The notes below the pieces were generated by a model. That model made no database searches, was not told where the DNA came from, and saw only the letters and a list, made by a program, of their open reading frames with translations. Positions 1 through 64,000 of a stretch of DNA of 64,000 bases are shown piece by piece. Each line of letters begins with the position of its first letter. Within the stretch, counting starts at the first letter, position 1. The translations under genes were made by a program, and so were the position numbers. Source of the stretch: Barthelona sp. PCE (lineage: Eukaryota); the NCBI GenBank assembly GCA_040285745.1, contig JAUFOR010000002.1, positions 1,364,001 to 1,428,000 of the forward strand, in the 5' to 3' direction.

Positions 1-3000
1 CACCGTATCCAAGGCGACCGCAGCCGTTATCGGGCAGCGAAGCGTCACACGTTAAGGGGTTCGCGTCCCGCAGGTGAGTGAAATTCAAGCCTGTATTACC
101 GCTGTGAACCATGCCACCCGGGCACCACTGCGGTCTGGGACACTTGAACAGCTGCACATTATCGTCCTTCTCCTGCAGATAGTGGCCGACTGGGACCGTG
201 TACTTGTCTGAAGTGAACATTGCGATCTGGACAGGTTTCCATCCATTGTTAAGAGAAACGCACTTATCGTCACTAGAGTTTCTATGAATCTGCACAGTGC
301 CTGACTCGCACTCGTCACACATCAACCCGTCTTTTGTGTCTATCATTTCATATCCGGCATTGCAATACGGTATTTTGACTTTCATCATTTGCGTTACGTT
401 TTCATGTCTCATCGACAGTTGCAACGTTGATCCGAACGTGGCATCGCTACCTGGTGGCATGTTGAGCTTCAATAGCCCAGAAGGGTTCTGCCATATGATG
501 AGCGGTAGCGCATCAGCGTAATACGTGATTGGGAACAGTTCATTAGACTTGTAGGGATAAAAGTTTTCTAAATCCAATGTGTTGAAATTCATCATTCCCC
601 CAATACTATCATTTTTAACGTATATTTCCAGTTCGCTTGGTACCATTGGGGCAAAATATCGCATTCTTAAAGGATGCATATCGAAGGGGTAATACTCGTA
701 CACGTGGGACCAAGGGCACTTGAAGTCTCCAGAGCGAACGAGGGGTTTTGAGTTCTGGCGATAAATGCGCTCACACCATCTTCTATTGTTTGGCATTGGA
801 AACTTTCTACCAAATTGGAAACGAGAAGCACGGAAAAATATCAAACCAGTCCGGTTAAATAGAATGAGATTGGCGTCACCTTCAAACTTAACAAGCCCGA
901 TAACCAAAACTGAGACACTGAAATCGTCAGTATTATTTGCAAAACACAAAGGAGATTTCAGATCAAAATTGGCCACTTCAGCAAACACTGAACCACCGCG
1001 ATACCCAATATTGCGGTCAATGGATGTGACTAGGTGTTTATCATCGCGAGAATGTGTGTGAAAGATGAATTCGATGCTGTGAAAGACACCGCCTAATACA
1101 CCCCTGTTATCTGCTAAAATGGAGTAATCTGAATTGAACTCTAACGTCTCCTTACAGAAGAAGACACCTGCGCCGAACTGTGACGTGGAATGTGTGACGC
1201 TGAGAGATCTTTGGTCAGGATAATTGTCAATATCCCTCATCGCTTCAACAATGGCGTTATAGCCACACATGAAACCGCTCCAATATCCGCTGTTATGCGA
1301 TGCATTGACACTCTTGAATGTGAGGGCAACATTTAATGTCTTTGTAAAAATAATTGGAGCAACACCACAATGACAGTGATGGATATTAACACGATAGAAC
1401 ATAATAAGGTGCGGAAATGTATCTTTATCCGTGTCACGCAGGTTGCCTGCTACCACACCAGAGAAATTCAAACAGTTTTCAAATTGAACATCAATAATCT
1501 GCATTGTCAAACCCAAATGGGTAGTTTGAGGGATGACAAGCAATACAAATGTATCATAGTTATCAGGGATAAAAAGATCTCCATTACTGTCATACTTCTT
1601 TGCAATACAGTCATTAAATGAAACGTTCTCAACGCGTCGTTCGAATGTTGACAAAATTCCCACTTGGTACTTGTCTGGAACAGGGGAAATACCCTGTATG
1701 ATGTTCAACATCTGCACTCTCTCAAAGTGGCTGTCTGTAAACACTGTGTAATATGAACCTCCGAATATGGAGTCTGTTACAGTCAAACCCCTCATAATAA
1801 TGTTAGCGCTCAGTCCAATATCATGGATACAAACCAGATGCGCTTTTAGCGTGCTGTCAACAATAGTGACGTTCTCAACAATGACCTGGAACGCTGGCTG
1901 CTCACTTGTTACTATTAGAAGTGGCATTTCACAGTATGCACCATCGAAAAGAATATTTCTGATTGTTGGGTGAGTGGAGGTAGCTGGTGCAGTAAGCGAG
2001 AGACAGTGGTGTGATCTCACACTCATGTCACTCAGGGACCACTCACGTGGCATATTCAAAAGATACAGAAAACTATGGCTCATTTTCTCACATGGAAGGA
2101 GTGTTAGGTTGGTCATTGTGATGAAGACAGCACTAATATTAACCATTGATCTGGGTCTGAAGAAACTGTCTTCCATTATAACAGCACTGGAACTCAATGA
2201 AACGTTCTGGAAGCAAACTCTTTGAAAATGACAATCATAGACGTTAGCTGATAATTTATGCAATACTGAATCAACAATGAAGGCCTTTGCGTCAACCTTG
2301 AGGCCGGACATGTAGAAGGACATTGATCTTATTGTGTCTAGATAGAACGAATTCGAGTAAATAATAGATCCAGAGAAATTAGATCTGATGATAGTTACTT
2401 CATCGAATACAGTAATATAAAGACTTTCAATTCGGCCGTTCTCGATCAGAGTCTTATTGGATCGGCCTCCAAGAGTCTCAGTCACAGTCAAGTCAAGGTA
2501 ATAAACACTGGAAAAATTATTCGCAATCAAAGTTCTTACAGTACATGCATTGAATATTAGATCATAGCTTGTCGAAGCAACGTTTTCGTACTTGGCTGCA
2601 GTTAAACGCTTTGTTGTTGATATGAAATGACACTCAAGACTCATTACTGTGAAATGAATAGAATCCATGATGTTTAGTAACTCAAGCTTCAGGTGTATAG
2701 GTGATATAAACGTCACCGTGCTGTCTGCAGCGCATATCTCTGGTAATTTTGTTGTTGTACTTGAAATAGTGAGGTTCTCCAATTTTTCAGGTTCATCAGG
2801 AAGACCAGTGAAAGGGTACCTTTCGTCTCTGTTGGGAACCAAGAGCAATTTGCATGAAATATGGCTCTTACACACATTTATGCTGTGACTAAGCGAGCGA
2901 AAAGGTTTGTCAACTGTGCCCTGATATTGATCGTTTCCATGTACACTATCCACGTAAAAGGTTGTACACAGCGCACACGTTATGCATAAATAAAGCAAAA

Positions 3001-3010
3001 ACAACTGCAT
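1..3010 (-). CDS. Large secreted/surface protein with N-terminal beta-helix (pectin-lyase-like) cap and Cys-rich region; 3' end lies beyond the window start
   Basis: Absent from the ORF track, presumably because there is no stop inside the window. ATG at 3010 gives MQLFLLYLCITCALC (signal peptide), then TFYVDSVHGNDQYQGTVDKPFRSLSHS. The same frame at the window start reads ...FKCPRPQWCPGG...CDASLPDNGCGRLGYG. The middle was not translated codon by codon. Confidence 0.8.
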   Translation of the reverse strand, partial: MQLFLLYLCITCALCTTFYVDSVHGNDQYQGTVDKPFRSLSHSINVCKSHISCKLLLVPNRDERYPFTGLPDEPEKLENLTISSTTTKLPEICAADSTVTFISPIHLKLELLNIMDSIHFTVMSLECHFISTTKRLTAAKYENVASTSYDLIFNACTVRTLIANNFSSVYYLDLTVTETLGGRSNKTLIENGRIESLYITVFDEVTIIRSNFSGSIIYSNSFYLDTIRSMSFYMSGLKVDAKAFIVDSVLHKLSANVYDCHFQRVCFQNVSLSSSAVIMEDSFFRPRSMVNISAVFITMTNLTLLPCEKMSHSFLYLLNMPREWSLSDMSVRSHHCLSLTAPATSTHPTIRNILFDGAYCEMPLLIVTSEQPAFQVIVENVTIVDSTLKAHLVCIHDIGLSANIIMRGLTVTDSIFGGSYYTVFTDSHFERVQMLNIIQGISPVPDKYQVGILSTFERRVENVSFNDCIAKKYDSNGDLFIPDNYDTFVLLVIPQTTHLGLTMQIIDVQFENCLNFSGVVAGNLRDTDKDTFPHLIMFYRVNIHHCHCGVAPIIFTKTLNVALTFKSVNASHNSGYWSGFMCGYNAIVEAMRDIDNYPDQRSLSVTHSTSQFGAGVFFCKETLEFNSDYSILADNRGVLGGVFHSIEFIFHTHSRDDKHLVTSIDRNIGYRGGSVFAEVANFDLKSPLCFANNTDDFSVSVLVIGLVKFEGDANLILFNRTGLIFFRASRFQFGRKFPMPNNRRWCERIYRQNSKPLVRSGDFKCPWSHVYEYYPFDMHPLRMRYFAPMVPSELEIYVKNDSIGGMMNFNTLDLENFYPYKSNELFPITYYADALPLIIWQNPSGLLKLNMPPGSDATFGSTLQLSMRHENVTQMMKVKIPYCNAGYEMIDTKDGLMCDECESGTVQIHRNSSDDKCVSLNNGWKPVQIAMFTSDKYTVPVGHYLQEKDDNVQLFKCPRPQWCPGGMVHSGNTGLNFTHLRDANPLTCDASLPDNGCGRLGYG

Positions 3011-3122
3011 TATGAAAAGGGAGAAAAAGGCAAAACGAACGTTTCAATGCTTGTTGACAGTCTGACAGCGTTTTTTTTGAGTCAACAGACCACATTTATC
3101 AACTGAAATACAATAACTTGCT

Positions 3123-4226
3123 TTATTCTACAACGTTGGGAGTTACTTTGATTCTGCCAAACGCAGATCGATCTACAGAATTATGTATGGTTGATTTGAA
3201 TGATTTCTCCCTATTTATGGCGTTTGTCGGGTTCTTCACGGTTTCTAACAAAATATCCACTGGTTTTCTCACATTTTGATTAACAGGCGGTGGGTGGCTA
3301 TTCATTCCATAGTAGGGCTTGTTTGAGATTATAGAGTAACCCTTCTGATACTCATCGTCAAATCTTTTGTGAGAAATTCGATTGATTCCTCTTTGCATGT
3401 CTCTTGCAGCAATACGATCACCCTCTTCAACAAGGACCTCCTCAACAACTTCTCTTGTGATCCTGCGCCCTCTTTCCAAGGATTTAAAGCCTTCTCGAAT
3501 GGGTTCGTTACTAATGATATCGAAAAACCTTCCTTCTGCGTTTCTCTTCATTGACGGTGGTAAGTACTTCTCTTTCTTTTCTTGTAAGTTACATGTCTCC
3601 CTTTTATGAGCAATCTCTAGTTCTTTATCTTTATCTTTATCTTCAAAACGATTTAAAACTGTATTGAAACTTTTTTGCTTAATCTTCTTAACTTTTTCTC
3701 TGTGCTCACGCTTTTCCTCCTCCGTGAGGGTATCTCTGGGAGCTAAGATACTGTAATCACGCGGTGCTTCTTGTCTATATACATGTGTTTTTTTCTTAGG
3801 AACAATTGTTGAAGTTAATGGTTTAGCCCCAAGTTGTGTATTATCTACAAGCTCTCCTGTTAATAAATTAAAGTGTTGATTTGACGTGTTATCATCTTGA
3901 ATTTGTTGTTTCGCTACCACTTCTTTTTTGGAATTCAAATCATCTAAAATAGTCTCATGGTTGATGATGTTGTATCCAGCACCACGTGTGGAGCGTGTCT
4001 TTGTTGCGTTCAGAATGTGCTCCAACAATTCTTCTTTTGACTCATTCTGCTTGGATTGTTCCTGTTTAGAGTCAGTGTATACTCCCAAAATTGGATTAAA
4101 CACTCGTTCCTTAGCTTTAACTTGCTTATAAGTAACACGAGCAGGTTTTTGGATATCAATTTTGTGTCTCTTTTCGTTTTCGTAGCTAAGAATGAGCTCA
4201 TCCCAGCTTCCAGGATCGTTTGACAT
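3123..4226 (-). CDS. Hypothetical protein with ~7 short (Y/F)-(N/D/S)-x-(I/L) repeats, possible axonemal protein
   Basis: Long ORF with first ATG at 4226. Motifs FNPILG, YNIINH, FNLLTG, YSILAP, FNTVLN, FDIISN, YSIISN. Confidence 0.7.
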   Translation of the reverse strand: MSNDPGSWDELILSYENEKRHKIDIQKPARVTYKQVKAKERVFNPILGVYTDSKQEQSKQNESKEELLEHILNATKTRSTRGAGYNIINHETILDDLNSKKEVVAKQQIQDDNTSNQHFNLLTGELVDNTQLGAKPLTSTIVPKKKTHVYRQEAPRDYSILAPRDTLTEEEKREHREKVKKIKQKSFNTVLNRFEDKDKDKELEIAHKRETCNLQEKKEKYLPPSMKRNAEGRFFDIISNEPIREGFKSLERGRRITREVVEEVLVEEGDRIAARDMQRGINRISHKRFDDEYQKGYSIISNKPYYGMNSHPPPVNQNVRKPVDILLETVKNPTNAINREKSFKSTIHNSVDRSAFGRIKVTPNVVE

Positions 4227-4304
4227 CTCTTCTACCAAATTAATATGAGAAAGGGTGCGAAAGCAAAAATCAAAACTTGTTGGTGTTTATTTGTGTGATT
4301 TTGA

Positions 4305-5576
4305 TTACATAAAATAATCCTCGAGACCATCAAACTCATCATCGTCAACATAATCCCAAGCATCTAGAGCGAGTGCCTCAACAGCAAAACGTGTAATACC
4401 ACCAACCAAATATGATTTGGCAAACATGGTTCCTTCGGAAGTAGCATCAGACACAAACTCTGTTCTACAGTTGAGCTCGGAGTAGTTCTCAATCAGCCAA
4501 TCAACAAGAGGTTCCATAGTCTCGTTAGGCTCTAAAGGAGCCTTGTCATCATTCACGTATCTCCTCTCTTCCGTTTCATTATTGAAGACAATCTGAGCTT
4601 CGCAGTCCTCGTAAACAATCAGGGTCTCAACACAACCAGCTTCAACAGCACGCATCGTGTCGAGGACACCATAGACAAACAAACCGCTGTCCTTGGCTAT
4701 GTGCTCATAGAACTTGTTGATGATCTTTTTCTCATTGACGTAACGTACGTTTCCAAGGAGCTCCTTTGAGCGTTCGATGGCCTGGCTGAAACCGGGCTCT
4801 CCACCATAACCAACATCAACAACATCGAGGATGATTGGTACAAGACGGTAGTCAAACATTGAGGACTCGGTCAGCTTGACCTTGAACTCGGCTGAACCAG
4901 CAACAATGAGACCGTTGACGTTGGGCATATCGTTATCAATGAAGAACTGTGTGGCGAGTTCCGTAACCTTACGCATGTAATTGTGGCGTGCCTCCATACG
5001 GATTCGTTGGAAACGGTTAGCGGACTGTCCACCACGACCGTGCTTCTTGGGAAGCTCTTCGCTGAACTTGTGGATAACGTGACGGGAGTTTCCTTGTACA
5101 AGACCGAAAAGTGTTCCGTGTCCATCCATAATGATAAATCCATACTTCTCGTTGGATTCAAGCAGGCATACAAGATCTTCAGTGTGGAAGCGTGAGTCAC
5201 ACACGTAAAGGGAAGTGTTGATAGGTTTGAAAGGTTCAAAACTGATAACCATACGTTTTGTTCCTCTAATATCACCAACCTGTCCGCTATAAACGACGAG
5301 GCCATTTGGAGGGATACAGCTGTAGTTTCGAAGGTTCTGCAAGGCTGATGTCAGGGCTGATTGTACTGACTGGCGTGTGAGACGACTCTTAATTGCAGTT
5401 GCTCCAGCAATCTCCTTGTTTAGTAGACTTGTGATCTTGTTAATGTCATCACTAGGGTTCACAATTAATGAGACTAAACTGGTACCATTTCCACGCACAA
5501 CGGACAAGTTTTTGATAAGTTTTCGGAGTCGGAATTTTCTGATCTCCATTTCGTATTGTTCGTCAGTCTTATTCAT
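4305..5576 (-). CDS. eRF1: Eukaryotic peptide chain release factor 1 (divergent NIKS loop)
   Basis: GNGTS, YVCDSRF (YxCxxxF), KKHGRGGQSANRF, VDVGYGGEPGF motifs; 423 aa. Confidence 0.97.
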   Translation of the reverse strand: MNKTDEQYEMEIRKFRLRKLIKNLSVVRGNGTSLVSLIVNPSDDINKITSLLNKEIAGATAIKSRLTRQSVQSALTSALQNLRNYSCIPPNGLVVYSGQVGDIRGTKRMVISFEPFKPINTSLYVCDSRFHTEDLVCLLESNEKYGFIIMDGHGTLFGLVQGNSRHVIHKFSEELPKKHGRGGQSANRFQRIRMEARHNYMRKVTELATQFFIDNDMPNVNGLIVAGSAEFKVKLTESSMFDYRLVPIILDVVDVGYGGEPGFSQAIERSKELLGNVRYVNEKKIINKFYEHIAKDSGLFVYGVLDTMRAVEAGCVETLIVYEDCEAQIVFNNETEERRYVNDDKAPLEPNETMEPLVDWLIENYSELNCRTEFVSDATSEGTMFAKSYLVGGITRFAVEALALDAWDYVDDDEFDGLEDYFM

Positions 5577-6277
5577 CCCAAAGTTGAAAATAAAGTGTAA
5601 TCAAGTGTTAAAAAAGTCAGAAAAAAACAGAGAAAGAGGTCTTTATAAAAGAAGTAAATGTATTTGTTCATATATAAGCTTTATTTCACGTGTGATATCA
5701 ACTATTGACTTTTCAATGTGATTTATGTCTTGAAATACATGTGTACCATTCATGAGTTAAAAAAAATTTACTTCAAAGTTATGCACTTATTCAATATCAA
5801 AAACCTTCTTTGAGTGATATACCTTAACTGAAATTTGTTACAAAGCCTTTTTTTAAAAAATAAAAAAAAGCAAAGTGGAGAAAGGTGCAAGAAGTTGAAC
5901 TTCAGTACTCTTTCATTAAAATTATTTTTTTGTACTCTCAAACTTTATACATACAGCAGTGAAGTGAACTTCTGATTGACATACTCGTTCATTCATCCAC
6001 TACTGATACCAATCACTAGAAGAAGTTGAAACTTATGCCGTGTCATTATGATGTCACTTCATTGCTGAAATATTGAACACCACTGTGTGGTATGCGTCAA
6101 TTTTTAAACCTACAGAAATTGTAATACCAATGCAGGGATATTTGTTCAATTCTTTTCTTCATATAAACCCAATAAACATGCCCACATACAAATATTACCC
6201 TAACTAAACCGAAGTAAAACTATTTATATACATTCAATGAATAAGTATTTGTTTAACCATTTCTATCTTCTTTCTAT

Positions 6278-6613
6278 ATGTTTTTTTTTAAAGAACCAAT
6301 AGACAAAACGGATGTTTATGATCTATTAGGGGTTATTTCAGAACCTTTATTGCTTCGAGAAAGTGAATGTATTGAGAATATGTTTAATGTTGAGTTTAAG
6401 TTTAAAGGGAATCAAAATAGCATACTGGAGCACGTTCCAACGTTTACATCTAAAGAATTAGGTGTTGAAACATTGTTATTTGCCAAGCATGATCCATTTC
6501 TTCATGTTTCTTCAGATTCTGATGAAGATATGGATGTAGAAATGGTTGGTAAAAGCGATGACGAGTATGATGATTATGATGATGAATACGATAGTGAGAT
6601 GGAATTGAGTTAA
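6278..6613 (+). CDS. Small acidic hypothetical protein
   Basis: 111-aa ATG ORF with a D/E-rich C-terminus in an otherwise AT-rich interval. Confidence 0.55.
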   Translation: MFFFKEPIDKTDVYDLLGVISEPLLLRESECIENMFNVEFKFKGNQNSILEHVPTFTSKELGVETLLFAKHDPFLHVSSDSDEDMDVEMVGKSDDEYDDYDDEYDSEMELS

Positions 6614-6697
6614 TTAGCAAAAAAAAAAACTAAACATTTTTATTTTTCTTTGTAATAGGAGTCAACACCTTTATAACTCCTTTAAAACACTAACATA

Positions 6698-7744
6698 TTA
6701 TGATCTCAGTACGTAGTTGGGAGCACCACCCCCAAAAACTTTTCGACAATGTTTGTTGATGACTGTCTCTGTTGTATTCCTTCCTGATAACAAAGGTTTA
6801 ATGAATGGTGTAAGTTCTCTGAGAGACCATTTAGTTTTGATCTGAAATAATCTCATGAGAAGTGCTTCAGCTTCTAAAGGTAGGTCTAAAGGAGAAATAT
6901 ATGATATTGTCATTGAATTAATATCAGTAACGTAACAAAAATTGCATGTTAAAAGAAAACCAAATAGAGTAAGAGGATTTTCTAAATAAGTTGCATTTGT
7001 GTAAGTAATTCCTCGTTCATCAAGTTCATTAGTTATTTTACCATGAATTTGTTCAGTTGTAAGATCATTGGCGGCTGATATAAGATGCTGATTAGCTCTA
7101 AACATAGTAAATTTATCTATTGATAAAAGAAAAAAATCATCTTTTGAATCAGAAATTTGCTCCAATAAATGCAATAAAAGTTCAGGAGATATGTCATGGA
7201 TGCATTTTTCACGAATCATATCCACATGAATAGGTTGAGTTAAATCAAAATTGCGATGTAATAACTCAAAAATTAAATTAAATTCAGAAAACATAAAAAA
7301 ATAATTTAAAAGACATACTCTGGTGTCAATGACTATGGCATGGATGGATTTTAGAAATGAATAGAATTCTTTCTCACTAGATGCATATAAATTCACAACA
7401 TCTGTAATTTTTGGACAATGATCAAGGTTTGTTCCATCATAACGTACGTTTATGAGAGAATCACGCAGTTTAGTAAAATCAGGTTTGACAACCTTCAGCT
7501 CATGAAGACAATCAAACATTGTAAGTATTGAACCTGTATTTTCAACAACTATTTCAGTATTACTGAACTCAAGACCGTCTATACCGTATGTTTTGTTCTT
7601 TGTGCAAAGATATACATAAGCTTCTGTATCTGTTTGAATAGAAGCACCATTTCTAATTTCCTCAATGATATCATCAGTAACTTCAAATAGTTTGTATTGC
7701 CCCGGATCGAACGTTTTGGGGAAAAAAATGCTAAATTCTGCCAT
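6698..7744 (-). CDS. DCC1: Sister chromatid cohesion protein Dcc1 (Ctf18-RFC subunit)
   Basis: N-terminal YKLFEV...VYLCTKNKTY...FSNT and C-terminal DLPLEAEALLMRLFQIKTKWSLRELTPFI match the Dcc1 pattern. ATG at 7744. Confidence 0.85.
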   Translation of the reverse strand: MAEFSIFFPKTFDPGQYKLFEVTDDIIEEIRNGASIQTDTEAYVYLCTKNKTYGIDGLEFSNTEIVVENTGSILTMFDCLHELKVVKPDFTKLRDSLINVRYDGTNLDHCPKITDVVNLYASSEKEFYSFLKSIHAIVIDTRVCLLNYFFMFSEFNLIFELLHRNFDLTQPIHVDMIREKCIHDISPELLLHLLEQISDSKDDFFLLSIDKFTMFRANQHLISAANDLTTEQIHGKITNELDERGITYTNATYLENPLTLFGFLLTCNFCYVTDINSMTISYISPLDLPLEAEALLMRLFQIKTKWSLRELTPFIKPLLSGRNTTETVINKHCRKVFGGGAPNYVLRS

Positions 7745-7782
7745 AAAAGCAGAAGAAAAGGTGATAATATTAAACACACTGT

Positions 7783-8631
7783 CTATTTACTATTTTCACG
7801 TGCTGCTACCTCAGATGTGAGACGATCTATGAGCCCCTTAGCCTTCTCAGTATGCATAACAAAACCTGTTACATTGTTAATACTGAGCATAAGATCAAAC
7901 ATCGAATATTTATCTTGAACATTGCATGGTACTAAATCAAGCACCTTAAATTCCTCAAGCAGCTCGATTAGAACTTCATTTAAATTTTCCAGATGTGGTC
8001 TTGAATTGTTCAAATGCGGTAAAAGAAAATCATACTCATAAGCGTTTAGAACTGTTTCTATGTCAAATTTTGTTTCCAAATGGTCCAGCAAATCGATTTT
8101 TGTGAGAATATTAACTGTTGGCAATTGCAAATTAATAGTAAAACTCACAGTATGCAGTAATGAACTAATAAGTCTAGAGGCATCTGTTAACAATAAAACA
8201 TCGTTCAATGTGAGCACACAAAGCGTGAATTCAAGTTGTTCAAAGAATTGACAAACTGTACGGAAACCTTCATGGTCAAGGAAAAGTTCTACTTGACCTG
8301 GTGCATCTACAATCCAGATACTGTCTTCATCGTCGTCCTGTGGATCTAGGCGTTCGATTTCTGTCTGTACCCAGTCCAATTTATGTGAAAAAAGATCAAA
8401 ACTGCTAAGAATCGCACCATTAGGACCTAATCCGTACTCATCGAATAAAGTGGTGGTTGAAATGGTCTCTCTAATGTCAATGGCCGGTTTGTACATCATG
8501 GTATCGTTAAGCAGATCAAGATTCATAACAAACGGGTTTCTCTCAAAGCTTTTCAAGAAATCATAAAGCCCAGTACATAGGGTAGACTTACCTGATCCGG
8601 GTGGACCAATAAGAATCACTCCATATCTCAT
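7783..8631 (-). CDS. GPN2: GPN-loop GTPase, GPN2-like
   Basis: GPPGSGKST P-loop, GLGPNGA, DAPGQVELF, NILTKIDL. Confidence 0.88.
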   Translation of the reverse strand: MRYGVILIGPPGSGKSTLCTGLYDFLKSFERNPFVMNLDLLNDTMMYKPAIDIRETISTTTLFDEYGLGPNGAILSSFDLFSHKLDWVQTEIERLDPQDDDEDSIWIVDAPGQVELFLDHEGFRTVCQFFEQLEFTLCVLTLNDVLLLTDASRLISSLLHTVSFTINLQLPTVNILTKIDLLDHLETKFDIETVLNAYEYDFLLPHLNNSRPHLENLNEVLIELLEEFKVLDLVPCNVQDKYSMFDLMLSINNVTGFVMHTEKAKGLIDRLTSEVAARENSK

Positions 8632-9142
8632 GAAAGTGGTTTAGATCATTAAAACAAATTTTACTACTCAATTGTGTTCTTTAAAACAATATATTAACGT
8701 TGCATACGTATATAACAATGGCTGCCTCATAAATAGTAACAAAAATATGCTAGATAAGCGAAATGCTTATCTCCCAAATTAAACAGCCCCAAATAGTCAT
8801 TTCAGCAGTAATTTTCACTTGAATGTACTGAAAAAATACATGTTTTCAAGTTTTTAAGCGGGAAAAGACAAAAAAAAAATATGTATAGAAAAAAATGACG
8901 ACAGATACATGTAAGATAGACCAATGATGGGGTTATGTGTATATGTGGACTGGGTGGAGTGTGCATCGTGGATGCGTGAAACCAAACCCAACCCACATAA
9001 ACAAAAAAACATCAATCAATGATCATCAGCTTAGCAAAGTATCGTGTCGCCAATAAAATTCCTTTCGCAACTTTATTGGGAAACGGCAGCAAGGGACCTA
9101 CTACGTCTGATGAAGATGGTTGAAGGAAAGAAAAGAACAAAC

Positions 9143-9500
9143 TTACTCGTTAATGTGCTTGTAGAAAGAGAGAGCGAAACCCTCCTCGGTGGCAAGACAA
9201 CGGAAGATATCACGGATCTAAACATTAGAATACATATTTAAAAATGCAAAATGGAAAACATACCTCAGCAAACTGAAGGTAACGCTTGATGTAGAACTTG
9301 ATAGCACGCTTGGCAAGGGTGGCAGACTCGGAGATATCAATGTAAAGGAAACGCTCCTCATCAATAGAGAAGATGATATCATCACCAAGGTTGTTGGTAA
9401 CACCGTTAACCTTAACGTGGGACTCAAGGTAAGCCTTGAACTTGTTCATCTCGAAAAGAGAAGCCTCGACGGGAACGCTACAATCAATGATATACTGCAT
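9143..9500 (-). CDS. RPL22: 60S ribosomal protein eL22 (exons 9264-9500 and 9143-9217; 103 aa)
   Basis: YIIDCSVPVE...YLESHVKVNGVTNNLGD...AKRAIKFYIKRYL. Splicing restores IRDIFRCLATEEGFALSFYKHINE*. Confidence 0.9.
9218..9263 (-). other. Spliceosomal intron (46 nt) in RPL22
   Basis: GTATGT...TTCTAATGTTTAG; removal restores the eL22 frame. Confidence 0.9.
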
Positions 9501-9916
9501 TTGTATGATAAAAGGAATAATTGCTAAAGGAGTTTGTGACGGCATCAGACATCTTCCCCAGCCTTCAAAAATATATGTATGGGCTCGTGGTAGTGCGTAA
9601 AGTATGCCAAAAACTCAATACGTTAATATTTTTAAATATCAATGTTTTTACATTATTATCTTACGATTACCAATATGAAGAACTTTTGCACGAAATTATC
9701 CACCTATAATTATTTCAATAGTTCAAATTACAATACATATGCTAAAAACATGTTTCAAAACATAAGACGGGTATATTGTAATATACGCGCGGGAATGTGG
9801 ATATACAAGGGTGTATTTTGCCATTTCATCACAGGCTATTGTGATTAAACAATCCAAAGAATGTTTTAACTTTTATACCGTTTCTGCCCTCAGTTTAGGC
9901 AACGAGTGATTTCCTA

Positions 9917-11509
9917 ATGATGAACGTTGATTTGGGAGCATGGAATCCCATATTTAGCCTGGAACAGTTTCTTGAAACAGTACTTCCTGATCACAACTGC
10001 ACGTTAGATCAACTTTCCGCTGTATTTTCACATTTTTCAAGCACATCCACAAACCCAAAGTCACATCCAACTGCAATTTTACTGTCTTTGAAGCAAATGC
10101 TACCTGCAATTCCGTTGCAAGCCCCTAGGTTGGTAGATGCCATAATTTCTTCAGATATCAACTATCTGCTGCACCAGGCAACGTCCATGTTTATGGCCGG
10201 AATGAGCAGTAATGAGCCTTTGTACATTATTTCGGTGAGCATGTTTTTACTGAGATTGAGTGACTACTGTTCAATGAATGCAGAAGCATTTCTTCGTAAA
10301 ATATACCCTCAACACATCCTACAGCTGTTAATTGAACTGGTTAATGATATATGTAGCGAGAATGAACCTCAATTACATATAACACTTGATATAGAATTTC
10401 CTGAACTTGAAACCAGTCTTTTTAACTTTAAATCTGTATTATTGGAGGGTGTAACTGTTAAATCTGATTTAATTAATTATTTGCTAATTGAAAGCTATCA
10501 GAAATCATCATTGTTATTATATTTCAAAAGTGGAATAACCAAATTTTCAAATGCTATTGATTGTTTGAATTTTCTCTTTTATTTCTGTGAGGAATACAAA
10601 GAAATAGAATTATCAACTACATTATATGAATTAGTGCATGAATTTAATATCAGTGTTACACTTGATATGATTTCTTCAAACACAGCTTTTGCAACATGTG
10701 TCTCTGCATTGACAATTGCAGCGATGCAGGAGAACGAGTCTCTGACAGACAAATTCCCTCCCAGCGTTAGACGTATTGCAGCATGTCGTGTATACACCAT
10801 TCTTGGTCAGCGTATCTCTCAGGAAAGAATGCCGCTGCTGAGTACGTATTGTAAGTTTCCTGACAGCGTCAGTGTCAGTATTTTCCCATATAACGTTGAT
10901 GATACCTTAACTGACGATGAATATGAGACTGCCAGAAGTAGTTTTTTCAGAAAGGATGAGGCAACAATGGTGTGGATCACAAGCGTACAGTTACGCAAGT
11001 GCCTGAAGCACATCAATTACTGCCAGTTCCCAAGCGAGGGTGATTTCGGTGAACTCGAACGAATATTGACGCAATTGATTTTTGATGTTGCAGCGTTCCG
11101 TAATTTAGATGAAAACCATAGCAGTGTGCAGACAAGTGTAGCGGCATTCGTTGTATCCCATTTGTTTTTGTTCGGTCATGAAACCTACTCTCAATTTGGA
11201 CACCTGTTAAAAAAAATATTGTTTGTGTTAAAGAAACACGTTTCATTCACGGCTATGTTACTGATGGCGTACCATCTGATGGTTGATTATTGTTATAACG
11301 TGAGTTTTTTTACTAATTTCGTGAGAATGTGTTTGTATGAAGATTTATTTAAAGAAGAAGTAGTCAACACATTCTTTGTTGAGTTATTCGAGACCTCTGT
11401 TGGTTCTTGCGAGCACAATTCAAAGGAATTAGCTGCGTTCTGTCTTTGCATCACCACTTTGTCCCATTTTGACATACACATTGATATAGATATTACAACC
11501 ATTCTTTGA
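9917..11509 (+). CDS. Hypothetical alpha-helical protein (530 aa)
   Basis: Long ATG ORF, Leu-rich, no motif recognised. Ends TGA-TAA. Confidence 0.75.
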   Translation: MMNVDLGAWNPIFSLEQFLETVLPDHNCTLDQLSAVFSHFSSTSTNPKSHPTAILLSLKQMLPAIPLQAPRLVDAIISSDINYLLHQATSMFMAGMSSNEPLYIISVSMFLLRLSDYCSMNAEAFLRKIYPQHILQLLIELVNDICSENEPQLHITLDIEFPELETSLFNFKSVLLEGVTVKSDLINYLLIESYQKSSLLLYFKSGITKFSNAIDCLNFLFYFCEEYKEIELSTTLYELVHEFNISVTLDMISSNTAFATCVSALTIAAMQENESLTDKFPPSVRRIAACRVYTILGQRISQERMPLLSTYCKFPDSVSVSIFPYNVDDTLTDDEYETARSSFFRKDEATMVWITSVQLRKCLKHINYCQFPSEGDFGELERILTQLIFDVAAFRNLDENHSSVQTSVAAFVVSHLFLFGHETYSQFGHLLKKILFVLKKHVSFTAMLLMAYHLMVDYCYNVSFFTNFVRMCLYEDLFKEEVVNTFFVELFETSVGSCEHNSKELAAFCLCITTLSHFDIHIDIDITTIL

Positions 11510-11566
11510 TAAATTAATTATTACTGTGTTTACATTATGATGTATGTTTTTATAGGATTGAACTAT

Positions 11567-13240
11567 TTAAATATCCAATTCGCCGTCGGAATCACTGTTG
11601 TACTCAAAATCATCATTTTCTTCGTCTGTGTCAATCATACCATCCTCAAAGCCTTCAGCGTCTTGTTCAATAACACCAAGAAGCTTTGTCATACGCTGGA
11701 TAATAGCAGCAGAAGACGAACGTTGAAAGACTAAATCAGCAACCTGAGATCCGTTATATTCTTCAAATAACACGAGGAAAGGATTATCTTCACCCATTTC
11801 AGCACCAATGGTATTACCACGCTTCAATAAAGCAATCAAAGCATCAGCAGCGAGAATTGTGTTTGTTGCTTCACTGGATCGAAGTCCCTCAATGAGTCCA
11901 GAGAAAACATCAACCTCAACCATGTAATCCTTCTGTTCATCACTGCCTAATGTACAGATATTAGAACACACCCAAAGAGCTTCCTGTCTGATAGCACTGT
12001 TTTCACTGAGCAAGAAGTTAACAATACGACCGATAAAGCCTTGGTCGATAACAGCCTGGATCTGATCATGAGACGCAGCGACCAGGTTGGACAGAACCCA
12101 CAGTGCCTGAATTGAATCAGGGGATTGGGGTTGGTCAAAGATTGTCTTTAACAATTCCAGAACACCCTCATCAATCAATTGGGCCAGGACATCTTTATGA
12201 CCTGATGCGATGTTACCAATGCAACGAAGAATTGCTGTGTTATCGTACTGGTTAGTTTGATAGTGTTCAACGAGAGTGGGGATGATATCCGTTTCCTCGA
12301 GAATGGTGATGATATATGAGACTGTGTCGACATCAGCAATGTATGAAAGAGTCCATGTGGCAAAGTTACGTTGACCAATAGCACCAGTTTTAATAATTTC
12401 TCCAATAACCGAAAGACAAGGTGAGATATCTTCAAAGTATGGTGCGGGCTTTCCACGGGCAAAGTTAGAAAGACACCAGATGCACACCTCAACAGTGCGT
12501 GACTGAACAGCCATTTCACGAGTGTGTTGCAAAAGTCGAACAACAGGGTAAACACCATCTTCATGAAGAATAAGATCTCTGCAACGAGTACAATCTCCAG
12601 CAATGTTTGTGAGTGCCCATACGGCCTGGTGAAGAATTCTACCAGGGTTCGAAAGATCATCGACGATTTCAATGAGTACCTTGTGACCGTTCTGCTCTAC
12701 GACAGCTGCACATTGCTCACTAGTACCTGAACAGATGTTCGTGATGCACCACAAAGCGTCGTGAGCGATATCAGAATCTTCATCCTGACACAAACGAAGA
12801 AGCGTGCCAACAAGCCCGCATTCGATGATATCATCATATGGTCCTCCACCCTCGATAGATACAAGGCGTCTGATGCCACGAAGTCCATCTCTTTGATCCT
12901 CAATATCGTCACTACGAAGAGCATCAATAATCTCATGGATAGAAGAAACCTAAATATTAGAACAATACATTTGTACAACCCAATTGCGCCAATTGTGTGG
13001 TTCAACACTTATAAAAGGATAAAACCTTATAAACAATGAAGAGCCAAAAAATGGTGCTTTCAGTTGCTATCGACATACTGATGTTTCCAAGATCTTTTCA
13101 TTGAACTTATTCATCTGCTCGTCTCTTGTTTTCTTGAGCTGGCGACGCTTTCTATTCTTACGTAAGGAATAATCACGATCCTTACGTTTACGTGTGTGTT
13201 CACTGCGGTTGACACCAAAACGTGGCTTTCCTTCCGTCAT
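11567..13240 (-). CDS. Importin alpha (exons 13079-13240 and 11567-12949; 514 aa)
   Basis: Exon 1 is a basic IBB-like segment (RKRKDRDYSLRKNRKRRQLKKTR). Exon 2 has ARM repeats with WCITNICSG, QAVWALTNIAGD, WCLSNFARGKP, LRCIGNIASG. Confidence 0.93.
12950..13078 (-). other. Spliceosomal intron (129 nt) in importin alpha
   Basis: GTATGT...TTCTAATATTTAG, phase 0, contains an in-frame stop; removal joins the IBB segment to the ARM repeats. Confidence 0.9.
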
Positions 13241-13458
13241 TATGTTATAAGTTTGCTTTGAAAGGGTGTAAAAACTGGTTTACAATGATAAGTGTTGCTG
13301 AAGCCCTTTTTAGCAAATTTGTAACATTGTTGCTTGGTTATTTGACAGATAATTGCCCGATGCGATGAATGAAACAGCTTTAAAAGCGTTGCGCATATGA
13401 TCATGTGTTTACAAGTTTTTCACTAATATCCACAGTTTTTCCTTTTTTATTTCAATAC

Positions 13459-13917
13459 ATGGGTATATTTACGGGCAGAAATTCGAATAAGAAACCTGTA
13501 GAGTACAGTCAACGAACAGAATACCTTCTTCTTACATACTTTAGAGCTTTATTCTTCATTATACCTATTTATAGCGTTATTTTAGCTTTATTTTTCATGG
13601 ATGAGTTCAGAAACAATACAATAATGCTTGCAGCAGTGGAATTGCTACTTCTTTTTCAAATGCGCACTGCTTATTATACTGGAAAACATTATGCAGTATT
13701 ATTCCAGGCCAAACTACTCCGTTTCTTCTGCATGTTTGTCCTTGTTGTCTTGGTAAAGAATCCTAATAGATGGTTGAGAGCATCTTTAGGTATGAATCTT
13801 ATGTTTTTATTACCCTTTGCTCAAGGTATGAAGGGGCTATGCTCTTCAAAAATTGCACACACAGATGCTGCAAAGTCTGTGAACGGGAATCCTAGCATTC
13901 TCGATAAGTTGGATTAG
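13459..13917 (+). CDS. Small multi-pass membrane protein (152 aa)
   Basis: ATG at 13459; about four hydrophobic segments. Confidence 0.65.
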   Translation: MGIFTGRNSNKKPVEYSQRTEYLLLTYFRALFFIIPIYSVILALFFMDEFRNNTIMLAAVELLLLFQMRTAYYTGKHYAVLFQAKLLRFFCMFVLVVLVKNPNRWLRASLGMNLMFLLPFAQGMKGLCSSKIAHTDAAKSVNGNPSILDKLD

Positions 13918-14088
13918 TTAACCTTTGTTTTTAATTTGTTTATAGCATCATATGTGTTCTTGATCGGACATTGGTATCCTGCGGTGAATTGTCCATGATG
14001 GTTATGAGATTTCATTAATTACATAGAAATCTTCTGTTTTCACCATGTGTAAAACAATAAACATAATACATCATCTCATGTTAGCTCG

Positions 14089-14313
14089 GCACGCTTGTGA
14101 ATAACACGCTATTTCGTAGGAGTAAATCTACTGAGGAGTAGACACGCGGTCTTCCCTCTTGTACTCTGTGAGTACTTACATCATTTCTTTCTCCCCTTTT
14201 ATTTTAAAAAAAAGGGCTCTAGAACAATTCTCAGTGCAAGCACAGCACTCGAGGGAGCTCGCAACTCCCGTACAAGTGTCTAACTCCGAAGTAAATTTAC
14301 AACCTCCTACGAA
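14089..14313 (-). repeat. Dispersed structured element, copy 1 (MITE-like or ncRNA-like; 225 bp)
   Basis: Reverse complement of 43036-43262 except for two 1-nt homopolymer indels. Inverted repeats ATTTCGTAGGAG (14111-14122) and CTCCTACGAAAT (14304-14315). Confidence 0.9.
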
Positions 14314-14909
14314 ATGGTTGATTTTCTTCCAGAGTCTCATCCATGTTAACGGGTAATAAAGGAAAGTAATCAGATTCTTTACAGAGATCTAAGTTCGGAT
14401 ATGGTGCCGCATACGGGCTACCTTCTTCAGAGTTTGGAAGTCCATACATCTGAAAAATAGTAGTATTTCAATTACTAAATAATACAATAAAATAAATAGG
14501 AAACCTTAAAATGGTGAGAAATTGAAATACACCCGCATACGTTCTATTCCATTCTCTGTTCAAAATCAATTACAGGATCATCCTGATCAGGACCAATACA
14601 TTTGTCATCAAAATTGGTCTTTATTAGTTTGTTACATACATATACAACAACCAGCGTTCCATTTAACTGATCTTGTTTCACCTGATAGACGTTTGTATTT
14701 CACCATAGTCCCTAAAACTCTCGATTCAAGATAATTTGTGATCAAATACTTTAAATTACCCTGAAAATGAGATGAAAATAAAAAAACTCTAGTATGGTCT
14801 TCTATTCATACAGTTTCATATCAAATCGAACTATATGTGGGAATTTATCCTTATAAAAACACTTAAACCATGTGTAAATAGTATTATCAGTTTTCTTCAC
14901 CAGTTCTTA

Positions 14910-17048
14910 ATGGAGGATTCAAGGATTTTCATTTCGGGGCTACCCAAGTACTTCAAAGAAAGGGATGTCAGGGCTGCATTCGAGGAATTCGGCGAGATCA
15001 CTGATCTCGCCCTTATTCGAACAAAGACTGGTTTAAGTCGGCGTATTGCATTCATCGGGTACAAAGAGTCGTCACATGCACAGGCAGCAATCCAGACACG
15101 TGACGGAACGTTCCTTGACACAAGCAAAATCAATGTTTCTTTCGCTCTTGAAGAGGGTAACAAGGATATCGCCCGTCCGTGGTCAAAATACTCGGAGGGA
15201 TCATCTGCATACAGAGAGACACAGGCTACAGAACAGGAGAAGCCTGTTGAAGCATTACCGGAGGAGGTTATTGCAGAACGTAAGAGGACGGCTGCAGAAC
15301 GTAGAATGCAATGGATGACTCTCATGAACGGCGGAGTCGAGCCCCCGCAACCGGATGATGATGAAGACGTTGAAGGATACGAGAAGAAAAAGCAGAGAAA
15401 CCTTGGTATAATTGACGAGGAGGATGACGAGATGGATAACCAGGTGTTTGTTTTAGACTCCGATTCAGAGTACGAAGCTGACCCAAAGGGTGAGATTTCG
15501 TCTGAGGAATCCGAAATTGAGGAAAATGAGGAACAACAAGAGGTTATCGAATCGAAGGAGCCTGAAAAGAAAACTATCGAAGAACCTATGAAGGAAAGGG
15601 CGCCGTTGATCGAAGAAACAACAAGAGTTCGTGTAGTCAATGTCCCATACTCAATTACAAAGTCGGAAGCCGAGCGCTTTTTTGATAAATACGGTGATGT
15701 GATGAGTGTTATCATACCCATTCATAAGTTAACCCGCAAACCACGTGGTTTTATTTTCGTGGAGTTTAGTGAGGTGCATGAGGCAAAGAGATGTATCGAA
15801 CGCCTTGATGGTCAGTTGTTTCAGGGTCGTCGCGTCCATGTTGAGTTTGCTAAGGCTGCAGCAATGTCTGAGCAGGAGGCCAAGACTCAAGCCATGAAGA
15901 AGTCGTTGGGAGACTCGTCATTCAAGCGGAAGAAGCTGATGAAGATGAAGGAACTCGCCGATAAGCAGTTTAACTGGAATTCTTTCTTTATTCGAATGGA
16001 TTCAGCACTTGAAAACGCTGCAAAAACCCTTAATGTGTCAACCAGCGAGCTCATGCTCAATAACAAAATGTCGATGGCAGTAACTGCCGCCATTGCTGAA
16101 ACTACGGAGATTCAAAACACAAAAACATTCTTGGAAAAGCATAACGTTAACGTCCTTGCATTCGAGCATGCATTCGAAATGCGCCGCCGTGCTAGGCAGA
16201 ACGGTTTGGCTTCCAGCATAAGAAATGATCGTTTCACAGTCATTGTTAGAAACCTCCCTTCAGACGTTGACGAGCGCAGTCTGCGAATGAAGTTCGGAAA
16301 AGGTACACCGATTGCAAAGTTCGTCCTCACACCAAACAAATCAATGCTGTTATTACAGTACAGCGATCGTGCAGATGCACGTAAAATATTCACAAAGAAT
16401 GCATACTCATCATTTAAAGGTCAGCCTATTTACATGGAATACGCACCCCTTGGTATCTGGGAGAAGGTGAAGGTAACTGCACCTATGGCCACCGAAAAGG
16501 CTGAATCAACAACTCTGTTTGTCGGTAACCTATCATGGAAGACTGATGAGAAAACACTCACGCGCCTCTTCAGCGACTACGCTGTGCGCACGATTACTAT
16601 GCCAGCTGGTAAGCCGTTTGCGTTCGTTGAGTTCCCGTCAGTGCAGATGGGTCGTCGCGCTAAGCAAGCGTTTGAGAACATGGTTGTTGACGGTAAACGT
16701 ATATCTATCGATTTTGCAGGTGATGGCAAGTCGAAGGCTGCTGCTCCTGTTGGAGGATCAACCAAAACCAAGCTCATTGTCCGTAACGTTGCTTTCCAGG
16801 CTACCAAGGAAGAGCTCATGTCTCTTTTCTCTTCTTATGGAGAGGTTAAGGCACTTCGTCTTCCCAGAAAGAACGATGGTAGCGGACGTGGTTACTGCTT
16901 TGTTGAATTCCTTACACATGATGAGGCCAATGATGCTCTGGCTAAGCTCAGTCACACTCACTTTTACGGTCGCAGTTTGGTTACAGAATGGGCCGATGAT
17001 CAGTCAGCTCTTGAAGAAGCCCAGAGAAAGGCTTCAAGATACGAATAA
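14910..17048 (+). CDS. MRD1: Multiple-RRM ribosome biogenesis protein Mrd1/RBM19
   Basis: N-terminal RRM followed by ARPWSKYS, SSFKRKK...FNWNSFF, TKLIVRNVAFQAT, C-terminal THFYGRSLVTEWA. Likely ATG at 14910. Confidence 0.93.
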   Translation: MEDSRIFISGLPKYFKERDVRAAFEEFGEITDLALIRTKTGLSRRIAFIGYKESSHAQAAIQTRDGTFLDTSKINVSFALEEGNKDIARPWSKYSEGSSAYRETQATEQEKPVEALPEEVIAERKRTAAERRMQWMTLMNGGVEPPQPDDDEDVEGYEKKKQRNLGIIDEEDDEMDNQVFVLDSDSEYEADPKGEISSEESEIEENEEQQEVIESKEPEKKTIEEPMKERAPLIEETTRVRVVNVPYSITKSEAERFFDKYGDVMSVIIPIHKLTRKPRGFIFVEFSEVHEAKRCIERLDGQLFQGRRVHVEFAKAAAMSEQEAKTQAMKKSLGDSSFKRKKLMKMKELADKQFNWNSFFIRMDSALENAAKTLNVSTSELMLNNKMSMAVTAAIAETTEIQNTKTFLEKHNVNVLAFEHAFEMRRRARQNGLASSIRNDRFTVIVRNLPSDVDERSLRMKFGKGTPIAKFVLTPNKSMLLLQYSDRADARKIFTKNAYSSFKGQPIYMEYAPLGIWEKVKVTAPMATEKAESTTLFVGNLSWKTDEKTLTRLFSDYAVRTITMPAGKPFAFVEFPSVQMGRRAKQAFENMVVDGKRISIDFAGDGKSKAAAPVGGSTKTKLIVRNVAFQATKEELMSLFSSYGEVKALRLPRKNDGSGRGYCFVEFLTHDEANDALAKLSHTHFYGRSLVTEWADDQSALEEAQRKASRYE

Positions 17049-17082
17049 ACACTCCATCTTTGGAAATCAATTATTTTACATT

Positions 17083-19122
17083 TTATGGTCTGATTGCGAT
17101 TGTGTATGTGTCCAGTTGTTTATGGGTACATCCTCTTCCCATTGTTGAAATGCTGCTCTCATCATCAGCCAATATCATTCCATGTCTGAGCTCCATACGC
17201 CCAACTTCCACTGTACTTTTGGCTCCAACAAGAGAAAAATTCTTCGAGTCAAAGTTGGAAACACCAATTGTGATAATTGATTCATCCGTTACAATACCTG
17301 TGTCGCATTTGTTGATGTTAATCTCATCAAAGTGCATACCACTGCTTTTCATACAGCGCATACCACACTTACATTCGGACAGACTGCATTTCTTCACGTC
17401 CACCGTTCCGTACTCACATACAACACCTATACTACAATTATCACAAACAATATCAGACCTAACTGTTCCTTTGTCTACAACTATACCAGTCTCGCATTCA
17501 ATTGCTGTAATCGCTCCATTGATCTCGCCTTTGGCATCAACAGCAACACCAATCTTACACTTATTCATTGTGGCGTTGATAATACTGCTGCTCACAGCAT
17601 TAACACGAATACCAACATCTTCTTCCTCAAACAAGCCATCATTCACACTGACATTTGCACCATGTGACAATAAAAGACCTGTAGTGTTATGTATAAAGCG
17701 ATCTCCGATGCTATCCATTGTGAATAAGGCATCACGTGCCAGGATTCCAGCAACCTTCGAATATGTGTACTTGCATTTGCTTGAAACAAGCTTAGAATTC
17801 TTGCTCGGCAACACAGCCACGCGACACGCTTCAATGATACAGTCGTTCAGCTCCACTTCGCTATCTTCGCTAAGATACACGCCCGTATCAAAATTGGAAA
17901 TCATTGATTGTTTAATAACAGGCACCCTTCCTGAAATGTGAATGCCAGTTGATCCGCTAAACAGGTCAAACTCAAAGCATGATTTGGGACTGGGCTCCCT
18001 CAACACAACAGCCGTCTTGCACTCCACTATACGACATTCTTTTGTAGTAACTGTGGAATCCTCATCAACAACAAGGCCAATATGACAACCGTCAAATGAA
18101 ACATCTTCCAGCACAGCAATGCCAGTATCTGTGATACGGACTCCTGGAGACCCGCCCCTCACAGATGTGTTCTTCATGTTCAATATTCCGTTGGAGTTCA
18201 TTATGTAACAGCCTTGTGCAACATGTTGATGAATCATACAATCATCTACGAACAATTGTGAACCCTCAACGACAGCAAGTGACAAGGAGAAGCAATGCTT
18301 AACAACGCTTTCCTTCAACTTCAAGGTAGAGCCTGTCATAACCATGATACCCACTCTACTGCTCTCGTGAATGATTAAATCTGCCACGTCTACTGCGCTA
18401 TTATTTGCCACGAGGATCGCAACACCGCATGAGTTAATGATTGTGTCAGCGAACTCAACCTTTGCGTCGCGGACATCCTGAAACACAATGGCAGTGTCGT
18501 ATTTGGACATTACTGTCTGGATGAGGAATAGTGTACTTTCACTGTCTTTGACAACTATACCGCAACCAGGACCGCCAACGAACTGACAGTACTCGATTTC
18601 GACACTAGAACTAAGGATACTGATGCATTCAATACCACCTTTCATAGCGCAATTCTTATATAGAACCTTTGAGTTATTATGAACGAGACCCTGTGGTGTT
18701 TGACCGAACGAAAAGTCACAGTTTTCGAAAAGCACATCCTCAGCCTGTTCAAAAATAATGGATCCGAATCCAAAAGTGCAGTTTCGAAAAATAATGTTAC
18801 TTCCAAAAATCATTAATGATGCTTCAATCACAGATCTGTCTGTGAAGGTGAACATTATGTTTTCGAATATGATATCATTGCACATTATCGAAAAATGAAA
18901 ATCTGACGAAGATACAAATAGTGGGATTTCATGCTCTGGGTTTTCCTCTTCCATGCTCTCGGCATCGATGCCCACAATGTGACATGGCTTTGTCAGTTCT
19001 ATCGATGATACTTTATATTTACCAGGTGTAAAGAAAAAAATAGAGTTCGGCTCGCTTTCCTCGAAGAGCGTCTGTATGTCCTCTGAGGTCTTAAAAGACT
19101 CCCGGTCCACAATGTACTCCAT
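17083..19122 (-). CDS. Right-handed parallel beta-helix (PbH1/pectin-lyase fold) protein, no signal peptide
   Basis: Cap IQTLFEESEPNSIFFFTPGKY followed by many ~22-aa I/V-x-N/D-C-x-F...G-I/V repeats. Confidence 0.8.
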   Translation of the reverse strand: MEYIVDRESFKTSEDIQTLFEESEPNSIFFFTPGKYKVSSIELTKPCHIVGIDAESMEEENPEHEIPLFVSSSDFHFSIMCNDIIFENIMFTFTDRSVIEASLMIFGSNIIFRNCTFGFGSIIFEQAEDVLFENCDFSFGQTPQGLVHNNSKVLYKNCAMKGGIECISILSSSVEIEYCQFVGGPGCGIVVKDSESTLFLIQTVMSKYDTAIVFQDVRDAKVEFADTIINSCGVAILVANNSAVDVADLIIHESSRVGIMVMTGSTLKLKESVVKHCFSLSLAVVEGSQLFVDDCMIHQHVAQGCYIMNSNGILNMKNTSVRGGSPGVRITDTGIAVLEDVSFDGCHIGLVVDEDSTVTTKECRIVECKTAVVLREPSPKSCFEFDLFSGSTGIHISGRVPVIKQSMISNFDTGVYLSEDSEVELNDCIIEACRVAVLPSKNSKLVSSKCKYTYSKVAGILARDALFTMDSIGDRFIHNTTGLLLSHGANVSVNDGLFEEEDVGIRVNAVSSSIINATMNKCKIGVAVDAKGEINGAITAIECETGIVVDKGTVRSDIVCDNCSIGVVCEYGTVDVKKCSLSECKCGMRCMKSSGMHFDEININKCDTGIVTDESIITIGVSNFDSKNFSLVGAKSTVEVGRMELRHGMILADDESSISTMGRGCTHKQLDTYTIAIRP

Positions 19123-19454
19123 TTATGATGCAAAAAATGCTTTTGAAGGAGAGAAAAAGTATAACACAAGTTTGAGACTCCTTAATAACATTTATTTATC
19201 AGTAAAATAATTCTTTTAAACTATTAAATGTAATGACTGATGTAAATAACGCATACATGTTTAGTATTTAGACCTGCATTTTTTAAGATGCAAAAATTTT
19301 ATGCAACAGCTCTTTTGATGAGAGAATTGATGGTAACCACAGACATAAGTCTCCTTTTTTTATGTATTAATTTCAATTACAGCATAGAATTGTCGTTTTT
19401 CCTTTTTATTCTCTTTTCGTTTATATTTTTGAAAAATAGGCTTGTTTGGGGACT

Positions 19455-21488
19455 ATGAAAATTGCAAAAGAAGGAAAAAAACACTTCTTGCCATCCAATG
19501 AGTTTCTAATAGGGCGCAATGAGTTTGACAAGGATTACTGCAACCAAATGCCTGATTCAGCATTTTACGCAACTATTTCATCAGACCACTGTCGGAGAAA
19601 GACCATCAATACTACGATTTACCGTCTTCCATCATTCAAACATCGATACAAGCCAAATCAGTACTACTCAATTGAGGAGGAAGGAACCTACTGTGTTCTT
19701 GACACTCCAATATCAAATCCCAAATGGGATTTAAATATTAATTTTGGATGTCATTTACTTTTGAACATGGACCATGGTTTATTTGAATCCAAGGACGGAT
19801 GTGTTCGAATTGTGCGAAGTGATGGACGTTTTAGAACGACAGACTTTAAGCTAAAGTCAGATGAGAACATTGCTGAGTCTGGAATAGTTTTGCTAACGCC
19901 AAAAGAGGAGTACGACAATAGTCTTTGGTTATACATGTTTGTCCCTGAGGATATTGATGAAGAAAAAAATTTGGACTTAATTAAAATATACGAAGAAGAG
20001 GAAGAAGGTGAAATTGAGCTCTTCAGATGTATTAACGCAACGTGTGTTTTGGCAGCAGTTACACGTGGAGATGTCAAAGTGCTGCAACTGATAAATAACA
20101 AGGGTGAGACTTACGATGTTACCAATTTATTAAGCAATATTGAGACGTTGGATGAATTTATTCTTTTGGAGCTATCAGCTGAAGTGCTGAGCGTATTCTT
20201 CTGGTCTTCAAACAAGGGGTACAAATACACCAAGTGTGGTGGGTGCGAGACCTGGAAAGGGGAGGGCAACTTTTATCAGCTTTTTTCACTGTATATGCGA
20301 ACGGTTGATTATAAAATGGGCTTCAAAGATGCCCCAGTGCTTTACGGGCATGACTTTAAAACCAAATACGTTGGTGAAATTGCATTCTATGACCCTTCTG
20401 TAATTCTCTTTCGACTAGACAGAAATTTTTCATCAGTTGAACTGTTTAATAATGGTTGGATACGGTTTCGACGCAACGACAACCCACTTGTGTATATCAA
20501 CATCGACTTGAACATGGCAATCAACGTAAATTTGAGAGAGAGTCAATCCGTACCATTAACCACCCCAATTTTTTGTGAAAAAAACAATAGCTTCGCGATA
20601 TATGTGCAGTATGAGGAGTATCTGTACCGTGTACGGTGGGATCTTGATGCGTCGGATATCCCTGAAGTAGAAAAATCAATGCCAAAGGCTCACTATCTGA
20701 TTGGTATAGCTTTGGGAAAACCGTTGCAAATTGTCGATGAAAATGATGGCTTTGTGCTTTACCTTGGGTCTCACCGCCTTTGCGTGCTCCCAAGCGATGC
20801 AGTTGACTCATGGTCATGTGGAGAGGATAGCATTATTGTTAATTTAGATGAAACTATTATTTTTATTCAGTTTAATCTAGGCAATGACGAAATAGCGGTG
20901 AAACAGATGTTTGACAGGAGCGTGAACAACTGGGAAGATGAAACAGAGAGATACCAGATATGCCCCTTCTATTACAATGAATCATCACAGCTTGTTGTTG
21001 TAACAAAGAACAACAACGTAGATTACACTGTATCTCAGCAGATTGGCCTTGTCAATTGGGAAAGAGCTGAATTCATAGACTGGGGAGACATCCACCGTTG
21101 GAATTTGTCGAGTGATGAAAAGGTTGGTTCGAAATTCGTGCGATTCATCAATGGCAATACGGTTCTTTGTGAACATTTAATATTAACGTTTAAAGGAGAT
21201 GATTTTTTGGATGTTGTTTTAAAGTTTTCACTTGAAAATTATTCTGCTGTCAACCAACACAATACAATGTATAAATATGATGCCAATATACATGAGCGAG
21301 TGATATGCCAAAATAGTACATTGAGTTTTGACAAATGGATTTTTAAGAATAGTGAACTAAGGAAAAAAAAACATAGAAGGAAGCTACCGATGAAACTATT
21401 CTTGAACAATGCGGTAATTCACTGCCTGCGTGTTCCTGTTTTTGAGGAATATGATGCTGTACAGCAAGATAAATGCGCGTTACTATAA
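19455..21488 (+). CDS. Divergent lineage-specific family protein (beta-rich, ~677 aa)
   Basis: Long ORF with ATG at 19455; C-terminal motif weakly shared with 37308-39125 and 41062-42954. Confidence 0.75.
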   Translation: MKIAKEGKKHFLPSNEFLIGRNEFDKDYCNQMPDSAFYATISSDHCRRKTINTTIYRLPSFKHRYKPNQYYSIEEEGTYCVLDTPISNPKWDLNINFGCHLLLNMDHGLFESKDGCVRIVRSDGRFRTTDFKLKSDENIAESGIVLLTPKEEYDNSLWLYMFVPEDIDEEKNLDLIKIYEEEEEGEIELFRCINATCVLAAVTRGDVKVLQLINNKGETYDVTNLLSNIETLDEFILLELSAEVLSVFFWSSNKGYKYTKCGGCETWKGEGNFYQLFSLYMRTVDYKMGFKDAPVLYGHDFKTKYVGEIAFYDPSVILFRLDRNFSSVELFNNGWIRFRRNDNPLVYINIDLNMAINVNLRESQSVPLTTPIFCEKNNSFAIYVQYEEYLYRVRWDLDASDIPEVEKSMPKAHYLIGIALGKPLQIVDENDGFVLYLGSHRLCVLPSDAVDSWSCGEDSIIVNLDETIIFIQFNLGNDEIAVKQMFDRSVNNWEDETERYQICPFYYNESSQLVVVTKNNNVDYTVSQQIGLVNWERAEFIDWGDIHRWNLSSDEKVGSKFVRFINGNTVLCEHLILTFKGDDFLDVVLKFSLENYSAVNQHNTMYKYDANIHERVICQNSTLSFDKWIFKNSELRKKKHRRKLPMKLFLNNAVIHCLRVPVFEEYDAVQQDKCALL

Positions 21489-21828
21489 CAGTAATCTATT
21501 TTACAATGTCCAAAAGTATGAAACCATGGTGAAGAGACTATAGTATATCATTCTCGTTGTTGAAAACATCATCAATTGGGAAATTGACGTTAGGCTCCAT
21601 TTCTTTTAACAGACGTTTCATCGTATACCTGTTTCCTCTTTTGTTTGGACCAAAGCAAGAACCATAAAAACAAGAACAGCAATTACTACAATCATCGCAA
21701 TGTAAAAAAAAAATAGCTCACCGAACATTCCTTTTCTAAAGTCTCAATCAGATAGTTAATTTCCATTTTAAGTGCATAACCTAAGTTTTGTTTTTCCAAA
21801 ATTTTGTATAGAATTTACAACAATGATG

Positions 21829-24800
21829 TTAGAAACGCAAACTACATAGAAGTGCAGTTCCACGTTTAATCCAATGTGCTTCGCCTTCTGAGGTACTTGG
21901 AACCTCGATGGTAGTAACAAAGTTTGTGGAGTGACCAGTAGTCGAAAGAGTACCAGCTCTCTTGGCGGTCTTGAAAAGAGGACAATTGTAGATTCCCTCC
22001 TTGGGCTTAATACGATTAGACAGAGGTAAGAGTTGAATGACGGGGAATTCACTGAATAACTCCTTGGGTTTGGCTTCCACCAAGGAGTGTGATTTCGGAT
22101 CCCAACGTGCACCCTCAAGGAATAGACCATCAACATAAACACCATCTTCCGGTGGAGTAGTTGGTCTAGCAGCATCCATAATGGTAAAACTGAACGATAT
22201 TGTGTCGATTGAGATGACATACTTACGAGCAAAGTTCTGTAATGTACCAGTGATAAACGCCTGAGGGAAGAAGAAACCGCTCATCCAGTAAATGACTGGA
22301 GGACCCTGCTCGTACCAGTTGTTGATGAAATTGCAACGAACAATGAGATCAGAAACCCAAGCGGAGAGAGGTTTCAGAGATGGGTAAGCAACCTTCGTCC
22401 ATAGAGTGGGAACCTGGTTATTGAAGAGGTTATTTGCAACCTCCTCAAGTTCTTGTGAAAGAACAACTTCACCCTTGAGTGCACGGCGTAATTCATCAAG
22501 GGAGCGATGCAAGACCTTAAGCAGACGGTTATAACGGATGGCTTCCTGCTGCAATACAGTATTCATACTTTCTTCGTATCTAGTAGGGTAACGGGCCTGG
22601 ATGGCCTCAATGTCAAAGACGGGTGACACACGTGACGCGATGTCCTTAGCAAGTGAATCGATCTTGTCGTTACGATCACCACCAGCACCTCCAGAGTCGG
22701 AAGGCTGAAGGGTGATGAGGGTATCAAACATGTGGAACGTCTCGTTGGTCATATGAGTGATATCACCATTTTGGTGGAGACCAAAGACGGAAGGTTCAGC
22801 ATTCAAGGGCAATGACTCAATGAAAGAAACGTAATCTGTCTTTTCAAGGGAGGAGACGACGCGATACGTACCGTCGTTATCAACGATACTATTGACTAGA
22901 TCCCAGCTCTCGTTCAAGACGTTTTCATCAATGAGTGTTGTGATAATCGTCTGGATGGTTCTCTTATCCCAAACATCTGTGACACGACCACCATAGTTGA
23001 TTTGACCACACAAGAAACGAAGGACCTCGAATGGAATATCGTCATAGTGCTCCAGGAAGTAAGAAAGCTGCTTGACACAGATCGAGAGATCTGATTGATT
23101 AAATTCATAAGGGATGTTCCAACCAAGAGCTCCGAACTTACGTCTCTCCTGGATTGCTGCGTGGAAGAACGACAGAGAGAACAACAGATGGTTGAACTCG
23201 ACTGGTTTGGTGGGATGGTTGAAGAGAGCGTCGTCGAAAGAGACGTAAGACCTCAACAAGTTGTTACGAAGACCCTTGGGGGGTTCGAGTGTCATCTTGA
23301 CGGAGTTCATCAGGATTGAAACTGGGAACTCCTTGGATGGCATGGATGTGAGCCAGAGACGGAACTCAGGACGGATGCGATCAGGGTTGAAGCTGTCGAC
23401 AATACGTTCGAGCTCAGGCATCCAAGACGAGGACAAGTGACAGTTCTGTAACAGAACCCATGAGCCACTCTCGGCAGCTGCCTCGATCATCTTTGCTGCC
23501 TTAGGTCCTTGACCTTGACCAAGTGAAATATGGGACAACTTGTGACGCATGTGCATCTGCTCAGCAAAGGCAAACAGATCTTGTGCAGGATCAGCACCAG
23601 GACTCAGCACAAACACCAGAGGTGTGAGAGCAGAAGAGTCACGATAAGAACCAGTCAAATCAAACGTTGGTGGCACAATGAAGCGACCATCCAAGTTGGA
23701 AGTGACAAACGCCTGGATTGCTGGCACAACCTTATCAGGCCTGAATGTCCTGAGGATAAGAAGACGACCGAAAGCATCCATCTCGTCGAAGGGAGCGGGG
23801 AGGGTTACCTCATGAACGTCGTTTGAGTCAAAGAGCTTACGCCATGTGGCAGTGTTGTTCAACCAGTCGTGTACATACTTCTCGAAACGAGGAAGTTGAC
23901 TTACTGCACAAATCTCCTGCCACATACCGTCTGTGATGAATGAAGGATCAGGGTTTGGATGGTTTGGATCCATGGCAAGACCCGAAATGAGATAACGCCA
24001 CTCACGGTTGTCGAGCTCGTTACGGTTCATCTTGATTCGGACAGACATGAGGAACGAAAACATGAGCTTGTGTACTTCAAACAAAGAACGACAAATATTC
24101 TCGTAGAGGGAATAAGTAAAGAAATCAGTTAATGAAACAATACGTTCCTGAAGATCCTCGCTCTTGGGGGAGTTATGGATCGAGCTCACAAACAAACGGA
24201 GGAACCATTGAAGTGAGTACTGATACATTGGGTCGGCCGCAGACATGTCAACTACACAGAAGTAGAGGATGGTAGCACGAATGGAGATGGGGATATACTG
24301 AGAACGAGCATGATCAATCTCTTTCTCGGTGATCTCCGCTTCCCTGACCTTCTCCTGTACTTGGATTGAAACCTTCTTTGATCCAGCAAGAACATCAATG
24401 GCCTTATCATCTTCAAGAATTGCTTCCTGTGATGTGTTTTCCAGAATACGAAGAATGTCGTCTTCAATTTCCTTGAGGTTGCATTTCATCTGGAAGGTAT
24501 CCTTGATGAGCCTGTTCTTCAACTTCTCCAGTTCAGGCTTCTCCTCAATAACAATCTTTGAGAGAATCTGATCACGGAGTCCCTGGAAGGTAATTGAAAA
24601 GTTAAGCAGCGTAACCTTGGACTGGATCTCGGGTGAGTAATGCGGATTAAACAGTTTAGTTGTCAAGAACAACTGGAAATCACTGTTATAACTGATCATG
24701 TGATCACCCAGCTTGATCATGGGCACCTTACCCTTCTCGTACGTTATCTGTCTCAGTAAGATCGAGTTCAGATATGAAGGGATGTTGCTCGATAGGTTCT

Positions 24801-27800
24801 CAAGCAAGAACTTCTTACCAAATCGAATACAGTTCTCGAGCTTACGCATGACTGTCTTTTCATCAGTATTGTTAATATTAACAACCTCAATGGAATCAGC
24901 ACCGTATGTGTTACGAATCCACCTGTTAGCCTGTGACTGAGGATCAATCAGAAGAGGCCAACGCTCGGTGTTGTTCATAATGATTGCATTATCGATAGAG
25001 AACTCATCGTAAGGGAGACCATTCATATTCCAGTTACGGGTTTCATTAGCATCACCCAATGTGCGCTGAAGAGAGAAACGACTACTACAGTTGATGTTCA
25101 CCTCTGCCAATTTCTCAAACCAAGATTGTACGAGTTGCTTACGATAATCATTAGTGAATGCACCGAGATATGAGATGAATGCTGCACACAACAGAACATC
25201 ACCGGTGAGGCATACTTCAAGCTTTTCCAGCTCAACAACCTCTTCCTTCCAACGTTTACGTTCATCAGCTAATGAAGTAAGCAATTTCTCGGCTCTCTTG
25301 AGTTTTTTCTGTGTATTCTCAACATCCTTCTCGAGTTTAACCTTGAAGGAGTTCTGCTCTTCGAGAGAGCTCTCCAATGACTGGATCTGCTCCTCTAAAG
25401 CATCGAGTTCCTCACGGAGACCCTTCAGCTTGGACATGATGATATCCAGCTCTGCCTTAGCTTCAGCCAAAGCACGCTCCTTAGGCTCAACCTCCTTTGC
25501 AACAACGTGGAAGTCGTACACGGAACAGACCCAAACGGAAAGAGTAGCAGCGGCCATTGAAACCTTCTGCATTTCCTTCTCGTTGAAAGTTGGATCCTCA
25601 CGGAAAACGCGCACCTTTTGTACGATTTCATCGGTGAGGTTCTTCGTATCGTAGTTGAGCAGTCGATCAAGAAGATCACGTGGCTTACGCAGAAGCTCTT
25701 GTGCAGGGCCCCAATACTCACGAATGTACTTACCGGGAACACCGCTCGGATCGGGAACACGACGGGGTTTCTTATCCAACAAAATACAAACAGCTTGCAT
25801 ACATGTCTTGACAGTTTCCGGAGGACGAAGGAAGGAACCAAGCTCGGTAAGCATACGAGGATCAATCTGTTTGACACGGTTCTGTGCTGCTTCGAAAGCA
25901 GGACGTACTTGCTCCAGATCAGCCTCAGCGTCTTCCTTAATGGCAGCACACTCAGCAGCGTTCTTTTGCGCAACGATTTCTTGCTTTTCGATTTCCTCAC
26001 GCTTCTTACGGACCTCCTCCTTCTTAATGTTAAGGTTTCCAATAATAACAGTCAGTTCCTCCGACTTCGTTTGCAACTCTGGAATAAGCTTTTCGAAACG
26101 CTTACGGAGAATCTCAATCTGAACTTCTGTCTCATTGATGATGTCAAGACCCTTAGTGTAACGGTGCTTGGCACGCTTGAGCTTATCGGCCTGATCCTTG
26201 AAGAGGAGTTCAACCATAGAGAGAAGCTCAAGGTATGAGATAGGTGTCACGTAATTGTGACGGCCCAATTTGTTGAAGTAGTCCTGGGACAGATCAGATA
26301 CAGTCTGGTGAACGTGGACACAGAACTCAATGACTGATGACTCCATCTGTACGAGTTTGCCACGAGCAACCGACTCGAGTGCCTCACGAGGCCACTCTGT
26401 GAACCAGTCAATAGTACAACAGTTAACCAAAGATGGGAACTGACGCAGACGTTGACGGAACAGGGCTGACTTGGGAGACATGCACAAAACGACATGAATG
26501 TGTTGCTTAATACGAGACACAAACAAACTGTATAGGTTGAGCTTGGTGGGAGTGATACCCTGCTCACGCGCGACGGGGCGCATCGTCTGATAAATCTGAT
26601 CTAGCTCAGTTTCATCAAACAAGTTGGGGACTTCACCAATGTTAAGGATGTTGGACACATCCTCAAGCATCTGCTCGGTCTGGATCTGAGCATCAGTCAA
26701 TAGGAAGACTGTGTTCTTCTCGTCAAGACCACATGACTTGAGCAGCTGCATGATATTCTCACGCCACTCGGTCATTCCGAATCCCTTAGTAACGGTGATT
26801 GTGAACAGCTCGTACTTTGCAATGAAAACAGAAAGACGGGTTAGCGACTGACGTCCAGAACCGCCAACACCCAGCAACAATGCGTTACCTTCAGGTGATG
26901 TGATGATACGGTAGATACGCAGAATGTGCTCGATTGCGTTTGTGAACATGACGAGGTTCATCTTGTGGGATTCCTCCTCGTTATAGTCGACAAGACGGTT
27001 CTCAATACGCTTCTGCAACTGCTTGACGTCGGTGACTTCTCTGTAAGCGAGATCATCGGTGATACCACCAAAGAAGAGACGGAGAGGCTTCTCAGGCTCG
27101 TACTCGGGCACAAGACGTTTGATATCATTATTGAGATCAGTGCGAACAATCTCAGCAATCTTCTTGCTGATAAACACGCGATCATCATCATTTGTGAGAC
27201 GATCACCAAACACACGCATGTTCTCATGTGCCCAAAGGCGGATGAGGGTGTCTGGCGAATTGGACAGTGACTGGGGATGACACATACAAATACCCTGGAT
27301 AACGCTTGATAGATCACGAAGATTGAAGGTGTAGTGCGACTTATCAGGGGTGGGGAGCATGTTATCACAGACAGTGTTGTACAACTTAACTGACGCCTTG
27401 ATGATATCTCCCTGAATATCCATGAGGTTCTCTGAGAACTTATTGCTTGCAAAGAAATGACCAATGATACTGTTATAGATTGTAAACAGAGACTCATTAG
27501 AAAGAACTGGGAAGCAGAGGAAGTTAAAGTGCCTCAATAGACGGTCTGTGACGGGGTTACGACCTCCACCAGGGGGACCCATAGCGGAAACAAAGTGCAC
27601 GTCGATGATGTGCCTCAGGTAGAGAGCCTTACGATCGTACCAACCACCATGATCCATCCACTGACGGACGAGTTCGATTGGGGGCTGGGCACCGTATTCT
27701 TCACGCTTAGGCATGTTAAGATCATCAACAAAGATGATCATATGCTTACCGAGAGGAGGACCAAAGTAAACAGTACGTCTCTTTTCGAATTTCGAATCGA

Positions 27801-30800
27801 GGATATCCTGTGTTTGGTTTGCGCTTGTTTGCGCTGAAAAAGTGACAAAGAGAGGGATAAATGTGTTCCCATCAATTTGGTTGACCAAGTTCTGCTTGAT
27901 GGATACAGACTTAGAAGTACCCGTCTCACCAACACTCAGAATGTTCTGGCGGTTCTCATTGAGAATCTTCATTACGTACTGCAGAGCAATAGTCTCGGGA
28001 ACAGGGATAATGAGATCAGAGACGCTGGATTTGCTATCAGCCTTGAACGGTTCAACGGTGTCCTCCCATAGCACCCAGCTATTGTTCTCCTCATCGAACT
28101 TGTACGAGTACAGAGTCTTTTCGTCAGAGGGAAGGGTACACTTACAGTGTTGAGGAATAAGATTACGGAAGAAAACATCAAACTTCTTACGTGAAGCACC
28201 ATCGATGGATGCACCCACGGACCACAACACACTGAATACGAGGAGAGCATCCAGGATATTAGGGATACGGTCAAGAACCTCCTGTGGAACAGGGGTTACC
28301 TCATCGACAGGTTGATAGTTCTTGATGAACGAATCGAATAATCTAAAGCAAGACTGAATCAAGTTAGAAGCAACGGCAGGAATGAGCTCGTTACAACTAC
28401 GCTTAACGAAATCAACACATGGCTCAATCAAACCAGTAAAGATACGCTGAATAATTGGTCTGAACTGAACAAAATTCTCGGGGAGTGTGGAGATCCAAGA
28501 ATCGATCCAAGCCTTAAATCCAATATGGATGGGTTCCAAATAGACCATACCACAACGAGAAACAGTAGCAGGAGAAGCAACTGCAAGATCTTCAACCTCA
28601 AAGATGATGTTCATACGGTCGGTAAGAGGGATGATCTGACCTGAGGGCAGACACAGTTTCTTGTTATCATCAAGCACAGTGTTCATGTTCTCAATCCAAA
28701 GTGCATCAACTGGGCCATCACAACAAATGTAGAAGTGATCATCAGACTCGTTCTGGGCTGCAGTACGAATATTCTTTGCAAGAACACCGTCGTACCATTC
28801 CTGTGTGTTCTTATCACGACCACCATACAGCTGATCCATAGAGATACTCTTGGGATTAAGTGTGAGGATATGTACCTTGTAGAAATCATCAGAGTCCTTT
28901 AGCTTTGTAAGGGATGTCGCCAGCGTGTGAAGACACTCTGTCTTACCACCGCCAGTTGGACCAACAAGCATAAGACCGTGACGAAGAACAGTTGTATCGA
29001 ACAACTGAATGACCTTCTGTACAAAGTCTTCCGTTGGTTGCAAGTTACGCTCAGCAATCGACTCAAAGATGGACTGTTGGAGCAGACCGTAATCGATGCT
29101 GGGAATCTTTGTGTTGGGGAAAAGATCAGAAATAATACCGTTAAACAATGGTAAATCATCGGCAAGGAACTTTGGCAAGTTACAATCACGAAGAGCTCTC
29201 AGTAGAACAATCTCTTCATTCTGATCGGGGCTCTCGCGCTTAAGCTTACCAGCTGCTGAGATAACTGTGTTGACAGCACGCATACCGAAATCATAGTGAG
29301 ATTGGCTAGAAAGCTGTTCTGAAGAAAGTCTAAAGGTGGAAACCATCTTTCTTGCAAGGTTCTTACCCTCCTTGAAACCGAATGAGAACAGACGGACTTC
29401 TGCAATGAGGGCGTAATCGGGAACCATGACTGCAATGGGACGGAACTGAGCCTTGAGGTTATCGGGAAGTTCGGTACGACCAGCGTAACCGGGGTTCATA
29501 GTGATGAAAACACCACATGTGGGATCAAGCTTGACCTCAACACCAGCAAAGACAAACTTCTTGAGACCCTGCCTGATTGATTGGTAGATTGTAGACAGTT
29601 GTTGGGCAATAACGGACAAAACCTCAATATCAATACGGTTGAACTCATCGAAACATGACCAAGCACCGGTCTGAACAAGACCAAGGAAGAGACGCTCGAA
29701 TGAGAAGACGGTAAGACCTTCCTGACAGTTCATGACAATAACCTGTGAACCGACAATCTTACCAAGATCCTTAACGGTTTCGGTCTTACCTGTACCGGCG
29801 GGGCCCTGAGGCGAACCACCTAACTGGAAGTGAATAGCGTTAAAGAGAGTTACTCGAATTAAACGAGTGAGAGGGGTGGTGACCAAAATCGATGTGGCAC
29901 CAAGGTACTCGTACTTATAACGGACATTGGACTGCACCATACGAATGTAGATGTCGTCATTATCCCAGTATGTACGAAGCTGAGAGATCCAGTTGAAGTC
30001 GCGAATATCGCCAACCTTGTGTTGGATCAGTTCATCTGTGACATCACGAGAGTGGACATCAAGAGTGAGTAAAGCACCAATACCTGTTCTGTGGACGCGA
30101 GATAGCTTACCTCGAACAAGGTTAGTGAGTGCAAAGATTTGCTTGCGCTGCTTCTCAGCCTGTGCTTCGCATGCCTGCTCCTCAATGGCAAGCTCGTTCT
30201 CACGAGTCCACATGACGGCGCTGACAATGAGCACAACCTGGGCTGGGAAAGCAAGCACCCACTCCTCGCGAGGCATTTCGTAATACGCAGAAATGGCCTG
30301 ACTAATAACGTGGTGTACTGAAGCTTTCATCATTTCCTCGATATCACACATCCAGTTCTCAACAAACTCGGTGGGGAAGACACCATCCTTGAATGGAACA
30401 CGTTCACCTTCACCGGAGAACATGGCAACCATCTCATTGTTTTCGACAAACTCGATTTTGTGAATGTTATCGAAACACTTACGGAGATGAGGCTGAACAG
30501 CCGTGGGATCCTTGGTCTGCGACAGAATCATGAGCAGATCGTCGTCAGAAAGGAAATAGAAACGTGCAAAGACGGCACGCTTGGATTCGAGATAATCGGC
30601 AAGTCCCTTCTGGACCTGATCCAATAACTCTGTGCACTCCTTGAACTTGGAGAGCAACTTCTCTTGTGAGCAGAACGCAAGACAATCGGGGTTACGATTA
30701 GCAATGTTCATTAATCTACGCCATGTGTGATCAACACTGCTGAAAGTCTTGTATTCACGTGGCAGTTGTCGAATAATATCAGCTGAAGAGAAAATGGGCT

Positions 30801-33800
30801 CCAAATACATCCAAGATGCCTGGACAACACACCATTCCTCAATAATATCAGAGGTGCTCTTTAGCAAAGCCTCCCATTCGGCAATTTCCTCCTCGAATGG
30901 CTTCTTGAAAGGAGAGAAGCTCATAGCCTGTGTTGTGACAATGTGATCGTCCAACAAAGTCATGACGTCTTCAATTCCACCCATTGTGTATGTATCATGA
31001 TATGGGTTGATGAAGAACTCCATACCTTCCCATGCTTCCTTCATCTTCGAAAGAGCCTCTTCAATCATAAACTCCTTAGAAGCATAATCAGTGACCTTGA
31101 AGATGGCAAGTTCGTGTGAAGGAAGATTCAGTGAAAAGAAATCACGAAGTGTGAATGAATCATCCTCATCTGGGTTAAGCTCAAAGCCCAACTCCAAAGA
31201 AAGTTCCTTCCAGTGACGCTCACGCATACCTGGACCACGGAGTGCCTGAAGCAGGGGAATATGAGGTACGAATTCCTCGATTTTCTCCTTCGTGGTAACA
31301 GCAATCTCAGCACAAGCAGGGTGCTCACTGAGACCCTTAACAGATTTCTTGATAGTCTTGAAAGCAGACATAACCTGCTCTTCCATCTCGATGGCATTCA
31401 GATCAGAAAACGCTTCACTGTTCCATAGTTTCCACCAATCATCCCAGTTCTGGGCAGTCAACCACAGGTCAGCAAAAGGCTGGAAGGCTTCTTGCAATAC
31501 CTTGACATCGTTGTAGTTGGTCTTGTTGATTGATAGCAGACCTTCACGTGTGTTAAAGTCCTTTGACTGTTGACCAGCCGATTTGAGCTCGCTGAGCAGA
31601 CGTTTGATCTCGGCAGCGTACTCAGCAGTCTTGGCAGGGTCAATGTTCTGGTGGAAGTTACCAACAATGAGAGAAACATCCTGCACCTTACGTTGGAACG
31701 ATTCTTGGCCCTTCTTGAGCTCCTTACGGAACTTCTCCTCGTATTTCTCAAAGAGAACGAGGTTCTTGGCAGCTACGTTCTCCAAGTTACGAGGCCAGCT
31801 GAAAATCTTCCAACGAAGCGCAAACTCCGAATCACTGAAACAGTAACTCAACTTCTCAAGCTGCTCGTATATCTTCACCATTGTATCCATCTTCTCTGAA
31901 AGGACATCCTCATGACTAACAATAGAAGTTTGGAACTCCTTAATTTCCGTCAGATGCTCGATGGAACGGGGGCGCTCAATTAGTTTCTTGTAGAAACCTT
32001 CGTACTGGCTACCAATCTCCGAACATAGGGCGGTTGCCTTCTGTACAATACATTGTAAGAGAGCCTCGATCAGGACATCGTATTTCTTCTCGAGATGTTG
32101 ACGGACGCTGGAACAGTTGACCTGAACACCACCAAGGTTAATACTCTCCTGGATATCGTTGTACAATGCCTGCTTCTCTGCACGAAGCTTACTTACACGC
32201 TCCTTCAAAAGCACCAAATCAAGAGATTCGTAGTTGGTTTTGAGATAACGTTGGAAAAGTGAGGTTGGAAGAGTCATGAACTTACTATATTTGTTGAAAG
32301 TCTGTAAGTAACGCTTAAGAGGGACTAAAAGACTTCCCATAGCTCTGCCGATTTCATCGCGCTGTGCCTCAACATCAATGATACCAATGCAATCAAGTGT
32401 ATCCTCGTTGAGGAACTGTGTCGACATGACGAGCGTTTCAATCTTTGGCAGATCAACCAATGATGCCAGGACGTTGTCAAAAACTTTGAGAGGCATTCCC
32501 TCAAATAAAGTAAGAGGAACGTCGTAATCAATCGCAGTCGTCTCCATCTCAACATAATCTGGGTACTCCTTCTCGCTAATCTCGGAAGTAATGTCAGGCT
32601 TGACGAGAGGCTCATCCTCGCCATCGTCGTCCATCATACCGTCATCCTCATCAAGTGGAAGATCGAATGACTCGTTGATTGCAGTGATAAACTCAGTGTA
32701 CTGCTCAAAAGATGAAAAATTCTCATCGTGTGTAGCCTTCTTGACCTCAAGCTTTACGACAAAGAGAGGTGCGCTACGGATACTGTTATCCATCAGGGTA
32801 ACCTTAACATCGTTTGTGTCACTGATGAGAGGAACAAAGTTCTGGACGCGGACAATCCAATCACGGTATTTGTTAATGTTATTAAGCAAAAGGCGACGTA
32901 ACACATCTTGACAAACAAAGTTAAGTGTTCTAATAAAGTCGGCCATGCGCGAATGCTTGAAAATATTGGGCTGCAGGTTAGCAGCGGAAAACCAACCGAT
33001 CTTGACGTTCTTGAGCGTATTCAATAAGTGAGAACGGACTGCGCTCAGATAATTATCAGTCAGAAAGACCTTGGCGTTGGTGAGCGTTGTGCTCTGAATG
33101 GAAGCGAATTCTTCAACATGGAAGGTCTTGTTGGATACAAGGAAGAACTGTAAGTGCTCCTGGAGGCGATGGTTCTCATTATACAATTTGGCAAGAACTT
33201 CGACGCATTCAGGCTTGGTGAAGAACGACTTCTTAACAAAGGAATCACGTGCATCCTCGTACTCCTCACGTGTAATGGGGATAGAATCACGATCAACGGG
33301 CAAAGGCTTGGGCTTTGGCGCATTAATGAGATGAGCAATCTCAACAAGAGACTCATCATTAAAGTTCTTGAGGAAATTGTCATCATCCAATAGTTTCTTT
33401 AGGATAAGACTGTTTTCCAACTGTGCAAAATCAAGTTGCAGATCTTTCAATAATTCTTTGGTTCTTTCCTCAATATTAATTTGCAAACTGTTGTAAGCAT
33501 TTGGTGAAATCTTCTTGATACTCTTTGAAACTGATGGGATACTACGTGGTTGTCCGAATATATCATAAAAACTAATATCGATTCCCTCTAGAGCTCTATT
33601 CAAAACAGCCTTCAGTTTCTCCTGATCAATGAGAGGGAGGTTATCCAACGGCATCTTTGAAATGTAAAGGGTGTACTTGAGATGTAGTTCTGTCTCGTGC
33701 CTTGTCATATACATATTTCTTAAACGTTCAACAAAGCGCAATGGGTTCTCACCCATGATTAGACACTGATCTCTAGTGAGATGAAATGTCTTTCCACTGA

Positions 33801-34314
33801 TGACAACGGTGAACTCTTTCTTCTTAGAATCATACGCATAAGCACGTCCGTCAAGCCAATTAAAATGTACAAAAACTTTAACGGGAACAAAATGCTTACC
33901 TTCACCATCATCGAATCCTAAATCGTACCACTCTTCCCAGCTACGCTCGTTGTAGTCATCATTGTCAAAGAATGAAAGCGGAAGCCATGCTTTCATCGAA
34001 GGTTGCCATATGACTGGAAGATCGTGAGCTTTGAGATCGTCTAACTGCTCCTGTGTGGGTTCGACCAGGAATATACCAGCTTCAGCAAGAACAGCATTAA
34101 GATTAGCTGCAAGTTCAGCGTATTCTCGACTAAGTCGTTCAATAAGAACGCGACGGGGAACCTCACCGGGCTTGTGCTTGTAGGGTGCGAAGACTTTCGG
34201 TTCGCATGTGATGATCTTCTGTTGCTGAGCATCTGTTCGAGTTCTAGTTCGTTTTGGGATTGTGAACGAACGAAAAGAATGTCCCTCGAGGCTTGGAAGC
34301 TTCTTCACTGTCAT
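21829..34314 (-). CDS. DNAH1: Axonemal inner-arm dynein heavy chain, DNAH1-like (4161 aa, intronless)
   Basis: P-loops GPAGTGKTE, GPTGGGKT, GETGTSKS, GVGGSGRQS; WSCFDEFNRI; C-terminal RAGTLSTTGHSTNFV...HWIKRGTALLC. N-terminal PGEVPRRVLIERLSREY is typical of DNAH1. Confidence 0.95.
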   Translation of the reverse strand: MTVKKLPSLEGHSFRSFTIPKRTRTRTDAQQQKIITCEPKVFAPYKHKPGEVPRRVLIERLSREYAELAANLNAVLAEAGIFLVEPTQEQLDDLKAHDLPVIWQPSMKAWLPLSFFDNDDYNERSWEEWYDLGFDDGEGKHFVPVKVFVHFNWLDGRAYAYDSKKKEFTVVISGKTFHLTRDQCLIMGENPLRFVERLRNMYMTRHETELHLKYTLYISKMPLDNLPLIDQEKLKAVLNRALEGIDISFYDIFGQPRSIPSVSKSIKKISPNAYNSLQINIEERTKELLKDLQLDFAQLENSLILKKLLDDDNFLKNFNDESLVEIAHLINAPKPKPLPVDRDSIPITREEYEDARDSFVKKSFFTKPECVEVLAKLYNENHRLQEHLQFFLVSNKTFHVEEFASIQSTTLTNAKVFLTDNYLSAVRSHLLNTLKNVKIGWFSAANLQPNIFKHSRMADFIRTLNFVCQDVLRRLLLNNINKYRDWIVRVQNFVPLISDTNDVKVTLMDNSIRSAPLFVVKLEVKKATHDENFSSFEQYTEFITAINESFDLPLDEDDGMMDDDGEDEPLVKPDITSEISEKEYPDYVEMETTAIDYDVPLTLFEGMPLKVFDNVLASLVDLPKIETLVMSTQFLNEDTLDCIGIIDVEAQRDEIGRAMGSLLVPLKRYLQTFNKYSKFMTLPTSLFQRYLKTNYESLDLVLLKERVSKLRAEKQALYNDIQESINLGGVQVNCSSVRQHLEKKYDVLIEALLQCIVQKATALCSEIGSQYEGFYKKLIERPRSIEHLTEIKEFQTSIVSHEDVLSEKMDTMVKIYEQLEKLSYCFSDSEFALRWKIFSWPRNLENVAAKNLVLFEKYEEKFRKELKKGQESFQRKVQDVSLIVGNFHQNIDPAKTAEYAAEIKRLLSELKSAGQQSKDFNTREGLLSINKTNYNDVKVLQEAFQPFADLWLTAQNWDDWWKLWNSEAFSDLNAIEMEEQVMSAFKTIKKSVKGLSEHPACAEIAVTTKEKIEEFVPHIPLLQALRGPGMRERHWKELSLELGFELNPDEDDSFTLRDFFSLNLPSHELAIFKVTDYASKEFMIEEALSKMKEAWEGMEFFINPYHDTYTMGGIEDVMTLLDDHIVTTQAMSFSPFKKPFEEEIAEWEALLKSTSDIIEEWCVVQASWMYLEPIFSSADIIRQLPREYKTFSSVDHTWRRLMNIANRNPDCLAFCSQEKLLSKFKECTELLDQVQKGLADYLESKRAVFARFYFLSDDDLLMILSQTKDPTAVQPHLRKCFDNIHKIEFVENNEMVAMFSGEGERVPFKDGVFPTEFVENWMCDIEEMMKASVHHVISQAISAYYEMPREEWVLAFPAQVVLIVSAVMWTRENELAIEEQACEAQAEKQRKQIFALTNLVRGKLSRVHRTGIGALLTLDVHSRDVTDELIQHKVGDIRDFNWISQLRTYWDNDDIYIRMVQSNVRYKYEYLGATSILVTTPLTRLIRVTLFNAIHFQLGGSPQGPAGTGKTETVKDLGKIVGSQVIVMNCQEGLTVFSFERLFLGLVQTGAWSCFDEFNRIDIEVLSVIAQQLSTIYQSIRQGLKKFVFAGVEVKLDPTCGVFITMNPGYAGRTELPDNLKAQFRPIAVMVPDYALIAEVRLFSFGFKEGKNLARKMVSTFRLSSEQLSSQSHYDFGMRAVNTVISAAGKLKRESPDQNEEIVLLRALRDCNLPKFLADDLPLFNGIISDLFPNTKIPSIDYGLLQQSIFESIAERNLQPTEDFVQKVIQLFDTTVLRHGLMLVGPTGGGKTECLHTLATSLTKLKDSDDFYKVHILTLNPKSISMDQLYGGRDKNTQEWYDGVLAKNIRTAAQNESDDHFYICCDGPVDALWIENMNTVLDDNKKLCLPSGQIIPLTDRMNIIFEVEDLAVASPATVSRCGMVYLEPIHIGFKAWIDSWISTLPENFVQFRPIIQRIFTGLIEPCVDFVKRSCNELIPAVASNLIQSCFRLFDSFIKNYQPVDEVTPVPQEVLDRIPNILDALLVFSVLWSVGASIDGASRKKFDVFFRNLIPQHCKCTLPSDEKTLYSYKFDEENNSWVLWEDTVEPFKADSKSSVSDLIIPVPETIALQYVMKILNENRQNILSVGETGTSKSVSIKQNLVNQIDGNTFIPLFVTFSAQTSANQTQDILDSKFEKRRTVYFGPPLGKHMIIFVDDLNMPKREEYGAQPPIELVRQWMDHGGWYDRKALYLRHIIDVHFVSAMGPPGGGRNPVTDRLLRHFNFLCFPVLSNESLFTIYNSIIGHFFASNKFSENLMDIQGDIIKASVKLYNTVCDNMLPTPDKSHYTFNLRDLSSVIQGICMCHPQSLSNSPDTLIRLWAHENMRVFGDRLTNDDDRVFISKKIAEIVRTDLNNDIKRLVPEYEPEKPLRLFFGGITDDLAYREVTDVKQLQKRIENRLVDYNEEESHKMNLVMFTNAIEHILRIYRIITSPEGNALLLGVGGSGRQSLTRLSVFIAKYELFTITVTKGFGMTEWRENIMQLLKSCGLDEKNTVFLLTDAQIQTEQMLEDVSNILNIGEVPNLFDETELDQIYQTMRPVAREQGITPTKLNLYSLFVSRIKQHIHVVLCMSPKSALFRQRLRQFPSLVNCCTIDWFTEWPREALESVARGKLVQMESSVIEFCVHVHQTVSDLSQDYFNKLGRHNYVTPISYLELLSMVELLFKDQADKLKRAKHRYTKGLDIINETEVQIEILRKRFEKLIPELQTKSEELTVIIGNLNIKKEEVRKKREEIEKQEIVAQKNAAECAAIKEDAEADLEQVRPAFEAAQNRVKQIDPRMLTELGSFLRPPETVKTCMQAVCILLDKKPRRVPDPSGVPGKYIREYWGPAQELLRKPRDLLDRLLNYDTKNLTDEIVQKVRVFREDPTFNEKEMQKVSMAAATLSVWVCSVYDFHVVAKEVEPKERALAEAKAELDIIMSKLKGLREELDALEEQIQSLESSLEEQNSFKVKLEKDVENTQKKLKRAEKLLTSLADERKRWKEEVVELEKLEVCLTGDVLLCAAFISYLGAFTNDYRKQLVQSWFEKLAEVNINCSSRFSLQRTLGDANETRNWNMNGLPYDEFSIDNAIIMNNTERWPLLIDPQSQANRWIRNTYGADSIEVVNINNTDEKTVMRKLENCIRFGKKFLLENLSSNIPSYLNSILLRQITYEKGKVPMIKLGDHMISYNSDFQLFLTTKLFNPHYSPEIQSKVTLLNFSITFQGLRDQILSKIVIEEKPELEKLKNRLIKDTFQMKCNLKEIEDDILRILENTSQEAILEDDKAIDVLAGSKKVSIQVQEKVREAEITEKEIDHARSQYIPISIRATILYFCVVDMSAADPMYQYSLQWFLRLFVSSIHNSPKSEDLQERIVSLTDFFTYSLYENICRSLFEVHKLMFSFLMSVRIKMNRNELDNREWRYLISGLAMDPNHPNPDPSFITDGMWQEICAVSQLPRFEKYVHDWLNNTATWRKLFDSNDVHEVTLPAPFDEMDAFGRLLILRTFRPDKVVPAIQAFVTSNLDGRFIVPPTFDLTGSYRDSSALTPLVFVLSPGADPAQDLFAFAEQMHMRHKLSHISLGQGQGPKAAKMIEAAAESGSWVLLQNCHLSSSWMPELERIVDSFNPDRIRPEFRLWLTSMPSKEFPVSILMNSVKMTLEPPKGLRNNLLRSYVSFDDALFNHPTKPVEFNHLLFSLSFFHAAIQERRKFGALGWNIPYEFNQSDLSICVKQLSYFLEHYDDIPFEVLRFLCGQINYGGRVTDVWDKRTIQTIITTLIDENVLNESWDLVNSIVDNDGTYRVVSSLEKTDYVSFIESLPLNAEPSVFGLHQNGDITHMTNETFHMFDTLITLQPSDSGGAGGDRNDKIDSLAKDIASRVSPVFDIEAIQARYPTRYEESMNTVLQQEAIRYNRLLKVLHRSLDELRRALKGEVVLSQELEEVANNLFNNQVPTLWTKVAYPSLKPLSAWVSDLIVRCNFINNWYEQGPPVIYWMSGFFFPQAFITGTLQNFARKYVISIDTISFSFTIMDAARPTTPPEDGVYVDGLFLEGARWDPKSHSLVEAKPKELFSEFPVIQLLPLSNRIKPKEGIYNCPLFKTAKRAGTLSTTGHSTNFVTTIEVPSTSEGEAHWIKRGTALLCSLRF

Positions 34315-34772
34315 CTTTGAACCATACTGCGTGTTCTAAATGTTAAATCTCTCTGCTATGCTGAGGAAATTTCGAAAAAATGTTCAAGTTCGAATTACCC
34401 GCAAAATAGACATACTCCAGTTTTGGAAATCATAGTAGCTATGGTTTTTAAAAAAAAATTAACGTAAAGAACAAGAAATGGAGGTGAAAAACTCTAAACA
34501 ACTTATATTACATACAATAGCTCTGCAAACCAGCATAATCCCCACTAACTAGAATTATCTCCCGTTTATTGGATACTGTGTTGCGTAAAAATGCTGTAAC
34601 ACCAAACTGCAAATTCGAAAGTTTCAGTTTTCCGTAGTTCCACATATAATTTGTTTGTTTGAGGGTTAAATGAACACAACACATTCGTGGCTATGCAACC
34701 CAAAGTAAAAACAAATGCTATCACGCTTTTCCCCTATTTCCACTATTTGCTCCATAGTAACTCTTTTCAAAC

Positions 34773-35594
34773 ATGACACAAGTTAGAATTCCTGAAAAAT
34801 GGTCCTTTTTACAATCAACTATTGACACAGAAAATGATAACATTGATAACTTTATTGTTTCCGATGTTTCTTCCGGTATTTGGCCCGATTCCAATAACAT
34901 TTTCAATGCGCTGAACGATATGGATCCTAAACAAGTGCGATATGTCGTACTTGGACAAGATCCTTACCCCAGACCAGTCTCTGCAACAGGTATCAGCTTT
35001 TTTGATGGAGAAGTACTTGACTGGCAGGGCAAAATGTCCCCCAGTATCCGCAACATCATCAAATCCATTCTTATTTCAAGAGATCTGTGCGAACCTGATA
35101 CCAAAGTTGCTCAAATGCGACAAACAATTTCTTCCATTAATTTCCCACAGCCACAGGAATTCTTTGACAGGACGCGCAAAAATGGCACCCTTTGGCTCAA
35201 CACATCATTAACATTTGGTGGTAAAGCTGCCAAGACACTTCGAGAGCATCTGAATTTCTGGAAGCCAACAATCAACACAATAATTGAACACGTCATTGCT
35301 GAATCAGAACACACAGTTGCGTTTCTTTTGTTTGGTGGAAAGGCTCAAAAACTGGAAAAATCAATTCAAAAGAAAGCTGATAAGGCAGGTAAACAAATCG
35401 TTTTTGTAAGAAATTGTCACCCAATGATGCAAGCTTTCCATGACGAGTGTTGCTTCCTTGAGATACCTGAATTCGTTGATATTGTTTTCAATGAAACAGA
35501 GAACAAGAAAAGAACTTTAGGTGGTGAAAAGGGTTCAAAAATTCATCCTTTGCTTGATGATTTGGAATTCCAAGATCCCAAAGCTGAAGAATAA
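34773..35594 (+). CDS. Uracil-DNA glycosylase superfamily protein (atypical family 1-like)
   Basis: VVLGQDPYP, ATGISF, SPSIRNI, GTLWLNTSLT, AFLLFGGKAQ, terminal HP motif. Confidence 0.88.
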   Translation: MTQVRIPEKWSFLQSTIDTENDNIDNFIVSDVSSGIWPDSNNIFNALNDMDPKQVRYVVLGQDPYPRPVSATGISFFDGEVLDWQGKMSPSIRNIIKSILISRDLCEPDTKVAQMRQTISSINFPQPQEFFDRTRKNGTLWLNTSLTFGGKAAKTLREHLNFWKPTINTIIEHVIAESEHTVAFLLFGGKAQKLEKSIQKKADKAGKQIVFVRNCHPMMQAFHDECCFLEIPEFVDIVFNETENKKRTLGGEKGSKIHPLLDDLEFQDPKAEE

Positions 35595-35610
35595 GATTTT
35601 ATTCTTTATA

Positions 35611-36255
35611 CTAGTTCCAAAGTGATTCAATCTCATGTTCAGTAAGTGTTGCAAGCTGATCGATTAGGCCTTCAGTTATCCTCATCAGTACTTCCTCGCG
35701 GGTCCCCCTGGCACTCACGATCTTATGTGTAAAAATTTTTGTTCCAACAATGATTTTTTCAAGAAGACTGTTGACTTTCAACAAAAAATCTATTTGTTCA
35801 TATCGTTCCAGTGCTTCTGCTGCGGTTGCAGCCAACCTTTCCACTAAAAGTTCCCTGTCTCCCGTTAAATATATTATCAAATCAGGTTTAATAATGCCGG
35901 CGTCATATTCCATTGCCCAATCAAGCTCATATCCTTTTGCACATGTGTAGGCAGACCCTGACATCGCATATCTGTCGCAAACAATCGTTTTTCCTGACTC
36001 TAGCAGTTCAAAAAATTCATCATTCACTTCCTTTCGATTATCTGCATATAAACGGTGAATCTCTTCGTCTGACATGTCCTCGATCTTGCGCAGGTACCTG
36101 TCAATACGGATTCCTGTCTCTGTTGTTCTGTCAGGAAATTTTTTTCCAACAGTTGTTACTCCATGCTCGTTTAAATATTGGACTAAATTAATACACTGCG
36201 ACGACTTGCCCACTCGGTCGAGTCCCTCAACAACGATAAAAGCACCGCGTTTCAT
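35611..36255 (-). CDS. TMK: Thymidylate kinase
   Basis: RGAFIVVEGLDRVGKSSQ, KFPDRTTETG, VCDRYAMSGSAY, KPDLIIYL, ERYE. True start is probably the ATG at 36255. Confidence 0.95.
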   Translation of the reverse strand: MKRGAFIVVEGLDRVGKSSQCINLVQYLNEHGVTTVGKKFPDRTTETGIRIDRYLRKIEDMSDEEIHRLYADNRKEVNDEFFELLESGKTIVCDRYAMSGSAYTCAKGYELDWAMEYDAGIIKPDLIIYLTGDRELLVERLAATAAEALERYEQIDFLLKVNSLLEKIIVGTKIFTHKIVSARGTREEVLMRITEGLIDQLATLTEHEIESLWN

Positions 36256-36303
36256 GAATGGTTGATTAGAGATGATATATCTTTTAACAGCTCTTACACA
36301 TAA

Positions 36304-37299
36304 ATGTCGGAAGAATTTCCACCTCTCATTGCAAGAAAAGAACGATTGACCATCGAAGAGATCGAAAAACTTGAGGGTCTTCCAGAAATCGATACATTCC
36401 AAAACGTGAAGCCTTCGGAGCTTTGTTATTGCACCTATAGACAGGCCCCTGACTTCCTCAAGGGCAACAGTGGTATCTGTGACTACTATCGCTTCAACTA
36501 TTCCCATTCGATGGCCTTGAGGAGCATTTTTAAGTGGCATAATCAAACATTAAATCTATGGACTCACCTTCTGGGAGCTCTCTTGATGTTCTTCTGCTAC
36601 CAATGGTGGGCTGTTGACGAATACAGCGTTGTTTTTAAGTTCATAACTATTGGTCCGGCAATCACTCAATTCTTTTCAGGTGTTTTCCATATGTTTGGGT
36701 GCTGTAGTAAGAACCACTACTTCAGACTTGTGTCTATAGATATTGCCAGTATCGCAGCAACGGTTTTTCCCCTGCAGTATGGTAACGCCAGACTTTTGTT
36801 GCCTGGTAACGCAGGAGATACGTGGATAAAGGTGTGCTTCACCGCGAACGCCATTGGAATTTTAACCGTGTTCGTCCCTTCGTTCAACGATCCTAACATC
36901 AGATGGGTGAGGAGCGTCGTCTGGAGCACAATTGCATTCTGTGCATTCATCATCCCTGTTGATTCGTGGCGTAGATACGGCCGCAGTGATATCCTTGAAA
37001 TTGTGTTTATTCAATACATCTTTTGGTTTATTGCAATGCTCATTTATTCGTTTAGAATCCCAGAACGTTCTTTAGTGAAGAAATATGCTGAAATGGAGGG
37101 AATCGACGACGTTGTCAAATTCCCATCAACGAAAACTAACGTTTCTGTAACTAGAACCGACGAAAAAAAAAAACACAGATATTTCTCAACATTTGTACAT
37201 TCGCACATCTTATTTCATCTGATGATCACGTTTAACAGCGTCCTTAATGTCTATATTATGAACTACATCATCAGATATAAGCTTCCCATCAAAGTGTAA
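36304..37299 (+). CDS. PAQR/adiponectin-receptor (HlyIII) family membrane protein
   Basis: SIFKWHNQTLNLWTHLLG, FSGVFHMFGC, RIPER, HSHILFH; about seven TM segments. Confidence 0.9.
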   Translation: MSEEFPPLIARKERLTIEEIEKLEGLPEIDTFQNVKPSELCYCTYRQAPDFLKGNSGICDYYRFNYSHSMALRSIFKWHNQTLNLWTHLLGALLMFFCYQWWAVDEYSVVFKFITIGPAITQFFSGVFHMFGCCSKNHYFRLVSIDIASIAATVFPLQYGNARLLLPGNAGDTWIKVCFTANAIGILTVFVPSFNDPNIRWVRSVVWSTIAFCAFIIPVDSWRRYGRSDILEIVFIQYIFWFIAMLIYSFRIPERSLVKKYAEMEGIDDVVKFPSTKTNVSVTRTDEKKKHRYFSTFVHSHILFHLMITFNSVLNVYIMNYIIRYKLPIKV

Positions 37300-37307
37300 A
37301 TACATCG

Positions 37308-39125
37308 CTATCGAACTTGTATCCTTTCCAATGAGAGCGGGTCTGGGAAATCTGTGATGCTCTCACTGTAGCTGATCATCTCGGTTTCCTCATCGTACAT
37401 AACGTGAGTCACAGTCATGGGTATTTTTGAATAATTCAACAGACGACATTCATCTATATGACGTGAAATAACTGCGTAATCGTGAGATTTTCTCAAATTA
37501 CTGTCTGAATTAACAAACCTGATCTCCTTGTCTGTAAAATCAATGTTGTAAACACGACCTCTATGATATACATGTGTTTGTGATATCATAACGACGTATT
37601 TGTGTTCATTTTCATCAAACTCACACGGCATATCGCGCCATGCGTATTCAACTACCTTGTTATACAGGTCATATCTAATAATAAACATTGGATGCTCACC
37701 TTCACCATATGGGATTCCTAATATATAGCCGGCCATGTTCATAGGATACATATGGTAGTATCGTTCATCGTACACTGACTTTCCATCGAAATGAAGCCAA
37801 AGATTGGTGTCTAAATCATAAACATAGAATACAAAATCTCTTGTCGCAATCAAAATTTGAGTTAATGCAATGACTTTCATAATAGAAGGATTATAAAACT
37901 GTGCCTGATACTCATGAATCAATGTGGAATCATCCCCGTTCGAAATATAAATACCTTCATCCGTTGCTATACAACATCTTGTGTCCTCCAGAAATACACC
38001 TAAATAACCGTGCTTAACTGTCAGTGCCCACGTCAATTCAGCAGTGGCACAATCCACACGGCCAAATACTCGACCTTCCTTACAACCTACTGATACACGA
38101 ATGTGGTCATAATCCATATACTCTGCACGGGGGTACACCTTGTACCCAAACGTAGAGAACGCCTGGCTGAGATCATAAACCACCTTTCGAGTCACTACCG
38201 AATCGCGTAAGAAGTATACACCTTTGACAAAATTTCTGAATCGATGACTAGATAAAACAAGGTTTTCTGAAATGAGAGAGAATGGGTTGATCCTCAACTG
38301 TGTGTGTGACCCGTATGCATCCACAATAACTGGACTTACCTCTGCAGTAAAAGGAAATTCAAATTCTTCGTGTTGCCAGCATATAGAAATACCAAACCCA
38401 GTGCTAATTCTCTTATAGCTAAACTTATCACCCAATAATGAACACACAACAAAGTATCCTGGGCATTCAAACCATATTTCAATCTCATCCGAGTGTAATT
38501 TCACAAGATACACACCTTGAAGGTACCATTTATCCTCTAATTTTGCAACGGGTGGCATCAGCTCCAAAAGATCGTACTGTTCGCCACCTACACATAGTAT
38601 AAGAGATAAAAATAATCCCTTTCCGTAACTGTACTGATATAGACAAAAACCAGAGCAATTCAACACTTCTGCAATCATAATTCGACTTCTATGTGTGTCG
38701 ATCGGCCCCACATCTACTGTTACGGTTGCTTCAAGGTATGGTTGACTAATAATGACCGAATTAGGAAGGATTTTCTCGAACCAACAGCCTCTTACGTTAC
38801 AAGGATCTAAAGTAAAGGGTGTCGACTTCCCAGATTCCAAATCACATACATACTTGCTTGTGAATCCAAGACTAAAAACAACCCTTTTAAAATCAATAAA
38901 ATCGCATAACCCCGTAATCTTGCTTGTATCAACATCTTTTACCTTGACGTGGCCCACGTTCACACATTCAAACTTCTTGTGAATGGAAAAAATGCGGTAA
39001 TAAATGCATCCATTCAAGAATTCAAAAAACCCAAATAAATCTTTGTTCTCATGCGCACGCCAGACTGTGGTGCCCCTAAACATGTGGCCATCCCACTCAA
39101 CCAAAGCCTGCATATCTTGAAACAA
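37308..39125 (-). CDS. Divergent lineage-specific family protein (605 aa)
   Basis: Long ATG ORF, aromatic/beta-strand-rich; shares a C-terminal motif with 41062-42954. Confidence 0.75.
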   Translation of the reverse strand: MFQDMQALVEWDGHMFRGTTVWRAHENKDLFGFFEFLNGCIYYRIFSIHKKFECVNVGHVKVKDVDTSKITGLCDFIDFKRVVFSLGFTSKYVCDLESGKSTPFTLDPCNVRGCWFEKILPNSVIISQPYLEATVTVDVGPIDTHRSRIMIAEVLNCSGFCLYQYSYGKGLFLSLILCVGGEQYDLLELMPPVAKLEDKWYLQGVYLVKLHSDEIEIWFECPGYFVVCSLLGDKFSYKRISTGFGISICWQHEEFEFPFTAEVSPVIVDAYGSHTQLRINPFSLISENLVLSSHRFRNFVKGVYFLRDSVVTRKVVYDLSQAFSTFGYKVYPRAEYMDYDHIRVSVGCKEGRVFGRVDCATAELTWALTVKHGYLGVFLEDTRCCIATDEGIYISNGDDSTLIHEYQAQFYNPSIMKVIALTQILIATRDFVFYVYDLDTNLWLHFDGKSVYDERYYHMYPMNMAGYILGIPYGEGEHPMFIIRYDLYNKVVEYAWRDMPCEFDENEHKYVVMISQTHVYHRGRVYNIDFTDKEIRFVNSDSNLRKSHDYAVISRHIDECRLLNYSKIPMTVTHVMYDEETEMISYSESITDFPDPLSLERIQVR

Positions 39126-39164
39126 GAAAGAATTATCTTTACATAGTATAGCATAAGAGATACA

Positions 39165-40739
39165 TTAAGAAGAACCATAATTAGCATTAAACTCCTCCAA
39201 CTGCTCAAGCTCCTCTTGCATAGCAGAGGGACGAATCCTCTCAACGGCTTCAAACCAATCGTTCTTGTTAACTGGTCTGATTTCATTGGCGCTGATTGTC
39301 TCCAACTGTGAAGCGCTTAACTCACGTACCGGGAGGAAGGCGACTTCTTGTGCCAGTGATTTGATATCAGCACCCGAGTATCCTTCGATACGCTGAGCGA
39401 TTTGATCAAACTCACGATCTGAAATGTCATAAGGGACATCATCCAGAATCTTCTCAACGAGGAACCTGCGTGCCTCAATGTCTGGTAAGGGTACATATAC
39501 ACGACGCTGTGTACGACGAAGTAGGGCAGAGTCAAGAGTCCAGGGGATGTTTGTACACGCAATGAAAAGGCAAGGTGCTGTCTGTTCGTCACCACGCACA
39601 CCGTCTAGCTGAACAAGGAACTCGGTCTTCATACGACGCATGGCATCATGCTCCTTCTCTCCTCTCTTACCGAGAAGTGAGTCAATTTCATCCAGGAAGA
39701 TGACTGAAGGTGCGAGAAAACGTGCCAAGTTAAAGAGTGCAGAGATCTGCTTCTCACCCTCACCCAAAAACTTTGATGTGAGCGCAGAAGCGGAAACGCT
39801 AAAGAAAACACAGTCGATCTCGGACGCAATAGCCTTCGCGAGCATTGTCTTACCATTACCTGGAGGACCGAATAAAAGTAAACCACTGGGTGCTGAACGT
39901 AATCCAGTGAATAGTTCAGGACGCTTCATAGGTAAGATAATCATCTCTCTGAGCAATCGTTTCACCTCACTGAGACCTGCAATGCTGTCAAAGTCAACAC
40001 CTTGATCTCTGTCAATGACGTTAGCCAAAATTTGTTGAATCGTATCTTTGTTAACATGTGAAAACTCCTTTGGAACCTTTCCAGCACGCAGTTGTTCGAG
40101 ACGTTTGACGGCGTTGGCATACGCTGATCCCTCCTCGGGGGCGGGGGGCTGATGGCTGACCGTCTCACGCCCGCTTCTATTGTTGCGAGCATTACGGTTG
40201 CTATTGTTTCTCGAACTCCTGCTATTGGTGGTGCTGCTTCTTGAGCTACGTTCCGTCGAACGTCTGTTGCTGTTGTTCGATGAACTGTGTCTGCTCTCAT
40301 GATGTCTGGAACGAGTGGTCGAGCGCATGTATGAGGGAACATCCTCTTCGTCCTCCTCCTTGTTATTGAAGCTGTTGTACATGTTGGTCATACCGCGCAC
40401 ATTATTAATTGCTTCACGTTCATGGTTTTGTCTGGAACGGCTGCCTTCCTCAGGAGTAGTAGATCTGGCAACAGATGGTGCTGGTGTATCCAGTGCATTG
40501 CCCGTTGTGGTTCCTAGAATTTCCAAACGATTTTGAACATTGCGAATTGTTCTGGTTAATCTGGAGTATTCCCTTTGATTATACCAATCGTTGCCTGATG
40601 ATATATAGGGTGAAATCATGCTTAAAGCTTCCTTATACACTTGTACAGCGCGAGCATCATCTGTTCCTTCGGCATCAAGGCCTTGCCCTACAAGTTGTCT
40701 AAATGCGGCAGCAATCTCCCTCTGTTTTGATTCACTCAT
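39165..40739 (-). CDS. SPAST: Spastin-like microtubule-severing AAA ATPase (MIT + AAA)
   Basis: GLLLFGPPGNGKTMLAKA, SASALTSKFLGEGEK, FLDEIDSLL, RRMKTEFL; N-terminal MIT-like helices. ATG at 40739. Confidence 0.88.
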   Translation of the reverse strand: MSESKQREIAAAFRQLVGQGLDAEGTDDARAVQVYKEALSMISPYISSGNDWYNQREYSRLTRTIRNVQNRLEILGTTTGNALDTPAPSVARSTTPEEGSRSRQNHEREAINNVRGMTNMYNSFNNKEEDEEDVPSYMRSTTRSRHHESRHSSSNNSNRRSTERSSRSSTTNSRSSRNNSNRNARNNRSGRETVSHQPPAPEEGSAYANAVKRLEQLRAGKVPKEFSHVNKDTIQQILANVIDRDQGVDFDSIAGLSEVKRLLREMIILPMKRPELFTGLRSAPSGLLLFGPPGNGKTMLAKAIASEIDCVFFSVSASALTSKFLGEGEKQISALFNLARFLAPSVIFLDEIDSLLGKRGEKEHDAMRRMKTEFLVQLDGVRGDEQTAPCLFIACTNIPWTLDSALLRRTQRRVYVPLPDIEARRFLVEKILDDVPYDISDREFDQIAQRIEGYSGADIKSLAQEVAFLPVRELSASQLETISANEIRPVNKNDWFEAVERIRPSAMQEELEQLEEFNANYGSS

Positions 40740-41061
40740 GTTTTTTAAGCTTTCAGAAGGTAAAAGAAAAGGTAGAGAAGTAGAAGAAAGAAAGAAAATA
40801 TTATTCAGCTGTTTCACCTTCTATTAACAATCGCTCATCGTAAATGACGGCAATACATACATTACAACGCAATACAACTGTCTGAAACACCAAAGTTAAC
40901 ACCTTTCTGGATTTTTATTTGGGATTTTTTCTTCTAGCTTAGAAACAAAACTCTTTTATTCGTCAGGTAGCAGCCAATACTCCATCGATCCCATAAAACA
41001 TTGAGCCTAATACTTTAAATAAAATATGATACCACAAAAATACAATTTTCAATCAAATTCT

Positions 41062-42954
41062 TTATTGCTCTTTAATTTCTCTGATAATTCTGAATTTTGC
41101 CTCCTTTAACCTCTCTGCAACGTTCAATACACTAGTTTCAAACGTGTAATCAGAAAAATCACTGTTGAAAACAATACGCTCCACATTAACACAAAAATCA
41201 TGCATTTTTCGACCAATTCTCTCTAATATTCCCCCTTTTGGTGTCAAAATACGAATGATTTCATCACTATCAGAAAAATCTTCCTTAATGACGCACTCCA
41301 ATACCTTCAACTCTTGGTTTTCAACAGAAAACTGATACAATCTACCATTAAACTCAATTGTACGCTCATCCACGTGGAACATACGATATACTTCGTCTGT
41401 CACAATCGGAATCCAATGAACAGCGATAGTTTTGGTCTCCCGATCAAGGAAAAACGTAAAAAGTTTAGACTCTCCAACCATTGCACTGACTGCGAATAAA
41501 ACATTAGGATTAGACTCTTCACCACTGATTCTCATATTGCCAAAGACATGACCGTGTTGTCTGCTCACCATATACTGCACTACATTATCACGAACAACTA
41601 AACAAGTAATTTCATTCCGTGTAACAACCCATAATACGTCGTCTTGAAGACTATATTCTCCTTCTTCAATTGACATAACCGACCCGTTACCAACCCTGAA
41701 TCCCATGTACGTGCACAAAACAAAAGAGTGCTTGTTGAATAACAACTGAGAGCATTCTTCCTCTTCTTCATCAGTGATGTTTGTTTGATGTAAAACATTT
41801 CCTTCAACATCAATAATCAAGCCCCTTTCATGATCGTCGTGCACAAAAGAACATCCGTCGGTGACCAACAACACATCTGAGAAATCCTCCAATGTGCTGG
41901 AATCAACTGTATAAAAAAGCATTTGCTCACTTGTTGGGATGCTAAAAAAATTACTTTTGATGGAATTTCCAGCCATAATCGCTAGATCTGAACCTCTATG
42001 AAGACCAAACATTCGATCTCTTCCGGATTCTACTTCAAAATTGAAGAGCTCAGTCATATTACCATTAAAAAATTCTCCAACAAAACCTCCCTCTGAGTTA
42101 ATGAATACTCTCGAAATGGCATCACCGCAGATCACATTGTTCATTTCTTCTGTACATTTATCATAATATACGCTTGAATACAAAGACTGTTCAGGAACAA
42201 AGAGTAAGCAATCATCTAAAAACAAGCAAGAAGACTTTTCACTCCACATATACGTCAGTTCCATGGCATTTATGTTCTCAGAGCAAATTTCAAGACCATT
42301 CAAAGTTACTAGTCTTAATTCCGAACTCATGCATACTATGAATCTAAACTTACAATCTTTTGATATCACACCGCTCAGTCCGTCAACATCATAAAAATCC
42401 TTTTCAATGGTGACGAACTTCCCACTGTGGATGCAACCAATCCTTACTCCACTTTCATTCGAATATACCAACACTGAATGGGTTATATTGACTTGTGGAA
42501 TCTCAAACAGATGTGTTTCAACGATCGTTGTGCTCAAATAAATACAATGCACAACGTGTTTACCGTTTTCAAGTGGTCCATTTTCAAATCGGCACAACAC
42601 ATGAGTGTCAGAGATGTACGCAACTTTTTCTAGTTGACCATTCTCTTCAATCAGTTCCTTCAAAACATGGCAATCCACCGATTTAACAGGCTCCAGGCCC
42701 TTGGATGAGAGTTCAAAGTACTCAATAACGTCTTTCCCCTCTGAAATATTGCCAAACAAAGAATCAGAATAATAGCACTTTTGGATCTGATTCTCATGAT
42801 CCACATGGTCAAACCCTGTTCTTTCCAATCTATCACCCATAACAATTACGTGGTTATTGCAATTAGATGAATCATACGCGTGAAAAAAATACTGAGCCTC
42901 ATTTAAACGTTTTATCTCTCCGTCCTTCATTGGTATAGCGTGAGCTCTAGGCAT
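41062..42954 (-). CDS. Divergent lineage-specific family protein (~630 aa)
   Basis: Long ORF with ATG at 42954; beta-strand-rich; similar size and C-terminal motif to the two other ORFs. Confidence 0.75.
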   Translation of the reverse strand: MPRAHAIPMKDGEIKRLNEAQYFFHAYDSSNCNNHVIVMGDRLERTGFDHVDHENQIQKCYYSDSLFGNISEGKDVIEYFELSSKGLEPVKSVDCHVLKELIEENGQLEKVAYISDTHVLCRFENGPLENGKHVVHCIYLSTTIVETHLFEIPQVNITHSVLVYSNESGVRIGCIHSGKFVTIEKDFYDVDGLSGVISKDCKFRFIVCMSSELRLVTLNGLEICSENINAMELTYMWSEKSSCLFLDDCLLFVPEQSLYSSVYYDKCTEEMNNVICGDAISRVFINSEGGFVGEFFNGNMTELFNFEVESGRDRMFGLHRGSDLAIMAGNSIKSNFFSIPTSEQMLFYTVDSSTLEDFSDVLLVTDGCSFVHDDHERGLIIDVEGNVLHQTNITDEEEEECSQLLFNKHSFVLCTYMGFRVGNGSVMSIEEGEYSLQDDVLWVVTRNEITCLVVRDNVVQYMVSRQHGHVFGNMRISGEESNPNVLFAVSAMVGESKLFTFFLDRETKTIAVHWIPIVTDEVYRMFHVDERTIEFNGRLYQFSVENQELKVLECVIKEDFSDSDEIIRILTPKGGILERIGRKMHDFCVNVERIVFNSDFSDYTFETSVLNVAERLKEAKFRIIREIKEQ

Positions 42955-43035
42955 TGTATGCTTGAACAATGTTAAAGAATAAAATCAAAATTGGAAAGGA
43001 TTATATATAAAGAAATGTAAATGAAAATGATATAC

Positions 43036-43262
43036 TTCGTAGGAGGTTGTAAATTTACTTCGGAGTTAGACACTTGTACGGGAGTTGCGAGCTCCCTCGA
43101 GTGCTGTGCTTGCACTGAGAATTGTTCTAGAGCCCCTTTTTTTTAAAATAAAAGGGGGAGAAAGAAATGATGTAAGTACTCACAGAGTACAAGAGGGAAG
43201 ACCGCGTGTCTACTCCTCAGTAGATTTACTCCTACGAAATAGCGTGTTATTCACAAGCGTGC
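43036..43262 (+). repeat. Dispersed structured element, copy 2 (227 bp)
   Basis: Near-identical inverted copy of 14089-14313; sits in the intergenic space 15 bp from the stop of the CMTR2-like gene. Confidence 0.9.
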
Positions 43263-43277
43263 TTCAACAAAATGATT

Positions 43278-45716
43278 TTACTCGTGAAGAACGTCTGGGA
43301 GCTGACTCATATGTGCGTACAACTTTGTCAATAAATCATGGTTATACTTCAAAATAGTCTTCATAAAACTCGAGTGCTCCAAAATAATGGAGTGATGAAC
43401 CAAACTATACGGTCCAAGCTTCTTATGTTTCGTCCTCGAATGGATCTCATTCACGCGAATTACGCCAGCTTCAAGATAACTCTTGAGATTAGCAAGCTGT
43501 TTCAGCAAAATTGGGGAAGGTACAAGTGAAATAACAAATAAAGTCTCAAAATTGAACGCAAACGATGACTTGGGCTTCATTAATACTGATCTGGTTGCGA
43601 TACTGGACATTAAAAAGATGAAACTCACATAAAAGAATGTGAAGGAATATGGTAGTCTGAAAACAACCGTTGTATTCTGTTTATGCATCATCCTGATGCT
43701 CATTGACCGGTGAAGCATATCGATAATTGTCTTAAGATAGTGCAAAAGCGCAGTATTATTGTGGAACGCCGACTTGGGGTTCACACCCTTCACAACGTCC
43801 AGTTTACCGTTTGTGAGATCCACAACAATGGTGTCCACGTCGAGAGAGTCTCCCTCCGCAGCGCTCTCCTTGAACAGGAAGTATTTTTGAAAAATATCCG
43901 GTGAAAGAATCTTTGCAAAAACATGTGGCCATCCCTTGGGCCTAAACTCCCGATCAATGGGCTCAACTGCTGACAGGGGGTACGTGTATCCAACCGTCTG
44001 TCCGGTTGCAACTTGTCCGTGGATATCACGCATGAACTGTCGGTACTTACTTCGCAGTCTTGTGAAATCGTCTCTGTTTGTGACATTGTCGGGTTTAAGC
44101 GCGTTCTGACACATGTGAACGTTCTCTATAAGCTGGTTGAGAGTGATACCCTGCATTCCAAGGAAGCGGGAAGAGCGAGGGACGCTCGGTACATATCCGA
44201 TCTGTAATCCTTCCCATTCATCGAAGTTCACAATATCCACCGTGCTCCCTGTCGCAATAAAAGCAGCAGAAAGATCGTCAGAGAATATTGTCTGCTTCAC
44301 ATCATAGTTCTCTAATACCGTTATTATAGACTGACGAAGCACCTTCAGGTCTCTAAATGCATCGATGTCAGATAGAGCCGGGGGTGTGAGGGCACGTGGC
44401 GGACTTGGATAACCAAACTGAGTTTTCAACATCAGTGAGTTAACAATAGGCACCTTATATTTCGCTAAAAACAACGATGCACATTTCTCGAGGCCAGCAT
44501 GCACAGCGTGGATATTGAGAATAACACCATTAAGAGCTTTGAGTGATGCGTCGGTGAATTGCAGCTGCCTCTTGAGAATCGACTGAAAAATCGATGAATA
44601 AGCCTTCAAAAAGACATCCTGCATACTCCCTGCCGGATACAACATGCGACCTATGTCGTTCTTGTAGAATACAAACTTCAGAAAGTCGATAATGCGACTT
44701 GGAATGTTGCGGAATCCCTGCGCGACAACAAAGCACTCACTAGAGACTGGATGAGACGCGGTGGGTTTGACGATACTCACGTTCGTAAACGCACGCCAGA
44801 TATAATACAGAAGAGAGACGGTTGAATCGTGGAACATCGTTGTCAGCTTCAGAATCAGAGTTCCCTCGGAATTAAGGCATGAAAACGCAAGGAGCACCTG
44901 TGCCCATACAAGAGATATGTTTTCCTCCTCCGAAGAACCCATGACTCCGTCGGCAGTTATCATATCAACCGAATAACTCGGAAAACTCTTAAAATTATAC
45001 TGGTCAAGAAGGTTTCCGGTCCCGTCCGCCAAGAAGTCCCAGTTCTGAGGCCTACTCACCATGAGCACGTCCGAGACGCAATCCTTCTGTTTGGTACACT
45101 CATTGAGCGTATTGTAACTGACAGCCTTCCACTTCCACAGTCCGCGTGACTGGCGTCCCATACCCATGTTTCTCTGCTCGTGCTCAACCGCCATCGACGG
45201 CCTCTCTGTGTCCACAATGTGGTTTATGGCAAGAACGAAATCACCGGGGCCTTCACAAAGATGAAGGGTCGAAAAAATTTCCTTGTTGACTGGGACCACC
45301 TGAGGGTAGTGTTTGAGGATCTCATACATCTTCAGAAACGAGTGGCCGGACTGGATCATTTCACACTGGGTGCAACGATCCAAAAGACGAAATTGACAAA
45401 CGTCAATATGGCTAACAATCTCTGCCCAACGCTGCGGGTCCTGCTCGAGTATCTCCTCCCTCATTGTGTGATACTTCTCCTTTTGAGCTTGAATCTCACC
45501 ATGACCTATTGAACTGATACTAGAAACTGAATCAAAATCAAAGGATGCGTATTCACCATTCTGGAACGAGGGGAGGAAGCTAAGTTCATCCAGCGTGAAT
45601 GGTTGACTTTGTGGAAACTCGTGGTGTGAAGCAGTAAAAACTGTTGGCATCACTACACGATTACCCCTATCCCGGATATACTCTCTGTGCCGCGTGCTGA
45701 GTGTAAGCGGCTCCAT
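43278..45716 (-). CDS. CMTR2: FtsJ/RrmJ-type cap-specific mRNA 2'-O-methyltransferase, CMTR2-like
   Basis: LKMYEIL, LHLCEGPGDFVLAINH, ITADG, LILKL, KPTASHPVSSECFVVAQGF (K-D-K-E tetrad); degenerate second MTase-like segment at the C-terminus. Confidence 0.8.
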   Translation of the reverse strand: MEPLTLSTRHREYIRDRGNRVVMPTVFTASHHEFPQSQPFTLDELSFLPSFQNGEYASFDFDSVSSISSIGHGEIQAQKEKYHTMREEILEQDPQRWAEIVSHIDVCQFRLLDRCTQCEMIQSGHSFLKMYEILKHYPQVVPVNKEIFSTLHLCEGPGDFVLAINHIVDTERPSMAVEHEQRNMGMGRQSRGLWKWKAVSYNTLNECTKQKDCVSDVLMVSRPQNWDFLADGTGNLLDQYNFKSFPSYSVDMITADGVMGSSEEENISLVWAQVLLAFSCLNSEGTLILKLTTMFHDSTVSLLYYIWRAFTNVSIVKPTASHPVSSECFVVAQGFRNIPSRIIDFLKFVFYKNDIGRMLYPAGSMQDVFLKAYSSIFQSILKRQLQFTDASLKALNGVILNIHAVHAGLEKCASLFLAKYKVPIVNSLMLKTQFGYPSPPRALTPPALSDIDAFRDLKVLRQSIITVLENYDVKQTIFSDDLSAAFIATGSTVDIVNFDEWEGLQIGYVPSVPRSSRFLGMQGITLNQLIENVHMCQNALKPDNVTNRDDFTRLRSKYRQFMRDIHGQVATGQTVGYTYPLSAVEPIDREFRPKGWPHVFAKILSPDIFQKYFLFKESAAEGDSLDVDTIVVDLTNGKLDVVKGVNPKSAFHNNTALLHYLKTIIDMLHRSMSIRMMHKQNTTVVFRLPYSFTFFYVSFIFLMSSIATRSVLMKPKSSFAFNFETLFVISLVPSPILLKQLANLKSYLEAGVIRVNEIHSRTKHKKLGPYSLVHHSIILEHSSFMKTILKYNHDLLTKLYAHMSQLPDVLHE

Positions 45717-45781
45717 TGAGAGTGCAGAAAAGAAATAAACTCGAAAACAAGCGTTTTCACATTATTTCACCAATACCTAAT

Positions 45782-46582
45782 ATGAGACGAAGACCTTTAA
45801 TTCCACTGGACCTTATACCGGGCATAGATGCCGACATCACAGCTATTTTGACTCCAAGATCAAGGAGAATGAATTCCAGAGCAAGTTCTCGTAGTAGCAG
45901 AGCGGGGAGCTTTGTTTTTGCATCACATCTGCTTCCCAGGCCCAGAGGGGCTGACCAGATATCCGGCTTAAGGAATTTTGAGATTCAGAAGTTCATTGAA
46001 CAATCTCATCGAGTCGATGAAACCCTTAAAATGGTTTTAGAGATCCTTGAATCCACAGAAATGGCTCTGTCGATGGAGCAGCTTTATGATTTGCTGCTGA
46101 ATGAAGATAAAGATTTCAACCTTCACTATTCCGATCTATTAGAGGTTTTAAAGTCTAATTCAAGTTATGTTGCAAGCGATTGTACCCCTATTCTCATGAT
46201 TGAGACCTTCAGTGAGGATGCAGAGCCCTATGTACTGTATATGAGAAATGTTATTGAATCCGAAGACCATGAAGAACTTGTTGAACAAGACTTTGAGAAT
46301 GAGGAGGAGCTAGAAAATGTCGAAGAGAACGAGGAGGAAGATGTTGACGAAACTGAGGGTGAAACCGCTTTAATACAGATTGAAAATGAAGAGGATGAAG
46401 AGGATGATGAACAGGCTAATTACAGCGATGACACTTATGTCTTTGTTGAAGATATGTTCTCTGATAACGAGGAAGATGATTTACATTTCTACGTGGAAGA
46501 AGTCGATTCTGATGAAAGTTTGAAGAATGAAGAAGCAGAGTACGAAGATATTGCTAAAAACAAGCAGTGTGATTTATTGTAA
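45782..46582 (+). CDS. Acidic hypothetical protein (266 aa)
   Basis: ATG at 45782; basic N-terminus, very E/D-rich C-terminal half. Confidence 0.7.
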   Translation: MRRRPLIPLDLIPGIDADITAILTPRSRRMNSRASSRSSRAGSFVFASHLLPRPRGADQISGLRNFEIQKFIEQSHRVDETLKMVLEILESTEMALSMEQLYDLLLNEDKDFNLHYSDLLEVLKSNSSYVASDCTPILMIETFSEDAEPYVLYMRNVIESEDHEELVEQDFENEEELENVEENEEEDVDETEGETALIQIENEEDEEDDEQANYSDDTYVFVEDMFSDNEEDDLHFYVEEVDSDESLKNEEAEYEDIAKNKQCDLL

Positions 46583-46617
46583 AGACAATTAACTTAATTG
46601 AATTATGATTGCAATGA

Positions 46618-49600
46618 TTAGATGTCAAAAGGATCATGACTCTCAATATCATACTCTGATGGAACACTAACGTTCAACTCTGAAACTACATTTTGCAAAT
46701 AAGGTGCTCTCTGCTCCTCTGTATCAGTAAATACGTCCGTTCCAGGTTCTTCTTCTTCTTCAACCATAACCTCGGCCTGAGCGTTCCTCTTCTGTTCTTG
46801 AAGGATCGTTGTAATTTCAGAGACGACTTCCTCGTTGATGAACTGTCTGATATCAATGTTCTCTTGACGCATTTGCTTCAACAACTGCAAACTTGCTGGA
46901 ATGTTCTTCTCCAATCTGAAATAATAATAAACTAGAACTCCATACAGATCACCTTGGTGAATTAACACGTTCCTGTTCCATAAATCGGCGGGACCATCGT
47001 CAAGATTGACATCAATCTCCCGACTCTTAATCGTCATTAGCAATGATTCCAACTCCTCGACGTGCATCATCGCTTCGGGATCGCCTGCAGTACTGTTTAT
47101 GATATGTTGCTTGAGAGTCAAGAACTGTTTGATGGCCTGAATCTCACGAATCAGCCACGGCATGTTGGGAGGGGAAGAGTCGCTCTTCTTGAGCATCTTT
47201 GCTCCCTCAATGAGTGCCTTAATACCTTTCTCATAGTTTCTATATGAATCAATCTCCACTCCACCGCAAGACACATAGAAGCGACACAAACGGCGCCACT
47301 CTTTGGCTTTTGAAAACAACTTGATTATTGCTTTGAGGATCGATGGATCTGACTGCCAGTCTTGAAGCTGCAAGAACGATGCAACCTTGATGTACACCTT
47401 CCGATCTCTCGAGACTTTTGCAAACCTCATGATTTTCTTGATGTTTCCTGTGCGCATCAGCGACTCCAACGCCTTCATTGTGTCGCCAGCCTGTGTGTAA
47501 TACGCTGCCGCCTTATCAAACGCACCCTGTCGCTGACACAGAAGGGCTATACTGCTCAACAGAGCGCTCCTCTGCTCCTGGTGGGAATTGTCTGAAGGAA
47601 TGGACTGCAACATGGGGTTTTGCAGCATCTGTTCCTCCATTTCTTCAGACATCTTAACGTGTTTCGAAACCATGAGCTCCAACGCCTCCTCCAACATCTG
47701 CTTTTGGACCAGTAGCGTCGCCGCCTTCGTTTTCTGTCCGTGCTCGATGTAGAATTGAATGAGTCTGTCGGCTAGCTCACCACTCAGGTTACGGATGTTC
47801 TTCGATATATCACCGACGCTCTCGAGCAAATCAAGACGATCGTACTTAAAGCAAAGCGTTGCTGCACGCTCTCCGAATCCCGCCTTCGAATACAAGACAA
47901 CTGCCTTCTCGAGTTCATTATTTTCCTGGAAATACTGCGCTGCCTTTCTTTGCAAGCGGGAATTGGACTTTAGAGACAGTGTAAACACCTCCTGTGCATC
48001 AGCTCCGAGCTCAATGGCCAAAGACAATGCCTTAGAATCGACTCCCGCCTTTATGAAGCACTCAAATGCCTTCCTGCGGTTCTTCTGCAAGATATCAGTA
48101 GCCTTGTCTGTGATAGAAGGAGTTACAGGAATCGGTGAATTCATCTCAAGTGAGTCTGGTTGAAAACTGTGGCCCGCAGCCTGTGGGCTCAGGAGCAGAT
48201 CATGGGCGTTCTCAAGCAACGATGGAATTCTTTCACTGTTTCCAACTGCCGTTTCGATGGGCTTGATGACGTCATCAGACTCGAAATCAAGCCTGGTCAA
48301 ATCAGATTCTCCATAGGTGATCAAAAACTTCCCGTAGGCGTAGTAACCTTTCCTATCTCCCGAGTCTTTAAGGATCTTCTCAACAAGACCAAAGTTCTTC
48401 GTACGACACAGCACGCGTACCTGCTTTTCGATATCATTCGCTCTCTCGTAGTAGCTGAGGGCAGCACTGAGATCCCCTATTGTTTCCTTTAGCATTCCGA
48501 GCCATATGATAACTTCAACGTTTGTGGTCTTACCCAGCACCTCACATACGCGATTGAGCAACTCTTCGTCGCCAGATGCGTATATATCCGGGAGAATGAG
48601 CTCCACAAACCCAGACTCCAACAGCATTTTAAACGCCTCCTCAACTCTTTTCTGCTTAAACAACAACTTGCTGTATCTGAACAAAACAGATTTCAGGAGG
48701 ATCCTATCGTTCTTCTTACAGAACTTGATTGCTTCATCAAACCGATTTAACATCATGAGGAGCAAGACATAAAAGTCTATGGCAGATACGCTCTTGAAAA
48801 TATCAAGAGCGTCATCATAAAACCCAAGCGTGACTGCGATCGAGCCTAGCTGGATTGTTTTGAGATGAGTGGTGTCTGCAATATAAAAAGTTGTGTAGTT
48901 CTGAAGGAAACGTGAGAAATAGCCAACTTCTGACATCTTCAAGTGGCTCAAACAGAACTTGAGGATCTCCAAATCTTTGGCCTTGATACAAATACGCGCC
49001 AATAGAAACCAGAGTGACTTTGATGCCTTGAGCTCTGGCTTTGACAGAAGTCCCCGAACCTTTGACACGTCCTTAATAGAAATGAAGTGCATGAAATCCA
49101 GTAACAGACGGATAATCGTTGGATTGAGGGGTTCTGATGCAAGTGACTGGAAGAACTTTAAGTATACACTGTCCAGACTAAGCTTAACCATATCTGTGCT
49201 CTTAACTTGTTCGCGTTGGGATGTTTCCGCTCCACCAACAACCATGCGTCGGCGCATAGGCCTTGCACGCACTTTAGTTTCACTGATGAAGAACAAGGAG
49301 GGCACAGCTCCGTAAAACAACATTGAATCTTTAGTTTTCAAAGGTGGTACAAATCTATCCTGGAAGTACGCCTTCCCTAGGACAATGAAATATGTAAACA
49401 CCTCTGTCTTTGCAGTTTCATTACCACTCAGTGATACCGTCTTAATATCTCTGTTGAAGAAGTAACTGCTCCCAAGACCCAAAACAGCAAGTGACTCGTT
49501 ATCAAGTGAGGCTCCCTGTAGTGTGGTCATTGAAGAGGCTGGTGTACCCTTCATCCTATGAAGTGAGTTACGCAGTTTGTCCAGGTCAGCATTCACAAGC

Positions 49601-51603
49601 GCTTCTTCCTGGCCCGTTGCGTGCATGATATTGTTGCGCATGTCCTGCTGCAGCGAATGGACATTTGTAGCACCTGTATCAACGTGGATAACACGCTCAT
49701 CGACAGTATCCCACACGTGATCAACTATGTACCTGCTTGGATCATCTATGCACATGTCGATGAGTTGCGACGTTGTTACGTCAAAGACAAACAAACTAGG
49801 ACTCGTTGACACCGTCATTAACGCATCTGACAACCCGTCCTCGCTTCTGTATGACGACATGAATATGGAAACCAGAGAGAGCGTTTTGTTAAACCTGATA
49901 TCGAAGGGGACAGCGATCAGATCGTGGTTGAACGATCCCAGCCTTGTCAGAGTCATTGATGGGCTGTCGAACTGGAACAGCGCAAAGAAGCCAAGGTTCG
50001 TTAGAACCGCGAGTCTCGTCAAACCTTCATACGTACCTGCGCACATAATGGCGATCTGCCCGTCTTGCCTGTTGAGGGGCAGTGAGAAAACAACCTTCAT
50101 CTTATCCACTGAGAACAAATTGAGCATGCTGTCGTTCGCGTACGCAATGGTGTTGCTCTCCAGGAGGACCGCACACGAGCACCCCTGTTCAATATGCGTT
50201 GGGTCAGCCAACGTTAGTGACGCCGAGTTGATGCTGAACATGTAATGGATCATCTCGCTGTCGGTGACGCACAGTAGAGCTGTATCGGTGAGCGCAGCGT
50301 GCTGCAACCGGCCGTTGATCTCCAATGATGTTCGAATATCCGTATTAGTCTGCAACTGCAAAAGATTCGACTTGAGTTGATATAGAATTAACACGTTGTC
50401 TCCTCTGATCCACTTCTTAACGAGGCGTCGATTGAGCAAGACCATGAAAGAAATATTGGGAGTCCTGACAACAACAGCGTCTGTCTGATTCGTAGTTGTA
50501 AAGCACGTCAGTTGCAGAACCTGGCCAATATCAACGTCAATCCCAAGCGCCTCTGCCTCCTGCTTCAGGCTGACACAGGCGACCTCCTCCCAGTGGGTGA
50601 ATACAGACTTGAACCCTGTACTATTCTTCCAGATTAGCAGCTTACCTTCATTTGTACCTGCGAAAAGCATCGATTTTCGATCGTTGTAGTGTAGAGACAC
50701 GACGTGATCAGTGTTTGTGACGTTAAACAGCTGGAAAACAAAGTGTTCCTGATTCCGGATATTCCACACGCGGATATGCCTCTCGTTTGTGATTGTACAG
50801 AAGAGCTCCGGTGCCAACCAGAAAGCAGACGTGCACTTCACAGATTGAGCTGCTAACCGTGCACTTGAATTGTTTGAAATTGTTAACGATGTTGCGTCAA
50901 ACGATTCCCCATCATTATGGATCTCTATACTGTTAATATTAAGGTGCATGGATTCGCTGATGCTCACAATACAATGCTCTGATGAAACTGTACTGATGTA
51001 GTGACTGAAGAAGACCATATCCTCAACGTTGTACAGATGGATGACCTGATCGTTGTGCAACATATATATAGAACCTCCCTCCAGGCCAACAAGCAGAATA
51101 GGGCAGTCGCTGGCCATGTTAAATGCAGTACAGTCAACAGCCTGAATATACTTGATCTTCTCGTCAAATTTGTGACGGAGACGATCCTCAACAACTGTGT
51201 TTGTGATCTCAAAGACAGAAACATAACCCTTTTCACAGCCACTGATTAGAAAATCATGTGAGTGACATGTGAAAAAATCTAATACAGTAATCTTACCACG
51301 ATGCGCTTCTCCGTTCTCCCAATGCTGGTTTTCTGATATAAAGCGGAGTGTGAGTGTGCCTTCAAGCCAACCAATAGCAAGATACGCTTCGATAGGATGA
51401 AAAGCCAATTTCACACAATCTAATGGTCTGGAATATGTTAGATCGGGCATGAGTTGCCCGTCTTCCGTGTAGAAAAGAACCTTTCCACCAGATCCTACTG
51501 CAAAGAAAGGAAGATCCTTGTGGGACGCCAATTCTGTGATTTTCGCCTTACCAGCAGGAGCTGACAAAGGCTTTGTAAAAAAAATGGAACTCTTTAACGA
51601 CAT
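46618..51603 (-). CDS. IFT140: Intraflagellar transport protein 140 (WD40 + TPR)
   Basis: N-terminal WD-like repeats; C-terminal FAKVSRDRKVYIKVASFLQLQDWQSDPSILKAIIKLFSKAK...CGGVEIDSYRNYEKG. ATG at 51603. Confidence 0.92.
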   Translation of the reverse strand: MSLKSSIFFTKPLSAPAGKAKITELASHKDLPFFAVGSGGKVLFYTEDGQLMPDLTYSRPLDCVKLAFHPIEAYLAIGWLEGTLTLRFISENQHWENGEAHRGKITVLDFFTCHSHDFLISGCEKGYVSVFEITNTVVEDRLRHKFDEKIKYIQAVDCTAFNMASDCPILLVGLEGGSIYMLHNDQVIHLYNVEDMVFFSHYISTVSSEHCIVSISESMHLNINSIEIHNDGESFDATSLTISNNSSARLAAQSVKCTSAFWLAPELFCTITNERHIRVWNIRNQEHFVFQLFNVTNTDHVVSLHYNDRKSMLFAGTNEGKLLIWKNSTGFKSVFTHWEEVACVSLKQEAEALGIDVDIGQVLQLTCFTTTNQTDAVVVRTPNISFMVLLNRRLVKKWIRGDNVLILYQLKSNLLQLQTNTDIRTSLEINGRLQHAALTDTALLCVTDSEMIHYMFSINSASLTLADPTHIEQGCSCAVLLESNTIAYANDSMLNLFSVDKMKVVFSLPLNRQDGQIAIMCAGTYEGLTRLAVLTNLGFFALFQFDSPSMTLTRLGSFNHDLIAVPFDIRFNKTLSLVSIFMSSYRSEDGLSDALMTVSTSPSLFVFDVTTSQLIDMCIDDPSRYIVDHVWDTVDERVIHVDTGATNVHSLQQDMRNNIMHATGQEEALVNADLDKLRNSLHRMKGTPASSMTTLQGASLDNESLAVLGLGSSYFFNRDIKTVSLSGNETAKTEVFTYFIVLGKAYFQDRFVPPLKTKDSMLFYGAVPSLFFISETKVRARPMRRRMVVGGAETSQREQVKSTDMVKLSLDSVYLKFFQSLASEPLNPTIIRLLLDFMHFISIKDVSKVRGLLSKPELKASKSLWFLLARICIKAKDLEILKFCLSHLKMSEVGYFSRFLQNYTTFYIADTTHLKTIQLGSIAVTLGFYDDALDIFKSVSAIDFYVLLLMMLNRFDEAIKFCKKNDRILLKSVLFRYSKLLFKQKRVEEAFKMLLESGFVELILPDIYASGDEELLNRVCEVLGKTTNVEVIIWLGMLKETIGDLSAALSYYERANDIEKQVRVLCRTKNFGLVEKILKDSGDRKGYYAYGKFLITYGESDLTRLDFESDDVIKPIETAVGNSERIPSLLENAHDLLLSPQAAGHSFQPDSLEMNSPIPVTPSITDKATDILQKNRRKAFECFIKAGVDSKALSLAIELGADAQEVFTLSLKSNSRLQRKAAQYFQENNELEKAVVLYSKAGFGERAATLCFKYDRLDLLESVGDISKNIRNLSGELADRLIQFYIEHGQKTKAATLLVQKQMLEEALELMVSKHVKMSEEMEEQMLQNPMLQSIPSDNSHQEQRSALLSSIALLCQRQGAFDKAAAYYTQAGDTMKALESLMRTGNIKKIMRFAKVSRDRKVYIKVASFLQLQDWQSDPSILKAIIKLFSKAKEWRRLCRFYVSCGGVEIDSYRNYEKGIKALIEGAKMLKKSDSSPPNMPWLIREIQAIKQFLTLKQHIINSTAGDPEAMMHVEELESLLMTIKSREIDVNLDDGPADLWNRNVLIHQGDLYGVLVYYYFRLEKNIPASLQLLKQMRQENIDIRQFINEEVVSEITTILQEQKRNAQAEVMVEEEEEPGTDVFTDTEEQRAPYLQNVVSELNVSVPSEYDIESHDPFDI

Positions 51604-52003
51604 GCGGTCAATCAAAGAGGTTAAGAAAAGGAGTAAAATACAAAAACAATTTACAAAGATTCAAATGCTGTTGTTTGGAACTGTAAGCCCAAAAAATTAA
51701 GTATCGATTGTCCTAGAGTACATTTTGGAACTGAGAGAACGAATGGGGTTAAGAAAACATAAAAGTTCTCTTTTTGACTGATTCAAATTAAATGTTTTCC
51801 GCAATCTGATGAATGCAAATAGGGGTCATACAGCACCTACATTGTGAAAACATACCTAAATAATTTTGATAGATAATCAAAAATCCAAAATGCTCCAATA
51901 ATAACTTTGAAATCGTCACAAACAGTGATCTTACTGTTAGATAACGTTTTAATACAACGCTTTCTTTTATTATAATAACATAATCATAAATATGCTATCA
52001 TAC

Positions 52004-52939
52004 TTATTCATAAGCAAAATCACTTACAACATCTTCAAAATCACTATCAGAATCTGAAGAGATCAATTCAAAAACTATAGGATTACCTTTTTCACTCTTT
52101 CTTGTTAATATCTCTAAATTAAAGGTAAAAAATATTTTTAAGAACTGTAAAATAAATAAAAATGATGAATTTAGGTTAAAATTAGATAAAAAATGAAATA
52201 CACTATATGTAAAAACCAACAAATTTAAATTTTTCGAAACTAACAACAATATTGTAAAAAATAATAATAATACGTTTAGAAAACGTAATATTCTAATATC
52301 TAAACTACTAATTCTGAGAATATCACTGAATAAAACATTAAAAGAATTGAAATAAAACATTATTACAATAGAAAATATTGCTGAAAACACCACTAATGGA
52401 TTTCTTACCGTTGAATCAACGTTCCATATTTTCACGAAGCAATTGAACAATATCAAAACCAGTACAGTTAATATAATGTTCGAAAAACTGAAGAAAATCA
52501 ATAAATCATTAAAAACACCAATTATTTCCATATTATTTTGATTTTTATCAAATGAAAATATAAAAAACAATTCAAAAAAATGATTAATCAGGATAAATGA
52601 ATATTGCAAAATCATTATCCATATTGATATTCTATAAACTATGAAATAACTGTAAAATTGCAATCTAAATGAAAATATTATTCCTAAAAGGCACATAAGA
52701 TCGGTAAAAATCAAAGATATTATCTCTAAAAAGTCCCTGAATTGAGAAGATAAATCAAGAAAAGAATAAGACGATGCAGAAAATATCAATGCTATTAAAA
52801 ACGAGAATAAAAGCACGCTTGCAAGGTGCGGGAAGAAATCTCGAGCTTTGTTTGTTGAACTACCATGCTTTTTGAGAACATAATCCTTGGGGATGCTGTC
52901 CTTCCTATTTTGAGTGCCAACGTGGGATTTCCTGTTCAT
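52004..52939 (-). CDS. AT-rich multi-pass membrane protein
   Basis: 311-codon ORF kept open in very AT-rich DNA; F/I/L-rich with about 7-8 hydrophobic segments; hydrophilic N- and C-termini. Confidence 0.65.
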   Translation of the reverse strand: MNRKSHVGTQNRKDSIPKDYVLKKHGSSTNKARDFFPHLASVLLFSFLIALIFSASSYSFLDLSSQFRDFLEIISLIFTDLMCLLGIIFSFRLQFYSYFIVYRISIWIMILQYSFILINHFFELFFIFSFDKNQNNMEIIGVFNDLLIFFSFSNIILTVLVLILFNCFVKIWNVDSTVRNPLVVFSAIFSIVIMFYFNSFNVLFSDILRISSLDIRILRFLNVLLLFFTILLLVSKNLNLLVFTYSVFHFLSNFNLNSSFLFILQFLKIFFTFNLEILTRKSEKGNPIVFELISSDSDSDFEDVVSDFAYE

Positions 52940-53177
52940 TTCATGAAACTCTGCCCCAGTCTGTTACAAAATTTTGTTGATAAGGAAAAAGAAACAATAT
53001 ACAAAAGGAAATATTCTTCTTCCAATTCCTAGCTTTAAATAGTCCACCAACCCACCGTTTTTTCATGATTTTCACCTCACAACAAGATCCAAAAATCATC
53101 TACATTGTTTTTACGAATAAGTACCTTTTCATCAATTTCTGTGCGACTCTACCGTTTTAAAGAGGCACAGTTTCACA

Positions 53178-56100
53178 ATGATTTTCAAAGCACAGTTTTT
53201 AGCAATTCTGATGCTTTTTATCTCTGTGGGTTTTGCTCAACAGACTATAAAAGCACATCTAATTGCACATACGCACAATGACCCGGGGTGGCTACGTTCC
53301 CTGAACGAGTACTACAATAGTGAGACGAAGCCAATCCTCAACAGTATCGTGAGCGCCTTAAAGAAGGATCCAAAGCGTAAGTTTAATTGGAACCCTGCTG
53401 TCTTCTTAGAGAAGTACTGGAACGATCTCAACGCACACCAGAAAGAAGAATTCCGTACGCTTGTACAAGAAAAACGATTCTGCATTGGCGGAGGTGGTTG
53501 GGTAGCAAATGATGAAGCAACTGTTGATTTACAGGGCATTGTCACGCAGTACACTAACGGCCACACATGGCTAAAGGATACCTTTGATATCGTACCGAAA
53601 TCAGCATGGCAAATTGACTCATTTGGTCATTCTTCATTCATGCCTTCTGTTCTCAGTCATATGAACATTCCGTTCATGGTTGGCAACAGGATTGACTTCC
53701 GCGTCCGTGATAGGTTGAAGGAACTCGGTTCTATGGAGTTTATATGGGAAGGTAATGATTTGCTCGGTAAGAAAAGTAGAATCGTTATTCATCTACTCTA
53801 CCATCACTATTCGTCGCCGGATGGCTTCGACTTCGAGAAGGGTTGGCACACAGTCACGGATTCGAACGTTCGTAACATGGCACACAATCTAGTTGAAGAG
53901 ATCAAGAGAAGAAAGGCAAAGTACCCCACTGACAATGTTTTGATTGTTGCAGGAGAGGATTTCCGATACAAGCATGCCGAAAAGCAGTTTGATAACTGGG
54001 ACAAATTGATCAAGTATATCAATTCTAACAAGAAGGAGTACAACGTTGAGATCGGTTGGAGTTCGCTTGAGGAGTACTATAAGGCTATTGTAGACTCGAA
54101 GGATAAGCTCCCTGTTGTAAGCTATGACTTTATGCCGTACATTTCCAGCGACGACTTCATCTGGACTGGCTACTATACCACTGCTCCTCGTCTGAAGGGG
54201 GTCATGCGTGAAGTGCAGGGTGCTCTGCGCACGACAGAGCACGCAGCCACCGTCGCACTTATGAAGGGCCACAAATCTATGCATGATTCCTTTATGAAGG
54301 ATATCGTCAACACTCGTAACCAAGTTGGTCTTGTCCAGCACCATGATGCGGCCACGGGTACCGCCAGGAAGCATGTGCGCGATGATTATGTGCACCGCCT
54401 TGGTGATTCTGTCAAGAAAACCGAGCAGGTCTCACGTGAGGCCGTCAGCGCTCTATTTAAGGGTTTTAAGGTCCATAACAAGAACGATAAGAATACTTGT
54501 GAGCACGGTATGATGTGCCCGGTTGTTGTACAGAACCCCATGGGGTGGAAGCGCAAGAACGTGGTGAGCATCAAAGTTGAAGCTGATAAGAAGTTCAAGG
54601 TCACAACGGAGACAGGCGTCAAGGTATCAAGCCAGTTCTGCCTAGGCCCTGATAACTGCTATGTTGAGTTTGTCGCTGAGGTTGTGGGCTTTGGATTCCG
54701 TACATATTTCCTGCAGCAAGACAGCGACACTACAACATTGAATCTCTCTGAGGTTCCCAACAAGAGCTCATTCAAGGTGGAGACCGAAGACATGGTTGTG
54801 CACTTTGGAAACCACGGTTTCATTAGATCAGTTGAGAACAAGCACCTCAATAAGGCCATAGATCTGGGAATGACGTACATGGAGTACTCGACACATAGAT
54901 CGGGTGCGTATCTGTTCAGACCAACGGGCGAGCCCCACGATCACCATGAGCTGGGCAACCTTCACAGCATGAAGCACGTTGAGACCGAGAACTTGCACAT
55001 TGTCAAGCTTGACAGATCATCTCTAAAAACTGAATTCCGCATTCCCAAGCGTGGATTTGCGATCCGTGTCCACACGACGCTCAGTGCTGGTTCTAACAAG
55101 GAGGTAATTATCAAGTTCAAGACTGATATCAATACGCAGAACAACTTCCACACTGACAACGGTGTGTCTCTCAAGGAGCGTGTCTGTACTAAGCAGAGTG
55201 GTCTCTATATCAGCTCTCAGTATTTCCCGTCAACAACGCAAACATCAATATACGGAGATCGCAACGGTCTTGTGCTTGGGTTCCGCCAACCCCATGGTGT
55301 TTCTCACCGTCACAAGGGTGAAGTAGAGGTTATGCTTCACAGAAACCTGAGACAGGATGATTCACTTGGTCTTGCCGAGGGTCACCGAGACCAGTCGACT
55401 GTGACTCTCAAGATGCTCGTCCAGCCTGTATGGACTCGTAAAGAGCAGGTTGTGAAGCCAGCAATGAGCTATTTCGATGAGTCCATGGACGTTTTCGATA
55501 TGAGATCTGCACTGTTGTTCAACAACCCTATGCGAGCACACCCAAGCTCCGATGCTTTCCCCTCGTTCGAAGCTTACCACCAAAGCCACCCCTTCTCGCT
55601 GTCGCCCATTGACGTGAGTGGTATCAGCCCCAACCTTCATATTTTCTCTTTCGACATCTTCAAGAAGGGTGATAACCCACAAATCGCACTTCGTGTACGT
55701 AACATCGCCCATAATAAGGGTGGAACTGCCACTCTGTCGATCAAGAACATGGTCACGCCACTTGGTAAGATCAAAGCTCTTAAAGAAGTCGGACTGAATC
55801 TCGTATCGGACCGTGAAGGCGATGTCAACGGTTATGTTCTCCCCGAAAGCGATGGCTATCTTCAGATTCCCAGCGGAATCAAGAGCGGTAGCAGAGGCAG
55901 CATCAAGCATCACAAGAAGGATATCAACCATCCTGCGCCTGATGCCATGCCCGTCTCAAACGGTGAGGTTTCCATCGCCCCGCAGGACCTGCGCGCATTT
56001 ATTATTACTGTAGAGCCTCACTTTAGTGGGAAGCCCGATACTGGAATCGGTGGAATCACACCTGAGCCTACGCATCCGGTCCAGCCAACGGAGCCTACGC

Positions 56101-56378
56101 AACCCACGCATCCGGTCCAGCCAACGGAGCCAACACAGCCCACGGAGCCCTCACACCCTGAACCCACGCAACCAATGACCGGAGACGTGTTGGTCCACAT
56201 CCCCCCTCATCCTAGTTTGAAGCAAGAGGTAACGGGGCAGACTAAGGGAATGATCACGGCTGACATGATCATCGCCACCCTCCTCAGTGTGGGTGCAATG
56301 CTTGCTCTGAGTCTTATGTTTGTTTTGTTCAGGACAAGTGCACAGCATTCAAAGAAGCAAGAGAAATTCACTCTTTAA
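53178..56378 (+). CDS. GH38 alpha-mannosidase with signal peptide, Pro/Thr stalk and C-terminal TM helix
   Basis: HTHNDPGW, GGGWVANDEA, WQIDSFGHS, GEDF, WTGYYTT, QHHDAATGT, EVMLHR...DDSLGL. Confidence 0.95.
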   Translation: MIFKAQFLAILMLFISVGFAQQTIKAHLIAHTHNDPGWLRSLNEYYNSETKPILNSIVSALKKDPKRKFNWNPAVFLEKYWNDLNAHQKEEFRTLVQEKRFCIGGGGWVANDEATVDLQGIVTQYTNGHTWLKDTFDIVPKSAWQIDSFGHSSFMPSVLSHMNIPFMVGNRIDFRVRDRLKELGSMEFIWEGNDLLGKKSRIVIHLLYHHYSSPDGFDFEKGWHTVTDSNVRNMAHNLVEEIKRRKAKYPTDNVLIVAGEDFRYKHAEKQFDNWDKLIKYINSNKKEYNVEIGWSSLEEYYKAIVDSKDKLPVVSYDFMPYISSDDFIWTGYYTTAPRLKGVMREVQGALRTTEHAATVALMKGHKSMHDSFMKDIVNTRNQVGLVQHHDAATGTARKHVRDDYVHRLGDSVKKTEQVSREAVSALFKGFKVHNKNDKNTCEHGMMCPVVVQNPMGWKRKNVVSIKVEADKKFKVTTETGVKVSSQFCLGPDNCYVEFVAEVVGFGFRTYFLQQDSDTTTLNLSEVPNKSSFKVETEDMVVHFGNHGFIRSVENKHLNKAIDLGMTYMEYSTHRSGAYLFRPTGEPHDHHELGNLHSMKHVETENLHIVKLDRSSLKTEFRIPKRGFAIRVHTTLSAGSNKEVIIKFKTDINTQNNFHTDNGVSLKERVCTKQSGLYISSQYFPSTTQTSIYGDRNGLVLGFRQPHGVSHRHKGEVEVMLHRNLRQDDSLGLAEGHRDQSTVTLKMLVQPVWTRKEQVVKPAMSYFDESMDVFDMRSALLFNNPMRAHPSSDAFPSFEAYHQSHPFSLSPIDVSGISPNLHIFSFDIFKKGDNPQIALRVRNIAHNKGGTATLSIKNMVTPLGKIKALKEVGLNLVSDREGDVNGYVLPESDGYLQIPSGIKSGSRGSIKHHKKDINHPAPDAMPVSNGEVSIAPQDLRAFIITVEPHFSGKPDTGIGGITPEPTHPVQPTEPTQPTHPVQPTEPTQPTEPSHPEPTQPMTGDVLVHIPPHPSLKQEVTGQTKGMITADMIIATLLSVGAMLALSLMFVLFRTSAQHSKKQEKFTL
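56061..56174 (+). repeat. Coding tandem repeat (PTHPVQPTEPTQ, 36-bp period) in the mannosidase stalk
   Basis: 26-bp identity between 56070-56095 and 56106-56131, plus degenerate PTEP/PTQP units. Confidence 0.9.
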
Positions 56379-56847
56379 CCGTGTTCTTAGTAAATAGGTA
56401 CTTAAATTCACTTAAGCTAATGGCGCCGCGATGTGCAGTGTCGAGTTCGTCAAAAATTAATGAGAGATAGTCTTTGGTAAGATGGGGGCAAAACTCTTGG
56501 GCAACTGAAACAAAGTTGTTTTTTGATATAAACCCTGAAGTGTCCACATCAACCGCCTCGAACACAGCCTCGATCGCTGAATCTTTTTCCTGACGTTGCT
56601 GGTACTTAACTACAAGATTACGGAAACGATGATAGGTCATCCCCTGATGCCCGTACGCATCAACAATAGCTTCTAGCTCGTATTCATGAAGCTTACACCC
56701 TGTGCACTCCATGTAAGCCAACAAGAACTGCTGTAAAGAGAGATACCCCTTATTATCCTCATCGTATGCATTAAAAACGCCCATTATCCTTGCTAAAACT
56801 GCATCTCCTGGCTCCAGATGGTCATAAATAGACGCATCATTTGACAT
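56368..56847 (-). CDS. EF-hand protein, EFCAB11-like
   Basis: EF loops DEDNKGYLS, DVDTSGFIS, DTAHRGAIS. Start is ATG 56847 (alternatively 56901). Confidence 0.85.
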   Translation of the reverse strand: MSNDASIYDHLEPGDAVLARIMGVFNAYDEDNKGYLSLQQFLLAYMECTGCKLHEYELEAIVDAYGHQGMTYHRFRNLVVKYQQRQEKDSAIEAVFEAVDVDTSGFISKNNFVSVAQEFCPHLTKDYLSLIFDELDTAHRGAISLSEFKYLFTKNTVKE

Positions 56848-56929
56848 TGCAAGCAAAGAACTTGATAATTCGTTATACAACCTCTTACCTTCTTTCATCA
56901 TTTTCCAACACACTGTAACCTTGAATGTG

Positions 56930-59599
56930 ATGGTCGGGGCAAAGAACACAGATAAATTACGGCTAAAACCTCATCTTGCCGCAAAACGGTCAGAAGGTAT
57001 TTTACCAAAGCCAATCATTGAAGAACCTATTGTTCACACATCGATATATACGAGCAGGCTGAAGGAACTGAATGAAACTGTCAAAAACAAGGACGATACG
57101 ACAAAACTTGATGGGTCTCTCGACGTTCAGAAGGTTGAGGCGCAATTAGATGACATTAAAACCGACTTCAAGAGAAGTCTTTCGCGCATGCGTCATTTTG
57201 GTGGAAAGGATCAAGAAGAAACGCACTCTGATCGTGTGTTCTATTCAGCACGATTCAGACCTAAAGCGACAATCCCTCGTCACATCCTCAAACAGCACAG
57301 AAAGAACACAAAGCGCTCAAAGCAAAAAGATAACCTGGAAGTGCGTTCTTTCTCGCTCAATAATTTTTTGGCTCCTGAATTTCAAAGCAACGAGCCAAGT
57401 GTGCCTATCCGGCTGGAAATTGCGGATCCAGAGCTTCTTGAGTTTCAGCTTGCCCTTGAACAGTTCTGGTTTCCCTCAGTATGTCCTTACGAGAAGTTTT
57501 CACTCATTGTAAGAACGTTAGAGTATGTTTCCTCGCGGATACAGTTCATCCCACGTATCACAGACGCAGATCTAGAGCTTTTGTTGCTGGGTGCAATCGA
57601 TGTTGCGAACGGCTACGACCGCCTGCTTCCTATTTGCATGGTGCTTATTCATCACGTGGACTGTACAGACAAGAGGTGCTTTGACATGCTATCAAAGCCA
57701 CCATTAGTGAGCGGATTCAACCAACTGCTGAGGGAATACGCTATCCCAGTATTGAGCGACCCTCACTCGAGCTCACAACTCCGGTATTTCCTTTACAAGC
57801 TACACTGTCGCTACGTTAAAACAAACTTTATGTTCGACGTACCGTACGAACAGAAACTGCAGACGCTGGGATTGCTGGCGCCATGGCGTTTCCTATACGG
57901 CTCAGCTAAGAACGCACTCACGCTACCCATCGCGCACGCTAACACGCACGGTGTCTTGCTGGATATGGTTGTCAATGCACCGGTTGGGATGCCAGACGGC
58001 AAGTTTAGCATGAACATTGGATACAACCTTGTCCCCACACCAAAGTCCCTGTATGCAATCGTTACTCCGCATGCCACGCTCTTCAGTGGTGCGTGCGAAG
58101 TCATCGAGATGAGGCAAAACACAGATATCTACTTTGACATGTGGAAGGAGCGCCGCTCGCTTCGTATCATTGTTGTTCGTGTCAGTAACCCACAGACAAT
58201 GTATTCCGACAGTGTGTTACGGGCGCAGAGGCTGCTCAACAGATCATTTATTTTTAAGATGTACAAAGAGGTGTGCGACAAGCCGATAGAGAGTCTTCTA
58301 CCGATGAACAGTGGTTTCCACCACGAGAGACTAGTGTTGCAAAAGTTCGATATAACTTTGCTGAAACCGCGTACCAAAGAGTTCGTCGCTGCTATCAACA
58401 ACACTTTACCTTCGCTCAGTATGCCTCTCGACATGCTCCGCGAAATGACAAAATATACGAGGGAGAAAAGCGCCCCATCATCCCCCGTACCTTCTCGGCC
58501 GCAAAGCACGCTGTCCATGCGTAAGAGCCCTCTGTCGAGACTGAGCGAAATTCAAATTTCAAGGTTGAGCGATGACGAGGAAGAAGCAGTTAGGGAGGTG
58601 GACTTCACAGATGCAGGCATCGGAGTCCCGCCAGACGCTATATCCGAGGCCACAGACTCCTTCGTCGATCCGTTTTCACGAGAAAGCGGACGTGTCGAAT
58701 CCGCAGCTCATGCGTTATACGATATGGAGCGCTTCACAGGCGTTGACGACCTGTTGGGGAAGGAACTGCTTGATCTCGATCCGGTGAACGATCTTGTTCA
58801 CGGTGCTTCGGAATCAGAATCGCAGTATGTAAGGCCAATGTCACAGACGAGCTCTTTTGTCCCGCCTGAGTTGACGCAGCGGGTTCTGAGCTCCTTACGA
58901 GCCTCCCGCCTCTCTGCGTACTCGCCCAACGAGCTCAGTGAAGAGGAGGATGACGAATTTATTGATACGCTTGATCTCGAGATTGACCCACGTACTGGTT
59001 TGGCAATTCTGCCATCTCGGCTTGACGATGGGCTTGAAACCTCCCAGCGCAGGTCATCCGTCGCTTCTTCGCGTGCTGCCACACCTCTTGAGCGCCTGTT
59101 TGGTATAAATAAGATATGGTATCTGCCACTGATCTCGTCAGCACACGAGTGCGGCGCGCCTCCGTACAAGAGTATCCGTAAGATATACCAGCCCATCTTT
59201 GGACCTAAAGGGTTGCTGCACACTGGAATGGTTCGCCAGAAGAAGGAGCTGAAGAAAGACAGAGATGAACTTCTCGCTGCAGATGCTGTTTACAACGCGT
59301 GTTTTGATCAGGCTCTTGATAAGTTAGGTAGTTTTGTGAGTGTGTTCCAAGGATTACGGACCAATAATCAAGCGGAAAAGAACAAATTGCACACTAATTC
59401 GATGCATTCCCTTCATCTTTCGTCTGATAAAATGACAACACGAATCGTAGACAGGATCTGGGACGATGCTATTAGTCACAACTTCCACCCCTTTGACAGT
59501 TTTAATGCCTTCTTCGAAGCACAGAAGTCAAGTCAGCGTATACCCTTTAGGTTAAGTCTGCTCACAAAGACCAGTCAGATCATCGAAGAGAAAGATTAG
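56930..59599 (+). CDS. Hypothetical protein (~889 aa)
   Basis: Long ORF with ATG at 56930; Ser-rich low-complexity segments; no motif recognised. Confidence 0.8.
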   Translation: MVGAKNTDKLRLKPHLAAKRSEGILPKPIIEEPIVHTSIYTSRLKELNETVKNKDDTTKLDGSLDVQKVEAQLDDIKTDFKRSLSRMRHFGGKDQEETHSDRVFYSARFRPKATIPRHILKQHRKNTKRSKQKDNLEVRSFSLNNFLAPEFQSNEPSVPIRLEIADPELLEFQLALEQFWFPSVCPYEKFSLIVRTLEYVSSRIQFIPRITDADLELLLLGAIDVANGYDRLLPICMVLIHHVDCTDKRCFDMLSKPPLVSGFNQLLREYAIPVLSDPHSSSQLRYFLYKLHCRYVKTNFMFDVPYEQKLQTLGLLAPWRFLYGSAKNALTLPIAHANTHGVLLDMVVNAPVGMPDGKFSMNIGYNLVPTPKSLYAIVTPHATLFSGACEVIEMRQNTDIYFDMWKERRSLRIIVVRVSNPQTMYSDSVLRAQRLLNRSFIFKMYKEVCDKPIESLLPMNSGFHHERLVLQKFDITLLKPRTKEFVAAINNTLPSLSMPLDMLREMTKYTREKSAPSSPVPSRPQSTLSMRKSPLSRLSEIQISRLSDDEEEAVREVDFTDAGIGVPPDAISEATDSFVDPFSRESGRVESAAHALYDMERFTGVDDLLGKELLDLDPVNDLVHGASESESQYVRPMSQTSSFVPPELTQRVLSSLRASRLSAYSPNELSEEEDDEFIDTLDLEIDPRTGLAILPSRLDDGLETSQRRSSVASSRAATPLERLFGINKIWYLPLISSAHECGAPPYKSIRKIYQPIFGPKGLLHTGMVRQKKELKKDRDELLAADAVYNACFDQALDKLGSFVSVFQGLRTNNQAEKNKLHTNSMHSLHLSSDKMTTRIVDRIWDDAISHNFHPFDSFNAFFEAQKSSQRIPFRLSLLTKTSQIIEEKD

Positions 59600-60807
59600 C
59601 TGTATAATTTAAACAGTCCTTTTGGAGAAGGTGCCGTGCCGTGATCAACGGCCACTTTGTTTTTAGTACAATACACAAACAGTGCAAAGAGTATCGTCGC
59701 GATAAAGACGGTGACAACGAGCCCGAACGCAGCATGTAAACGCTGCATTCTTCTTGATAATAAAGCAATCATATTATTCTGTTGTTCTATATACGCTAGT
59801 GCCTCTGTATGTCGGTCTTTGACGAGGTTAAGGATCCTCATTTCAACATCAACAATCGCAGCATTGCTCTGTCCTGTAAAATCGTCGAGAAATGCAGAAA
59901 CTAGAGTTGCATTAAGCTCCAGATTAGAAACCCGCTCACTGATGTGCTTCAAAAGTGATACATCCAGCTGTTTCGGGATGTCTTTGCGCACTGGGCGCTG
60001 TATTGTTGCGTTTTTCAGCGTAGAACGCACATTAGCCAGTGTAGTCTGGGATACACTGAGAATACGTCGGATCTCATCGACTTCTCTCGTTCCATAAACC
60101 TCCATCACCGACAGGGTCGCAAATGACGACTTTTTATAGAAGGAGCTGACTTCAACCCGTAAAAATCGTGTCATCCAACGTTTTGTGTTGTTTCTGAGAG
60201 CAAAGACCTGCTTCGTCCTTTCCTTTGTTGCTGTAAAGTTGCCGATGCTCAGCCACACGTTCTCTCCCTCATGATATACGTTGTCCTTCAGAACAGAAAC
60301 CTCAAAACCCTGAATACCATCACTGTACAACTCAAAGTTACCAAGCACAATATACTCCGGTACGATAGTTTCTGTAAGCTCAACAACAAAGTCAAGGGGC
60401 TCGCTCGTGGCGGTCATCAGATACTTGTCCTTACGAGGGTTGAGAATGTTCTTTGCATTTTGCACTTTTTTGTTTGCATATAACAACTTCGCTCCAAGAT
60501 GGTCTGCAGCAAAATTAACCCTGTTCTTGATGTCTGCTGTACCCAAATCCTCCAGCGTGACGTCTGCCAGAGTTTCAGGACTATTTCCTGAAGCGCGGGA
60601 AAGAACATCCTTCGAAAATCCTTCTAGCGACTTCTTCTCATCTGTGTCTGGTACCTTCTGCTCGCCCTGCTCGCTTATGCTGCAGGTTACCCATGCGCTA
60701 ACTCCTTTATCGAAGTAATGCGCGTATTTTGGTACCTGAATACTTGCAAAAATTAACGGTATCGCAATCAACAACAGCATTCCCGTACGTAAACCAGATT
60801 GTCCCAT
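59596..60807 (-). CDS. Mid-SUN domain membrane protein (Slp1/SUCO-like)
   Basis: RVNFAADHLGAKLLYANK...AKNILNPRKDKYLM...VVELTETI...LGNFELYS; N-terminal hydrophobic segment, coiled coil, C-terminal TM. Confidence 0.88.
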   Translation of the reverse strand: MGQSGLRTGMLLLIAIPLIFASIQVPKYAHYFDKGVSAWVTCSISEQGEQKVPDTDEKKSLEGFSKDVLSRASGNSPETLADVTLEDLGTADIKNRVNFAADHLGAKLLYANKKVQNAKNILNPRKDKYLMTATSEPLDFVVELTETIVPEYIVLGNFELYSDGIQGFEVSVLKDNVYHEGENVWLSIGNFTATKERTKQVFALRNNTKRWMTRFLRVEVSSFYKKSSFATLSVMEVYGTREVDEIRRILSVSQTTLANVRSTLKNATIQRPVRKDIPKQLDVSLLKHISERVSNLELNATLVSAFLDDFTGQSNAAIVDVEMRILNLVKDRHTEALAYIEQQNNMIALLSRRMQRLHAAFGLVVTVFIATILFALFVYCTKNKVAVDHGTAPSPKGLFKLYS

Positions 60808-60876
60808 GTTATGTAAACAGTTATTGGAAAGGGTTGAAAATGTTAATACGCATTCTCAACTTTTCATCCCTTTTAC

Positions 60877-62157
60877 ATGGGCAAATCTTCACAAAAATAC
60901 TATGCGATTGCCCACCATGGCGAAGAAAGGGGATATATTGCACTGGGAACAAGCACAATATACAACTCACACATAAAAACAATGGTTGATGGTAGGAGCG
61001 TCTCTTTAAAGTCTTTTAAGACTCGTAACCTTGCAGAACTTTTCATGACAGACAGGGGGATCTGGGAATATAAATTTGTTAATTTTGTTGTTAGTCTGAA
61101 AGGCAACCCTACTGATCGCTTTGAAAACGGTGAACTTGTGAACCTCCGTGACAGCGGCAGGCAGCAGGTAAAACCTACCAAGCAGAAAACATTGGACGAG
61201 TTCGATTCAACTAAAAAAGCTTTGAACGAGCGTGAAATGTGTTATGGCATAGCAGTTGAAGGCTCCCCGATGCTTTGTGGTGCTTATTTCTGCAGTGAAG
61301 CCGTTTTCAATACTGTTGTGCTGCCGTATGTGTATAAATGTGCAGATGGTGAAGTTCATGTTTGCGCTGAGAAACAGCCTCTTTCGGAGATGAGACACCA
61401 TCTAAGCCGCTTCCCGTTCGTTGTTGGGGTTGCTGAGCACCGCATTCCGGATGAATTGAGCGTCGCACACCCTTTGGATCCAGAGTTTTTAAATGTTGTT
61501 TTCCACGATGATCCGACTGATGAGACAGTGATGTATGTAGTAACATTCGTTGATAACATGGAGCTGCGCATTGACGGCATAGCTGTGGAAGGGTATGACG
61601 ACTTTAGCAGCAAGATAAAGGCAAAAATTATGCTATCCTTCCACAAATATCGAAATCTTGCTCGGTTCGTCAACCAATACAAGGAGAGCTTGTACCAGCA
61701 TGCTACCTATGAGGGAGCATACGCTGTGCGGCCGGCAACTTGGCTCAAAAACAGTAGAAGAATGAAACAACCGCTAATCATTTATGTAGACCCCACACAC
61801 CCCGAAAATGTCAGAGGGACTGTCTTCATCGAGGACGATGCGTTCCAGCGCTTTGACGTTCCGATGTCTGTTGAAGAACACGGACCCTTCCGAGAAATGT
61901 ACTGCGCTTTGAAGGTTGCGAATTTGTATGAAAAAGACTGCATTATTTGCACACAAGACCCAGCAGTGTATGCGACTATGACTCTTGATGTGATTGCAAA
62001 GCACGCAAATGAAAGCGACTTTACATATAAGAAATCCAAAATGCTGATTTTGTCTCGTGAAAAGCGAGGATTTGCTTCATGGGTTGCTTTTCAACCCAAC
62101 CTTAACATGGTGACCGATAACAGCCACGTTCCTGATCTCGAAATTAACATAAAATAG
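60877..62157 (+). CDS. Degenerate RNase H1-like protein (hybrid-binding-like N-terminus plus RNase H-like C-terminus)
   Basis: QKYYAIAH...VDG...LKSFKTRNLAELFM resembles the RNase H1 N-terminal domain. LIIYVD...REMYCALK...IICTQD resembles the RNase H core. Confidence 0.5.
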   Translation: MGKSSQKYYAIAHHGEERGYIALGTSTIYNSHIKTMVDGRSVSLKSFKTRNLAELFMTDRGIWEYKFVNFVVSLKGNPTDRFENGELVNLRDSGRQQVKPTKQKTLDEFDSTKKALNEREMCYGIAVEGSPMLCGAYFCSEAVFNTVVLPYVYKCADGEVHVCAEKQPLSEMRHHLSRFPFVVGVAEHRIPDELSVAHPLDPEFLNVVFHDDPTDETVMYVVTFVDNMELRIDGIAVEGYDDFSSKIKAKIMLSFHKYRNLARFVNQYKESLYQHATYEGAYAVRPATWLKNSRRMKQPLIIYVDPTHPENVRGTVFIEDDAFQRFDVPMSVEEHGPFREMYCALKVANLYEKDCIICTQDPAVYATMTLDVIAKHANESDFTYKKSKMLILSREKRGFASWVAFQPNLNMVTDNSHVPDLEINIK

Positions 62158-62183
62158 TAAAAATAATTCATCATTGCTTTTAC

Positions 62184-63083
62184 TTATCGATAATACTGAT
62201 CAATATCCTCATCCTCTTCTTTAAAACGAGGAGTCTGATCGAGTTGGAACCTCTGGTACTGCTTTTGCAACTGGTCGAACGCCTCCCGCCTAGCGTTTGT
62301 GTCCTTCTTTCGACGAATGGTGTCATTTCCAGGACGCTTATTTCTGCGCTCTGCCAATCTATTCGGTCTGCGTCTACGCGGCTTCAAGTTCTGTTTGAGA
62401 TTGCTCACAGCGTTCTGTACAATAGTAGCGTTCGGATCATCAATTTCTTCGACTTGAGCAACCTGCATGTTATCAATGTTTGTTTGGGCAATCATACGCG
62501 CCTCAGCCTTCGTTGTGTCATCCACCAATGACGAAAAATTGACAATACCGCCCATGTTAAGCTGCATCGCGTTCGGTACTCTGTTATCAACAGGTCTTCC
62601 GTTTGCTATTCGTTCATCTCTTGTTTCAAATATCGTTCTGTGATTTGCGTACGGTTCTCCACATGTACATGTGTAAGAGCTGTGGAAGCCATCACAATTA
62701 CATAAGCGACATTTGTGAGGCGGCTTCACATCATGATCTGTGGCACTGTGCTTACACATGCATCTCACGCGCCATGTTCCTGCGCTAGGAAGATATTTGA
62801 AGCGCCTACACCTGCAATCACGGCAGTTTGCGCGCTTTCTGCCGGTATCCTCGTCCAGATCTTTGTTATGATCGCGGAAACGATGAGAACAGAAACAAAG
62901 TGAACTAGGACCTATTTCCTTGCATGTTGCGCCCTGTGAATTCACATATGCGACATATACCCTCAGATGTGCGTTTTCAATTTGTTTGCGCTGAAATTCT
63001 ATAAATTGCTCCTCAGTCATGAGATTATCCCCCAAATCCCCGGTAATATTGACATAGTCGATGTACGCCTGTATGTGATTCAT
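62184..63083 (-). CDS. FAM221A: FAM221 family (DUF4475) Cys/His-rich protein
   Basis: CKEIGPSSLCFCSHRFRDH, CMCKHSATDH, CDGFHSSYTCTCG...HRTIFETRDERIANGRPV. Confidence 0.85.
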   Translation of the reverse strand: MNHIQAYIDYVNITGDLGDNLMTEEQFIEFQRKQIENAHLRVYVAYVNSQGATCKEIGPSSLCFCSHRFRDHNKDLDEDTGRKRANCRDCRCRRFKYLPSAGTWRVRCMCKHSATDHDVKPPHKCRLCNCDGFHSSYTCTCGEPYANHRTIFETRDERIANGRPVDNRVPNAMQLNMGGIVNFSSLVDDTTKAEARMIAQTNIDNMQVAQVEEIDDPNATIVQNAVSNLKQNLKPRRRRPNRLAERRNKRPGNDTIRRKKDTNARREAFDQLQKQYQRFQLDQTPRFKEEDEDIDQYYR

Positions 63084-63244
63084 TGTAAATGCAAAGTGTT
63101 ACGTCAAAAAAAGGGGAAGTAAACAAAAACAAATAAAGTGATTATCCAACATACTATTCTTGTGTGGTTTAAAGTATGTAACATCCACTAAATGCACATT
63201 TCGGTAATTAAAATAACAAGCTTTATTATACAAAACTACAAATT

Positions 63245-64000
63245 CTACTCTTCCTTACTCTTGAGATATTCCTTTGTTAGGTCATCAGCATCAACCAGAT
63301 CGAAAACAAATGAGTTAATCAACACCTGTTCTCCAATCTTAAAGGTGCCTTCAAAACCACCGGTGAAGCGTTCCAAAAACTTTCCTCCTACAAAACCACT
63401 GTTCCTCGATGGTACTTCAAAAATAGAGATAGTCTCGTTTTCGAACTTCTTGATCACAAATTTCCTTCCAGCTCGATCTCCCTGCATTGTTGCCAAGAAG
63501 TTCATGTCAGGGTCAGCATCGACGACAATCACTTCCTCTGTCTCTTCCTTCTCTTCCTCGCACGTGGTGTTCTGCTCAATGCCCATCTCAGCAAAATAAC
63601 GATAAGTGAATGCATCACAGTGAGTAATATACATTTCTCTTCCGAAGATGTTCACAACACTTTCTGTGCGGAGGTCATCCATCGTGAGAAGCTTGTTGCG
63701 CTTCAAGAACGCAACAGAGGGCCTACCGTTAACGATCTCATACAGTTCAGTCGTGTCATCAGCCAAAAAGAAGTGCAGGGTAAAGTGACGTAGCTCACCA
63801 AAGGGTTGGCCTCTTGTGTCCCAATACAACCAGAAACGCAATACCTTGCCGTCATACTGCAAGAATTGACCACGACGATCGACCTTGACCTTCTTTGGCT
63901 TAGTAGGAAGCTCAGGACATTCAGTTTGAGGATCAGGCTCATTTGCCTTCTGTTCAAAGCCGGAGCACTTGTAGAACTCACGTGTGAAGTCGTCACAAGA
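63245..64000 (-). CDS. DM10-domain EFHC1/EFHC2/Rib72-like microtubule inner protein; 5' end lies beyond the window end
   Basis: Frame is open to the window edge (SCDDFTREFY...). FLQYDGKVLRF, HFFLADDTTELYE, IFGREMYITHCDAFT, ETISIFE...RNSGFVGGKFLER. Confidence 0.9.
   Translation of the reverse strand, partial: SCDDFTREFYKCSGFEQKANEPDPQTECPELPTKPKKVKVDRRGQFLQYDGKVLRFWLYWDTRGQPFGELRHFTLHFFLADDTTELYEIVNGRPSVAFLKRNKLLTMDDLRTESVVNIFGREMYITHCDAFTYRYFAEMGIEQNTTCEEEKEETEEVIVVDADPDMNFLATMQGDRAGRKFVIKKFENETISIFEVPSRNSGFVGGKFLERFTGGFEGTFKIGEQVLINSFVFDLVDADDLTKEYLKSKEE

Follow-up and report, generated by a model that had tools for sequence, protein, structure and literature searches.

The short element SIRE of Trypanosoma cruzi is the A2-B2 region of the tyrosine recombinase (YR) retrotransposon VIPER, and the cited sections of the report on it leave open its own mobility and the autonomous movement of SIRE-like units (PMC6681497). 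The priming of reverse transcription and the integration of YR retrotransposons are poorly understood. VIPER and TATE show no target-site duplication (TSD) according to the available part of PMC12278014. The Ngaro retrotransposons of Cafeteria burkhardae also occur as solo AB repeats, ascribed to recombination in the relevant passages of PMC8547959. Intermediates between split direct repeats and inverted ones had not been observed, as stated in an excerpt of PMC4157794, and according to the pertinent section of PMC7192593, the recombinase specificity of DIRS-1 had not been examined in experiments.

The element described here is explained in kind: it is most likely a SIRE-like A-B unit of a YR retrotransposon. 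It lies in a window, i.e., the whole stretch of 64,000 nucleotides analyzed, that is gene dense and eukaryotic, with eRF1, a dynein heavy chain, an IFT172/140-type protein, and others recognized by a Pfam scan of its open reading frames (ORFs); ∼10% of the window is outside long open frames. Barthelona is a genus of free-living metamonads. The host is a flagellated protist with a compact genome of 10.2 Mb in 8 contigs; in the protein database, proteins of the mobile elements treated below bear the label Barthelona.

Copies and insertion sites of family A

An earlier note on this DNA reported a near-identical pair of structured elements, and the pair is real: the two copies lie in inverted orientation ∼29 kb from each other, and the central T/A tract and one terminal base are their only differences. 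The note located the ends rightly apart from an offset of one base, corrected in Table 1, and with this shift the one-sided tail it had described is 26 nt rather than 24 nt long. Both copies exist, but the element is not merely present twice. The young, dispersed family to which they belong, here called family A, has at least 44 matches in the genome (40 of 44 candidates were scored), and a decayed third copy lies in the window. Among the matches, 22 are near full length at 95 to 100% identity, one more is split by an insertion, and the others are older or partial; an older copy used as the query leads to additional diverged loci. A comparison of copy 1 with 27 other aligned copies, with the T/A tract left aside, gives no difference in 15 of them, one base in 4, and three bases in 2. 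Loci L016 and L022 represent a single insertion event doubled by segmental duplication. The young copies uphold the description as a recently inserted, noncoding, multicopy mobile-element sequence, and a Pfam scan of the 30 longer ORFs of the window agrees that no transposase is encoded there. No family A match is found among 50,697 phage records or, with a 23-nt pattern of the element, in the metagenome contigs scanned.

Table 1. Positions of the family A units, their parts, and a neighboring repeat in the window
Feature	Position	Strand	Basis or remark
Decayed family A remnant	∼5764..5884	-	Family A profile, E 4.3e-10
Family A unit, copy 1, 225 nt	14088..14312	+	Order in retrotransposon sense is A-like part, T/A tract, B-like part; ends from distinct flanks (26 left, 19 right) and 5 empty-site events, A-B homology with family C
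Unpaired 5' extension of 26 nt (the "tail" of the earlier note), read as 5' terminus of repeat A	14088..14113	+	26 exact and 32 total matches at ≤3 mismatches, control 0
5' arm of closing stem (nt 27-58)	14114..14145	+	Local score 41 against reverse complement of 3' end, 0/500 shuffles; two-sided changes between subfamilies
Internal 6-bp hairpin	14161..14175	+	100% of cells paired; two-sided change in 3/6 pairs (alignment A3)
C/T-rich to A/G-rich hairpin over variable homopolymer tract, marking the putative A/B boundary	14194..14216	+	Same tract at A2/B2 boundary of family C
B-like part	14215..14312	+	Against family C B-part without homopolymer: z 3.2, 3/1000 shuffles
Two 5-bp internal hairpins	14233..14249, 14253..14269	+	Sequence; weak covariation support, 83% and 88% of cells paired
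3' arm of closing stem, up to last base of element	14276..14312	+	28 matches at ≤3 mismatches, control 0
Solo A-B unit of family B	14319..14595	-	6 nt from copy 1; identical to 3' unit of full-length RT/YR element, G000:C8:777533-783623
Family A unit, copy 2	43037..43263	-	First base unlike rest of family

The left flank of copy 1 does not consist of unique DNA; it is the end unit of another retrotransposon family, here called family B (Table 1). Copy 2 starts ∼15 nt past the stop codon of an FtsJ-family gene of the same sense (window 43263-43278) and may lie within the 3' untranslated region of that gene. Another copy, L004, shares 39 nt with the end of an open frame, and for L001-L023, crude ORF calls place the next downstream open frame in the sense of the element at 16 of the 20 copies with such a frame in range. 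A short tandem repeat is found at the end of the alpha-mannosidase ORF (window 56067-56156).

The ends of the element were fixed from tables of the distinct flanks, and both ends are recognized in 21 copies out of 30 loci examined. Six of these 21 copies have a paralogous empty site, corresponding to five independent events, all of them precise, with no duplication or loss and with a one-base ambiguity in one case. The empty sites bear out the absence of a TSD and the view that the element is not a classic MITE. Overlaps between the two flanks are at chance level, with none in 13 of 21 copies, one base in 7, and four bases in 1, compared to a series of 291, 89, 31, 5, and 4 in 420 mismatched pairs. 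Target preference is weak: of 26 distinct flanks, 18 have a T at the third base ahead of the 5' end (p 4e-4, 0.35 assumed); the bases adjoining the element vary (T12 A8 C5 G1 on one side and A8 G6 T4 C1 on the other). A family F element inserted in a family D element (L131:1750-8364) has a four-base core common to junction and target, in one event, but no such core match occurs in the five family A events or in an insertion of family C into family D. The absence of a core match in family A counts against the lost-parent explanation given below.

Nine of 23 young family A copies (L006, L008, L010, L012, L014, L017, L018, L020, and L021) are located inside or ≤30 nt from a unit of family B, C, D, or E, ∼10 times the rough expectation from the share of these units in intergenic DNA. 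This clustering may come from a preference for earlier elements as targets or from better survival of insertions where they do no harm. Families A and C nest mutually, A within C at L014 and C within A at L026, which makes the two contemporaneous.

Sister families and the identity of family A

Five families of the genome, B to F, are split-direct-repeat YR retrotransposons with the layout A1-gag-RT/RNase H/tyrosine recombinase-B1A2B2. Family B, first seen as the repeat flanking copy 1, has 47 genome matches. Family C was defined by an insertion within another family A copy and family D by the neighbor of a third copy, and families E and F show the same split-repeat layout as B to D. The A1/A2 and B1/B2 repeat pairs are 100% identical within elements of B, C, E, and F, and D also conforms to this layout. 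Besides serving as the 3' A2-B2 unit of ∼6-kb elements, the A-B end units of B, C, and D are found in isolation. There is one full-length copy in B, five in C, and six in D, giving full-length to solo ratios of ∼1:10, 5:12, and 6:3, respectively; the ∼10 solos of family B are near-identical. Older copies of family C that were examined (67 to 86%) are all short. At L084:7680-8060, a complete family C unit and a partial one, made up of A and 14 nt of B, are arranged head to tail without ORFs.

Full-length members of families B to F are seen at loci L087 (G000:C1:502599-508680), L132-L135, L094, L084-L092, L130, and L131, several of them with long open RT/RH/YR frames, and one copy of family C has an uninterrupted frame of 1388 codons. 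The first ORF has no Pfam match and is taken as gag by its position. RT is recognized in the long ORF by PF00078 with E of 1e-10 to 1e-14, and RNase H is recognized only by acidic residues conserved in alignment A5, which presumably represent its motif. The R-K-H-R-W-Y residues of the recombinase are invariant, with PF00589 matching only below the cutoff; its best match is Cre, at a profile E of 0.002 and a fold E of 4.6e-5 on a low-confidence model (pLDDT 52). The RT is ∼23 to 33% identical to the best matches from other organisms, and 43 of the 145 nearest nonself RT hits contain a methyltransferase motif of the DIRS/PAT type. A methyltransferase, which would make families B to F PAT-like, is at most a vestige in them: there is no Pfam hit, HMM scores are at most 2.5 bits, and a weak positional profile-profile match has an E of 0.076 and a probability of 0.7%. 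A literature search with poor coverage of subscription papers gave no paper on YR retrotransposons in metamonads among those listed.

Family A is very probably a sister of family C: an A-B end unit that stands alone, derived from a YR retrotransposon with split direct repeats. The assignment as an A-B unit follows from homology to the A-B unit of family C, with which family A, read from 14088 to 14312, aligns end to end at a z of 5.1 (0 of 300 shuffles), compared to z values of ≤1.6 in the other 9 of 10 comparisons. A family A profile gives 4.0 to 22.9 bits on all 11 nonredundant C copies against a maximum of 2.9 bits in 300 shuffles, with the highest values in three older C copies (16.5 to 22.9), and no score on B, D, E, and F. 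Over 60 A-C pairs, the mean z is 4.2, with controls at 0.3 to 0.9. This homology supports the "retro-type" option that the earlier note had named. It also reverses the direction in which the element was read, as the "tail" is the 5' end of repeat A.

The A/B boundary of family A would lie at the homopolymer tract. With this tract removed, the B-parts of A and C still match (3 of 1000 shuffles), and the A-parts do not do so significantly (z 0.8, 220 of 1000 shuffles). The B repeat of family C overlaps the last codons of the recombinase ORF, and the B-part of family A has 32 codons open in the frame used by C; of 8 diverged family A copies, 3 show no indels in this frame. Similarity of the B-part peptide to the YR tail of C is not significant (p 0.74), and codon-position tests give no clear coding constraint in A or in C. 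On these comparisons, the A-C homology is solid at the DNA level, yet distant, since the DNA-level match is significant and those of the A-part and the peptide are not.

The terminal fold-back

The interrupted closing stem that had been described for the element is present in the sequence and kept in predicted minimum-energy folds. Four internal hairpins had also been proposed; all can be found in the sequence, but only the C/T-A/G hairpin is kept in the minimum-energy folds, the others appearing in some folds only. Folding of both strands compared to shuffles gives z values of -6.1 and -7.5 as RNA and of -5.9 and -5.0 as DNA, reached by 0 of 200 shuffles each. The argument for one strand from G-U pairs fails, as wobble pairs occur on either strand in older copies.

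The reverse complement of the last ten bases finds its best match starting at nt 27 in family A, nt 28 in B, nt 30 in C, nt 27 in E, and nt 28 in F; D is without it. An offset of 26 to 29 nt is thus common to B, C, E, and F. This fold-back of the 3' terminus to nt 27 to 30 in five of six families, strongest in A, is a new observation. With A/C, B/E, and F counted as three lineages, the chance of a shared offset is ∼(4/70) squared, or 0.003, by rough arithmetic. The score of the closing stem is 41 in family A (0 of 500 shuffles) versus 16 to 22 in B to F (p at least 0.056). Two-sided changes are found in 18 cells over 16 family A copies (0 of 500 shuffles), including a swap of A-U and G-C between subfamilies. 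RNAalifold yields no consensus structure on the gappy family A alignment. The covariation is supportive only, because its control ignores relatedness, the structure was taken from one of the sequences, and RNAalifold gives no consensus.

The fold-back may reveal how such elements begin copying or mark their ends. The geometry of the stem suggests a self-primer or, alternatively, a folded recombinase site. A literature search gave no fold-back of this kind among the papers listed; supplements and the original Goodwin and Poulter papers may describe inverted repeats within split direct repeats.

Origin of the short units and known systems

The family A copies are best explained, if only just probably, as leftovers of a full-length parent that is now lost or unassembled. 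Following the published model, a parent of the form A1-gag-RT/RH/YR-B1-A2-B2 would be transcribed and then reverse-transcribed, with the internal B1/A2 joint as the template restoring both ends as a circle junction, and YR would insert the circle without target duplication. The short units would arise by A1 x A2 recombination after insertion, comparable to a solo LTR, or as A-B minicircles released by looping out from B1 to B2. The stem would be a cis signal inherited from the parent. It would pair the final base of B with nt 27 of A, the paired 3' end pointing to the 26-nt extension and the B1/A2 joint; in a full-length element, the paired 3' end would point on into B1 and the ORFs, a geometry fitting a self-primer for first-strand synthesis or a folded recombinase site.

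Counting against this route, the assembly contains no parent although, the T/A tract apart, copy 1 and more than half of the copies aligned with it do not differ at all. The head-to-tail B/A junction of family A has 0 matches in the assembly, and no pair among the matches to the two termini (32 for the 5' and 28 for the 3' terminus) encloses RT or YR genes. The 24 RT loci found all belong to families B to F, a subtelomeric RT group, or telomerase, in a search that is not exhaustive, since one broken D copy was missed. Queries with pol, YR, and gag of family C and pol of family B reveal no further (sixth) family in the genome. Tail-only and diverged family A matches, checked as ends of a long parent, adjoin host genes and not RT/YR ORFs. 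Full-length copies number 0 of 22 young insertions in A versus 5 of 17 in C (p 0.011); versus ∼1 of 11 in B, the probability is ∼0.12 by rough arithmetic, and the lack of a full-length copy in family A is not extreme given the one full-length copy to ∼10 solos of family B. The missing parent lowers the probability that the copies are solos of a parent still present, not that of the ancestry itself.

The RT locus at C3:20840 was rejected as telomerase. A 914-codon ORF at L164:3625-6366, with matches to RT and the telomerase RNA-binding domain, is the host TERT. A second RT family, in tandem and with frames of up to ∼1,500 codons, is seen at L165 and L166 (left end of G000:C8) and also near the ends of C1, C2, and C5; it is probably a subtelomeric non-LTR element.

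Another reading, somewhat less likely, is that the A-B unit spreads without a parent. Here, a nonautonomous mini-element with a reinforced stem would be excised or copied by the RT/YR of family C or a relative, circularize at B/A, and insert. Family A forms the largest young burst among the families counted, with neither parent nor junction in the 8-contig assembly, and its diverged relatives examined are all short, with no adjoining RT/YR ORF. The far stronger stem with its two-sided changes would fit such a unit, as would a contemporaneous family C with five full-length copies, one of them with the 1388-codon frame. Yet a bare A-B unit lacks the B1/A2 template required by the published cycle, and the recombinase of C may not recognize A because the units of A and C are only distantly alike. 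The full-length to solo ratios vary widely among families, the B-part frame has stayed free of indels in some diverged copies, and the covariation is subject to the limits given above; the mobility of SIRE is itself open in the cited part of PMC6681497. A more specific variant, in which family A is a currently spreading bare unit moved in trans by a sister RT/YR via the fold-back of the last base to nt 27, and in which the same fold-back in five of six families is a self-primer or folded recombination site, is rather unlikely. If true, these elements would combine split direct repeats with termini that are beginning to be inverted and a 26-nt extension, and their layout would fall between those of PAT/Ngaro and DIRS.

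Explanations outside the YR retrotransposons fare worse. In the direction of the earlier note, the element starts with a 5' T and a terminal inverted repeat whose partner lies ∼25 nt short of the 3' end, a layout that resembles a nonautonomous HUH rolling-circle element of the Helitron2/Helentron type. The available text of PMC3627910 describes such asymmetric terminal inverted repeats, with the 5' repeat 0 to 2 bp and the 3' repeat 20 to 30 bp from the end, a 5' T, and no TSD. Even so, this origin is very unlikely. The T/T or A/T target, a rule given for HLE2 in the cited section of PMC11417382, is not seen, no clear 3' or 5' terminal hairpin is present, and sister units of the same layout are demonstrably the ends of RT/YR elements. 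Mobility of the HUH or IS200-605 kind, as the note had suggested, receives no backing from the genome: PF14214 (RepHel, 0 candidates genome-wide), PF21859, and PF01797 are without a match, a weak result for PF14214 and PF21859, whose controls are also silent, and the single PIF1 match is a 700-amino-acid host Pif1 helicase without a Rep domain.

The strong folding and some covariation would also suit a multicopy gene for a structured noncoding RNA or an omega-RNA-like scaffold with the variable flank as guide, an idea raised by the note that is now highly improbable. No TnpB/Fanzor zinc-ribbon family matches genome-wide (controls positive in 8 of 14), and Rfam gives no match for the whole window at the gathering threshold or for 13900-14700 at E up to 1. 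The copies interrupt other repeats precisely, are interrupted themselves, and decay, and their wobble pairs favor neither strand. Least credible of all is a MITE of a DDE transposon or a derivative of a Replitron or IS200/605 element, although the element is short and multicopy and has inverted repeats. One of these repeats does not reach its end of the element, flank overlaps match chance, and the MITE is refuted by the empty sites. A Replitron would be expected to show terminal direct repeats, an RG target, or fuzzy ends, going by the cited portion of PMC10288648, and none of these is found; the silent-control and negative results for PF21859 and PF01797 apply here too; the transposase families searched genome-wide were those of Helitrons, Replitrons, IS200, and TnpB. 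A multicopy ORF family of ∼750 amino acids (L051, L052, L054, and L097-L099), tried as a transposase, has no significant Pfam match and no recognized catalytic motif and is not bracketed by element ends. This protein family is lineage specific, and units of the repeats described here often lie beside its members.

Should the copies be mere leftovers, as the lost-parent explanation has it, they amount to an ordinary solo repeat and document YR retrotransposons for a lineage of metamonads. In this small genome, full-length members exist for five sister families, insertions are nested and have exact empty sites, and one family has undergone a large recent burst while lacking a parent, which makes both the priming and integration of YR retrotransposons and the movement of SIRE-like units directly testable. 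The conserved fold-back is a specific structure to mutate. Together with the missing parent, this conserved and here reinforced terminal structure makes family A a variant worth testing.

Compared with known systems, family A resembles Helitron2/Helentron elements in its asymmetric terminal inverted repeats, the 5' T in the note's orientation, and the lack of a TSD, as these are outlined in the parts cited of PMC3627910, PMC5148889, and PMC11417382, but it has no T/T target or clear terminal hairpins, and no RepHel is found in the host genome; the resemblance is best read as convergence. DIRS-1-like elements have inverted terminal repeats whose outer ends are not identical, together with an internal complementary region (ICR). 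With them, family A shares ends that are partly inverted copies with an unpaired extension and a tendency, reported for DIRS-1, to insert into earlier copies. DIRS-1 differs, as far as the cited section of PMC7192593 goes, in that the internal junction copy in B to F is direct and not complementary, family A has no ICR, and no trinucleotide core is found at the copies; by inspection, no complement of the 5' extension occurs inside the family A unit. PAT-like elements have split direct repeats as well, in contrast to which the sister elements are without a significant methyltransferase match (excerpt of PMC4157794). The Ngaro elements of Cafeteria are ∼6-kb A1-ORFs-B1A2B2 elements whose isolated AB repeats are likewise scattered in a protist genome; they differ in that the passages cited mention no A-B inverted repeat, YR is a separate ORF3, and the parents are present (PMC8547959). 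In the sister elements, RT, RH, and YR follow in that order in one ORF, whereas VIPER has YR and RT/RH in overlapping ORFs. SIRE measures ∼435 bp (185+30+220) and shares its genome with VIPER, whereas the 225 bp of family A fold end to end, and the assembly contains no parent for them. According to the cited parts of PMC6681497 and PMC12278014, the two are nonetheless alike as short, dispersed, noncoding A-B units of a split-direct-repeat YR retrotransposon with no TSD, and they pose the same question of mobile element or remnant.
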